A stretch of 64,000 nucleotides of DNA from Scyliorhinus canicula (Eukaryota), in the NCBI RefSeq assembly GCF_902713615.1, contig NC_052176.1, positions 1,550,001 to 1,614,000 on the forward strand, written 5' to 3'. The notes beneath the pieces were generated by a model. The model ran no database searches and was not told the origin of the DNA. It worked only from the letters and a program-made list of their open reading frames with translations. Position numbers and translations under genes: made by a program. Positions 1 through 64,000 of this stretch are shown in pieces (within the stretch, counting starts at the first letter, position 1; every line of letters begins with the position of its first letter).

Positions 1-32
1 ACATTGAAAATATAATTCACTGCAAATCTCAC

Positions 33-159
33 CTGCTTGGTTAGTTAAATAGGTCGTACTCGTAGGGTCAAGTTCTGCAGCCTGGCCATAATGCTTCAAT
101 GCTGCTTCAAAGTCCTTCTGCTTGTAAGCATTATTGCCCAACTCTTTCTCTTGCAATGC
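33..159 (-). CDS. STIP1: STIP1 exon 6 (127 nt, start of TPR2A); gene continues beyond the window
   Basis: Hand translation (not in the ORF track): cag|[43 protein letters not shown]|GTGAGA. Confidence 0.95.
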
Positions 160-665
160 CTGCAACACAACGATACAGGATTAGGATAACGATGGGAATA
201 AGAGCTGGGTAAATTAATCAAGATCATTGCGAAGAGGGCCAAGGGAGTTAGTGAAGCCAAAACCAAGACAGAGCTTTTCTTTAGAATTATCTTTATTAGT
301 GTCACAAGTCGGCTTACATTAACACTGCAATGAAGTTACTGTGAAAAGCCCCGAGTCGCCACATTCCGGCGCCTGTTCGGGTACACGGAGAGAGAATTTA
401 GAATGTCCAATTCACCCAACAAGCCCGTCTTTCGGGACTTGTGGGAGGAAACCGGAGCGCCCGGAGGAAACCCACGCAGACATGGGAGGAGAACGTGCAG
501 ACTCCGCACAGACAGTGCCCCAAGCCGGGAATCGAACCTGGGACCCTGGCGCGGAGAAGCAACAGTGGCAACCACTGTGCCACCCCTTCATTGAGAGTTT
601 CCTGAATTGTTTAGTCTCCCAGCTCTCCTTCCACACAGTCCAGTGTCCCAGCCATCCCCTTATTA

Positions 666-998
666 GGGGGAGGCAGTGGCATCGTCACCGGATGAGTAAA
701 CCAAAGACCCAGAGCAAGATCTGGGGACCTGGGTTCAAATCCCACCACGGCAGACGGTGGAGATTTGAATTCAATAAAAATCTGGAATTTAAAAGTCGAA
801 GGATGACCGTGACAGCTTTGTTGATTTGTAGTAAAAATCCAGGAAATCTGCCGCCCTTACCCACCTGCCCTAAATGTGACTCCAGGTCCACCGCAATGTG
901 GCTGACTCTCAAGAATGCCCCGAAATGCAGGGCAGTTAAGGATGGGCAACTACTGCTGGCCCTGCCAGCGACACACGTCTCTTAAACCAAAAAAAAAT
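666..998 (+). mobile_element. SacSINE1/DeuSINE-like tRNA-derived SINE
   Basis: B-box gggttcaaatccc; gtgactcca...atgtggctgactct block; ggatgggcaa...gccagcgac tail and poly-A. Confidence 0.6.
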
Positions 999-1289
999 GT
1001 CTAATTATGTCGACAGTGACTTTTCCCATTGTGGAATGGACCGTCACGCTCCTGTGTGACAGACACTAACCATCAACGAAGGAGCTGCCTGGATAATAGG
1101 ATCTTTGACCAACATCCAACCAGATAGACAAGACTTCAGCTGAATACCTCACTGTCACGACGAGAGCGTGGTCAATTCCAGCCCAACTTTACCCGAGGTC
1201 AGAACACAGGTTAAATTAAAAATACTTAAATATCCAATATCTTTGGTTTGATCCCGATTAAGTCCAGCCATTCGGTTTGTGAATTTTAA

Positions 1290-2135
1290 CCCAAAGAACA
1301 ATGCAGCACAGGAACAGGCCCTTCGGCCCTCCAAGCCTACCCCGATCACGTGTCCTATCTAGATCAACCGCCTGGATCCTTCTATACCCCGTCTGTTCAT
1401 GTGCCTATCTTAAAGGTCACTAACGTATCTGTCTCAACCACCTCACTTGGCAGTGCATTCCAGGCCACCACCACCCTCTGTGTAAAAAAACTTCCCCCGC
1501 ACATCTCTACTGAACCTTTCCCACCCTCACCTTGAACTTGTGCCCCCTTGTAATTGTCAATTCCACCCTGGGAAAAAGCCTCCAACTGTTCACCCTATCT
1601 ATGCCCCTAATAATTTTATAAACGTCTATCAGGTCGCCCCCTCAGCCTCCGTCTCCCTAGTGAGAACAATCTCAGTATATTCAATCTCTCCTCATAGCTA
1701 ATACCCTCCACACCAGGCAACATCCTGGTAAACCTTTCCCGTACTGTCTCCACACCCTTCTGTGAGTGCGGTGACCAGAATTGGACGCAGTATTCCAAAT
1801 GTGGCCTAATCAACGTTCTATACAACTGGAACATAATTTGAGCTTTTATACTCGATACCCCCTCCTACGAAGGCAAGCAGGCCATATGCTTTCTTTACCA
1901 CCATTTCCACCTGTGCTGCCACTTCTAAGCATCTGTGGACCTGCACGCCCAGCTCTCTCTGTGTCTCTAGGCTCCTGATGGTTCTGCCATTTATTTTATA
2001 GCTCCCACCTGAATTGGATCTACCAAAATACATCGCCTCGCATTTGTCCGGGTTAAATTCCATCTGCCATTTCTCTGCCCAATTTTGCAGCCTATCTATA
2101 GCCTGTCGCATTCTCTGACAACCTTCGTCACTCTC
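1290..2135 (-). mobile_element. CR1-clade LINE 3' fragment
   Basis: WQMEFNPDKC, RPHLEYCVQFWSP and FFTQRVVVAWNALP motifs. Confidence 0.9.
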
Positions 2136-2805
2136 CGTGACAACCTTCGTCACTCTCCGTGACAACCTTCGTCACTCTCCGTGACAACCTTCGTCACTCT
2201 CCGTGACAACCTTCGTCACTCTCCGTGACAACCTTCGTCACTCTCCGTGACAATCTTCGTCACTCTCCGTGACAATCTTCGTCACTAACCTTTTATTATT
2301 CCATCTGCCATTTCTCTGCCCAATTTTGCAGCCTATCTATAGCCTGTCGCATTCTCTGACAATCTTCGTCACTCTCCGTGACAACCTTCGTCACTCTCCG
2401 TGACAACCTTCGTCACTCTCCGTGACAACCTTCGTCACTCTCCGTGACAACCTTAGTCACTCTCCGTGACAATCTTCGTCACTCTCCGTGACAATCTTCG
2501 TCACTAACCTTTTATTATTCCATCTGCCATTTCTCTGCCCAATTTTGCAGCCTATCTATAGCCTGTCGCATTCTCTGACAATCTTCGTCACTCTCCGTGA
2601 CAATCTTCGTCACTCTCCGTGACAATCTTCGTCACTCTCCGTGACAATCTTCGTCACTCTCCGTGACAATCTTCGTCACTCTCCGTGACAATCTTCGTCA
2701 CTCTCCGTGACAATCTTCGTCACTCTCCGTGACAATCTTCGTCACTCTCCGTGACAATCTTCGTCACTCTCCGTGACAATCTTCGTCACTAACCTTTTAT
2801 TATTC
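2059..2805. repeat. 22-bp minisatellite (gacaa[c/t]cttcgtcactctccgt)n organised in 3 higher-order blocks
   Basis: Direct reading; each block restarts with the same 60-bp CR1 segment near 2059, 2300 and 2519. Confidence 0.95.
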
Positions 2806-3584
2806 AACAATTAGTACTGAATAGGCAACAATACAACTAGTTAACTGCTATCTAATTCGCAATCTCCCCCTTCTAAGTCACCCCATAAATACATATTCAG
2901 ATTGATAGCTTCCATTTAGATCCTTTCTCCAGTGGAGGCCTTCAGCTGGAGGTTATCTTGTCCATCAGCCTTTAACGGTCTTCATTGCAGACTGAGAGAG
3001 AGCAGGCAGCCAGCAGCAGGGGGACGACGACAGCGTTTTAATTTGAGGGTCTCGGGTTCTCTCCAAAAAAAAAAAAACACCACCTGGCAGGAACCAATTG
3101 CTGTCTATTGCCAGGCAGAACTTTGTCCCTGACCAACCCATCGACCCGAATCCCTCCAAACTACTGGGCGCTAGAAAGTCTGGGGTTTCCTTACCCAGAT
3201 ACACACAGTGTTCCAGTTGTCAAGCTATTTGAAACCTTCAATCCTCTTGACTTCAAGGTATATCTCAACTAACTATTCCCGGACGAAACAGAACAGCAAA
3301 GTGAAAGAAATGGGAAGAAAGGGAAGTCAAAAGGAAGGACTTGAACATCATCCGCCCAACCCTCAATATGCTTCTGGAGAGTCAGCCACTAGTTTTGTGC
3401 GAGTTCTATGGCAGCACCTGAACCTAAAGCCCTGCAGCGAAGAAGCACGTGAACTACCTGGGTCACAGGAAGCAGCTCATCACCGTTTACCTGTGCTCAA
3501 AATACTTCCGTCTCGCCCAACAATGTAATTCACACCCCATTATCGACATGGGGCTCCAAGGTGCCCTTTTCGTTCATACTGTAC

Positions 3585-3753
3585 CTTTCTTTTATTTTCG
3601 GGGAGGTCCTCCTCCATTGGCTCCACTTTCGATTCCTTCTTCGGCTTAGGTGGAGGGGGGGCTGGACTATCCTCTTCATCATCCTCTGCTCCTTGTAAAT
3701 CAATTCCAAGCAAAACACTTAGAGTCGTCATAACTCTTGGATCTTGTAGTCTC
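3585..3753 (-). CDS. STIP1: STIP1 exon 5 (169 nt)
   Basis: cag|G; [56 protein letters not shown]; AAG|GTACAG. Confidence 0.96.
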
Positions 3754-4699
3754 CTGGGAAAGCAGAAGTCACCAGCCACTTACTCTACATTCAACAGCAC
3801 GTTCCCGATTGGACGAGATCGCTGGTTTACCTGCGTAAACTTTATGGTGCTTCCAGAAAGTCTGAAACGTGTCAGACAGTCCAGTCACAGATTTAAAATA
3901 ATGCACCCAATTATCTGGAAGATTGGTTCAAAGTAACAATCATAATCTTTACTAGTGTCGCGTGTAGGCTTACATTAACACTGCAATGAAGTTACTGTGG
4001 AAATCCCCTCGTCGCCGCATTCCAGCGCCTGTTCGGGTACACAGAGGGAGAATTCAGAATGTCCAAATTATCGAACAGCACGTCTTTCAGGCCTTGTGGG
4101 AGGAAACCGGAGCACCAGGAGGAAACCCACGCAGACACGGGGAGGACGTAGACTCCGCACAGACACAGCGGGGAATCGAACCTGGGACCCTGGCGCTGTG
4201 AAACCACGGTGCTATCCACTTGTGCTACTGACATGGATGGTGTATGGGCTAAAGCAAGGTCGCCTGGGTCCCAGATGACCACAGGCTGCTTTCCCCATCG
4301 AGAGCGAACTGATGGCGATTTAACCCCGAGGGTCACCACATCTCAGCCGGTACGGGAATTGAACCCGCGCTGCTGGCCCTCGCTCTGCATCACAACCAGC
4401 CGCCTAGCCCATTGAGCTGAAACGGCTCCCTAACACAAAGTCTCCATAATCCCAGGGGGCCACCGGCCGCTTTAGGGAAGCAAATTGCGAATGAATGATG
4501 CCTCACCCCAGTGCGTGTGAACTATGGGCGCAGGACTGAAACCTAATGGTTTGTCGGGCAACATCAATTCCTTACGTTTTCACGTGGAAGCACTACCGGA
4601 GCAAAGCTAACACGAGGAATCGTACTGCCAAAAGCACCTTCCGGAAGAGGGCCAACAGAAATTAAAACTGTCCAGGTGGGATTAATCAACGGGCAGGTA

Positions 4700-5560
4700 G
4701 TATTGAGGAAGCAGGCAGCTGCAGAAGGATTTGGACAGGCTCGGAGAGTGGGCAAAGAAGTGGCAGGTGGAATACAATGTGCGAAAAGTGTGAGGTTATG
4801 CACTTTGGAAGGATTAATGGAGGCATAGACTATTTTCAAAATGGGGAAATGCCTCGGTATCAGAAGCACAAAGGGACTTGGGAGTCCTTGTTCACGATTC
4901 TCTTAAGGCTAACGTGCAGGTTCAGTCGGCAGTTAGGAAGGCAAATGCAATGTTAGCATTCATGTCAAGAGGGCTAGAATACACAGGCAGGGAAGTACTT
5001 CTGAGGCTGTATAAGGCTCTGGTCAGACCCCATTTGGAGTATTGTGAGCAGTTTTGGGCCCTGTCTCTAAGGAAGAATGTGCTGGGGCCTTGGATAGGGT
5101 CCAGAGGAGTTTCACAAGAATGATCCCCGGAATGAAGGGCTTGTCGTATGAGGAACGGTTGAGGACTCTGGGTCTGTACTCATTGGAGTTCAAAGGATGA
5201 GGTGGGGGTCTTATTGAGGCCTGGATAGTGTGGAATGGAGAGGATTTTTCCACTTGTAGGAAAAACTAGAAATAGAGGACAGAATCTCAGACTGAAGGGA
5301 CGATCCTTTAAAACAGAGATGAGGAGGAATTCCTTCAGCCAGAGGGTGGTGAATCTGTGGAACTCTTTGCCGCAGAAGGCTGTGGAGGCCAAATCACGGA
5401 GTGTCTTTAAGAGAGAGATAGATAGGTTCTTGATCAATGAGGGGATCAGGGGTTATGGGGAGAAGGCAGGAGAATGGGGATGAGAAAATATCAGCCATGA
5501 TTGAATAGCGGAGCAGACTCGATGGGCCGAGTGGCCTAATTCTGCTCCTATGTCTTATGG
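4700..5560 (+). mobile_element. CR1-clade LINE 3' fragment
   Basis: RPHLEYCEQFW and FSQRVVNLWNSLP motifs; 3' tail. Confidence 0.9.
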
Positions 5561-5755
5561 CACCAGCTGGGATCAGTTCATTCAACATCCACTGCCCTGG
5601 AGCTGGAACCAGGTTTTCAGTGTGTCTAGGAGAGCAGTAAAAGAACAAAATGTGATATCAGCCAGCAACCCAGATGACTTCAAGGTCAATCTTGTTCCCA
5701 ACTAAACATTCCCCCAAACGGCAAAGGAAAGCTGTAAAGAAGGGATTGTACGCAC

Positions 5756-5897
5756 GTGGCTAAGTCGGCAGGTTTGTTTTTCAACTGTTCGATCATTTCT
5801 CTGTAGCTGGGGTCGCTCAGCAGGGACTTTGTCCTGGGGTCTTTCTCCAGCTTCTGGTACAGGCCGGGGGAAGCGAAGGGGTTCATGAACTTCTTTT
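5756..5897 (-). CDS. STIP1: STIP1 exon 4 (142 nt, DP1/STI1 region)
   Basis: cag|AA; (E)[46 protein letters not shown](T); AC|GTGCGT. Phases fit exons 3 and 5. Confidence 0.96.
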
Positions 5898-6034
5898 CTG
5901 CAAAAGGAAACGAAACCAGGCAATTGTAGTGCCCAACACCAGGAATCATTCTGCATTTTATTCTCCGGGGAAACCCCACTCGGCGAGCGCGCAGCACAGG
6001 GAGGCTCTCGAACTGCAGTTCGCTGTGTTCCAAA

Positions 6035-6586
6035 CAGAATCACAGTTGTTACAGCTCAGGAGGCCATGTGGCCCATCGTGTCTGTACCGGCTCTCCCAAT
6101 GAACATTCTGACTTGCTGCCAATAGCCTGCCCCTTTCCCCCATACGCCGCACATGAGCATCCCAAAGCCTTCTTGGACGCCTCGATTGAACCTGCCTCCA
6201 CCACACCAGTCTGCAGCGCCATGCCAGACCCCAAACCACTTGTGCGAAAAAGTTCTCACATCGCATTTGCTTCTTTTGCAAGTCACTTTAAATCTGTGCC
6301 CCTCTTGCCCTTGATCTTATAACAAGCGATAACAGTGACCCCCCCCCCCCCGTCTACTCTGTCTGACCCCTCACGATTTTGACCATCTCTATCAAATTTC
6401 CTCTTAGTCGCCTTCTCTTCAAGGAGACCAGTCCCAACCTCTCCGATCTACCCGGATAACTGAAGTTTTTCATCCCTGGGATTATTCTCGTGAACCTCTG
6501 CTGCGCCCTCTCCAATGCATTCACATCCTTCCTATAGTGTGGCGCCCAGAACTGCCCAGCTGGAGTCTAACTAGCGTCTTGTGTGC
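6035..6586 (-). mobile_element. Degenerate CR1 fragment, interrupted by a solo LTR (resumes near 7179)
   Basis: CR1 3' tail and degenerate ORF2 end. Confidence 0.7.
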
Positions 6587-7178
6587 TGCCACGGGCGTGT
6601 CCCTTTAAGAAATGGTTTGGTCTTATCACATGGATTCAGTGATGTCATTGTGTGGGCGGAGCTGGGCTGTGGCTCTGCGGGTTTGACTTTCGCTTTGAGT
6701 TTGGACTGGGTTTGAACTGCACAGGTTGAAAGAAATGTCTCTCCATCTTCATTTTAAAAGCTGTTTCCAGACAGCGTGATAACTTGAACAGAGGATCAAT
6801 AACAAGTCATATACCAGTGAGAATGCCGTGCGCTGGTCCACACCTTTGCAAAGGGGTTTCTGGTTTTACTTGGATTTTGTTATTGAATTGGAACAGTTAA
6901 AAGGGAATTCATTAAGGGTTATATACATAGATTACTGTAGCTGTGTGGGGTCTTTATGTTTGTAGTTGATAAAAATTCTTGCATACGTGTGTGTTTATAC
7001 AAATGTTAACTAAATTCTTAGAATAAAGCCGGTTTTTGATTAAAAACGCCTAAGAACTTGTTGAATAACACCCGAAAGGCAGGCTCTTATGCTCACCGTA
7101 ACCAAAATCAACAAACAGTTGTCGGCCAGGTGAACTCCATCATATAGTTTGGAGTTTTCTAAACCCTGACCCATAACA
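6587..7178 (+). mobile_element. Solo LTR related to the 55235 family
   Basis: tgcc...ccctttaagaaatgg start; AATAAA near 7022; ends aaaccctgacccataaca; interrupts a CR1 copy. Confidence 0.7.
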
Positions 7179-7360
7179 ATATGTTCAGCATAACCGACTT
7201 GCTCTTGTACTCTATCCCACCTCGTCCTCCAATCAGTCTCCTGGCCCCACCCACTTCAAATCCCCTAATGAAATGCTAGCCACGTGATTTGTTCCGAGGC
7301 ACTCGAGGGAAACTTTCTTTACAAGAAAGGAAGATACAGCATCGCCTTTCCTCCCTCTCA

Positions 7361-7500
7361 ACAGGCGGACCGTAGCCCCAGACAGGCGGACCGTAGCCCC
7401 AGACAGGCAGACCGTAGCCCCAGACAGGCGGACCGTAGCCCCAGACAGGCGGACCGTAGCCCCAGACAGGCGGACCGTAGCCCCAGACAGGCGGACCGTA
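7361..7500. repeat. 21-bp tandem repeat (acaggcggaccgtagccccag), about 6.5 copies
   Basis: Direct reading. Confidence 0.95.
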
Positions 7501-7574
7501 CCTCCAAAGCAAGAATGACATTTGAGAGACTGCCCGTGCGAATCTCTCTTGGCCCACGCACGGATACTCCATTT

Positions 7575-8231
7575 TGGTGACAGCTAGGTTTCCTACAATA
7601 TCGTACTCCAATGAAAGACAAATTGCCAACGTGTGAAGGGCCAGGGCTCAGAAACTCCAAAGTGCATTATGGAGTCCACTGACCTACAACCTTTTATGTA
7701 GAATTTGGCTACGATGAACACCAGTGCCTTCACTGCAGGTGTGATTCATCAGACTTCCTTGGCGCTTTAATCAAAACAAGGTTATACACAGCAAGAATTT
7801 TTATCAATTACAAACATAAAGACCCCACATAGCTACAGTAATCTATGTATATAACACTTAATGAATTCCCCCTTAGCTGTTCCAATTCAATAACAAAACT
7901 CAAGAAACCAAAACCCCTTTCAAGGGCGTGGCCCAGCACACTGTAATCTCACTTCAATGAGACTGGTTCTTTCCCCGAGATTCTAATCCAGTTCCAAACA
8001 GCAGATTCAAAACTCCTTCCGGAAAACACCTCTTATCTTTAAAGTTATAGCCACAGCCCAATGTGCCTTTTACTGGAACAGTAAAAATGAAAAACAGGGA
8101 AAGCACTTCTTTCTCCTTCTGCAGTCGAAAGCCATCAAACTGAACCCCCTCACATCAGACAGCCACAGCCCAATGTGCTACAAGGCACATGATCAGAGGC
8201 GAGACCTTTCTTAAAGGGACACTCACATTCA
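7575..8231 (-). mobile_element. Degenerate solo-LTR-like element
   Basis: Ends ttcttaaagggacactcacattca, like the other LTRs; shares internal blocks with them. Confidence 0.5.
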
Positions 8232-8261
8232 AACGTCGCCCGCCGTTAGTTAGCAGCTTAC

Positions 8262-8403
8262 CTGCTAGCCTGGCATCCACGTTTTGCATTCCATCTTTCA
8301 GCTGCTGGTTGCCTGGCTCATGCTTCAGACCCTCCTCGTAGGTTTTCTTCGCCTCTTCGAAGCGATTGAGGAACTCCAAGGCTGCAGCCTTCCTCGAGTA
8401 ACC
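8262..8403 (-). CDS. STIP1: STIP1 exon 3 (142 nt)
   Basis: tag|GGT; [47 protein letters not shown]; G|GTAAGC. Confidence 0.96.
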
Positions 8404-8574
8404 CTAAATGCGGCAAAATCATTGGAACAAATAGTTTCAGGCGGTGCCGTTATGACAGACGGCCGGGACACCAGAAAAACGTCCCGAGCGTCTTCCGAAA
8501 CTAAAAGTGTCACAATCTTTATCCACCCATCGGAACGAGCGGCTGGGGGGGGGGGGGGGGGGGGGCCGGGAGAC

Positions 8575-9975
8575 AATATCCGATTCGGAACATTACAGCT
8601 CCAACAATGATCCTTGGGTAACCTCGGCCGATATTATAGCGGAGTCTCATAACCAGAGGTCATTAATGGAGGGGATGTCGGTGCTGGTGAGGGCGAGGGA
8701 TTTGTACCTGAAAGAGAGATTCACAGGTCTGGAAAAGCTGCGGGAGAGGGTGGAGCTGCCGAAGGGAAGCAAATTCAGATATCTACAAGTGAGGGTCTTT
8801 GCGCGGAAGGAATGGAGAGGATTTCCCAAGCGGCCGGAGCACATCCTGCTGGAGCGATCACTGCTCCTGGATGTGGAGGGCAGGATTGGTGATATATATG
8901 GTTAGCTGGGGAAGCAAAGGTGGTGGGGATCAAGAATGGGGCGGGGGGGGGGGAGAAAGAGAAAAGAGCGATAGGGTGTGGAGTGAGGAGATGCCTAGTG
9001 TAAATTCAACCTCATCATAGATTTTACAGTGAAGAAGGAGGCCATTTGGCCCATCAAGTCTGCACCGGCCCTTGGAAAGAGCTCCCTACCTAAGCCCCAC
9101 ACCCCCATCCTATCCTCGTAACCCGGTAACCACACCCAACCTTTTTTGGACGCTAAGGGAAATTTAGCACATCTTTGGACTGTGGTAGGAAGGCGGAGCA
9201 CACGGAGGAAACCCACGCAGACACAGGGAGAACTTGCAGACTCCGCACAGGCAGCGACCCAAACCAGGAATCGAACCTGGGACCCTGGCGCTGTGAAGCC
9301 ATCGTGCTAACCACTGCGCTACCGTGCACGAGGATGAGCTGGATTCAATTTAAGGTGGTGCACGGGGTGCGAGGACCAGCGAATCATGTGCAGGTGCTCT
9401 CGGGCTGCGAGACGTTGGAAAGATACTGGTAGGCGGTATTGGGGACGCTATTGAAGATTGAGGGGGTAGAGGTTGGGCCGGGCCCCATGGTGGCGATCTT
9501 TGGAGTATCGGAAATGCTGGAGCTGATGGAGGGGAGGTGGGCCGATGTTGTGGCCTTCGCCTTTCCCATTGCCTGGCAAAGAATACTGTTGGATTGGCGG
9601 TCGGTGACGCCGCCGGGGGGTGGCAGCCTGGCTGGGTCGGTGACGCCGCCGGGGGGTGGCAGCCTGGCTGGGTCGGTGACGCCGCCGGGGGTTGGCCGCC
9701 TGGCTGGGTCGGTGACGCCGCCGGGGGCAGTTGCCTGGCTGGGTCGGTGACGCCGCCGGGGGTGGAGGCCTGGCCGGGTCGGTGACGCCGCCGGGGGTGG
9801 AGGCCTGGCTGGGTCGGTGACGCCGCCGGGGGTGGCAGCCTGGCTGGGGGATCTGGATGACATCCTTTGGCTGGAAGAGATCAAGTTCGAGTTGAAGGGA
9901 TCAGCAGAGGGCCTTGCGACACGGTGGGGACTGTTCATGACAATGTTTGAGGACTTGTTTGTCGCGGAGTGGAGT

Positions 9976-10012
<37 letters not shown>

Positions 10013-10142
10013 AAGAGGAGGGAGGGTAGAGGGTGAAAAGGTGGAAATCTGCACAAATTGCGAACTGTGGGATGTTGATAATGTTATGGATTTGTGTTTT
10101 TCTACTTTTGAATTTGTTTGGAATAAAATACGTTGAAAAAAA
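8575..10142 (+). mobile_element. Degenerate L1-clade LINE 3' part, interrupted by a SINE and a minisatellite
   Basis: FRYLQVR, IQFKVVH and VAIFGVSE...ILLDWRS motifs resemble the 52137-53249 ORF; A-rich tail near 10120-10142. Confidence 0.75.
9595..9850. repeat. 35-36-bp tandem repeat, about 7 copies, inside L1 ORF2
   Basis: Unit gggtcggtgacgccgccgggggtggcagcctggct. Confidence 0.9.
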
Positions 10143-10219
10143 GCTCGAGGCCACCAGTATAAGGTACTCAGTAATCAACTCAATGAGGAATTCAGGAGAA
10201 TCTTTCCTCCACTCTCCCC

Positions 10220-10790
10220 CGGGGACTGGGAAGAATGTGGAACCCGCTCCCACAGGGAGTAGGGGAAGAATGTGGGACTCGCTTCCACGGGGAGTGGGGC
10301 AGAATGTGGGACTCGCTTCCACGGGGAGTGGGGAGAATGTGGGACTGGCTACCACAGGGAGTGGGGCAGAATGTGGGATTCGCTCCCACGGGGAGTGGGG
10401 GAGAATGTGGGATTCGCTCCCACGGGGAGTGGGGAGAATGTGGTACTTGCTCCCACGGGGAGTGGGGAGAATGTGGGACTCGCCCCCACGGGGACTGGGG
10501 AGAATGTGGGATTCGCTCCCACAGGGAGTGGGGAGAATGTGGGACTCGCTCCCACAGGGAGTGGGGGAGAATGTGGGACTCGCTGCCACGGAGAGTGGGG
10601 AGAATGTGGGACTCGCTCCCACGGGGAGTGGGGAGAATGTGAGACTCGCCCCCACGGGGACTGGGGAGAATGTGGGATTCGCTCCCATGGGGAGTGGGGA
10701 GAATGTGGTACTTGCTCCCACAGGGAGTGGGGAGAATGTGGGACTCGCTCCCATGGGGAGTGGAGGAGAATGTGGGACTCGCTCTGCCGG
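10220..10790. repeat. 33-34-bp minisatellite, about 17 copies
   Basis: Unit ggggagaatgtgggactcgctcccacggggagt, with an internal hairpin gtggga/tcccac. Confidence 0.95.
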
Positions 10791-11555
10791 GGAGCGGAGG
10801 AGAAGATGGAGTTTGGTCTCGCGAGGCGTGGAGGAGATGAATTGTGTCGGTACATTTCAAGGGATTCTGGATAAGCATTTACGGGAACGAAGAATAGAGT
10901 GTTGTGGGGGGGGGGGGGGGGGGGGGGGGGTCTGATGACAGATTTAGACGAGGAATGACTGGAGGAGGCTGGTGAGCAGCACAAATACCAGCACGGACAG
11001 GATGGGCCGAGTGGCTGGCTTCTGTAACATGCCTCTTATGCAATTCAATCCGCCAAGATGGAGCTTGAACCCAGACTCGGGAATGTTAACGTTGTTCAGT
11101 TAGCGGAGCACCCCCATTCAAGTTAGAAAAAGTGTGGGTTCGAGTCTCCACTCCGACCAGAGGTCGTAACCTGTAGGTTAATCCACCAGTACAGCTCTCG
11201 GTCTTAAGCCCCGGGCGAGGAGGAGTGGGTTCTTCCAGGGAGGTGGCAGACGAGTGTGGGCGAGGACCAGCAAATCACATTCTGGGGTCCCAACTTCCTC
11301 CCACTGACTTCTCTGCCTACCTCGGCGGGGCCAGGAAAACGTCAAAGAGGCCTGTGGCATCGTTTATTGTATATAAAAGGAGCAGGGAGTTTTCGCGTCA
11401 AATTGGCAATCCTCCCTCAACTAACTGCCGGCATTAAAGACCCATTAGCTTGAGTTGATACAGCACCTTGCCACATCTCGAACAGATTAATCAGAGCACG
11501 TACTGACTGATACAGTGACGTTGTACAGATTGATTGCTACCCCCCCTCGACCTAC

Positions 11556-11766
11556 CTTGCCCCAAGTCTGGTTTAATTTCAACAGTTTGCAAGCCGTCCT
11601 CGAAGGCTTTCTGATATTCCCCATTTTTGGCATACGCAGCAGACCTGTTGCTGTAGAGTACATGGTTCTTGGGGTCCAGCTTAATGGCTTCGCTGTAACA
11701 CATGATGGCATCGTCAATCTTCCCAGCACTCAGGGCCTGGTTACCCTTCTCTTTAAGTTCAGTCAC
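11556..11766 (-). CDS. STIP1: STIP1 exon 2 (TPR1); 211 nt as assembled, one extra base near the 3' end
   Basis: cag|GTG start; [58 protein letters not shown]...; donor AAG|GTAGGT. Confidence 0.95.
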
Positions 11767-12414
11767 CTGCCAGAGAGAGAAAAAAAAAACAAGTCACCAC
11801 TCTGGGAAGATCCTCATCTCAACTTGTGCAGTCGCACAAATCTGTTACTGTTCAATTGTAGCGATCAACCCCCTGATAATAATCGCTTATTGTCACAAGT
11901 AGGCTTCAATGAAGTTACTGTGAAAAGCCCCTAGTCGCCACATTCTGGCGCCTGCTCGGGGAGGTCGGTACGGGAATTGAACTTGCGCTGCTGGCCTTGT
12001 TCTGCATTACAAGCCAGCTGTTTAGCCCACTGTGCTAACCAGGCCCCAGACCTAGCTGCTGACAGCTCTGGGTCAGAATCTACGCAGAGCTGTTGGAACG
12101 TTTTTGTATTCCCGACTCCTCAGCCACAGCAAACCATTTTGGAAAGTGCAAGCGCAGCTTCCTAAAAGCTAGTTCTGGGGGCCCCCTGCCGTCTTATATC
12201 CGTGACCTGCAGCTGAACGGCAGCAAGCAAAATGCAGCCAGACCCATATTCCAAACTATGCTGCAGCAACTCCTCTGTACGTACGCCACCCCCCCCCCCA
12301 CAAACACCACCGAGGAGTCAGCCAGCAAACGTCAATGCAAACATTTCCCGCGAAATGAAGGTAGAAATGTATTACAGGTTAATCGGTCTCGTGCGGGTTA
12401 AAAACCTGGGTTAG

Positions 12415-13180
12415 TGTGCGCGACTGCTGCATTCACGTTTTGAAATAAATCCTAGTTTGAAAGGCGAGTGTATTTTGGGAGCCGATGGGGGTGCAATTAA
12501 ACCATCGTAAAAAAAAACTTTGGGCTCAGGGAATTTTGTTTGGATTGAGGGAATTCCCTGTGGAGTTAATTAGATTTCAGCTCGGTACGACAATGTAGTT
12601 GCTGGGTGGAGCAAAGCATCAGGCATTTTTGTAGAAAGCAGTTCAGTTCTGGTCTGAATGAAGCGGTGTCCAGAAAGCAAGCAGTTTTTCACCCACTGCA
12701 GTTCAGTAAAAGAGATCAACAGTATTTAAAAGCGGCGCAGACTTGGCTGAAAAGCATCTTCTGGAGATACAGACCAGAGTTTTCTGCATGTTCTGACCGG
12801 ACTCTGATCTTATCTTCGAAGCAGTTTGTCAAGAGATCTCTCTTTCGCAAAGAACATCTGTGAAGCAAGTATTTTCCACGCGCCATTGTAGTTGGATTTA
12901 GAGCCAAGATGGTGTTTTTTTTTGTTTTGATGGGAATAAAGATAGCAGTTGAGGGTATTATATTCACTGTATTGAGTAGTATATTTGAGGGGTAATTGTA
13001 AGCTATTTTCTTGTGCGATTTAAAGATTTTAACACTGTGTTAGTAATAAAGTTTGTTTTAATAAACCTTATCCTGATTTCTTTGAGGAAACCGTCGCTGG
13101 AGCGAAGGTATCCTTCCTCAGTTTACGAAATTAAATAAAATATTGGTGTCTCTGCCCAGTATCTATTGGGATCACGAAAA
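12415..13180 (+). mobile_element. Probable degenerate solo LTR
   Basis: LTR-like layout with an AT-rich 3' part and AATAAA near 13045; termini unclear. Confidence 0.35.
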
Positions 13181-13254
13181 TCCTGCTCACAGACGGAGAT
13201 ACTATTGACAGGGCTTTTTGAATGTGCTGTTGAAGTTCACCCCCCGTTTACCCA

Positions 13255-13935
13255 GCAGAGGAACAGAGGGATCTTGGGGTCCACGTACATCGATCCCTCA
13301 AAAGTTGCCACCCAGGTTGATAGGGTTGTTAAGAAGGTGTGTTGGCTTTCATTAACAGGGGGATTGAGTTAAAGAGCCACAAGGTTTTGCTGCAGCTTTA
13401 TAAAACCCTGATTACACTTGGAATATTGTGTCCAATTCTGGTTGCCTCATTATGGGAAGGATGTGGATGCTTTGGAGAGGGTGCAGAGGAGATTTACCAG
13501 GAAGCTGCCTGGACTGGAGGGCATGTCTTATGAAGAAGGGTTGAGGGAGCTGGGGCTTTTCTCACTGGAGCGAAGAAGGCAGAGAGGTGACTTGATAGAG
13601 GTGTACAAGGTGATGAGAGGCATGGATAGAGTGGATAGGCAGAGACTATTCCCCAGGGCGAAAATGGCTGTCACGAGGGGACATAATTTGAAGGTGATTG
13701 GAGGAAGGTATAGGGGAGATGTCAGAGGTCGGTTCTTTACACAGAGAGTGGTGGGTGTGTGGAATGCACTGCCAGCAGAGGTTGTGGAGTCAGAGTCATT
13801 AGGGACATTTAAGCGACTCTTCGACAGGCACATGGACAGCAGTAAATTGAAGGGGTGTAGGTGAGGTCGATCGTAGATTAGGATAAGTGGTCGGCACAAC
13901 ATCGTGGGCCAAAGGGCCTGTACTGTTCTATGTTT
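13255..13935 (+). mobile_element. CR1-clade LINE 3' fragment
   Basis: EYCVQFWLPHY...RFFTQRVVGVWNALP. Confidence 0.9.
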
Positions 13936-14349
13936 AAACACGTTCTCTTAGTACTGTTACTGCTGAACGGGAGATTTAAAGCAGGCAATTCAATGTCGCT
14001 TTTGTACTCAGAACCATGACAACAGAACCAAACTTTTCAAAAAGTTACAAAATCAGCTCGTCTTAACCCACTGCGTGCAGTTCTGGTCTCCATATTGGAA
14101 AAAAAAAGATGTAATTGCTCTCAAAGCAGTTCAGAGAAGGTTAACTGGACTCCTTCCTGGGATGAAACGGGCTTGCCTGATGAGGAAAGGTTGAACAGGT
14201 TGGGTTTATAACCCACTGGGAGTTTAGGAGTACGAGAGGTGATCTTACAAAACGTACAAGATCCTGAGGGGATTAAATAGGGGGGGGGGGATACCCAGAG
14301 CGTGTCTCCTCCTGTGGGTGGGACTGGAACCAGGGAATGTGGGTCTTCA

Positions 14350-14812
14350 GAGAGGAGACCGATTTTCGGGCTTTTCTGGAGGATCCATGGCGTTTTATGT
14401 GGGGAAAATCGGCGAGGCCCCACGGCCTTCCCGATATAAACGCCTGGAGAATTGCCGGGCCCGTGGCTGTGCATGGCGACAACCTGCAGCGGTTGCACCA
14501 TACGACATTGCGCCGGCCCAACCTGCCAGATATTGACACAGTCCGCAGCCGCCATACAGGGTCCCCGGCCGCTCAGACCACACGTGCCCCGTGCCATCGG
14601 GAACTCGGCCCATCGGGGGCGGAGCATTGGGAGAGGGCCTTTGGGTAACGCCGCGAGGCCGTCCCAACAGCGTGCGACGTAATCACCAATGACTCAGTTT
14701 TGGAGGGGCAGAGATCTGAAAACAGGCGTCGCCCGATTTCATCTACAAAGGGATTCTCCGTCCGATCGGCGATTGTGAAATTGGTGTCGGGGAACAGGGA
14801 AATCCCGCCCCT
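14350..14812. mobile_element. GC-rich MITE-like element inserted in a CR1 fragment
   Basis: CpG-rich; terminal gggaaatcccgcccc; CR1 sequence on both sides. Confidence 0.55.
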
Positions 14813-17800
14813 CATCTTTAAACTGAGATGAGGAGAAAGGTTCTCTCGCAAAGGGTCGTTAGCCTGCGGAATTGTCTTGTCCACAAAGGCTGGGCCATTG
14901 AATTTGTTGCAGGCGGAGTTAGACGGACTTTTGTGAGGCAAGGTTGTCAAGGGAATAGTGGAGCCGGCTCAAAGGGCGGTTCCTGCTCCGATGCCCGCGG
15001 TACTCCGCCTCTCCGGTAGTCTAAACCTATCCTTATTCCTGGCATAACCATGCACCCCAGCAGATACATTCATCGCTAGAATCGGCATTATCCACCATTA
15101 CTTATCGATATTGAATTGGGGCAGAGTCTCCGATATGTGGCTCTGAGCGTTCATCCCGGCGAGAGGCCCAACTGGATCGCGTGGCCAGCGCACCTTTCTG
15201 AAGGACAGTGATTCCCCGATTCTAACATTTTGGAACCAAATTCAAGGTGGGCAGGGCTCAAGTTCGATTCCCGGTCAGGGAATAAAGGTGGATTGCTCTC
15301 GGACTGTAAGGAATAGAAGTAATTGCCCAAGATAGACAGGCAGGTGTTGTTTTTAGTTTGTCATTAGATCAGATTGGGGGTGGCATGCGAGAGTTGTACG
15401 CCAAGTGACTCATGCAGTAACCAAGTACCAGAGATGGCCCAAAGGCTGGGAATGGAACACAACCCCACTTCTACAACTAACAAAGACTGTTCTCCTGCCC
15501 CCATTCACAGATGGCACAGGTTCAATGAGAGATAACGTTCCTTCTCCTCTGCAAGCAATTCACCTCCGCTCTAACCTCAAAAGCACCATTCCGAACGTCG
15601 GAATATCCAGGCCAGTAACCCAGAAGACAGTTTTAATGCCAGTTTTGTGGGCCTTCTCGCCATAATCCCTGCTTGATCAAAAACCTATCTATCTCTGTCT
15701 GAAAGACACTCGGTGATTTGGCCTCCACTGCCTTCTGCGGCAAAGAAGGCAATGAATCGGGTGACTCAAGCCGGGTTTCAGTACCATTCCAGCTCCTATT
15801 TATAGGCTGCAGGAGGACATTAACATATGGTCAACACAGTCTGCCCGGGCACCGACACGCAGACAAGTAAAGATCCCAGAACAGCTGGCAGCTGGCGGAA
15901 ATGACGGATTCTGTTACAGAATGCAGCGTCCTCACTATAAAAGGATGGGGGGGGGGGGGGGGGGGGGGGGAGATGGGAGAAGTTGGAAAACTGGACACCA
16001 GAAGCTCGTTCTAAATCAGAGGTAAACTCTGACAAGTCCTGGCACGTGTCTCATTTTTCTTCTCCACTTGTTATCTCGGTACCACATGTGCACGGGGATT
16101 CACTCTTATTGTTTTGACAGCAGGGGAATTAAACAGCGCTTTGGATACCTGGGTAGAAATAATTCCTGGGCGGCAGTGAAAAGACATAGACGGAAATGGA
16201 TTTTTTTGCCTATTACCCACAGCGTTGGATGTTTAGACAGAGGCCAATCGAATAGTGACCACTTTTCATCGCACCTCTCCCTCAGGGACTCACTTCTATC
16301 TCCACAGAGGTTGCCGCGAGTCATAACACAGCAGTACGGAAAACAAAAAACACAGAATACTCAGCAGGTCCGGCAGCATCTTTGTGGAGAAAACGGAGCT
16401 ACTTAGCGCTTCGTGCCGATGACCTGTCATTCGTTACGACGAAAGTCGATCGAGCCAAAACGTCAGCCCACCTTCTCTCTCTCGACAAATGTTGCCTGAC
16501 CATCGGAGTCTTTCCAGTGTTTTTTTGCTTCCATCTCGGATTCCCAGCACGGCACGAAATAATCAGGAACGAGCGCGAGGCGGACTGCGGCCACGGGGTT
16601 TAGGGAGAGAGTCCCAGAGCTTGGGGACACCAATTATGTTGAGCATCGAGAATCGGTGGGATGTTTAAGAGTCCGGAGCTCAGCGAGAGCGTCTTACAAG
16701 GGAGGGGCGACCGGGAGGGAGAGGCAGAGGGGTGAGGGGAGCTAATTCCAGAACTCCGGGTTGGGGGCCCGAGCAGCAGAAGGCAGGACTGATGATGGAG
16801 CAATTAAAATCAGCGATGCATGCAGGAGGCTGGATCTGGAGGAACACAGGTATCTCAAAAGGGTCGTGAAGCTGGAGGAGATTAGGAGATAGGGAGGGGT
16901 TTGAAAGAAAAACCCCCTTGGAATAAAGGTGTTACTTGACTGGGCAGCACGGTAGCATAGTGGGCAGCACGTTAGCATAGTGGTTAGCACTACGGCTTCA
17001 CAGCACCAGGGTCCGAGGTTCGATTCCCGCTTGGGTCACTGTGTCCGGAGTCTGCACTTTCTCCCCGTGTTTGCGTGGGTTTCCTCCAGGCGCTCCGGTC
17101 TCCTCCCACAGTCCAGGTTAGGTGGATTGGGTATGCTAAATTGCCCTTAGGTTAGGTGGGGTTGCTGGGTTACGGGGATTGGGTGGAGGTGTGGGCTTCA
17201 GTCGGCTGCTCTTTCCAAGAGACGGTGCAGACTCGATGGGCCGAACGGCCTCCTTCAGCACTGTAAATTCTATGGACATTGATGAGCGAGCACAGGGGGC
17301 GATAGGAGAACTGGAGTTGGAAGTTAGGACACAGGCAGCAGAGTTTGATTTGGCCTCAAGTTTAGAGTGCCGAATAGATGAGTCTATTAGAGGTCATAGA
17401 TGTGAGACTATAAACAAAGGCACAAATAAATGAGGGTATGAGCAGCAGGTGGGCAGAGGCAAAGAAAGTAGGTCACACTATAGCAAGAGGGCTAGTTCTT
17501 GAATGAAATAACTCATTGCTTGGCTGATTAGTGTGTGTTTGGGTGGGGTAGTGTTGGAAACGACACAGTCCCTGCTGGACTTTCCTAGCTATTATTCAGG
17601 CAGGTTAAGCAGAGAAAGGCAACCCTAACTAGCTGGTAACAGCAGAATGAGTCGGCGTATTTGCTGCTTTCCACAGAGTGAGTCTGGCAATCAACAGCTT
17701 TGCAGTTCCAACTTTGGGAAAAAGGAGGAAGGAAAACTACTCCCCCTAGACTTGCTTTCCCAGGATCAGGCGCTATAAATAGACTCGGCGATGATTGTTG

Positions 17801-18117
17801 GGATTGATGATGAAGGAACTTCACCCAAAACACCAGTCTACCTTTCTGTCGTTGGGATAATCTTCCGCTTTTTATGAAAAACATGCGCGCGAGGTTCAAT
17901 TTTTAAAAACGGCCATTTAAAAAGCAGTCCAGTCCTAAAATCCACCAAGGGAGAGGGGGGAAAACGGACAAGTTCAAAAAAACAATTTCAATTTAAAACT
18001 CTTCGAAAGAGGCCAAGTAACAGAAGGTAGCAGAGAAAGAGATTCAAAGACTCGTTTTCCAGAACGCACGCAACACAAAATGGTCAAATAGTTAGTATCA
18101 AGGGCAGCACAGAGGTA

Positions 18118-18366
18118 GCCATGATATGGAGATACCGGCGATGCCATGATATGGAGATGCCGGCGATGCCATGATATGGAGATACCCACGCAGTCCAACA
18201 TATTTGTTTCAAACACTAGCTTTCAGAGCACTGCTCCATTCACCCGAGGAAGGAGCAGTGCTCCGAAAGCTAGTGTTTGTAACAAACCTGTTGGACTTTA
18301 ACCTGGTGTTGGAAGACTTCTTACTGCGCTCACCCCCAGTCCAACGCCGGCATCTCCACATCACGG
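18118..18366 (+). mobile_element. Penelope-like terminal-repeat remnant in inverted (foldback) arrangement
   Basis: 46-bp inverted arms 18192-18237 and 18252-18297; homologous to 58243-58375; hammerhead-like core. Confidence 0.65.
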
Positions 18367-19149
18367 ACTGTCCAAGATTAAGCTTTTAAATGGTTAGCAT
18401 AGAGGTTACTGTGAAAATCCCCTCGTCGCTGTATTCCGGCGCCTGTTCGGGTACACGAGGGAGAATTCAGAATGTCCAATTCACCCAACAAGCACGTCTT
18501 TCGGGACTTGTGGGAGGAAACCGGAGCGCCCGGAGGAAACCCACGCAGACACGGGGGGGGGGAGAACGTGCAGACTCCGCGCAGACAGTGACCCAAGCCC
18601 GGGAATCGAACCCGGGTCCCTCGAGCGGTGAAGCCACAGAGCTAACCACTGTGCCGCCCAATTTTAATTTTGAAGAGCTAAACCTTGACACGGAGTCACC
18701 CAAACTCACTTTTAAAGAGATGGCATGAGTGATGTCAAAAAGCCAGACAGGCCCATAGCAGTTCCCCGTCCCCGAATATTGAAGATTAAAGAAGGATTGT
18801 AGACAACACAAATGAATTTCTATATATTGTACTTTTGACAGCCCACTGACAACTAAAGAGGAAAGTACACATTTGATTTTGAAGGTTATTGACCATTGGG
18901 ACAGATTGGAAGAGTCTGGGGGGGGGGGGGGGGGGGGGGGATCACACACCCCTCTTACCCAATCCCTAGGGGACCCCCCCCCCCCCCCCCATCCCTGGGG
19001 GGGCACACCGTATTATTGTCCATCGGGAGGTTTTATTATCCAGAGAGAATGAGGGTTGAAGAGGGGGGTCCAATGGAGGGGAGATTCAGGGGGGGTTGCT
19101 GAGTGATGGTTCAGGGACTTTGAAGAGGGTCCAAAGGAGGGGATAATTC

Positions 19150-22135
19150 AGGAGTGGGGATTGTGGTGGAAGAATGGATTCCATGTGGGTGGGGGGGGGG
19201 GGCGCGGCGGGATTCCGGGAATGGGAGGGGAGGTTGTGAGGGAGGAAATCTAGGGGCATGGTTGGGAGGGGGGGGGGGGGGGGGGGAGAAAATCGGGGTG
19301 GGGGGAACTGGGGGGTTTCGGGGGAGTTTGGGAGGGGGGAGATCAGCGGGGGATGAGGGACCTGGGGGGGGGTTCGGGAGGGGGGATTTGCAGGAGGGGG
19401 ATCTGGGTGGGAGGGGGGATTTGCGGGGGGAGGGAATCTGGGGGGGAAGGGGAGGGAATCAGGGGGGAAGGGGAGGGAATCTGCGGGGGGAAATCTGGGG
19501 GGAATCTGGTTGGGGGGATCTGGGAGGGGGGAGGGATCTGGAAAGGGGGGGAGGGATCTGGAAAGGGGGGGAGGAATCTGGAAAGGGGGGGGAGGGATCT
19601 GGAAAGGGGGGAAGGGATCTGGAAAGGGGGGAAGGGATCTGGAAAGGGGGGAAGGGATCTGGAAAGGGGGGGGAGGGATCTGGAAAGGGGGGGAGGGATC
19701 TGGAAAGGGGGAGGGATCTGGAAAGGGGGAGGGATCTGGAAAGGGGGGAGGGATCTGGAAAGGGGGGAGGGATCTGGAAGGGGGGAGGGATCTGGAAGGG
19801 GGGGGGAGGGATCTGGAAGGGGGGGAGGGATCTGGAAGGGGGAGGGAGCTGGAAGGGGGGGAGGGATCTGGAAGGGGGGAGGGATCTGGAAGGGGGGGGG
19901 GAGGGATCTGGAAGGGGGGGGAGGGATCTGGAAGGGAGGAGGGATCTGGAAGGGGGGGAGGGATCTGGAAGGGGGTGGAGGGATCTGGAAAGGAGGGGAA
20001 AGATCTGGAAAGGGGGGGAGGGATCTGGAAAGGGGGGGAGGGATCTGGAAAGGGGGGGAGGGATCTGGAAAGGGGGGGGAGGGATCTGGAAAGGGGGGGA
20101 GGGATCTGGAATGGGGGGGGAGGGATCTGGAAAGGTGGGGAGGGATCTGGAAAGGGGGGGGGAGGGATCTGGAAAGGGGGGGAGGGATCTGGAAAGGGGG
20201 GAGGGATCTGGAAAGGGGGGGAGGGATCTGGAAAGGGGGGGAGGGATCTGGAAAGGGGGGAGGGATCTGGAAAGGGGGGGAGGGATCTGGAAAGGGGGGG
20301 GAGGGATCTGGAAGGGGGGGAGGGATCTGGAAGGGGGGGGAGGGATCTGGAAGGGGGGGAGGGATCTGGAAGGGGGGGGGAGGGATCTGGAAGGGGGAGG
20401 GATCTGGAAGGGGGGAGGGATCTGGAAGGGGAGGGAAGGGATCTGGAAGGGGGGAGGGAAGGGATCTGGAAGGGGGGAGGGAAGGGATCTGGAAGGGGGG
20501 AGGGAAGGGATCTGGAAGGGGGGAAGGGATCTGGAAGGAGGGGGGAAGGGATCTGGAAGGGGGGGGAAGGGATCTGGAAGGGGGGGGAAGGGATCTGGAA
20601 GGGGGGGGAAGGGATCTGGAAGGGGGGGAAGGGATCTGGAAGGGGGGGAGGGATCTGGAACGGGGGGCGGAATCTGGTGGGAGGGAGGAATATGGTGGGG
20701 GGGAGAAGAGAATCTGGTGGGGGGAAATCTGGGGGTGGGGAGAAGAGACGCTGGTGGGGGGAAATCTGGGGGGGGGGTGAGGGGAATCTGGTGGAGGTGG
20801 TAAATCGGGTGGGGGGACTCTGTGGTGGTGGGGGGGGGAATCTGGTGGTGGTGGGGGGGGAATCTGGTGAGAGGAGGGTATCTGATGGGGGGGAATCTGG
20901 TGGGAGGGGGGATCTGGTGGGGAAGGTAAATCTGGTGATGGTGGTAATCTGGTGGTGGGGAATCTGGTGGTGGGGAATCTGGCGGTGGGGGTGGGAATCT
21001 GGTGGTGGGGGGAATCTGGTGGTGGTGGTGGGAATCTGGTGGTGGGGGTGGGAATCTGGTGGGGGGGAATCTGGTGGTGGGGGGGAATCTGGTGGTAGGG
21101 GTGGGAATCTGGTGGTAGGGGTGGGAATCTGGTGGTAGGGGTGGGAATCTGGTGGGGGGATCTGGTGGTGGGGGGGAGAATCTGGTGGTGGTGGGAATCT
21201 GGTGAGGGGGGTCTGGTGGGGGAGAGAATCTGGTGAGGGGGGTCTGGTGGGATGGGGGGGAGAGAATCTGGTGGTGGGGGAATCTGGTGGGGGGGTCTGG
21301 TGGGATGGGGGGAAGAGAATCTGGTGGGGGAGGGTAAATCTGGTGGCGGTGGAAATCTGGTGGGTGAGTGGGAATCTGGTGGTGGTGGGAATCTGGTGGG
21401 TGGGTGGGAATCTGGTGGGTGGGAGGGAATCTGGTGGCGGTGGTGGGAATCTGGTGGTGGTGGTGGGAATCTGGTGGGTGGGGGGCTGGTTTGGGGAGTG
21501 AATCTGGTGGGTTTGGGGAGTGAATCTGGTGGGTGTGTGGAATCTGGTGGGGGGAGAGATCTGGTAGGTGGGTGGGAGATCTGGTAAGTGGGTGGGGAAT
21601 CTGGTGGTGGGGGGAGATCTGGTGATGTGATCTGGTGATGGGGGGAATCTGGTTGGGGGTCTAGTGTGGGGGATCTAGTGGTGGGGAATCTGGTGGTGGG
21701 GAGATCTGGTGATGGGGGGAATCTGGTTGGGGGTCTAGTGTGGGGGATCTGGTGGTGGTGGAATCTGGTGGGGGGGGGGGATCTGGTGGTGGTGGGGGAT
21801 CTGGTGGTGGGGGGAATCTGGTGGTGGGGGAATCTGGTGGGGGGAATCTGGTGATGGGGGATCTGGTGGTGGTGGGGGATCTGGTGGTGGTGGGGGATCT
21901 GGTGGTGGGGGGATCTGGTGGTGGTGGGGGGATCTGGTGGTGGGGGGATCTGGTGGTGGTGGTGGGGGGGATCTGGTGGTGGTGGGGGGATCTGGTGGTG
22001 GGGGGGGATCTGGTGGTGGTGGGGGATCTGGTGGTGGGGGGATCTGGTGGTGGGGGGGGGATCTGGTGGTGGTGGGGGATCTGGTGGTGGGGGGGATCTG
22101 GTGGTGGGGGGGGATCTGGTGGTGGGGGGTGTGAT
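19150..22135. repeat. G-rich compound satellite: (GGGATCTGGAAAGGGGGGGA)n then (GGAATCTGGTGGTGGG)n
   Basis: Direct reading; ATCTGG anchor throughout; extreme G skew on the plus strand. Confidence 0.95.
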
Positions 22136-22255
22136 TAAAGGAGTTTCTCTCCCCCCCCCCATTCTCTCTCACTCTCCCCCTTTCCTTTCCCTCCCCTTCC
22201 CCCTTCTCCCTTTCCCCTCTCCCCCTTCTCCCTTTCCCCTCTCCCCCTGTCTTAC

Positions 22256-22270
22256 CTTCCCCAGCTCCAT
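22256..22270 (-). CDS. STIP1: STIP1 (HOP) coding exon 1, MELGK
   Basis: ATG GAG CTG GGG AAG|GTAAGA inside a CpG island. Phase 0 joins exon 2 (VTELKEKGN), equivalent to the short human first exon MEQ. Confidence 0.8.
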
Positions 22271-22289
22271 CAGCAGCTCCAGCAGCTCA

Positions 22290-22625
22290 CCACCATGCGC
22301 CTTCTGGAACTTACCAGAACTCTCGCCGGAAGCCCCGCCCCGCCGACCGCCTCCCATTGGCCCGGCCGGCCCGTCCGTCACTCCCCGTCCCCGTTGGTCA
22401 CTGGGCCAGGTAGGTCTCCGTTCCGATTGGTCGGCTGGGCCATCAATCACGGCGCGCAGGTCCCGCCCCCCCCTCCCCGTGACGCACGGACAGCAGCCCG
22501 GACCCGCCTCCGGCCATGGAGAGGCCTGCGATTGGCCGGCGGAACCCTTCCGGCCACCGCCGGTTGGCCCCAGCGGCCGTCAATCAGCCGAGGGTGGCAC
22601 TTCCGGGAACTGGGCCGAGGGTGTC
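22290..22625 (-). promoter_or_regulatory. STIP1 CpG-island promoter with CCAAT boxes, GC boxes and an ETS site
   Basis: CpG-dense. ATTGG at 22356, 22426 and 22531; CCCCGCCC boxes near 22333 and 22462; ACTTCCGG near 22599. Confidence 0.75.
22301..22325. promoter_or_regulatory. Heat-shock element (5 alternating nGAAn units, 3 perfect)
   Basis: cTTCt gGAAc tTACc aGAAc tCTCg, about 30 nt upstream of the STIP1 ATG. STIP1 is an established HSF1 target. Confidence 0.75.
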
Positions 22626-22962
22626 CATTCAACCTGGGTCCTCAAGGGTCCCCATAGATGAATTGCAAACTGCAATTCCAACTGCACACCTGGCTGGGTG
22701 CGCGGCGTGGCAAATCATAAAACATATGCAAAAATAAAATCACAACTTTGTGTCCATTTTTAAAAATGGTTTTAATTGACCTCAGGTTCTGCCAACCCCC
22801 TCATTTGCGTCCCTCCAGAAAAACTTTGGGGGTTTGCTGCCACGTTGAGCGAATGAGTTGTATTCCCCAACCCTCACGGCCCCATGAAGCGTTTCAACGA
22901 AGCGAGTAGCTTGTAGTGGTGTAAGTGCACAGCAAGATCCCACACACAAAAAAAGGGAATAT

Positions 22963-23273
22963 TGGGCGGCACGGTAGCACACTGGTTAGCACTGCTGCTT
23001 CACAGCGCCAGGGTCCCGGGTTCGATTCCCGGCTCGGGTCACTGTCTGTGCGGTATCTACACGTTCACCCCGTGTCTGCGTGGGTTTCCTCCGGGCGCTC
23101 CAGTTTCCCCCCACAAGTCCCCGTAAGACGTGCTTGTTGGGTGAATTGGACATTCTGAATTCTCCCTCCGTGCACCCGAACAGGCGCCGAAATGTGGCGA
23201 CGAGGGGATTTTCACAGTAACTTTATGGCAGTGTTAATGTAAGCCTACTTGTGACAATAATAGATTATTATTA
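22963..23273 (+). mobile_element. V-SINE-core SINE with an alternative 3' tail, representative copy
   Basis: HE1-like head and core, then cccgaacaggcgccg...ttttcacagtaact...(att)n. Other copies near 286-585(-), 3935-4228(-), 18403-18659(-), 29244-29556, 33875-34356, 41122-41418(-), 45783-46023(-), 49009-49316, 54661-54935 and 58550-58840. Confidence 0.85.
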
Positions 23274-24874
23274 TCGGTACGGCTTCTTCTGCGCTTTTGA
23301 AGCATTTTGGTTTTGCTACTTGCTGTGTATCTTGTTTTTTTAAAAATCCCAATAAAGGGGCAATTTAGCATGGCCAATCCACCACCTAACCCTGCACATC
23401 TTTGGGTTGTGGGGGTGTGACCCACGCAAACACGGGGACAATATGCAAACTCCCCACGGCCAGTGACCCGGGCCCGTGATCGAACCCGGGTGCTCGGCGC
23501 CGTGAGGCAGCAGTGCTAACCACTGCACCACCGTGCTGCCCTGTACCTTCTGTGTATCTAACTACCGTCATTAATGAAATCAGGGAATAATACAGTCCCT
23601 TCAGCCCATCGGGTCTGCACCGACAACATTCAGTTTGCGTAACTGAGTGCATACTGTGCGCCAAATCTGAAGTGTAGCTTCATGTCATCGGGAAAGAGGT
23701 TGTTTGAAGTGATCTATATTTGTATTTTTGAATATGAGAAACAGGGTATAGCATTAAGGAAATTTAATTGAATAATAATATAATAATCGCTTATTGTCAC
23801 AAGTACGAAGTTACTGTGAAAAGCCCCTCGTCGCCACATTCCGGTGCCTGTTCGGGTAAGCCGGTAAGGGAATTGAACCCGCGCTGCTGGCCTTGTTCTG
23901 CATTTCAAACCATCTGTCTAGCCCACTGAGCTAAACCGGCCCATTTTGCGTTTCTGGAGAAGTTGAAATTTTAGTTAGCTCATGTGAATCAAAGGCCTTT
24001 TGGTTTCACTTTAAACTGTGCCCCCATTGTCATGAAAGGGTTTACGACATGAAAACAAGCAGAGATGAGATGAGGCTATTGCTCAGAAACCAGGGGCCCC
24101 ACGCTGAAATGTGCCTCAGTTGGAGCCAGGTTATCGAGATGAAAGCAGGTCTCACACCAAAAGCTGACAAGAGAGGCAAGCCAATGGAGTAAGGGGGCAG
24201 AAAGAAGTCCCAGAAGCTCAAGAGCAGATAGCTGTACAAACCAGGGAATGAAGGAGAAGTACCAGATAAAGGAACGAAGAATCAGAAGTTGAACAAAGTT
24301 ATGTTCAGGAGGATTCAAGTAAAAGGCGGAGAAAGTGTCCTGAGTGAAAGAACAACCTGCAGTGACCAGATTTCGAAAGCGGGAAAGCAGACAGCAGGTG
24401 TAAATACTGGTGATACCTTCATACAGGCTGTGAAGCATCAATGTTCTTTGGGGGACCTGAGACATTATGTGGAAGCTTGAATTCATGTGATGATCGAAGA
24501 CAGAGGAACAGTGAAAGGAGAGATTGAAATCGTTGTTTTAAAAATAAATTTAGAGTACCCAATTATTATTTTTTTCCAATTAAGGAGCAATTTAGCGTGG
24601 CCAATCCACCTGACCTGCACATCTTTGGATTGTGGGGACGAGACCCACATGCAGACATGGGGAGAATGTGTAAACTCCACACGGACAGTGACCCAGGGCC
24701 GGGATTCGAACTCGGGCCCTCAGCGCCACAGCCCCAGTGCTAACCACTGTGCCGCCACGAGAATTGCCACAGGAAGTAGCTGATGCAAAAACATTGAATA
24801 TATTCGAGAGGCGGCTAGATACAGCACTTGGGAATAATGGGATCAAAGTCTTTGGGGAGAAAGCAGGATTATTG

Positions 24875-25660
24875 GATTGGATTGGGTTTGTTTATTGTCA
24901 CATGTACCGAGGTACAGTGAAAATTATTTTTCTGCGAGCAGCTCAAACAGATCATTAAGTACATTAAAAGAAAAGGGAATAAAAGAAAATACATAATAGG
25001 GCAACACAAGGTACAACAATGTAACTACATGGACACCGGCATAGGGTGAAGCATGCAGGGGTGTAGTACTAATCAGGTCAGTCCATAAAAGGGTCATTTA
25101 GGAGTCTGGTAACAGCGGGGAAGAAGCTAATTTTCAGTCAGTCCGTGCGTGTTCTCAGACTTTCGTATCTCCTGCCCGATGGAAGAAGTTGCAAGAGTGA
25201 GTAAGCCGGGTGGGAGGGGGCTTTGATTTTGCTGCCCGCTTTCCCCAGGCAGCGGGAGGTGTAGACGGAGTCAATGGATGGGAGGCAGGTTCGTCTGATG
25301 GACTGGGCTGTGTTCACGACTCTCTGAAGTTCCTTGCGGTCCTGGGCCGAGCAGTTGCCATACCAGGCTGTGATGCAGGCAGATAGGATGCTTTCTATGG
25401 CGCATCTGTAAACGTTGGCAAGAGTCAATGTGGACATGCCGAATTTCCTTAGTTTCCTGAGGATGCATAGGCGCCGTTGGGTTTTCTTGGTGGTAGCGCC
25501 GGCGTGGGTGGACCAGGACAGATTGTTGGTGATGTGCACCCCTAGGAATTTGAATCTGTCAACCATCACCACCTGGGCCCCGTTGATGCTGACGGGGGTG
25601 GGGGTATACAGTACTTTGCTTCCTGAAGTCAATTGCTACTGTTTAGTTTTGCTGGAGGGA
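24875..25660 (-). mobile_element. Rex1/Babar-type LINE 3' fragment
   Basis: FKFLGVHITNNLSWS...LRKLRKFGMS...ESILSACITAWYGNCS...LLPSGRRY. Confidence 0.85.
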
Positions 25661-25949
25661 GAGATTGAGGAAATGAAGAAAATGAAAATCGCTTATTGTC
25701 ACAAGTAGGCTTCAAATGAAGTTACTGTGAAAAGCCCCTAGTCGCCACATTCTGGCACCTGTTCGGGGAGGCTGGTACGGTAGGCTTGTTATCGCTGTAC
25801 CACTCCATGTACCGTTCCTTTAAGGTGTGTTTTTCAAGAGCGGAGTTTGGAAATGCTCGTGTAGAAGCCAGAGTTCTGGACTTTGTTCCATTCTGGTTAA
25901 ATTATCATTATTATGTGGACTCCTTCAATGGATGGACTACAGATCCCAG

Positions 25950-26102
25950 AAGGCCCCGCGCGCGGAGGTCACCGCCCCCCGCTCTGATTGGCCCATCCTC
26001 TTGGGCGGGACCCGATGCCCCGGTAGTGCTTCGGGGGAGGTGCAAAATCACAACATTTTCCAACGGGCTGGACGGAGCGGCAGCTCGGCGTGAGAAGAAG
26101 CG
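25950..26102 (+). promoter_or_regulatory. MACROD1 CpG-island promoter / 5' UTR
   Basis: CpG-rich with reverse CCAAT (GATTGG near 25986), GGGCGG and an AGGTCA half-site, directly upstream of exon 1. Confidence 0.6.
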
Positions 26103-26457
26103 ATGGAGAGAATGGCATCCGGGCTCGGGCGGAGCCGCCTGCTGCGCTGGGGCGGGCGGGCCTTGGCGCAGGCGCGGAGGGCGTCGGCCTGGGGCGCGCG
26201 GCCGGGCCAACGGTCGGCCGGCGTTGGCGGCGGGCCCGCGCCTGCGCGCTGGCTCGTTGCCGGCCGAGGCGGCGGCCCCGCGCCTGCGCGCTGGCTCGTT
26301 GCCGGCCGAGGCGGCGGCCCCGCGCCTGCGCGCTGGCTGGCTGCCGGCGGGACACGCCCCCCGCACTCGGTGCCGACGAGCGAGGCGGCCACCGGCGCCA
26401 TGAGCCCCGAGGACTTTCACTCCGCTCGCCCCAGCACCGACTGGAAAGTGGCCAAAA
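26103..26457 (+). CDS. MACROD1: MACROD1 exon 1 (Arg-rich mitochondrial presequence-like N-terminus to ...STDWKVAK)
   Basis: MERMASGLGRSRLLRWGGRALAQARR...STDWKVAK then A|GTAAGT (phase 1). Resembles human MACROD1 STDWKEAK. Confidence 0.85.
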
Positions 26458-27812
26458 GTAAGTGTCACTGCAGCCCCCACACACATCAAACACTTCAGTC
26501 TACACCTATTGCTGAAAAAAAAAAGCTCAGACTTCGCCAGGGTGGTAAACCTCCAGCGTTGGGACAAACACAAGAATGCCAAATTTCCGAGGGAGGGATG
26601 AGGATCGGTTCCCTGATCGGTCGGCGTGTCATCTCTGGTTGGCTGAGGCGCTGCCGGTGGGCTGGTTTAGCTCAGTGTGCTAGACTGCTGGTTCGTGAGG
26701 CAGAACAAGGCCAGCAGCGCGGGTTCAATTCCCGTACCGGCCTCCCCGAATAGGCGCCGGAATGTGGTGACTAGGGGATTTTCACAGTAACTTCATATTT
26801 CTGACAATAAAAGATTGCTTTTATTATTATTATCTGGCGACGAGGGTGGGATTTACCGGCTGCTCGCGCCGGCGGGAAATCCCGGTCCCACCGGCATTGA
26901 GGGGCGCAGCTGACGGCGGGGTGGGAGATCCCGCTGTCCACCCGTCCCATCCTGCCTGAAAACACGAACTGGGGTGCTCGTTCAATCCTGTCCCTGTCGT
27001 CAGGTTTTTTTTAATTACCAAAAAAAAGAGGCAATGCTTGGTCCTGTTCTTTCTGTTTGCGCAGGACAAGCCCATATATGCGTGACTGGACGCAGTTTCT
27101 CAGAGGCGAAAGTGAGCCACGTTGCGAGCCCGACTGCAATGTTACATTGTTAACGTAATCCTTGGCGCACTCTGGGGTTGTTCAGCAAGTGCTGCCCGAT
27201 TGCAGATTCACCTTCAACACCCGACGTCGCGTTCGGAGTTTTCCTTGCCGCCGCGTTTTCATCTTGCCCGCACCGTCGTCCTCACAGAGTCACGGCATTG
27301 TTATGGCGTAGAAGGGTCCATTCGGCCCATCGCGTTCGCCAAATGAATTTCGTGCTGTTCCCCTGCCTTCACCCCCCCCCCCGTCTGCACATTGTTTCTG
27401 TTCAAATAATCATCTAGCACTCTTTTGAATGCATCGATTGAACTGCTTCTCTTCAAATAATCGTCTAACGCACTCTTGAACGCATTTGACGCAGTGCATT
27501 CCACACCCAACCTACTCGCTGCGTATGAAGGTTTTTTTCTCATGTCACATTTTCTTCTTTTGCAAACCTGTGCCCTCTTCGGGAACAGTTTCTCCCCATC
27601 TACTCTGTTCCACCCAAACCCCCCTCCCCCACATAATTTTGAACATCTGTATCAAATCTCCCCTCAGCCCTCTTCTCCCCAAGGAGATCAGTCCCAGGCT
27701 CTCCAATCTATCCTCGTAACTGAAGTTGCTCATCCCTGGAAACGTTCTCGTTAACCTCGCCGGTTGACCAGGTCTGCTCCTGGGAAAGGCCCAACTTTCA
27801 ATTTTATCCCTC

Positions 27813-27990
27813 TGGGCTGGTTTAGCACACTGGGCTAAATAGCTGGCTTTTAAAGCAAACCAAGGCAGGCCAGCAGCATCAATTCCCGTACCAGCCTCCC
27901 CGAACAGGCGCCAGAATGTGGCGACTAGGGGCTTTTCAGAGTAACTTCATTTGAAGCCTACTTGTGACAATAAGCCATTTTCATTTCATT
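27813..27990 (+). mobile_element. Short (about 175 bp) tRNA-head SINE sharing the cccgaacaggcgcc tail, representative copy
   Basis: gggctggtttagc...ttcccgtacc head fused directly to the tail. Other copies near 11876-12047(-), 23771-23942(-), 26659-26832, 34047-34208(-), 42998-43145 and 48294-48473(-). Confidence 0.8.
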
Positions 27991-30900
27991 GTTTTGAATA
28001 GGTTGGGAGCGAATGAAAGCACTTTGTAAAAGTTTATCCGACATTAAGATTCTTCCTCACAACCAATGTTACACTGCCATATTGTGGTGTGCGTTTATAT
28101 CGCGCCTTCAATCTGATTCAAACACCCCTCTTCCTTTTCCATCTTGGCCAAGTCTCGGAAAAGCACTATAGGTTTGATCACAAAGTTATCACAGCCTCAT
28201 AGAATGTACAGTGCAGACGGAGGCCGTTCAGCCCATCGAGTCCGCATCGGCCCTTGGAAAGAGCGCCCCACACAAGCCCACACCTCCACGCTAGGCCCAC
28301 AACCCAGTAACCCCACCGAACCTTTTTGGACACTAAGGGCAATTTAGGATGGCCAATCCACCCAACCTGCACATCTTTGGACTGTGGGAGGAAACCGGAG
28401 CACCCGGAGGAAACCCACGTAGACATGGGGAGGAACGTGCAGACTCCTCACAGACAGTGACCCAAGCCGGGAATTGAACTTGGGACCCTGGAGGTGCTAA
28501 CCACTGTGCTACCGTGCCGTCCATAAGTTGTTGACTTTCTTTTTAAATATAAATTTAGAGTACCCAATTATTTTTTTTCCAATTGAGAGGCAATTTAGCG
28601 CGGCCAATCCACCTACCCTGAACATCTTTGGGTTGTGGGAGCGAAACCCACGCAAACACAGGGAGAATGCGCAAACTCCACACGGACAGTGACCCGGGGC
28701 CGGTATCGAATCCAGGTCCTCGGTGCCGTGAGGCAGCAGTGCTAACCACTGCGTCACTGTGCCACCCTGGAAAGTTACTGACGAGATAGTGCTGGGAGCT
28801 GTAGAAATATATTCCACCAGGTGCAGTTTGTAGGAGCCTGAGAACATGTCAACGCAGAAGGAGACTATAAGCCCTGGAAACTAGTCCTCGCCAAGCAACA
28901 GTCCAATTGACTTTCGCAAACTCCAACCTTTGGCACCGAGGTACATGGTAGAGATATTTGACCAAATCTTTGGTCGACGGGGCAGGTTTTAAGGAGCATC
29001 TTTCAAGAGGAGGGGAGGGAATTTCAGAGATTGACGCTTAAGAGACCGGAAAGTCATGGTGAGGTTTTGGAAATGGGTGATGTGCAGGAGGTCAGCATTA
29101 TTGGCCGTCATTTCCCACCAATGTTTGCCATTCGGTTTCACAGTAACTGCTGTCACTATCTGTCTCCAGGTGTCAACTGTGTGGAATGAATCCGTCCGCC
29201 GTCGCCTTCTTGCGCATTTACAAACGGCTTGTGTTCAGCAGTTAGCACGGTAGCACGGTGGTTAGCACGTTTGCTTCACAGCGCCAAGGTCTTCGGGTTC
29301 GATTCCCGGCTTGGGGTCACTGTCTGTGCGAAGTCTGCACGTTCTCCCCGCCGTGTCTGCATGGATTTCCTCCGGGCGCTCCGGTTTCCTCCCACAAAGT
29401 CCCGAAAGACGTGCTTGTCGGGTGAATTGGACATTCTGAATTCTCGCTCCGTGTACCCGAACAGGCGCCGGAATGTGGCGACGAGGAGATTTTCACAGTA
29501 ACGTCATTGCAGTGTTTAGTAAGCCCACTTGTGACACTCAAAGATTATTATTATTAATAAACATGACCATCGTATTACTACTCTACAATAAAAGGGCAGA
29601 ACCGGCCGGGGACTGTTAAACTCCGGAACATGGGAGCACGAGTGAGGCCATTCGGCCCATTGAATAAAATCACATCTGATTTGGTTGAGGTCTCAACTCC
29701 ATTTTCCCTGTCTGTCCACTCATCAGCCCTTGACAACCCACCAGCCCCTTTAGATCGGCTAGTCTAACCCTGCTCTGTGACCCAGCCTCGAGTGCATTCG
29801 GTGGGGGAGAGAATTCCACATACCGACGGCCCTCGGAGGGAAGAAAATCGGACGGATCCTCTGGCCTTCTAGCCGCGTGTTTCTCAGTCCGTGAAATCCA
29901 CGGGCAACGGTGGAATTGCCCTTGGGGGCCACAGAATCTGGTCTTTTCATCCCCTTCGTTAAAACCCCCTCCTCCTGGATCACCTTCTCCATCTCCCTGG
30001 AATTATATATTTTTTGAAATATTTTCGTCGGCATTTCAAATTTTCTTTGTGAAAATATTTTTTGCTGCCGTTTCAAATCTCCCTGGTATTCTTTCTGTGT
30101 CCCCTCATCCTGATCGCCCCCACGAATGGGTCCATACTGCTGATATCCACCCTGTCAAGTCCCCTCAGGATCTTCCATGTTTCAGTAAGATCAATTCTTG
30201 TTCTTCTGAACTCCTGACGGGAGCGGGTCACAGACCTAGGGCAGCACGGTAGCACAAGCGGATAGCACCATGGATTCACAGCGCCAGGGTCCCAGGGTCG
30301 ATTCCCTGCTGGGACACTGGCTGTTCGGAGTCTGCACGTTCTCCCCGTGTCTGCGTGTGTTTCCTCCGGGTGCTCCGGTTTCCCCCCCACAATCCAAAGA
30401 CGTGCGGGTTAGGTGGATTGGCCGTGATAGATCTCCCTTAGTGACCAAGAAGGTTAGGAGGGGTTATTGGGTCACGGGGATAGGGTGGAAGTGAGGGCTT
30501 AAGTGGGTCGGTGCAGACTCGATGGGCCGAATGGCCTCCTTCTGCACTGTATGTTCTATGTTCTAACCAGTTCCACCTTCCTTCATAAGGTAGGTTCCTC
30601 ATCCCAAGAACGGCAAGGTGGCGCAGTGATGGATTGACCACGCTAAATTGCCCCTGAATTGGGAAAAAATGAATTGGCTACTCTAAATTTATTTTCAAAA
30701 AGTTGCTCAGGAATGGGTCGAGCGGACTGCTCTTAACCGCAGCTAGCTTCTTCAAATAATAAGACCAAATATGTACACGGTATTGGGTTTGATTTATTGT
30801 CACATGTTCCGAAGTACAGTGAAAAGTATTTTTCTGCTGCCAAAGAATCGTACACAGTACGTCGTATATAGTAGACAAAAAAGAATATTCAACAGTGCAC

Positions 30901-32564
30901 ATTGACAAATGGTACATCGACAAACAGTGATTGGTTACAGTGCGGAACAAGGGGCCAAACAAAGCAAAATACATGACCAAGAGCTGGTGCAGACTCGATG
31001 GGCCGAATGTCCGCCTTCTGCACTGTAAATTCTATGAAAATTACAGTGCGGAACAAGGGGCCAAACAAAGCAGATACATGAGCAAGAGCAGCATAGGGCG
31101 TCGTGAATAGTGTTCTTACAGGGAATAGATCAGTCCGAGGGGGGAGTCGTTGAGGAGTCTGGTAGCCGTGGGGAAGAAGCTGTTCCTATGTCTGGATGTG
31201 CGGGTCTTCAGACTTCTGCCTGATGGAAGGGTCTGGAAGAGGGCAAAGCCTGGGTGGGAGGGGGTCTCTGACAATGCTGCCTGCCTTCCTGAGGCAGCGG
31301 GAGGCGGAGACAGAATCAATGGGAGGGCGGAGAGATCCCAGATGTGGAGTGGAAAATAAAATAGGACTTAAAACGAATAGATAGATAGAGAAATACAGCA
31401 CAGAACAGGCCCTTCGGCCCACGATGTTGCGCCGAACTTTTGTCCTAGGTTAATCATAGAATTTTGGACAATTTGTCATGGCCAATCCACCCAACCTGCA
31501 CATCTTTGGAATGACCGCTCCTTGGCCCGTTAACCTCCTTCCCTGCCTTGCTCGGAGGCTGTTCATAGTTTACGGAAGTCGGGCAGGAACACACTTCATC
31601 TCAATTCCTCTCTTCCGACACATATATTCTCCAGGCCCCCTGCCGGTGGCGCACCCCCTCCCCGCGAGTTTCCCCGGCCGCGTGGGGAGCCTTTGATGGG
31701 AATTCAGATTCGGCCAAGAAACATGCGGCTGGGAAGCCGGGGTAACCCTCCCCACCGTGTTTCTCAGTTCCAAGATAAACCATAAACAGCACCTCAGCAA
31801 AGATTTACAAAACCACCAATGTGCTCCCAACCTTGCTGCAGCCAAAGTTGCGGAATATTTATCGCCAGATGCTAAGTGAGAATATTCCACCACAACGGTC
31901 GTCTGGTACTTAGCCGGGGCGGGGGGTGGGGTGGGGTGGGGAAGGGGGGGGGGGGGGGGGATGTACATAATCAGATTAAAAAAAAAGACAATTCCAATTC
32001 AGGGGCCAGTTTATCGTGGCCGACCCACCTCTCCTGCATATCCTTTTGGGGTCGGGAGGGATGGGGGAGGGGGGGGGGGGGGGGGGGGGTGGGAACTCTC
32101 GCAGACCCGGGGGAGGACGCGCAAACTCCACACGGACGGTAACCCAGGTGCCGGGATCCAATCTCCGGCGCCGTGAAGCAGCAGCAGTGCTAACCGCTGC
32201 GCCGCCGTGCCTCCCTGCGCACGCTGGGATTCTAACATTCAAAATAGTTTACGGTCACAGCTATGGGGGGGGGGGGGGGGGGGGGGGGGGAGTGTAGCAG
32301 GGGCAAAAAGCACCAACTCCAATCACAGGGATTTCGAAGAGTATTGAAATACAGCCACTGATCATGTCCATGCGTGGCTTACCATTTTCCTGCTCCCCAT
32401 TTGCAATTTAAGTTAACAAAGTTTGGGGTGGGGGTGAGGGCTGTGAGGTGAGGGCAGGATTGAGACATTACAATGTGTGGCCACTCTGCCTTCGCGTTCA
32501 GGGGTTAGGTTGACATAGTGGCTCCCGGACTGATGATGCGTGAGTTCAAATCCCGCCACAGAAA

Positions 32565-32772
32565 CTGGGAGGAGGGGAGGCGGGGGGGAGGGAGGGGGGG
32601 GGAGGGAGCGGGGGGAGCGGGGGGAGGGGGGGGAGGGGGAGCGGGGGGAGGGGGGGGGAGGGAGGGGGGGGAGGGGGGAGGGGGGGAGGGAGGGAGGGGG
32701 GTGGGGGGGGAGGGAGGGAGGGAGGGAGGGGGGGGAGGGGGGGAGAGGGGGGGGGAGAGGGGGGGGGGGGAG
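32565..32772. repeat. G/A low-complexity tract
   Basis: Direct reading; lies inside a SacSINE1-like head. Confidence 0.9.
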
Positions 32773-33069
32773 GCGAATTTAAATGTAGTTCCGGATTAAA
32801 TTCTTCAATAAACAGGCGGTGTCATCAATGGTAACCAATGGCATGTCAGCTACGACTCTCACCGACTTCTACAGATGCACCATGGAAAGCATTCTTTCTG
32901 GGTTTCCTCCGGGCGCTCCGGTTTCCTCCCACAAGTCCCCGAAAGACGTGCTTGTTGGGTGAATTGGACATTCTGAATTCTCCCTCTGTGTACCCGAACA
33001 GGCGCCGGAGTGTGGCAACTAGGGGATTTCCCCCACCCTCGGAAATTTGGAAGTGTCACTATGGTGACA

Positions 33070-33600
33070 CCTTCTTCCCTTTCCAAAGGAAATTTGGCTT
33101 GTCACTTACGACTCTCACCAACTTCTACAGATGCATTCTTTCTGGCTGTATCACAGCTTGGTATGGATCCTGCTCTGCCCAAGACTGCAGGAAACTACAA
33201 ACAGTCGTAAATGTAGCCCAGTCCATCTGGCAAACCAGCCTCACATCCATCGTCTCTGTCTACAATTCCCGCTGCCTCGGGAAAGGCAGCATAATTAAGG
33301 GCCCCACGCACCCCGGCCGTACTCTCTTCCACCTCCTTCCGTCAGGAAAAAGAGACGAAAGTTTGAGGTCACGTACCAACCGACTCAAGAACAGCTTCTT
33401 CCCTCCTGCCATCAGACTTTTGACTGGACCCACCTCGTATTGAGTTGATCTTTTCTCTACACCCTTGCTATAACTGTAACATTATATTCTGCAGTCTCTC
33501 CTTCCTTCCCTATGGACGGTATGCATTGTCTGCAAGAAACAATACTTTTCACTGTATGCTAATACATGTGACAATAATAAATCAAATCAAAATCAAATCT
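33070..33600 (+). mobile_element. Rex1/Babar-type LINE 3' fragment
   Basis: TNFYRC...GCITAWYGSCS...RLKNSFFP; aatca-repeat tail. Confidence 0.8.
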
Positions 33601-33744
33601 TAAAAACTCATCTGCTTCACTGATGCCCTTTGAGGATGATAAGCTGCCGTTCTCCAGCCTAATAGGCCTCTGCAGAAAGAGGTACCATCAGGGTCACAAA
33701 CACAGAACCTCTTTTGTTTGTTTTTCTCTCTCTCTCGCACGAAG

Positions 33745-33846
33745 AGCACCTGGAGAAAATTGACCGCCCAGAAAGACGCAGATACTACAGAGCCGGACAA
33801 TATGTCACCCTGGATGAGATTCCAACGTGGAAAGACCTGGCTGAAG
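33745..33846 (+). CDS. MACROD1: MACROD1 exon 2 (102 nt)
   Basis: Polypyrimidine tract and aag|AG; (K)HLEKIDRPERRRYYRAGQYVTLDEIPTWKDLAE; G|GTGAGT. The IPTWK motif is shared with MACROD1. Confidence 0.9.
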
Positions 33847-34502
33847 GTGAGTCATATGTTGCTGACGCTTGTCGGGCGGCACGGGGAGCACAGCGGCTCG
33901 CACTGTTGCTTCACAGCGCCAGGGACCCGGGTTCGATTCCCGGGCTTGGGCCACTGCGCGGAGTCTGCACGTTCTCCCCCCCCCCCCCCCCGTGTCTGCG
34001 TGGGTTTCCTCCAGGCGCTCCGGTTTCCTCCCGCAAGTCCCGAAAGAAATGAAATGAAATGAAAATCGCTTATTGTCACGAGTAGACTTCAAATGAAGTT
34101 ACTGTGAAAAGCCCCTAGTCGCCACATTCCGGCGCCTGTTCGGGGAGGCTGTTACGGTAATCGAACCGTGCTGCTGGCCTCCTCTCAAAGCCAGCGATTT
34201 AGCCCTGTGTGCTTGTCGGGTGAATTGGACATTCGGAATTCTCCCTCCGCGTACCCGAACAGGCGCCGGAATGTGGCGACGAGGGGCTTTTCACAGTAAC
34301 TTCACTGCAGTGTTAATGTGAGCCTACTTGTGACACTAATAAAGATTGTTATTATTGAAAGAACGAGCTCGGAGGAGAAGGTCCATCAGTGCTCTCTGTA
34401 GGGTGAAATGTTCCTCGTATGACCTTTCAGCCAGAAAGTAAGGGGGGGGAAGGTTCTGTTGTTTGGAGGGGACGAGGGGTGGCTGAGGGGGTCTCCAGTT
34501 CT

Positions 34503-34816
34503 TTTTTTTTAACAGACAATTTTATTGAGGTATTTTTGGCACTGTAAACAGTAACAATATACGTTAGTGTGCAGATACCACTTACAGAAAACAGTGCAAA
34601 TAACAGTACCATTCTCGCAGATAGACCCGCCTATTCTTCCCCCCTACTCTACACTATTCTAACCTCCCCCCCCCCCCCGCTGACGATTAGTTCCCCGTGA
34701 AGAAGTCGATGAATGGTTGCCACCTCCGGGCGAACCCCGAGAGTGATCCTCGTAAGGCCAACTTGATTGTTTTCCAAGCCGAGAAAGCTTGCCATGTCCG
34801 ACAGCCAGACATCGGT
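34503..34816 (-). mobile_element. Short L1 3'-end fragment
   Basis: Poly-T tail; 16-bp TSD gggggtctccagttct (34487-34502 and 34817-34832); ORF2 C-terminus remnant. Confidence 0.75.
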
Positions 34817-35949
34817 GGGGGTCTCCAGTTCTACTTCTCCATAAGAGCAGGTGTCGGCCATTTGGCCCATCGAGTCTGCTCTGCCATTCAGTGAGATTGT
34901 GACATCTGATGTGATAATCCCCAACTCTCCCGCCTTACCTCCACAACCCTCGATTCCCGACTAATTAAAAACTCTCCACCTCTGCCTGGAGCAGACATTA
35001 CGGCCCAGCGCATTTCGCCCTCTGCTGCGGTAAAGAAATCCGCAACTCTTCTTTTACAATGATGGGACCAGAAATGTGTGGGTACGCCAATCCATGGAAT
35101 CGCTACAGTGCAGAAGGAGGCCATTTGGCCCATCGAGTGTGAGCCGAACCTCCGACAGAGCACTCTACCTGGGCCCACTCTCCATCCCCGTCCCCGTGAC
35201 CCCGGGCATTGATCGTGGCCAACCCACCTCACCTGCACATCTTTGGACTGTGGGTGGAAACCGGAGCACCCGGAGGAAAACCCACGCAGACACGGTGGGT
35301 GGGTGGGGGGGGGGGGGGGGGGGGGAACGTGCGAACCACACAGCCACCCGAGGCCGGAATCGAGGCCGAATCCCTGGAGCCGCGAGGCAGCAGTGCCAAC
35401 CACTGTGCCGCCTCAGAAAAGGATTGGCAGGGCGGCGCAGTGGTTGGCGGCGCTGCCTCACGGCGCACGAGAACCCGGGTTCGAATCCCGGCCCCGGGTC
35501 ACTGTCCCTGTGGAGTTTGCACATTCTCCCCTTGTCTGCGTGCGTCACGCCCCCTCAACCCACAGATGTGCAGGGCGGGTGGATTGGCCATGCTAAATTG
35601 CCCCCTTAATTGGAAAAAGAATTGGGTACTCTAAATTTATTTATTTTTTTAAATAGGAAAGGACTGACAGGCTTGGACTCCTCTTCCTTAAGGCTGAGGG
35701 TGACCTGACGGAGCTGTTGAAAATTCCGAAAGGTTTTGATAAGAGTAGACACGGAGAGAATGCTTCCTCTTGTGAGGTTAGAACATGAACTGGAGGCCAT
35801 CAGCATAAGATCGTCACCAAGAAATCCAGCAGGGAATTCAGTAGAAACCTTACCCAGAGAGCGGCAAGAATGTGAACTCACTACCAGAGTGGTTGAAGCG
35901 AACAGCACGATGCATTGAAAGGGGGGGAAGTGTATTTACCAGGGCCCAA

Positions 35950-37070
35950 GGACCAGGATGTTGCCTGGTATGGAGGGAAGATCTTATGAGGGAAGGCTGA
36001 GGGACTTGAGGCTGTTTTCGTTAGAGAGTTAAGAGGTGACTTAATTGAGGCATACAAGATGATCAGAGGATTAGATAGGGTGGACAGTGAGAGCCTTTTT
36101 CCTCGGATGGTGATGTCCAGCACGAGGGGACATAGCTTTAAATTGAGGGGGCTAGATATAGGACAGATGTCAGAGGTAGGTTCCTTACTCAGAGAGTAGT
36201 AAGGGCGTGGAATGCCCTGCCTACAACAGTAGTGGACTCGCCAACACTAAACGCATTCAAATGGTCATCGGATAGGCATATGGACGATAAGGGAATAGTG
36301 TAGATAGGCTTCAGAGAGGTTTCACAGGTCGGCACAACATCGAGGGCCGAAGGGTCTGTACTGCGCTGTAATGTTCTATGTTCTATGTATGATGGAGAAG
36401 AGAATAGCGAGTTATGAGGTTTAGCCGAGGAGAGGTTGGAGGATGTCAGTGTGTCAGCAAAGCATGCTTTAATTACATTGTTACGGTCGCCTGGACAGCT
36501 CTTAATAGTGGTGAACCAGAGCCATAACAAAGAACAAAGAAAAGTACAGCACAGGAACAGGCCCTTCGGCCCTCCAAGCCTGCGCCGACCATGCTGCCTG
36601 TCTAAACTAAAATCTTCTACACTTACGTATCCCTCTAGTCCCATCCTATTCATGTATTTGTCAAGATGCCCCTTAAATGTCACTATCGTCCCGGCTTCCA
36701 CCACCTCCTCCGGCAGCGAGTTCCAGGCACCCACTACCCTCTGTGTAAAAAACATGCCTTGTACATCTCCTCTAAACCTTGCCCCTCGCGCCTTGGACCT
36801 ATGCCCCCTAGTAATTGACCCCTCTACCTGGGAAAAAGCCTCTGACTATCCACTCTGTCTATGCCCCTCATAATTTTGTAGACCTCTATCAGGTCGCCCC
36901 TCAACCTCCGTTGTTCCAGTGAGAACAAACTGAGTTTATTCAACCTCTCCTCATAGCTAATGCCCTCCATACCAGGCAACATCCTGGTAAATCTCTGCTG
37001 CACCCTCTCTAAAGCCTCCACATCCTTCTGGTAGTGTGGCGACCTGAATTGAACACTATACTTCAAGTGT
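35950..37070. mobile_element. Two opposed CR1 3' fragments (about 35950-36390 plus, about 36525-37070 minus)
   Basis: RGDLIE and FFTQRVVGAWNSLP motifs; tails ending in ttctatg or ctttgtt repeats. Confidence 0.85.
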
Positions 37071-40000
37071 ATAACTTTATAAAGTTTTCAGAAGGCGCTG
37101 AAAGATCGATTTGTTCCAGGAGTGATAATATAAGAAATAGGGCTTGGTTAGTTTATAAACAAACTTTATTAAAGCAAAAGTAAACATTATTTAAACATTC
37201 CAACTTCAACCCTAACGATAACTGATTACATGTAGTTTCTGAACCGTAACACATTAGTTTCCATTAAACATTACTTTAAATAAACACGTAACTCTCATGC
37301 CATCTACGCAGGCAAAGGCAATACTTGCATTTACGAAGCAATTTTTCTTCTGTGAGGGACGTTCTTTCAGAACCCTTTTTGCAAAGCCTGCCTCGTTGGC
37401 ACTTTCATCACTTCTCTCGGTCGATTTCTGAAGCCTTTCCCCCTATCTGTTCAAAACAGCATTCCTTCTCATGCTCTATCTCTGAGCCCTGCCCAGCCCC
37501 TCGAACAAAGGTTCTCTGCTGGGGTGTCCAGACCTGAACCCATCATCGTTATCTTGGCTGTTTGATAGCCCTTTTATACAAAAGAACAGAGCCATCTTAT
37601 TGATATGCAACTGACCTCCCGTTGACCAACAAAGAGGCCATAAGACTCTAATGGGCTAATAGCTGGTCAGAAGGGAATGTCCCGAAGAACAATGGATCTG
37701 GGGGCATCCTGTATATTTCCACTCACGTGTCTGACTGGGATAATCCAGGTATGCGCGTATCCCTCTGATTCCATTTTAGCAGTATTTTCCCTCTGTCGGT
37801 TTCATCCCGAAATTGCCCGCTACATTGGGGTCTCATTCCTGGACCCGATTTCCTAATATCTCCCTCGTGTAACAACATTGTTAAGCAATTTTGCCTTATT
37901 AATGGTTATGGACAGGTAATGGTTATTGGCCCCTGTGGGGAAATTATAGGGAGTTTGTGTCTCTGTCGAGTTGGATGAAAAATAAACTTGCTGAAGGTAA
38001 AAGACAAACTACTGTATTATTCCTCCAGCATATCTTTGTGAGGGCCACGAAGAATCCAGCACGGGTTGGTGGAGTCAAACAGAAAGTAACTTTATTTACG
38101 ACCATATGTACACAATGCCAGTGGTTCACCACTGATTCCCTTTCCAGCCGGTACCACACTGGCCAGCTCTATGTATAGAGCTGCACTGTTAATGATTGCT
38201 CCGCGCCCCCCTCCCCCCCTCATTGGGGGAGCTCATATTCCCCAAGGAGCATGGGGTAACCAATTGTCCCCAGCCAGTAGGATCCGGGCAGGTGATAACG
38301 CACGCACTAACACGTTAATGTTAGCAGAGGAGGCCAGAGCTGAGCATAGGCACCAGCACCGACTCGTCGGGCCGAATGGCCCGTTTCGGTGCCTTATAAC
38401 CTACCTGACCCAATGTACAATTCCCTTCAGCGTCCCGGAATCCGGTCAACAAAATAAACACACAGGAAATGTTGCAAATGCTCAGCAGGTCGAGAGGTAC
38501 AGAGTTAACGCTGCCGATGTCCTTCCTGGAAGGAGTTGAGAAAGTGGACAGCCTGTAAGCCAGTCCGGTCATGGAAGGAATATGTGGTGGGGGGGGGGGG
38601 GGGGGGGGGGGGAGGGGGGGGGGGGCTGGGCGATCCGCGGGCACGGGGGGGGGTCTTGATCAGGGGCTGGGGGCAATGTGGGGGGGTGGTTCAGGGTGCG
38701 CGAGTCGGCCAACGAGGGGGCACTATTTCACGGGCCGGGTCCGTGAGCGGCCTCCGCCACGTAGCGCGGCGTGGCTGCGCGGCAACGGCGTCGCTGGCCG
38801 GGCCCAGTATTTATTGCCCCATCCCCTAATCGCCCCCTTGAGAAGGTGGCGGCATCGTAGTGGTTAGCACTATGGCTTCACAGCTCCAGGGTCCCAGGTT
38901 CGATTCCCGGCTTGGGTCCCTGTCTGTGCAGAGTCTGCACGTTCTCCCCTCCGTGCCTGCGTGGGTTCCCTCCGGGTGCTCCGGTTTCCTCCCACAAAGT
39001 TGTGCAGGTTAGGTGGATTGGCCATGGTAAATTGCCTTTAGGTTAGATGGGGTTGCTGGGTTACCGGCAAGGTACCAAGGTACCGGCAACTCGGGCAGTT
39101 GCCCGGGGCGCCATGTGCTCGCCATGCGCCGAAGTTCAGATTGCCCGGGGCGCCAGCAACCCTAGGGCCGGCGCTGGTTACAGGGATAGGGTGGACGGAC
39201 ATTTTACGGCCTTGTCGAGCCAACGCTGCTACCGCCCGAGCCTGCAAAATGTTGCAATCGTTTTCTGGAAACTAGCTCACGTCACCTTCCCCCGCCACGC
39301 GCGCGCGCGGCAACGGACCGGGGCGTAACGGCAGCTCGAGCCGGGGTGCTCTACGCTGCTGCCCTGCGAGCCCCCAGCCAAACGGGGAATCTTTGGCCGC
39401 TTTACCCCATTTTCTCTGGCGTAAAACACCACCGATCCCACCCACGCCAGCGTGGGGGACATAGCCTCAGAATCGGAGACTCCAGCCCCACCCAGAGCCA
39501 GGATCGAACCTGGGACCTCGGCACCGCGAGGCAGCAGCGCTAACCACTGCGCCACCGTGCTGCCCCAATCAGAGTCCATCTCAGTGTTACAAAATGCAGG
39601 GGTTTGGGAAGAAATCTACGTAAATTCTTGCAAAACATTATCTAGTCGTGACAGCTCAGCCGGAAATCAATCTCAATTCTCTCAAATACATGTTATAGAC
39701 AGGAGGGACTACTGAATAATAAATGCATTTATTAATCTCTACAGCGACATTACACCTACAAGAGATTGAGAGCTGCAAGGGCCAAAATTTATCGATTCAT
39801 GTATTGTTCAGAAAACAACTTGGTCCGTCAGTACGCACAACGCTGTATACTTTACAGCGATAGGCATTAGCCAGAGGCACTTTGCAAAGATTGTCTTTCT
39901 CAGCATGTGGGAATGCGATGAAAAGTGGAATGCGATTGGAAAATGAGACGCCGGACCCTGACACGCATTTGTTGCCGTAGGTTAATCACACGACATGGCT

Positions 40001-40154
40001 CCTATTGATTTAGAGCTCTTCCAGTTTGCCATCGGCATGCTCAGTCGCCCGGAGCCGTTTTGGGGGAAGGTGATGTGAGCTCATTTCCTGAAAACGATCG
40101 CAACATTTTGTCTTGGTCGACAGGCTCGGGCAGTAGCAGCGTTGGCTCGACAAG

Positions 40155-40506
40155 GGGCAGCAGGGTAGCATGGTGGTTAGCATAAATGCTTCACAGCTCC
40201 AGGGTCCCAGGTTCGATTCCCGGCTGGGTCACTGTCTGTGTGGAGTCTGCACGTCCTCCCCCTGTGTGCGTGGATTTCCTCCGGGTGCTCCGGTTTCCTC
40301 CCACAGTCCAAAGATGTGCGAGTTAGGTGGATTGGCCATGCTAAATTGCCCGTAGTGTCCTAAAAAAAAAGTAAGGTTAAGGGGGGGGTTATTGGGTTAC
40401 GGGTATAGGGTGGATACGTGGGTTTGAGTAGGGTGATCATGGCTCAGCACAACATTGAGGGCCAAAGGGCCTGTTCTGTGCTGTACTGTTCTATGTTCTA
40501 TGTTCT
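40155..40506 (+). mobile_element. HE1/V-SINE-type tRNA SINE, representative full copy
   Basis: A/B boxes; core gggtttcctccgggtgctccggtttcctcccaca; CR1-like tail with ttctatg repeats. Other copies near 9017-9327(-), 16941-17275, 28199-28521(-), 30239-30565, 35095-35410(-), 46026-46366, 46896-47236, 51277-51602 and 63146-63490. Confidence 0.85.
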
Positions 40507-40845
40507 AAGGCCGTAAAATGTCCGTTCCACCCTATCCATGTAACCCAGCAACCCCATCTAACCTAAAGGCAATTTAGCCCGGCCAATCCACCTAACCACA
40601 TCTTTGGACTGTGGGAGGGCACCCGGAGGAAACCCACGCAGGCACGGGGGAGAACGTGCAGACTCCGCACAGACAGGGACCCAAGCCGGGAATCGAACCT
40701 GGGACCCTGGCGCTGTGAAGCCATAGTGCTAACCACTACGCTGCCGCCACCATCTCAAGGGGGCGATTAGGGGGTGGGGCAATAAATACTGGGCCCAGCC
40801 AGCGACGCCCACATCCCTGTGAACTGATAATTTTTTTAAAACTCA

Positions 40846-41070
40846 GGGCGGCATGGTGACACAGTGGTTAGCGCTGCTGCCTCACAGCGCTGAGGGCCTG
40901 GGTTCGACCCCGGTCCTGGGTCACTGTCCGTGTGGAGTTTGCACATTTTCTCCGTGTCCGCATGGGTCTCGCCCCCACAACCCAAAGATCTGCAGGGTTA
41001 GGTGGATTGGCCACGCTAAATTGCCCCTTAATTAGAAAGAAAAAAATTATTGGTACTCTAAATTTGAAGA
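40846..41070 (+). mobile_element. Short V-SINE-related SINE with aattgg(g)tactctaaattt tail, representative copy
   Basis: Other copies near 23335-23542(-), 24537-24760(-), 28540-28768(-), 35430-35640, 41560-41785(-), 50278-50485(-), 58853-59070 and 63057-63644(-). Confidence 0.8.
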
Positions 41071-41945
41071 AAAAGTAAAATAAAAAAATGATTCGCCTCG
41101 TAACATAAGCACTATTATAATAACAGTAATCTTTACTGTCACAAGTAGGCTCACATTAACACTGCAATGAAGTTACTGTGAGAATCCCCTCGTCGCCACA
41201 TTCCGGCTCCTGTTCGGGTACACGGAGGGAGAATTCAGAATGTCCAATTCACCCAACACGCACGTCTTTCGGGACTTGTGGGAGGAAACCGGAGCACCCG
41301 GAGGGAAAACCATGGAGATGTGGGGGAGAACGTGCAGACTCCGCACAGACAGTGACCCCAAGCCTGGAATCGAACCGGTTCCCTGGCGCTGTGAAGCAAC
41401 AGTGCTAACCACCGTGCTCCTTCATCTATGCCTTTATCATTGAGTAAACGCGGCGACTTGGAAATTAAGCCTATTTTGTTTCATTTTCTGGCCCTATTAT
41501 TCCAACTCCAGTTAGACAAAAGAAAAAGCCAGACAAACGCACCTAATTTTGAACAAACAAAATGTTTTCGAGTATCCAATTAATTGCTTCCAATGAAGGG
41601 GCAATTTAGCGTTGGCCAATCCACCCGCCCTGCACATCTTTTGGGTTGTGGGGGGGGGGGCGAAACCCACGCAGACACGGGGAGAATGTGCAAACTCCAC
41701 ACGGACAGCGACCCAGAGCCTGGATTGAACCCGGCACCTCGGCGCCGTGAGGCAGCAGTGCTAACCATTAGGCCACCGTGCTGCCCACATCGCCTCATTT
41801 AATACGGAGCAAAAATCAATTTTTTGGTTTGTGTAGAAAAGTAAACGCTCTGTGTCAATACATTGCACAGTTATTCCAGAGTACCGTCATTCCGTTTAGC
41901 AAAACAATGAGTAAATGCCCACAAAACCTTTCGAAGACCTGGAGC

Positions 41946-42521
41946 TTAAGGATTTTTCCTCTGTTTGAGCGCAAACAGCTTTTTCACTGTGGTTCGTTCA
42001 TGTTCCCGGCCGGCACTCGGCGTGTCCTTTCCTGGGTTTTGAGGTTCTTTCGCGGCGATTAACCCTCTCTTGTAACATTCCAGTTCCTCTTGCGCAGCTA
42101 GCAGCTGAGCCTTGAGCTTGTTGCGCTCCTGTAACACCTCCCTCAGCTCCTGCAGCGTGAAGCGCGGCCGGTCGGGGTCGTTAACGTCCGCCGCCGTTTT
42201 GTCCGGACCGGTGGCCTGCTCCGCCGGCGAGCAGCTCCTCGCCTCCCGGAGTTCCCCCTGCAGCCTTTCCGTCTCCGCCCTCAGCACCTCGCGTTCGAGC
42301 CTCAGCGCCTCCGCCGCCAGGCTCTGCTTGTCCACCAAGGCCTCGAATATCTCCAGCACCCTGATTATCTTGTACTGCAGCTCCGCCACGGTGCGGCCCT
42401 CCGCCGCGCCGCTGAGCTTGAATAAATCCCGGCCGATGATGTAGGACATGTCGTAGACATCTTCCGCCGTCAGGTCGAACGGGTCTTTGTCGAATGCCGA
42501 CGCGGGGCTCGGCTCCTCCAT
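41946..42521 (-). CDS. RILPL2: RILP-like protein 2-like, intronless full-length ORF (191 aa), nested antisense in MACROD1 intron 2
   Basis: RH1-like DPFDLTAEDVYDMSYIIGRDL...LQYKIIRVLEIFEALV, RH2 DPDRPRFTLQELREVLQERNKLKAQLL and C-terminal TTVKKLF, all in one uninterrupted ORF. Confidence 0.9.
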   Translation of the reverse strand: MEEPSPASAFDKDPFDLTAEDVYDMSYIIGRDLFKLSGAAEGRTVAELQYKIIRVLEIFEALVDKQSLAAEALRLEREVLRAETERLQGELREARSCSPAEQATGPDKTAADVNDPDRPRFTLQELREVLQERNKLKAQLLAAQEELECYKRGLIAAKEPQNPGKDTPSAGREHERTTVKKLFALKQRKNP

Positions 42522-43192
42522 TGACCTCCCTCGCAGTGCCCCCGACCAGCTCCCCGACCAGGCTAAAGCTGCAAACGAGAGCAGCTGAACATGTGGAGTG
42601 CAGGAAGTGCTGTTTGACAGGCGGCTGGCTTCAGGAAAGCCTCAGACAACCGATAAGGCAGCCTTCTGTTCCACTACCAGCTTCAGGCAGCTTCCCACAC
42701 TTCCTCTTCGTGTGCTCAGCTTTTTCACATGACAGGAAGCAGGGAGGCTGCTTGGCTGACGGTGTTGAACAACCAATCCAGGGTTTTGTTTGGCAATCCT
42801 CGGTTGCTTAACGACGGCCACAGAGAAGCGGAACCTGTGCTTGTTCTTTCTCCCTGCTTCCAGAATCGCTTCCCTTTTTAAAATGTTTATTGAGGCAAAT
42901 AGTAAGGGCTCAACATACATGGACACAAAGGGGGCACAAGAAAACAGCAGCTCAATCCAATCGTTTATTTTTTTTAAATATAAATTTAGAGTACCCCCTG
43001 GTTTAGCACACTGGGCTAAATCGCTGGCTTTGAAAGCAGACCAAGGCAGGCCAGCAGCACGGTTCAATTCCCGTACCGGCCTCCCCAAACAGGCGCCGGA
43101 ATGTGGCGACTAGGGGCTTTTCACAGTAACTTCATTTGAAGCCTGCTTGAAATGAAATGAAAATGAAAATCGCTTATTGTCACGAGTTGCAA

Positions 43193-43381
43193 ACGTTGGC
43201 TGAGTCGCACGAGTATGTACCGCGTACCTGGTGGGTGGTGTTCTCGCGTGTAATGGTGGTACCCACGTCGATGATCTGGCACGTCTTGCAGAGATTGCCC
43301 TGGCAGGGTTGCGTGGTGTCGTGGTCGCTGTTCTGAAGGCTGGGTAGTTTGCTGCAAACAATGGTCTGTTTGAGGTTGTGC
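43193..43381 (-). mobile_element. Penelope-like element ORF fragment (Cys-rich linker before the GIY-YIG domain)
   Basis: Hand translation: HNLKQTIVCSKLPSLQNSDHDTTQPCQGNLCKTCQIIDVGTTITRENTTHQVRGTYSCDSANV. Confidence 0.7.
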
Positions 43382-43559
43382 GATACTCAGCAGTGTGAGC
43401 AGCCAGGGGCCTGTGAGGTGCACCACAGGGGTGTGAGGAGCACCACAGACTGCAGCAATGGGGGTCTGAGCCAGGCTACCCACAATTCCACGGGGGACAC
43501 CCCGAGTTCACGGACTTGACATCCGGCCCAAGCAGCCATCCCTTGACCAGAATGCCAAT

Positions 43560-44171
43560 GGGCCCGATTCTCTGATCGTGGGACAGGGTGTCCGCGCCGT
43601 TGTGAACGCTGTCGCGTTTCACGACAGCGCGAAACGGGCGCGGGCACGAGCGATTCTGGCCCCCACAGGAGGCCAGCACGGCGCTGGAGCGGTTCACGCC
43701 ACTCCAGCCTCACTTCCTGCCGCGCACTGGGGGCGGCACCGATCCGCGCACGCGCGGTGGCTTTACGGAACGAGCCAGCCCCGACGCGGGGGTTCCGGGG
43801 CCGGACGCACAACAAAGTAGGCCCAGAGGGGTGGGGGGGGGGGGGGGGGGAGGCCGGCCCGCAGATCGGAGGGCCCCGAACGCGGGCCAGACCCCATCGG
43901 AGGCCTCCCCCAACCCCCGACCCTTCGCGCAGAGCTCCCGCCGCAGGTGTGGATGGTGCCGGCGGGACTCTGCTTTTTCCGTGCGTCCGCTCAGCCCATC
44001 CTGGCCGGAGAATCGGCGGTCCGGCCTCGTACAGCGGCCCGCGGCCGGCGCCGTGCCAAACGCGCCGGCGCCGATTCTCCGCACCTCGGAGAATCGGGCA
44101 CCGGCGTCGGGGAGGCGTGGCGCGGTTGCGGCGATTCTCCGGCCCGGCGCGGGGCTGGGAGAATCGCGCCC
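43560..44171. mobile_element. GC-rich MITE, PIF/Harbinger-like
   Basis: TIRs gggcccgattctc / gagaatcgcgccc; 3-bp TSD aat; internal hairpins. Confidence 0.7.
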
Positions 44172-44519
44172 AATGCCGGAGCCGCTCCGCCAACTATGGC
44201 CTCTGACCTTTGGCCTTGCTGTCCACCCATCCCTCGTCTCACAATCTCCGTAACTGCGCGATCGTTACCAATTGATGGACGTCTCTTCCCAGCGACGCAC
44301 AACATCCTCCTCGCAGAGTAATTCCCGATGCATTCATTCAGCCTACCTGTCGCTTAATAGCATTGGAAATATTTGGCGAATTGATTTCTAAACTTTGTCA
44401 GCCTTCAGCCTGAGTCCGATCAGTCGAAAAATAGACAAACCTTGAAACGCGCAGGTTTGGGAATGCCGAGTAGCTGACTGGTGTCTATTTTGATTGACAG
44501 CTTTCTCCAAAATATTAGG

Positions 44520-45365
44520 GATTTGGCTTTGTTTATTGTCACGTGTACCGTGCTGCAGTGAAAAGTACTTTTCTCCGAGCAGCTCAACAGATCATTAAGT
44601 ACATTAAGTACATGAAAAGAAAATACATAATAGGGCAACACGAGGTACACAATGTAACTACATAAGCATTGGCATCGGTTGAAGCATACAGGGGTGTAGT
44701 GTTAATCAGGTCAGTCCATAAGCGGGTCGTTTAGGAGTCTGGTGACAGCGGGGAAGAAGCTGTTTCTGAGTCTGTTCGTGCGTGTTCTCAGACTTCTGTA
44801 TCTCCTGCCCGATGGAAGAAGTTGGAAGAGTGAGTAAGCCGGGTGGGAGGGGGTCTTTGATTATGCTGCCCGCTTTCCCCAGGCAGCGGGAGGTGTGGAC
44901 GGAGTCAATGGGTGGGAGGCGGGTTCGTGTGATGGACTGGGCGGTGTTCACGACTCCCTGAAGTTTCTTGCGGTCCTGGGCCGAGCAGTTGCCATACCAG
45001 GCTGTGATGCAGCCTGATAGGATGCTCTCTATAGTGCATCTGTAAAGGTGGGTCAGAGCCAATGTGGACATGCCGAATTTCCTTAGTTTCCTGAGGAAGT
45101 ATAGGCGCTGGGTTAGGTGGATTGGCCATGATCAATTGTCCGTATTGTCCTAAAAAGTAAGGTTAAGGGGGGGTTGTTGGGTTACGGGTATAGGGTGGAT
45201 ACGTGGGTTTGAGTAGGGTGATCATTGCACGGCACAACATCGAGGGCCGAAGGGCCTGTTCTGTGCTGTACTGTTCTATGCTCTATGTTCTATGTTCTGC
45301 TTTCTTGGTGGCCGCGTCGAAGTGGGTAGACCAGGACAGAATTTTGGAGATGTGCACCCCTCGGA
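44520..45365 (-). mobile_element. Rex1/Babar-type LINE 3' fragment with a SINE piece
   Basis: YRCTIESILSGCITAWYGNCSAQDRKKLQ. Confidence 0.85.
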
Positions 45366-47549
45366 ATCACAGGAAGTTTGCTTGAAATGCTTTAAGAAAA
45401 AATGGGTTACGGACAAATACATTAGTGTGTTGTGCGCTGTATTGATGTGCGGGTTTGAGTGCAACGTTTTCATTGCCTCCTTCAGGACCGTGACAGTACC
45501 ATTGGAGGAGGTGAAGAGAAATGTTCAGTTCAAAATAAAACGGAGTGTTTTGCTGTAGAATATACATTGAAAATTTAGGACAAAAACAGGCCATTCGGCC
45601 TAACAGGTTTCGGCAGTTCCCGATCCTTCTCCCATCATGCTTAATCTCACCCTATCATCACACTGCCCCCTTCCATTCTCCCTCATGTAATTATTTAGAT
45701 TCCTCTTGAACACAGCCCAGTCCGTCACGTGAATCTGCCTCCCGTCCATTGACTGTCTACACCTCCTGCTGCCTTGGGAAAGAATAATAATAACCTTTAT
45801 TGTCACAAGTAGGCTTACATTAACGCTGCAATGAAGTTACTGTGAAAATCCCCTCGTCGCCACATTCCGGCGCCTGTTCGGGTACACAGAGGGAGAATTC
45901 AGAATGTCCAATTCACCCAACAAGCACGTCTTCCGGGACTAGTGGGAGGAGACCGGAGCACCCGGAGGAAACCCACGCAGATCCACCCGGGACCCTGGCG
46001 CAGTGAAGCCACAGTGCTAACCACGGGCCAGCACCGTAGCATAGTGGTTAGCACAGTTGCTTCACAGCTCCAGGGTCCCAGGTTCGATTCCCGGCTGGGT
46101 CACTGTCCGTGCGGAGTCTGCACGTTCTCCCCCCGTGTTTGCGTGGGTTTCCTCCGGGTGCTCCGGTTTCCTCCCACAGTCCAAAGATGTGCGGGTTAGG
46201 TGGATTGGCTGTGCTAAATTGCCCCTTTGTGTCCAAAATGGTTAGGTGGGGGTTACTGGGTGACAGGGATAGGGTAGAGACATGGGCTTAAGTCGGGTGC
46301 TCTTTGTAAGGGCCGGTGCAGACTCGATGGGCCGAATGGCCTCCTTATGCGCTGTAAATTCTATGATAACCACTGTGCTACCCTAACTATGCGGGCAACA
46401 TAATCACAGACCTCTCCCACCCGGGTTATTCTCTCTTCCAACCTCTTCCATCGGGCGGGAGAAACAGAAGTCTGAGAACACGCACAAACAGACTCAAAAA
46501 CAGCTTCTTCCCCGCTGTCACCAGACTCCTAAACGACCCTCTTATGGACTGAACTGATCTCTTCACACACCTTCTCCTGAGTACTACTACACTCCTGTAG
46601 GCTTCACCCGATGTCTGTGTCTATGTACTTACCTTGTGTATTTATCGTTTGTCCTATGTTTTCAGGTATGGAACAATCTGTCTGGATTGTATACAGAACA
46701 ATACTTTTCACTGTACCTCGGTAACTGTGACAATACATGTAAATCGATGCTAATCATTGTGACCACTCCTTGTGGTAGCGAGTTCCACATTTGCATCATT
46801 CCCTGGATAAAGAGTGTCTCTCCTGTGTTCGCTATAGGATTTATTAATGAGTCTCTTCTACTTACGATCCTTCATTTGAGTCTTCCTCCACAAGGGGGCA
46901 GCACGGTAGCACAGTGGTGAGCACGGCTGCTTCGCAGCTCCAGGGTCCCGGGTTCGATTCGCGGCTTGGGTCACTGTGTGTGCCCGCGGAGTCTGCACGT
47001 TCTTCCCCCGTGTCTGCGTGGGTTTCCTCCGGGTGCTCCCGAGTTCCTCCCACAGTCCAAAGACGTGCAGGTTAGGTGGATGGGCCGTGCTAAATTGCCC
47101 CTTATTATCCAAAAAAGGTTAGGTGGGATTACGGGGATAGGGTGGAGGCGTGAGCTCAGGTAGGGTGCTCTTTCCAAGGGCCGGTGCAGTCTCGATGGGC
47201 CGAATGGCCTCCTTCTGCACTGTCAATTCTATGATTCTGTGATGCTGTGAAGTAGAAACAATCTTCTGGATGGTTGCTGAGCATTGACCTCTGCTGGGAA
47301 GTTTCTAGACTCTGGCCGCCACCCACGTCCATTGATCCAACGAGATCAGGCCCCAACTGTGCCTCGTCTCGAACTCTGACCCCAGTTTGGCTGTTGGGGT
47401 CGCAGTGCATGGGTGAACTGGAATGTGACCCTGTGTCGCCTTGAACCGCAGACTGAATGAGAACGGACTCCGACTCCCACTTCTCCGGTACTCCATTGCT
47501 GTAGCACATTGGGCAACCTCAGGATGCTCCCATATCCCTTCACAGCCAA

Positions 47550-48550
47550 TTGGATTTTGTTAATGGTCACGTGTAGCGAGGTACAGTGAAAAGTATTTTT
47601 CTGCAAGCAGCTCAACAGATCATTTAGTACATGGGAAGAAAAGGGAATAAAGGAAAATACATAATAGGGCAACGCAAGGTACACAATGTAACTACATAAG
47701 CACCGGCATCGGGTGAAGCATACAGGGGTGTAGTGTTAATCAGGTCAGTCCATAAGAGGGTCGTTTAGGAGTCTGGTAACAGTGGGGAAGAAGCTGTTTT
47801 TGAGTCTGTCTGTGCGTCTTCTCAGACTTCTGTATCTCCTGCCCGATGGAAGAAGTTGGAAGAGTGAGTAAGCGGATGGGAGGGGTCTTTGATTATGCTG
47901 CCCGCTTTCCCCAGGCAGCGGGAGGTGTAGATGGAGTCACTGGACGGGAGGCGGGTTCGTCTGATCGACTGGGCTGTGTTCACGACTCTCTGAAGTTTCT
48001 TGCGGTCCTGGGCCGAGCAGTTGCCATACCAGGCTGTGATGCAGCCCGATAGGATGCTTTCTATGGTGCATCTGCAAAAGTTGGTGAGAGTTAATGTGGA
48101 CATGCCGAATTGCCTTAGTTTCCTGAGGAAGTATAGGCGCTGTTGTGCTTTCTTGGTGGTAGCGTCGACGTGAGTGGACCAGGACAGATTTTTGGTGACG
48201 TGCACCCCTAGGAATTTGAAGCTGTTAACCATCTCCACCTGGGCCCCGTTGATGCTGACAGGGGTGTGTACAGTACTTTGCTTCTTGAAGTCAATGAAAA
48301 ATGAAAATCGCTTATTGTCACGAGTAGGCTTCAATGAAGTTACTGTGAAAAGCCCCTAGTCGCCACATTCCGGCACCTGTCCGGGGAGGCTGGTACGGGA
48401 ATCGAACCGTGCTGCTGGCCTGCTTGGTCTGCTTTAAAAGCCAGCGATTTAGCTCAGTGAGCTAAACCAGCCCCTTGACCAATGACCAGCTCTTTAGCTT
48501 TGCTGGCATTGAGGGATAGATTGTTGTCGCTGCACCACTCCACTAGCTTC
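47550..48550 (-). mobile_element. Rex1/Babar-type LINE 3' fragment with a nested short SINE (about 48294-48473)
   Basis: FKFLGVHVTKNLSWS, KKAQQRLYFLRKL motifs. Confidence 0.85.
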
Positions 48551-49529
48551 TCATCCCGCCCTTTTGATGCGTCGCCGCTCTTGTGACGTCGGAGAAAATC
48601 TCCTCTGGCAAAAAGGCAGAGGTATCGTTTGCCAGCTCACCCCAAGCACTGCCAAGCTTGCCCACACCCTCCCTTCAATAGCTGAAGACTGGCGGTGTGG
48701 CACGGAGAGGTTTCGTTCTTTTGCCACCTCGGTTCTGCCATTGAGCAACTGAGCAAAGTGCCAGTAATAATCTTTATTAGTGTCACGAGTAGGCTTACAT
48801 ACACACCGCAATGAAGTTACTGTGAAAATCCCCCTCGTCTCCGTACTACAATCGAGCCTAAAATATCAGGCACTGCCTTTAGTTTTCGCAGATGCCAACT
48901 GACCCACTGCTTATTTGCAGCGTTTGCACTTTCTCCTCTATATTTTACTCATTTGCACCGTCTTCTAATCCTTTCAAATTTGACTGGTCCTACGTGATGG
49001 GTCATTATGGGCGGCACAGTAGCACAGTGGTTAGCACAGTTGCTTCACAGCGCCAGGGACCCGGGTTCGATTCCCGACTCGGGTCACTGTCTGCGCGGAG
49101 TCTGCACCTTCTCCCCCCCCCCCGTGTCTACGTGCGTTTCCTCCGGGTGCTCCGGTTTCCTCCCGCAAGTCCCGAAAGACGTGCTTGTTGGGTGAATTGG
49201 ACATTCTGAATTCTCCCTCCGTGTACCCGAACAGGCGCCGGAATGTGGCGACGAGGGGCTTTTCACGGTAACTTCATTGCAGTGTTAATGTAAGCCTACT
49301 GATAAAGATTATTATTGTTAGATGGAGTTATGCCACATATCAGCCACAATCTCACTGAATGGAGGGACAGGATGGAGGGGCTGAATTGTCTATTCCTGTT
49401 CCTGTGTTCTCCCTCTTCTCCGCCAACTGCAATTCCACATTCTAGCTTCACCAAATTCATTTTGACAGTAGGCTGGGGTGGGATCCGACATCACAACCCA
49501 TTAGTTGACACTAAGCTGACAGATACATA

Positions 49530-50578
49530 CATAGATACATAGACGATCGGAGCAGGAGGAGGCCTTTTGGCCCTTCGAGCCTGCTCCGCCATTCATCACC
49601 ATCATGGCTGAGCATCCAACTCAATAGCCCAATCCTGCTTTCACCCATAACCTTTGATCCCATTCTCCCCAAGTGCTACATCCAGCCGCCTCTTGAATAT
49701 ATTCAAAGTTTTAGCATCAACTACTTCCTGTGGTAATGAATTCCACAGGCTCACCACTCTTGGTGTGAAGAAATGTCTCCTTATCTCTGTCCGAAATGGT
49801 TTACCCTGACTCCTCAGGCTGTGACTCCTGGTTCTGGACACACCCATCATTGGTAACATCTTCCCTGCATCTACCCTGTCTAGTCCCGTTAGAATTTTAT
49901 AAGTCTCTCTGAGAACCCCCCTCATTCTTCTGAACTCCAGCGAGGAAAATCTCAACCTCATCAATCTCTCCTCATATGACAGTCCCGCCATCCCTGGAAT
50001 CAGTCTGGTAACCCTTCTCTGCTCTTCCTCGAGAGCAAGAACATCCTTCCTCAGAGAAGGAGACCAAAGCTGCCCACAATACTCCAGGTGTGGCCTCACC
50101 AAGGCCCTGTACAATTGCAGCAACACATCCCTGCTCCTATACTCGAAACCTCTCGCAATGAAGGCCAACATACCATTAGCCTTCTTTACCGCCTGCTGCA
50201 CCTGCATGCTTACCGTCAGCGAATGGTGCACAAGGACACCCAGGCCCCCTCACACAGTCCCCCCTCCCAATTTACTTAAAACATTTTTTTTAGAGTACCC
50301 AATTCATTTTTTTCCAATGAAGGGTGGCCAATCCACCTACCCTGCACATCTTCGGGTTGTGGGGGCGAGACCCACGCAGACGCGGGGAGAATGTGCAAAC
50401 TCCACATGGACAGTGACCCAGGGCCGGGATTCGAACCCGGGACCTCGGCGCCGTGAGGCAGCAGTGCTAACCCACTGTGCCACCGAGCCATCCCGCCCTC
50501 TCCCAATTTACAACCGTTCAGGTAGTAATCTGCCTTCCTGTTTTTGCTTCCAAAGTGAATAACCTCGCACTTATCCAA
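49530..50578 (-). mobile_element. CR1-clade LINE 3' fragment with a SINE insertion (about 50278-50485)
   Basis: DKCEVIHFG, RPHLEYCGQLWSP and RVVSLWNSLP motifs. Confidence 0.9.
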
Positions 50579-51794
50579 TAGGGACTTATCCAGTACGTAA
50601 TAGGGACTCCCTTCTTTTCACTCCTCGCTGTCTTACCAACGCGGTACCTCCAGAACCGGTGCTGCCTCCCTCGCTGGATGGCCCAATTCATTCAGACACA
50701 GAATAGAAACGAACGTGGCACCTGTAATGTTTCACGTCGGCCTGGAACAAGGCAATGAGGGATCGCATCTGAGGGAATGGAACGTTTCATTCGATTGCCT
50801 TTCGTTGAACCACGCTGAACTGTACAAGTATCATTGATGTGTGAAGTGCCTGTTAAAAATCATCTGAGCACTTCATACTGATCAGCCGGACGGTGCGCTC
50901 ATCAGTGATGTCAAGGAGCAGAGAGATGTGCCGAGAGTGACTGCTGTCGATGTGACAGTCTATTGTTTACATTGATTTTAATTTCCGCTGGTTCAAACCT
51001 TCCACTTCCTTACTGCCACGGGTTCACAAGGATCAGAGTGAAATTAAGTGAATTGCACATTGAGGAAACTATATCATTTTTTAAACTGCCCATGATTGAA
51101 CTCAGATAGGCGCCAGCGTTACCACGGAAACATCTCCAATTTCACTCGCTAATAAAGAAAGGATTGCACATAAATACTTGCAAAGAGATTTTTGGTATTT
51201 TATTAAACCACTTAATGGGATGCAAACTGTCTTTACCACTTAACGGACTAATTTGTACTGTTTGGTATTGTTCGTGGGCAGCGCGGTAGCACAGTGGTTA
51301 GCACAGTTGCTTCACAGCTCCAGGGTCTCAGGTTCGATTCCCGGCTTGGGTCACTGTCTGTGCGGAGTCTGCACATCCTCCCCGTGTCTGCGTGGGTTTC
51401 CTCCGGGTGCTCCGGTTTCCTCCCACAGTCCAAAGATGTGCAGCTTAGACGGATTGATCATGCTAAATAGCCCCTTAGTGTTCAAACAAAAGGTTGGGTG
51501 GGGTTACTGGGTTACGGGTGTGGGCTTGGGTGGGGTGCTCTTTCCAAGGGCTGGTGCAGTCTCGATGGGCCGAATGGCCTCCTTCAGCACTGTAAATTCC
51601 ATAACAATCGATTGGATTGGATTTGTGTATTGTCACGTGTACCGAGCTACAGTGAAAAGTATTCTTCAGCGAGCAGCTCAAACAGGTCATTTAGTACATG
51701 AAAAGAAAAGAAAATACATAATAGGGCAACACAACGTACACAATGTAAATACATAGACACCAGCATCGGGTGAAGCATACAGGGGTGCAGTGTT

Positions 51795-54582
51795 TTTTAT
51801 AAATGTTTTTTTTATTGAGTTTTCATATTTTATATATGACAAATTACAAGTTATTAGAGAGAGAGAAAAAAAAAAGGAAAACACAAAAATTTAACATGAA
51901 TATTTACAGGTAAGCATCTTCATAACAATAATTGTGGCCGCCCCCTTTAGCCAGCATACATATTTTACATTCCCCAATATGGCCGAGGCACATGTTTATA
52001 GGCATTTATTTATAGTTTGGTTTTGGGCCTTGGCTTGCCATCAAACCCCCATACCGAGCCCGTAGCCCCACCCCCCCTCGCCCCGGCTACCTTCCCCCAA
52101 TTCCCGTCCATTTTCCCCTGATTCTTGGCCACCCGACTATTCTTCCTCATGTACGTTGGCCACAAACAGGTCCCGGAACAGTTGCATGAATGGCTCCCAC
52201 GTTCTGTGGAAGCCGTCGTCCGACCCTCGGATGGCGAATTTGATTTTCTCCATTTGGAGAGATTCCGAGAGGTCGGACAGCCAGTCTGCAGCTCTGGGTG
52301 GTGCTGCTGACCGCCAGCCAAACAGGATTCTACGGCGGGCAATCAGGGAGGCAAAGGCAAGGGCGTCCGCCCTCCTCCCCAGGAATAGATCTGGCTGGTC
52401 TGAAACCCCGAAGACCGCCACTATCGGGCATGGCTCCACCCTCACCCCCACCACTTTGGACATAGCCTCGAAGAAGGCTGTCCAGTACTCCACAAGTCTG
52501 GGGCAAGACCAGAACATGTGGACGTGGTTGGCCGGGCCTCTTTGGCACCGCTCACATTTGTCCTCCACCTCCGGGAAGAACCTACTCATACGGTTTCTCG
52601 TTAAGTGGGCTCTATGTACCACTTTTAGTTGCGTCAGGCTGAGCCTTGCGCACGTGGAGGTGGAGTTGACCCTATGCAGTGCTTCGCTCCAGAGTCCCCA
52701 CCCTATCTCCATCCCCAGGTCGTCCTCCCATTTCCTTCTTGTTGCGTCCAGTACGGTGTCGTCCCTATCTACCAGTCGGTCATACATGTCACTACAGTTC
52801 CCTTTCTCTAGGATACTTGCGTCCAGTAGGTCTTCCAGTAGTGTCTGTCGTGGCGGTTGTGGGTACGTCCTTGTCTCCTTTCGTAGGAAGTTTTTGAGCT
52901 GCAGGTACCGTAGCTCGTTCCCCCCAGCTAGCTGAAATCTCTCTGTCAGTTCGTCCAGTGTTGCGATCCTGTCGTCCGTGTATAGGTCCCTGACTGTCAG
53001 TGTCCCCCCGTCCTGCCTCCACCTTTTGAAGGTGGCGTCAGTCAGTGCTGGTGTGAACCTATGGTTGTTGCAGATGGGAGCCTTGTCCGACATTTTGTAC
53101 AGGCCAAATTGCTGCCGCAGTTGGTTCCAGGATTGGAGGGTGGCCGTCACCACTGGGCTGGTGGAGTGTTTTTTGGGTGGGGATGGGAGTGCTGCCGTGG
53201 CGAGGGCCCGGAGGGAGGTTCCCATGCAGGAGGCCTCCTCCGCACGCACCCACTCGGCTTCTGGCTCCTGGATCCATCCCCTTACTCGCTCGGCTGTTGC
53301 CGCCCAGTGGTAGAATTGTAGATTCGGGAGGGCTAGCCCCCCCCGGATTTTGTTTTTTGTATGACCTTCTTTGGGATCCTAGCATTTTTACCCCCCCATA
53401 CGAACGCCATGATAAGTTTGTCCAGCGCTTTGAAAAAGGCCTTGGGGATGTAGATCGGAATGGATCTAAGCAGGAAGAGGAACCTGGGCAGTACGTTCAT
53501 TTTGATCGTCTGGACTCTCCCCGCGAGGGAGAGCGGGAGTGTGTTCCATCTTTGCAGGTCCTTTTTAACTTCCTCCGTCAGGCTGGTGAGGTTCCATTTG
53601 TGGATCCCTTTCTAGTCATGGGCTATTTGGATCCCCAGGTAGCGGAATTTATTTTGGGCTTGTTTGAACGGCAGCCCCTTTAGTGCTGCCCCCCCCCCCC
53701 CCCCCCCCCCCCCTTGCGGGTGTACTGGGAAGATCTCACTTTTGCTCATGTTGAGTTTGTAGCCCGAGAAGGCTCCAAACTCTTTCAGGAGCGCTATGAT
53801 TCCGTCCATGCTGCTTTGTGGGTCCGAGATATAGAGGAGCAGATCATCCGCATAGAGTGAGACTCTGTGCTCTCTACCTCCCCTTCGGATCCCCCTCCAA
53901 TTTTTTGCTGCCCTGAGCGCGATTGCTAGCGGTTCGATTGCTAGTGCGAACAGCAGCGGGGACAGTGGGCATCCTTGTCTGGTGCCCCTGTGCAGCTGGA
54001 AGTATTGGGAGTTGGTATTGTTGGTCCGTACACTCGCCATGGGAGCGTTGTATAGGAGCTTTACCCAAGCGGTGAACCCTGTTCCAAGCCCGAACCTCTC
54101 CAGTACCTCTATGAGGTATTTCTATTCGACTCTGTCGAAGGCCTTTTCTGCGTCCAGGGAGACGATCACCTCTTGTGTTCTCTCCCCGGAGGGGGTCATT
54201 ATCACGTTCAGCAGGCGCCTGATGTTCGCGGTAAGCTGTCTACCTTTGACGAAGCCCGTCTGGTCCTCTGTGACCACCTCAGGTACACAGTCTTCTAGCC
54301 TTTTGGCTAGGATTTTGGCCAGTATTTTGGCATCTGCGTTCAGCAGAGATATGGGTTTGTATGACCCACATTCCGTTGGGTCTTTGTCTTTCTTAGGTAT
54401 CAGCGAGATTGAGGCCTGTGCTAACGTGGGTGGCAGTGTGCCCCTAGCTAGCGAGTCTGTGAACATCTCCCGCAGGTGCGGGGCCAGCGCTGTCGCGAAT
54501 TTTTTGTAGAAGTCCGCCGGGAATCCGTCCGGTCCCGGCGCCTTCCCCGTCTGCATGGAGCTAATGCTCTCCATGATCTCTT
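51795..54582 (-). mobile_element. 5'-truncated L1-clade LINE (ORF2 RT, C-terminal cysteine-rich region, 3' UTR), inactivated
   Basis: KAPGPDG, RGTRQGCPLSPLLF, SLYADD and CERC...H..WSC motifs. 12-bp TSD gggtgcagtgtt (51783-51794 and 54583-54594). Stops at 54122 and 53612; frameshift near 53340. Confidence 0.93.
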
Positions 54583-55234
54583 GGGTGCAGTGTTAATGAG
54601 GTCAGTCCATGAGAGGGTCGTTTAGGAGTCTGGTAACAGCGGGGAAGAAGGTGTTTTTGAGCCAGGGTCCCGGGTTCGATTCCAGGCTTGGGTCACTGTC
54701 TGTGCGGAGTCTGCACATTCTCCCAGTGTCTGCGTGGGTTTCCTCCGGGTGCTCCGGTTTCCTCCCACAAGTCCCGAAAGACGTGCTTGTTGGGTGAATC
54801 GGACATTCTGAATTCTCTCTCTGTGACCTGAACAGGCGCCGGAATGTGGCGACTCGGGGGATTTTCACAGTAACTTCATTGCAGTGTTAATGTCAGCCTA
54901 CTTGTGACACTAATAAATAAAGATCAATAAAGATAAAGAGGTGGCTCACTTCTGATGTGGAATGAGGACAGGCACCAACACCTGCCACGTTGGCCTGTTG
55001 TACGCCTGTAAGACTGATACAGCGTGATTCCATATTGCCTGGCCATTTATTTCATCGCTGTTGGTGCTTACTTTAAGCAAATTGCTTTGAGACACACTGA
55101 GTACGTGAAGTCAACGTTCAAAAGTAAAGTTCCCTTTCTACTCGTAAGACGATTCCATTTTCAGACAGGTGTAGCAATGTTATTGGAAGGTTCAGGTTGC
55201 TAATTTTCCATTAAATTGTTCTGATAGAGAGTGG

Positions 55235-55868
55235 CGTTATGGGCCAGGGTTTAGAGAACCCCAAAGTGTATCATGGAGTTCACCTGACCCACAACTTTTA
55301 CTAGATTGTGGTATGGGGAGCACACGGCCCACTCTACAGGTGTGGTACAGCAGAAATGGAAAAGTATTTTTTAAAGCAAAACAATGTTTATTCTATGAAC
55401 TCAAGTTAGCCTTTTTAAAACATACAGTGAACATCTTAGCAACCATCGATTCAAATACAACCCCCAAAGAATACAACACTAAGTAATCCTTAATAACTTC
55501 CCAAACAACATCCAGAAGACAAAAGAAACACCTTTCAACGGAAGCACATCAGGTTTATATTCACTACTGAGAACATTTATAATTCTGAATTCACCAAATG
55601 ATCAAGAGATGGTCTTTTCATGGCAGAGAGATCAACAGTACACCTGCTCTGTCTGGCTTCAGCTCCAACACTGAAAATGAAACGAAAACACACCCTGCAG
55701 CAAACAGCCTAAAATGAAAGTAAAAAGCTGACAGACAGCCCAGCTCCATCCACTCTCTGGCATCACTGCAGTAGTAAACACCCATTTCTTAAAGGTACTC
55801 TCACGACAGATATTTATATACACACCCATTTACAAACACCCATTTCTTAAAGGTACTCTCACATGACA
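55235..55868 (-). mobile_element. Solo LTR (Gypsy-like, 4-bp TSD)
   Basis: Termini (c)gttatggg...acatgaca; TSD gtgg on both sides; same family as 62680-63908. Confidence 0.8.
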
Positions 55869-55884
55869 GTGGGGCCCGCGGATT

Positions 55885-56520
55885 GACTGATTGATTTGAT
55901 TTATTGTCACATGTACCGAAGTACAGTGAAAAGTATTTTTCTGCGGCCGAGGGAACGTACACAGTGCGTACATAGTAGACAAAAGAGAATAATCAACAGA
56001 GAATATTGACAAATGGTACATTGACAAACAGGGATTGGTTACAGTGCGGAACAAGGGGCCAAACAAAGCAAAATACATGAGTAAGAGCAGCATAGGGCGT
56101 CGTGAATAGTGTTCTTACAGGGAACAGATCAGTCCGAGGGGGAGTCGTTGAGGAGTCTGGCAGCTGTGGGGAAGAAGCTGTTCCTATGTCTGGATGTACG
56201 GATCTTCAGACTTCTGTACCTTCTGCCTGATGGAAGTGTCTGGAAGAGGGCAAAGCCTGGGTGGGAGGGGTCTCTGATAATGCTGCCTGCCTTCCTGGGG
56301 CAGCGGGAGGTATAGACAGAATCAATGGGAGGGTGGTGTTGGGCTGAGTTCCCCACACTCTGCAGTTTCTTGCGGTCCTGGGCCGAGCAGTTGCCATACC
56401 AGGCTGAGATGCAGCCGGATAGGATGCTCTCTATGGCACAGCTGTAGAAATTTGTGAGAGTCGATGCAGCCATGCCAAATTTCTTTTGCTTCCGTCGGAA
56501 GTAGAGACGTTTTTGGACCT
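55885..56520 (-). mobile_element. Rex1/Babar-type LINE 3' fragment (related copy near 30785-31330)
   Basis: ESILSGCISAWYGNCS...LPSGRRYRSL...NSFFPTAARLLN. Confidence 0.85.
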
Positions 56521-56617
56521 CTGTCCGGCATTTAAGCTAAAAAGAGTTCTGACGTAGCCTTGTGACGCTGGTCCTGCATTGTCATTGTCTCAATGGGTCT
56601 GCATTTCCTCCTTGCAG

Positions 56618-56734
56618 GAGAAAGGTTTAAGCAGCCGTCATCGCACTACGCGAGGGACGACATTATGAATCAAAAGCTTTCGCTCTTGCAGGACGACATC
56701 ACCAAGCTGGAAGTCGACGCGGTTGTCAACGCAG
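56618..56734 (+). CDS. MACROD1: MACROD1 exon 3 (117 nt, start of macrodomain); gene continues beyond the window
   Basis: ttgcag|GA; (G)ERFKQPSSHYARDDIMNQKLSLLQDDITKLEVDAVVNA; G|GTTGGT. DITKLEVDAxVNA is the macrodomain signature. Confidence 0.93.
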
Positions 56735-57290
56735 GTTGGTACATTGGCAGCTAGGTGGCCTGCAAGTGTACAAGAGCAGAATGGCAAGAATGGTAAATAA
56801 ATACTGCACCATCGACTGGATTCAAGCCTGGCTCATCCACTCGATGGTGCAATGCATGATCCTGTTAAAGCACCCACCTGGTTAAAGGCACCGGTAGGGA
56901 AAATCCCTTTCCCATTCGGGAAAGCGCTGGGAACCTTGCTCTCATCCCAGACTTGACACTTAGTCGCTGCCAATCTGGACCTCAAAATTAAGATAATTCA
57001 GTCCTACTCTCCCTTATGTTTCTTGCCAGATGTATGTGCCGTGTCCTTAGTTTTGTGCGGAGGGCCATCTATAATGCAGTGTTTCATTGTTCGATGACAA
57101 TGTTTCCTGTGGGAAGGATGTCGAGAGTGTATAATGCACATTCACAAGAATGCTGCCTAGTTCAGCAGGAAGCAACACACAGACAGAAAGATTATGAAAA
57201 ATCGGGGCCGATTTGGTTTGAAGAATTGAAATGATGGGGTGACCTTAATAGAAACGTTGCAACTTGTGAAAGGGATGGGGATAACGGGTT

Positions 57291-58174
57291 TGTAGCCACC
57301 TGGGGTGGCCACTGCCCAACACGAAATGGAAGATTGCAAGGAATGCAGGGAAAATGGACATGTTGTAAAGCAAGCACCTTGCAAAGCGATTGTATATTGG
57401 GACGGCTGTAGAAACCAGGTTTGACTGCTGCAGAAACCAGACAGCACTGTGAAAAGAAACCAGTTAACATACTAATGAGGCGATACCGGGCGATCCCCAG
57501 GTACAACAGAAGCAAGTTAAACACAGATCGATACATTCTATGGAAGGCCAGACTTTCGGCGCCAGAGGAGCCCAAAACAATAAGTCCCAAGAACCGCCCC
57601 AGCGACCGAGGAACTGCCCCATGATTGGGGGGTTCAAACATAATCGATTGGGAAGAGACCCAATCGATTCCAAGCAGGTAAAGGAGTCTGCCCAAAGGGG
57701 CGCGGATCCCCTGGGACCTATAAAAGAAAGGTCCCACACATGGTTCAGTCTCCTGGCTCCTGTCTCCTGATCCAGCCTTCGGACAGCAGCCACGAACAAG
57801 TAAGTGCCTCCCAACGACCGCTACCAGAGATAGGCACTCCTGACCCTCTTTTTAATTGATATCAACCTGAAGTCTGCAGACCAGAGCAGAGCAAGAGGCC
57901 TTGTTCCCTGACTCAGCGGTTCTTTCGAGATAAGTATTAGTTGTTTAGCGGTAGGAATAAGTTTAATCCTTTTAGCGTGTGCATGGGTAGTTATTATAAT
58001 TGTATTATAATAAACTCTAGTTGTTTGGACTTACTAATTGGTGTGCGGTTTTATTGCTTTGAACTTCACCTTGAAACTTGTGGCGGTGTCTTAACGACAC
58101 CTGGCGACTCCAGAGCTTAGACAAGAAACAGAGCCAAATTGAGTGTTCAGCACACTCACCCAGAACGATCGACA
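57291..58174 (+). mobile_element. Solo LTR (884 bp) of a second family
   Basis: TG...CA termini; near-TSD ggtt/ggat; TATAAAA 57719; AATAAA 58009; interrupts a degenerate CR1 copy. Confidence 0.7.
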
Positions 58175-58242
58175 GGATGGAAGTGCTTCGCACGACTGAG
58201 GTCTAGAGTGGGACGACACAGCTAACAAGGTTATAAGTGCAA

Positions 58243-58455
58243 GCCATGATGTGGAGATGCCGGCGCTGGACTGGGGTGGGCACAGTAAGAGGTCCCACAA
58301 CACCAGGTTAACGTCCCAACTGCTTTATTTGGAATCACTAGCTTTCGGAGCGCTGCTCCTCCATCAGGTGAAGTGGAGGCAGGTTCACTAACACAGCAGC
58401 GATAGGCAGAGCCACAGTTACAGACAGGAGTGAGGGACAATCACAGGTAATCACA
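58243..58455 (-). mobile_element. Penelope-like terminal repeat with a hammerhead-like motif
   Basis: Minus strand ttcac CTGATGG a ggagc agc gctcc GAAA gc TA gtga, followed by AATAAA. Confidence 0.65.
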
Positions 58456-60164
58456 TCCCTCACTCCACTCGCACTGCTTGTACCCTTGTTTACCCGTAAA
58501 GACTCGTAGTCCAATCATTCTTCACATTCCAATTTGTAATTAACTTGCCGGTAGTGGTTAGCACTGCTGCTTCACAGCACCAGGGTCCCGGGTTCGATTC
58601 CCGGTTTGGGTCACTGTCTGTGCGGAGTCTGCACGTTCTCCCCCGTGTCTGCGCGGGTTTCCTCCGGGCGCTCCGGTTTCCTCCCACAAGTCCCGAAAGA
58701 CGTGCTTGTTGGGCGAATCGGACATTCTGAATTCTCCCTCCGTGTCCCCGAACAGGCGCCGGAATGTGGCGACGAGGGGATTTTCACAGTAACTTCATTG
58801 CGGTGTTCGCGTAAGCCTACTCGTGACAATAAAGATCATTAAAAAAGAAAGCTGCACTTGGCGCAGTGGTTAGCACTGGAACTACGGCGCTGAGGACCCG
58901 GGTTCGATCCCGGCTCTGGGACACTGTCCGTGTGGAGTTCGCACATTCTCCCCCGTGTCTGCGTGGGTTTCACCCCCACAACCCAAAAGATGTGCCGGCT
59001 AGGTGGATTGGCCACGCGAAATTGCCCCTTAATTGGAAAAAAAAATTGGGCACTCTAAATTTATAAAAAACAAATGTGCCGTGTCCTTAGTTTTGTGCGG
59101 TGGACCATCTATAATGCAGTGTTTCATTGTTCGATGACAATGTTTCCTGTGGGAAGGATGTCACGATAGTATAGAGTGTATAATGCACATTCACAAGAAT
59201 GCTGCCTGGAAAAAAAAATTGGGCACTCTAAATTTATAAAAAACAAATGTAAGTGCTTATAAATTGGGGACCAGGGCAATCTCTCTAGCCAGGTAACTGT
59301 CTGAGGCTGTGGACCGCAGGGTCAGAGATGGCAGCGGAAGGAGCCACCACGTCAGCTGTTAAGAGTAGGTGAGAAAGAAAGGCACTTGAAGTGGACTTGG
59401 AAACAGAAGGCACGAGGGATTAGGACAACTGCTGCTCGGGAGGGTGATGCACCGCCTGCATTGCATTGCAACATCTGCGTAATTCTGTGCGACTGGAACG
59501 GGCTTCCTTGGCTCTGGTTCAGCCGCCGTTAAGGGGGCTTCGGGGGCACCTCCAGTGTGGCACTTCATTTCAGACGGCGATGGCTGCTACCTAACCTAAT
59601 TCGTCTTCACTCGCCCGACTGCTACCCCTACCATCCCTATCCATTTCCCTGTCGAGCTCGAGTGCATCCAATTGCCGCACTGTTTAAAAAAAAAAAAATT
59701 CAATCTCATTCCCCCAGAGCTGGATTTTAATTGAAAAGCAAGCACCTGTCTGGTACCATGGACAGCTCTGATCAGGTTTCTTCTGCAGCATCGTGTTAAC
59801 AGCCCATTCACATTAGGAGCACGGATAAGCTGGAAAGGTGATATCTGTGTGCTTAACACACTGTGCATGAAAATACCTGGATAATGGTTCTTAACTTTTG
59901 GGATGGTGATGCGGCTTTGCGGCTCAATAGCAGGCAGCCTTGACTTTTCTGATCAGCACTCGGTGAAACCTCTTCTGAAGCCGAACAGATTCAAAGCCTG
60001 ACCTTTAAAAATACGCGTTTTTTCCCCCCCATTAAATCTGTGTCCCTTGGTAAGGCAGCGTGAACGAGTGATTATGATTTTCTCCTGGTTCTCATAGTGG
60101 AGGGAACATGTTTTTCAAACCCCATTTCAAGCCTCACAAGAGAGTTCAAACTTATGCCACGCTC

Positions 60165-60765
60165 TGAGGCTGTATCAGGCTCTGGGCAGACCCCGTTTGG
60201 AGTATTGTGAGCGGTTTTGTGCCCCCGTATCTAAGGAAGGATGTGCCGGGACCTTGGAAAGGGTCCAGAGGGAGGTTCACAAGAATGATCCCCGGAATGA
60301 AGAGCTTGTCGTATGAGGAACGGTTGAGGACTCTGGGTCTGTACTCGTTGGGAGTTTAGAAGGATGAGGGGGGGGGGGGGGGGGGGGGGGGGATCTTATT
60401 GAAACTTACAGGATACTGCGAGGCCTGGATAGAGTGGACGTGGAGAGGATGTTTCCACTAGTCGGAGAAACTAGAAGCAGAGGGCGCAATCTCAGACTAA
60501 AGGGACGATCCTTTAAAACAGAGATGAGGAGGAATTTCTTCAGCCAGAGGGTGGTGAATCTGTGGAACTCTTTGCCGCAGAAGGCTGTGGAGGCCAAATC
60601 ACTGAGTGTCTTTAAGACAGAGATAGATAGGTTCTTGATTAATAAGGGGGTCAGGGGTTATGGGATGAAGGCAGGAGAATGGGGATGAGAAAATATCGGC
60701 CTTGATTGAATGGCGGAGCAGACTCGATGGGCCGAGTGGCCTAATTCTGCTCCTATGTCTTATGG
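60165..60765 (+). mobile_element. CR1 3' fragment, same subfamily as 4700-5560
   Basis: Closely similar ORF end (FFSQRVVNLWNSLPQKAVEAKS) and tail. Confidence 0.9.
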
Positions 60766-60894
60766 TCAGAGGTAACATGCTGGTTGCATCTTTGAAATTT
60801 TAGCACAATGGGCTAAGGGCGGCAGGGTGGGTAGGGAGGAACGATGTGCTCGCCAAATGTGGTGTGAACAGAGGCCCTCGTCAGCACTGCGTTA

Positions 60895-61550
60895 TTGGAT
60901 TAGATTTGTTTATTGTCATGTGTACCGAGGTACAGTGAAAAGTACAGGCAGATCATTAAGTACATGAAAAGAAAAGGAAATAAAAGAAAATACATAATAG
61001 AGCAACACGAGGTTTACAATGTAAATACATAGACACCGGCATCGGATGAAGCATACAGGGGTGTAGTGTTAATCAGGTCAATCCATAAGAGGACTCGTTT
61101 AAGAGTCTGGTAACAGTGGGGAAGAAGCTGTTTTTGAGTCAGTCCGTGCGTGTTCTCAGACTTCTGTATCTCCCGCCCGATGGAAGAAGTTGGAAGAGTG
61201 AGTAAGCCGGGTGGGAGGGATCCTTGATTATGCTGCCCGCTTTCCCCAGGCAGCGGGAGGTGTAGATGGAGTCAATGGATGGGAGGCAGGTTCGTGTGAC
61301 AGACTGGGCTGTGTTCACGACTCTCTGAAGTTTCTTGCGGTCCTGGGCCGAGCAGTTGCCCTACCAGGCTGTGATGCAGCCCAATAGGCTGCTTTCTATG
61401 GTGCATCTGTAAAAGTTGGTACGGGTTAATGTGGACATGCCGAATTTCCTTAGTTTCCTGAGGAAGTATAAGCGCTCTTGTGCTTTCTTGGTGGTAGCGT
61501 CGAAGTGGGTGGACCAGGACAGATTTTTGGTGATGTGTACCCCGAGGAAT
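60895..61550 (-). mobile_element. Rex1/Babar-type LINE 3' fragment
   Basis: Same ORF end and 3' UTR as 47550-48290. Confidence 0.85.
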
Positions 61551-62186
61551 TATGCTTCTTTACCCGTTAGCGTTTCTCATGATGCTTCGCAATCTGACCC
61601 CACTCCACTGCGCTCCTAACACGTTGATTACACTGGACACCAAAGCAGCTTAAAAAAGCACAATATCCGCGTTTGTCAGCTGGTAGCGCGTCCACCTCTG
61701 GGTCACAAGTTTTCAAGTTCCAGTCCCCCTCCAGGGCTTGATGCGCTGGTGAACACAGAGGAATCCTGACAGTGCAGAAGGAGGCCATTCGGCCCATAGG
61801 GTCTGCCCCCGACCCTCTGAAAGAGCACCCCGACCTAGCCCACTCCCCCACACTATCCCCGTAACCCCACCTAACCGGCACGCCTTTGGACTGCGGGAGG
61901 AAACCGGAGCACCCGGAGGAAACCCACGCAGACACGGGGGGGGGGGGGGGGGAGAACGGGCAGACGGTCACCCGAGGCTGGAATCGAACTGGGTCTCTGA
62001 GACGGCATTGCTGACCGCTGTGCCAGCCTGCCGCCCCGGTGAAGGTGACAATTCCTACGAATGAGACTTAGAAACTGGAACAGGCCCTGTCTGCCGGGTG
62101 AAGACGGAAGACTCCGCCACACTATTGCAAAGAAGGGCAGGAGGGGAGTTCTCCCTGCGGTCCTTGAGCCTTCCTGCAAAGCCACG

Positions 62187-64000
62187 GAGCGGGATTCTCT
62201 GGTCGCCGACGGCGAAATCGCATTCGGCGATCGGCCGGAGAATCCCCGATTGTGGCAAAATCGGAGGGGGGGGGGGTGGGTGGAGGGGGGGGGGGGTGGG
62301 TTGAGGGGGGGGGGGCGCTTTAGCGATGCTCTGCCCCCTCTAAAACAGCATACTCAGTCATCTCAGGTCCTCTCCCCGATGCTCTGCTCCCCCGCCCGAT
62401 GGGCCGAGTTCCCAACGGCGTGGGTCACTCCTGCTGTTTTATTCTCGTGGACTCCGCGTGGCGGCGCCACAGTGGGGGGGGGGGGGGGGGAGCCGTTCTG
62501 CGGGCAGGGGGGGCTTTGGCTGGGGCTGTGGCCACTGGGGTGGGGGGGTGGTCTGGACGATGTGAGGGGTGTTACTGGGGGACAGTAAATTGCAGACCGG
62601 GTCCGTGTGCACCCGGTAATTCTCCGGCAGTATCCGCAGGTAAAGCCAGGGGGCTTTACGCTGTGCAGCTGCTAGCCCCTGTTATGGGCCAGGGTTTAGA
62701 GAACCCCAAAGTGCATCATGGAGTTCACCTGACCCACAAGAGATTGTGGTACGGGGAGCAGACGGCCCACTCCACAGGTGTGGTGCAGCAGAAACGGAAA
62801 AGTATTTTTTAAAGCAAAACAATGTTTATTCCATGAACTCAAGTTAACCTTTTTAAAACATTCAGTGAACATCTTAGCAACCATTAATTCAAATACAACC
62901 ACGAAAGAATACAACACTAAGTAATCCTTTAAGCTTTCCTTTTCAACGCCCACACGACTTAAAAACAAAACCTTTATCAGAAGCATATCAGGTTAAAGTC
63001 ACTACTGAAAACATTTATAATTCTGAATTCACCAAACGATCAAGAGATAGTCTTTTTTTTTAAATTTAGAGTACCCAATTCATTTTTTCCAGTTAAGGGG
63101 CAATTTAGCATGTTCAATCCACCTATCTGCAAAGGTGCAGCAAACGGGCAGCACGGTAGCATTGTGGATAGCACAATCGCTTCACAGCTCCAGGGTCCCA
63201 GGTTCGATTCCGGCTTGGGTCACTGTCTGCACATCCTCCCCGTGTGTGCGTGGGTTTCCTCCGGGTGCTCCGGTTTCCTCCCACAGTCCAAAGATGTGCG
63301 GGTTAGGTGGATTGGCCATGATAAAATGCCCTTGGTGTCCAAAATTGCCCTTAGTGTTGGGTGGGGTTACTGGGTAATGGGGATAGGGTGGAGGTGTTGA
63401 CCTTGGATAGGGGGTAGGGTGCTCTTTCCAAGAGCCGGTGCAGACTCGATGGGCCGAATGGCCTCCTTCTGCACTGTAAATTCTATATCTATATCTTGCA
63501 CATCTTTCGGTTGTGGGGGCGAAACCCACACAAACACGGGGAGAATGTGCAAACTCCACACGGACAGTGACCCAGAGCCGGGATCGAACCTGGGGCCTCG
63601 GCGCCGCGAGACTGCAGTGCTAACCACTGCGCCACCGTGCTGCGCAAGAGATAGTCTTTTGATGGCAGAGAGATCAGCAGTACACCTGCTCTGTCTGGCT
63701 TCAGCTCCAACACTGAAAACGAAACTAAAACACACCCTGCAGCCTGCTCAAAAACGAAAGTAAAAAGCTGACAGACAGCCCAGCTCCACCCACTCTCTGA
63801 CATCAGTGCGGTAGTAAACACCCATTTCTTAAAGGTACTCTCACTACAGATATTTATATACACACCCATTTATAAACACCCATTTCTTGAAATTCCTCTC
63901 ACACGACACCCCCCCACTGGGCGGAGGATCGGTGCAGCTTTTGCGTCGTTTCTCCTGACGTAAAACACCACCGTTCCCACACCAGCGTCAGCACTTCGTC
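62187..64000. mobile_element. GC-rich MITE-like element interrupted by the solo LTR; runs off the window end
   Basis: gagcgggattctc terminus with hairpin ...gagaatccc, similar to the 43560 element. Confidence 0.55.
62680..63908 (-). mobile_element. Solo LTR carrying nested SINEs
   Basis: tgttatgggcc...acacgaca; TSD cccc; colinear with 55235-55868 once 63057-63660 is removed. Confidence 0.8.

Follow-up and report, generated by a model that had tools for sequence, protein, structure and literature searches.

The stretch analysed here, referred to as the window, is 64 kb (64,000 nucleotides) of the genome of the catshark Scyliorhinus canicula. The listing of its open reading frames holds one on the minus strand, at 41946..42521, that runs without interruption from an ATG start through 191 codons to a stop and constitutes a complete coding sequence (CDS). 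The translation carries RPRFTLQELR and, close to the C-terminus, KKLF. Pfam recognises two domains above the curated cut-offs, RH1 (PF09744) at residues 21-88 with an E-value of 4e-10 and RILP/RH2 (PF11461) at residues 122-169 with an E-value of 5.6e-19; on the feature map we place RH1 at about residues 21-88 and RH2 at about residues 110-153. When the catshark protein was searched against the sequences of the PDB the matches were RILPL2 chains only, with RH1 matching the myosin-Va-binding domain of 4kp3_C (RILPL2; E 5e-17) and RH2 matching the phospho-Rab-binding domain of 7lwb_D (E 6e-19) and 6rir_D (E 5e-14). In the alignment of RH2 to 6rir/7lwb, the X-cap RPRF and the lysine of NKLK are the same in catshark and human, and R130, R132, F133 and K149 of the human protein correspond to R118, R120, F121 and K137 of the catshark one, so that all phospho-Rab contact residues are kept. 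In human RILPL2, R130, R132 and K149 are required for the binding of phospho-Rab8a (Waschbüsch et al., PMC7139218). A protein tree with RILPL1 sequences as outgroups, from which RILP sequences were left out, separates the RILPL2 sequences, including those of the kind described here, from RILPL1 at 100/100. The exact catshark protein is on record in GCA_902713615.2, and its closest match, from S. torazame, is 93% identical. The gene is thus RILPL2 by sequence and, by position and structure, a retro-paralogue.

The host gene is MACROD1, which lies on the plus strand. The matched part of its coding exon 1 (26379..26477) was found by tblastn with exon 1 of the sawfish Pristis (E 7e-5) and falls inside a CpG island identified by a CpG scan at 25801-26600. 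Coding exon 2 (about 33745..33846) was located by tblastn from the Pristis locus, by its match to residues 15-44 of human MACROD1 (2x47) and by its splice sites, and coding exon 3, where the macro domain starts (about 56618..56734), by tblastn from the Callorhinchus locus, by its match to 2x47 residues 51-83 (E 6e-7) and again by splice sites; the ends of both are accurate to within a few bases. Exon 1 of Pristis MACROD1 stops just ahead of the residues encoded by exon 2. As exons 2 and 3 on the plus strand flank the minus-strand reading frame, the latter lies antisense within coding intron 2, which is 22.8 kb long. The gene annotation of the catshark agrees, giving a 576-bp range on the opposite strand within a gene for a 288-aa Macro-domain protein. 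A sequence-only reading of this DNA had proposed an intact 191-residue RILPL2 frame nested antisense in MACROD1 intron 2, and both parts of that proposal are borne out, the first by the reading-frame listing, the Pfam RH1 and RILP domains and the RILPL2-only structure matches, and the second by the coding exons found on either side. The same reading had called the gene intronless, which holds for the coding sequence and probably not for the transcript, where a short conserved intron in the 5′UTR is likely.

For the organisation of the canonical gene we turned to two bony vertebrates. In sturgeon (L006) the gene order is RILPL1, an RRM gene (SNRNP35), RILPL2 and a SET gene (KMT5A), and RILPL2 occupies 3.3 kb with four coding exons and three CDS introns. 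In turtle (L007) RILPL2 likewise sits downstream of the RRM gene (SNRNP35), and tblastn recovered three coding exons with a gap at residues 116-161 that would fit a fourth, in keeping with the same structure. The sturgeon SNRNP35 (L006:7529-8356) takes a range of 828 bp for a 275-aa product, which indicates a single-exon CDS, and the RRM gene is seen also at L007:1-682. Among the cartilaginous fishes, Heterodontus francisci has a canonical RILPL2 of 17.7 kb, with RILPL1 (an RH1+RILP protein of 394 aa) on one side and a gene for a SET protein of 347 aa on the other, as well as a second copy of 576 bp nested within a Macro gene. The catshark copy lies outside the RILPL1-SNRNP35-RILPL2-KMT5A block seen in sturgeon, Heterodontus and turtle. 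The three canonical intron sites map to its residues ~101-103, ~149-151 and 182 (~42213-42219, ~42069-42075 and 41976 in the window), and its reading frame continues across all of them. A copy that has lost all CDS introns and occupies a new locus, while the multi-exon parent survives elsewhere, bears the standard signature of retroposition. Alignment of the 3′ flanks revealed no recognisable poly(A) remnant or target-site duplication, and in S. canicula a SINE abuts the 3′ end; the loss of such traces is expected at an age of more than 400 million years and is given little weight here.

The position is shared widely. In S. canicula, S. torazame, Heterodontus and Pristis, a CDS in a single range (567-576 bp across species) is nested within a called Macro gene and antisense to it. 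In the chimaera Callorhinchus the CDS of 567 bp is not within a called Macro gene; its distance to the homologue of MACROD1 exon 3 is 2.5 kb, and the two are oriented relative to each other as in the other species. The blocks upstream of the gene and the splice signals described below are common to all nested copies, including that of Callorhinchus. As the position is common to elasmobranchs and Callorhinchus, the insertion predates the split between chimaeras and elasmobranchs.

Selection on the nested gene was assessed by comparing copies between species. The reading frame is intact in 15 species at 187-192 residues, with two gene models adding N-terminal extensions. Pairwise dN/dS values are between 0.09 and 0.34, and between 0.09 and 0.25 when S. 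canicula is compared to other species; the comparison is unsaturated only between the sawfish and a ray contig, where dN is 0.072, dS 0.41 and their ratio 0.18. The catshark CDS has a GC content of 0.61, a GC3 of 0.78 and a CpG observed/expected ratio of 1.07, compared to a GC content of 0.52 and a CpG ratio of 0.61 for the whole window, and its GC3 stands above that of Pristis (0.37), Rhincodon (0.43) and Callorhinchus (0.59). The sequence-only reading had noted the high GC3 and CpG content and had suggested an old retrocopy under purifying selection. The compositional remark is correct, and the suggestion is supported by the missing canonical introns, by the presence of both genes in Heterodontus, by the common insertion site and by dN/dS ratios that are far from 1 in a gene that related species keep intact. 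The candidate explanation of a processed pseudogene was rejected on conservation, given the intact frames in 15 species, the dN/dS ratios and the placement of differences outside the domains. We therefore regard the locus, with good confidence, as a functional RILPL2 retrogene and not a pseudogene, derived from a spliced mRNA that was reverse-transcribed and inserted antisense in MACROD1 intron 2 no later than the ancestor of living cartilaginous fishes.

Upstream of the start codon, a short segment at 42522..42568 on the minus strand would be the 5′ leader of the coding exon, as it lies downstream of a conserved acceptor (a pyrimidine tract followed by CAG) in a five-species alignment, and the whale shark (Rhincodon) gene model P0006 splices at the equivalent site. 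Beyond it is a putative 5′UTR intron of 109 nt (42569..42677, minus strand) with GT at 42677-42676 and AG at 42570-42569. The donor and acceptor are common to the aligned nested copies of shark, ray and chimaera, and the Rhincodon gene model has a 107-nt intron at the equivalent 5′UTR site, so we infer splicing of this intron in S. canicula. In the ray, contig L003 keeps the stretch unspliced. The next block (42678..42839, minus strand) is conserved in all nested copies, with the blastn match to Rhincodon reaching 42839, and is probably a proximal promoter and/or a non-coding first exon. Within it lie an ETS-like AGGAAGT at about 42697-42706, an E-box GTCATGTGA (GTCAYGTGA) at 42726-42734, GTCAGCCAA (a GTCAATCAA-like box) at 42752-42760 and an inverted CCAAT at 42773-42779. 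In all, about 300 bp 5′ of the ATG are conserved among catshark, whale shark, sawfish and chimaera, the GT...AG pair included.

Part of this arrangement is also seen at the canonical gene of sturgeon, where the GTCAATCAA-like box, the E-box and the ETS-like motif lie 170-226 bp ahead of the ATG with their order and spacing unchanged. This is the only such cluster beyond the nested copies in the 395 kb scanned, with 0.01 expected from shuffles, for a three-motif cluster that was defined after the sturgeon alignment had been inspected. The strict cluster is absent upstream of turtle RILPL2, where only an inverted CCAAT and an exact AGGAAGT are present, and an nhmmer profile of the four nested upstream regions found no match in the sturgeon canonical locus or in the Rhincodon RILPL1 locus. 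The comparison is suggestive only of a retrocopy that carried parental 5′UTR or proximal promoter sequence with it. At the positions aligned with the nested 5′UTR intron sturgeon has no GT/AG, and for this reason the intron looks like a later gain.

A CpG island at 43400-44400 (GC up to 0.75, CpG observed/expected 0.86-1.27) lies 0.9-1.9 kb upstream on the strand of the retrogene. It showed no similarity to the remaining window or to the Rhincodon, Pristis and Callorhinchus loci, and could be an alternative promoter of the retrogene, an intronic promoter of MACROD1, or unrelated to either.

At the other end of the gene, the segment 41780..41945 on the minus strand would be the 3′UTR, with an ATTAAA at 41803-41798 on that strand, and about 170-190 nt past the stop are conserved among elasmobranch nested copies. 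A tRNA-derived SINE adjoins the ATTAAA signal from about 41795 downward, and copies of such SINEs flank the nested gene at 41580-41800, 41170-41440 and other places. Some 1.9-2.3 kb downstream of the retrogene, 39628-39742 and 39839-40088 match whale shark L001:5311-5425 and 4935-5185 in collinear order at about 70% identity. These two blocks are non-coding, having stops in every frame and indels that would shift a reading frame, and were not found in the Pristis or Callorhinchus loci; they may represent a shark-specific conserved regulatory element.

Of the sequence words of the CDS, fractions of 0.74-0.93 are present in 18 small assemblies of 46-240 million letters each, which come from at least seven studies and whose runs are only tentatively taken to be RNA. 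For words of the longer segment 41700-43000 the fractions are 0.43-0.56 in 18 runs (49-269 million letters), of the same tentative kind and partly the same ones. That the CDS is represented far better than its flanks suggests expression of the nested gene, and the pattern fits a mature mRNA with short UTRs, not genomic DNA or unspliced pre-mRNA of the host. The ray contig L003 (952 bp) has transcript-like ends, one close to the conserved upstream block and the other about 30 nt beyond the position aligned with the poly(A) signal.

To what extent the multi-exon parent persists beside the retrogene can be followed in annotated proteins. When a search was seeded with the canonical Heterodontus protein, close canonical relatives came only from Pristiophorus and Heptranchias, and among annotated proteins only the nested type was listed for the two Scyliorhinus species, Mustelus, Carcharodon, Hemitrygon, Pristis and Callorhinchus. 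For Chiloscyllium, Rhincodon, Stegostoma and Narcine there are nested-type matches alone, from the search with the catshark protein. Logan-derived proteins included none closer than about 60% identity to the canonical Heterodontus protein, and the Rhincodon RILPL1 gene with 10 kb downstream held no RILPL2 exon in an interval that is short and contains 5,010 N. Going by annotation, the parent survives beside RILPL1 in Heterodontus, Pristiophorus and Heptranchias; none turned up for catsharks, for lamniform and orectolobiform sharks, for rays or for the chimaera. The same annotation points to at least three independent losses of the parent. In S. canicula the annotated proteins indicate that the retrogene is probably the only RILPL2 and would have replaced its parent, and the nested gene probably serves as the RILPL2 of most cartilaginous fishes. 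The earlier reading had offered two options, a paralogue specific to chondrichthyans or a relocated replacement of the parent, and these turn out not to be exclusive: the copy is a paralogue where the parent survives and, as far as annotation goes, the apparent sole RILPL2 where no parent was found.

Several other histories could be proposed for the locus. The retrocopy might be older still, having originated in the jawed-vertebrate stem and later been lost in bony vertebrates. The elasmobranch nested copies form a clade (99/97), as do, separately, the three canonical shark proteins (100/99), and the maximum-likelihood tree places the nested clade with Callorhinchus outside canonical shark and bony-vertebrate RILPL2, as a stem origin would predict. 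However, the branches that matter have support of only 54-55, leaving the deeper part of the tree unsettled, and faster change after retroposition combined with the distant RILPL1 outgroup would pull the clade rootward. AU tests were applied to three groupings that were chosen with the free tree already in view; they do not reject nested copies with Callorhinchus (p 0.39) or a single chondrichthyan RILPL2 clade (p 0.386), and marginally reject Callorhinchus with the canonical copies (p 0.028). The motif cluster in common with the sturgeon canonical upstream region also agrees with a stem origin, but shows only that the 5′ region is old. In the protein tree, the 20 RILPL2 proteins taken from bony vertebrates form ray-finned and lobe-finned groups, away from the nested clade, and the named RILPL2 of sturgeon and turtle is the multi-exon gene downstream of SNRNP35. 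We consider a stem origin unlikely, and less so than the next two explanations. One of these would dispense with an mRNA intermediate, the RILPL2 locus having been duplicated or translocated as DNA with its promoter and having lost its three CDS introns afterwards. The likeness to the sturgeon upstream region in motif order and spacing, and the presence of an intron in the 5′UTR, would both follow from such an event. Precise loss of three CDS introns while a 5′UTR intron is kept is nevertheless far less parsimonious than retroposition of an mRNA with a long 5′UTR; the missing GT/AG at the aligned sturgeon sites makes the 5′UTR intron look newly acquired, and neither of the parental neighbours (SNRNP35, KMT5A) moved along, all of which makes a DNA-level copy improbable.

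The other explanation concerns S. canicula in particular, where the copy might be decaying or neutral, an expressed but functionless processed pseudogene with a frame kept by chance or by high GC content. The branch to Scyliorhinus is long (0.22), each of the 14 residues at which the two Scyliorhinus proteins differ changed on the branch of S. canicula, and with the GC3 of 0.78 goes a GARP/FYMINK ratio of 1.64, compared to 1.57 in S. torazame, 1.02 in Mustelus and about 0.65 in most other sharks; GC-rich sequence is, in addition, poor in stop codons. Against this, only 3 of the 14 differences lie in the 112 residues of RH1 and RH2 and 11 in the other 79 (Fisher p 0.004), and the RH2 region, residues 110-153, is identical in both Scyliorhinus species. 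All phospho-Rab contact residues are retained, the dN/dS against other species is low as given above, the upstream block is conserved with Rhincodon, the CDS is preferentially represented in many small assemblies, and the canonical-seeded protein search found no other RILPL2 for the species. Decay is thus the least probable of the explanations considered, with very little to recommend it. The shift in composition fits GC-biased substitution, the scaffold being small and GC-rich, and resembles the effect of GC-biased gene conversion on a gene that still functions. It explains why the frame caught the attention of the sequence-only reading and, given the conserved domains, is no sign of decay; some relaxation of constraint in S. 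canicula is possible.

The reading that we prefer is retroposition that had taken place, at the latest, by the time of the last ancestor shared by living cartilaginous fishes. A spliced RILPL2 mRNA would have been reverse-transcribed and the product placed antisense in MACROD1 intron 2, with the copy in place ever since. Expression would probably proceed from the compact promoter/5′UTR block directly upstream, with its short 5′UTR intron, which is conserved in all cartilaginous-fish copies, and the 5′ end of the parent may have contributed part of this block. Judging from homologues, the protein would bind the globular tail of myosin-Va through its N-terminal RH1, and the coiled-coil dimer of RH2 would bind LRRK2-phosphorylated Rab8/Rab10 through the arginine X-cap (R118, R120) and K137. 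A role for the adaptor in ciliary and membrane trafficking would follow. Binding of phospho-Rab8/10 and of the myosin-Va tail by the catshark protein is predicted here from the conserved residues. A fuller account can be put forward only tentatively, as something rather less than an even prospect: a single retroposition more than 400 million years ago yielded a copy that was self-sufficient through parental 5′ regulatory sequence and that sits antisense in MACROD1 intron 2 in all cartilaginous fishes, the parent having since been replaced at least three times (in chimaeras, in rays and in orectolobiform-lamniform-carcharhiniform sharks) and both genes having been kept in bullhead, saw and cow sharks.

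Compared to canonical vertebrate RILPL2 (human Q969X0; structures 4KP3, 6RIR/6SQ2 and 7LWB), the nested copy has the same layout of RH1, linker, RH2 and KKLF-type tail in about 190-210 residues, and about 96% of the catshark protein can be aligned with several mammalian RILPL2 proteins, at 53-55% identity. The genes themselves differ, the nested copy having no CDS introns where the canonical gene has three, and lying in MACROD1 intron 2 instead of the SNRNP35-KMT5A interval beside RILPL1. The nested copy is without the acidic N-terminal extension of amniote RILPL2, and its Scyliorhinus version is rich in Gly, Ala, Arg and Pro. The canonical chondrichthyan proteins (Heterodontus P0017, Pristiophorus P0016 and Heptranchias P0021) belong to the same family and coexist with nested copies in the same genomes; they come from a multi-exon gene (17.7 kb in Heterodontus) by RILPL1 and KMT5A and form the clade of their own noted above, with retrieved isoforms that differ at the C-terminus. 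Within Heterodontus, P0017 and the nested copy are 62% identical. Like orphan or replacement retrogenes and retrogenes nested in introns, the copy has lost its CDS introns, occupies a new locus, has been under long purifying selection, has gained a 5′UTR intron and has a parent that is apparently absent in several lineages. Unlike the usual examples of these kinds, it is very old, its position is common to all cartilaginous fishes, its parent still coexists with it in some lineages and, as the sturgeon comparison suggests without more, it may have brought parental 5′ regulatory sequence along.

Public chondrichthyan annotation already calls the nested gene at the MACROD1 site and names it “RILP-like protein 2”, and full-text searches found no literature linking RILPL2 with MACROD1, retrogenes or sharks. 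The earlier reading had cautioned that prior annotation at this position across gnathostomes would remove the novelty; the caution is justified in part, the gene being called and named at the site in chondrichthyans, whereas sturgeon and turtle carry the name RILPL2 on the multi-exon gene that follows SNRNP35. The gene call and name are thus already known, and the evolutionary history of the nested gene did not turn up in the literature searched. RILPL2 is a phospho-Rab effector in the LRRK2 pathway, which is of interest in Parkinson's disease and ciliogenesis, and most cartilaginous fishes may run the RILPL2 of this pathway from a retrogene. A correction of orthology also results, in that most annotations of sharks and rays give the name “RILP-like protein 2” to a gene that is not positionally orthologous to human RILPL2. 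The locus further provides a very old and well-dated case of a retrogene that has persisted within an intron of its host and has apparently taken the place of its parent repeatedly. It also lends itself to testing how retrocopies come by promoters and 5′UTR introns, whether through acquisition or inheritance. If the repeated replacement is true, the cartilaginous fishes would offer a natural series on how a retrogene supplants its parent. No new kind of gene or mechanism is revealed.

Some additional observations were made along the way. In the protein searches no cyclostome RILPL2 was among the matches listed, those from lamprey and hagfish being all RILPL1, and RILPL2 may have arisen as a tandem duplicate of RILPL1 in jawed vertebrates. 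The Callorhinchus scaffold MU249864.1 (L004) contains the retrogene twice, at 8944-10806 and 18703-20567, in a 1.86-kb inverted repeat whose arms are 99.68% identical. The two arms are separated by a gene with an ELM2 domain, and a gap of 25 N adjoins the first copy. A second real paralogue in Callorhinchus was considered and set aside because of this identity and the adjacent gap, and the repeat probably reflects either an artefact of assembly or an inverted duplication of very recent date. Within the catshark window, reverse-transcriptase-like fragments recur, for example at 25090-25596, 47873-48325 and 61097-61549, and a run of 37 G bases occupies 38589-38625.
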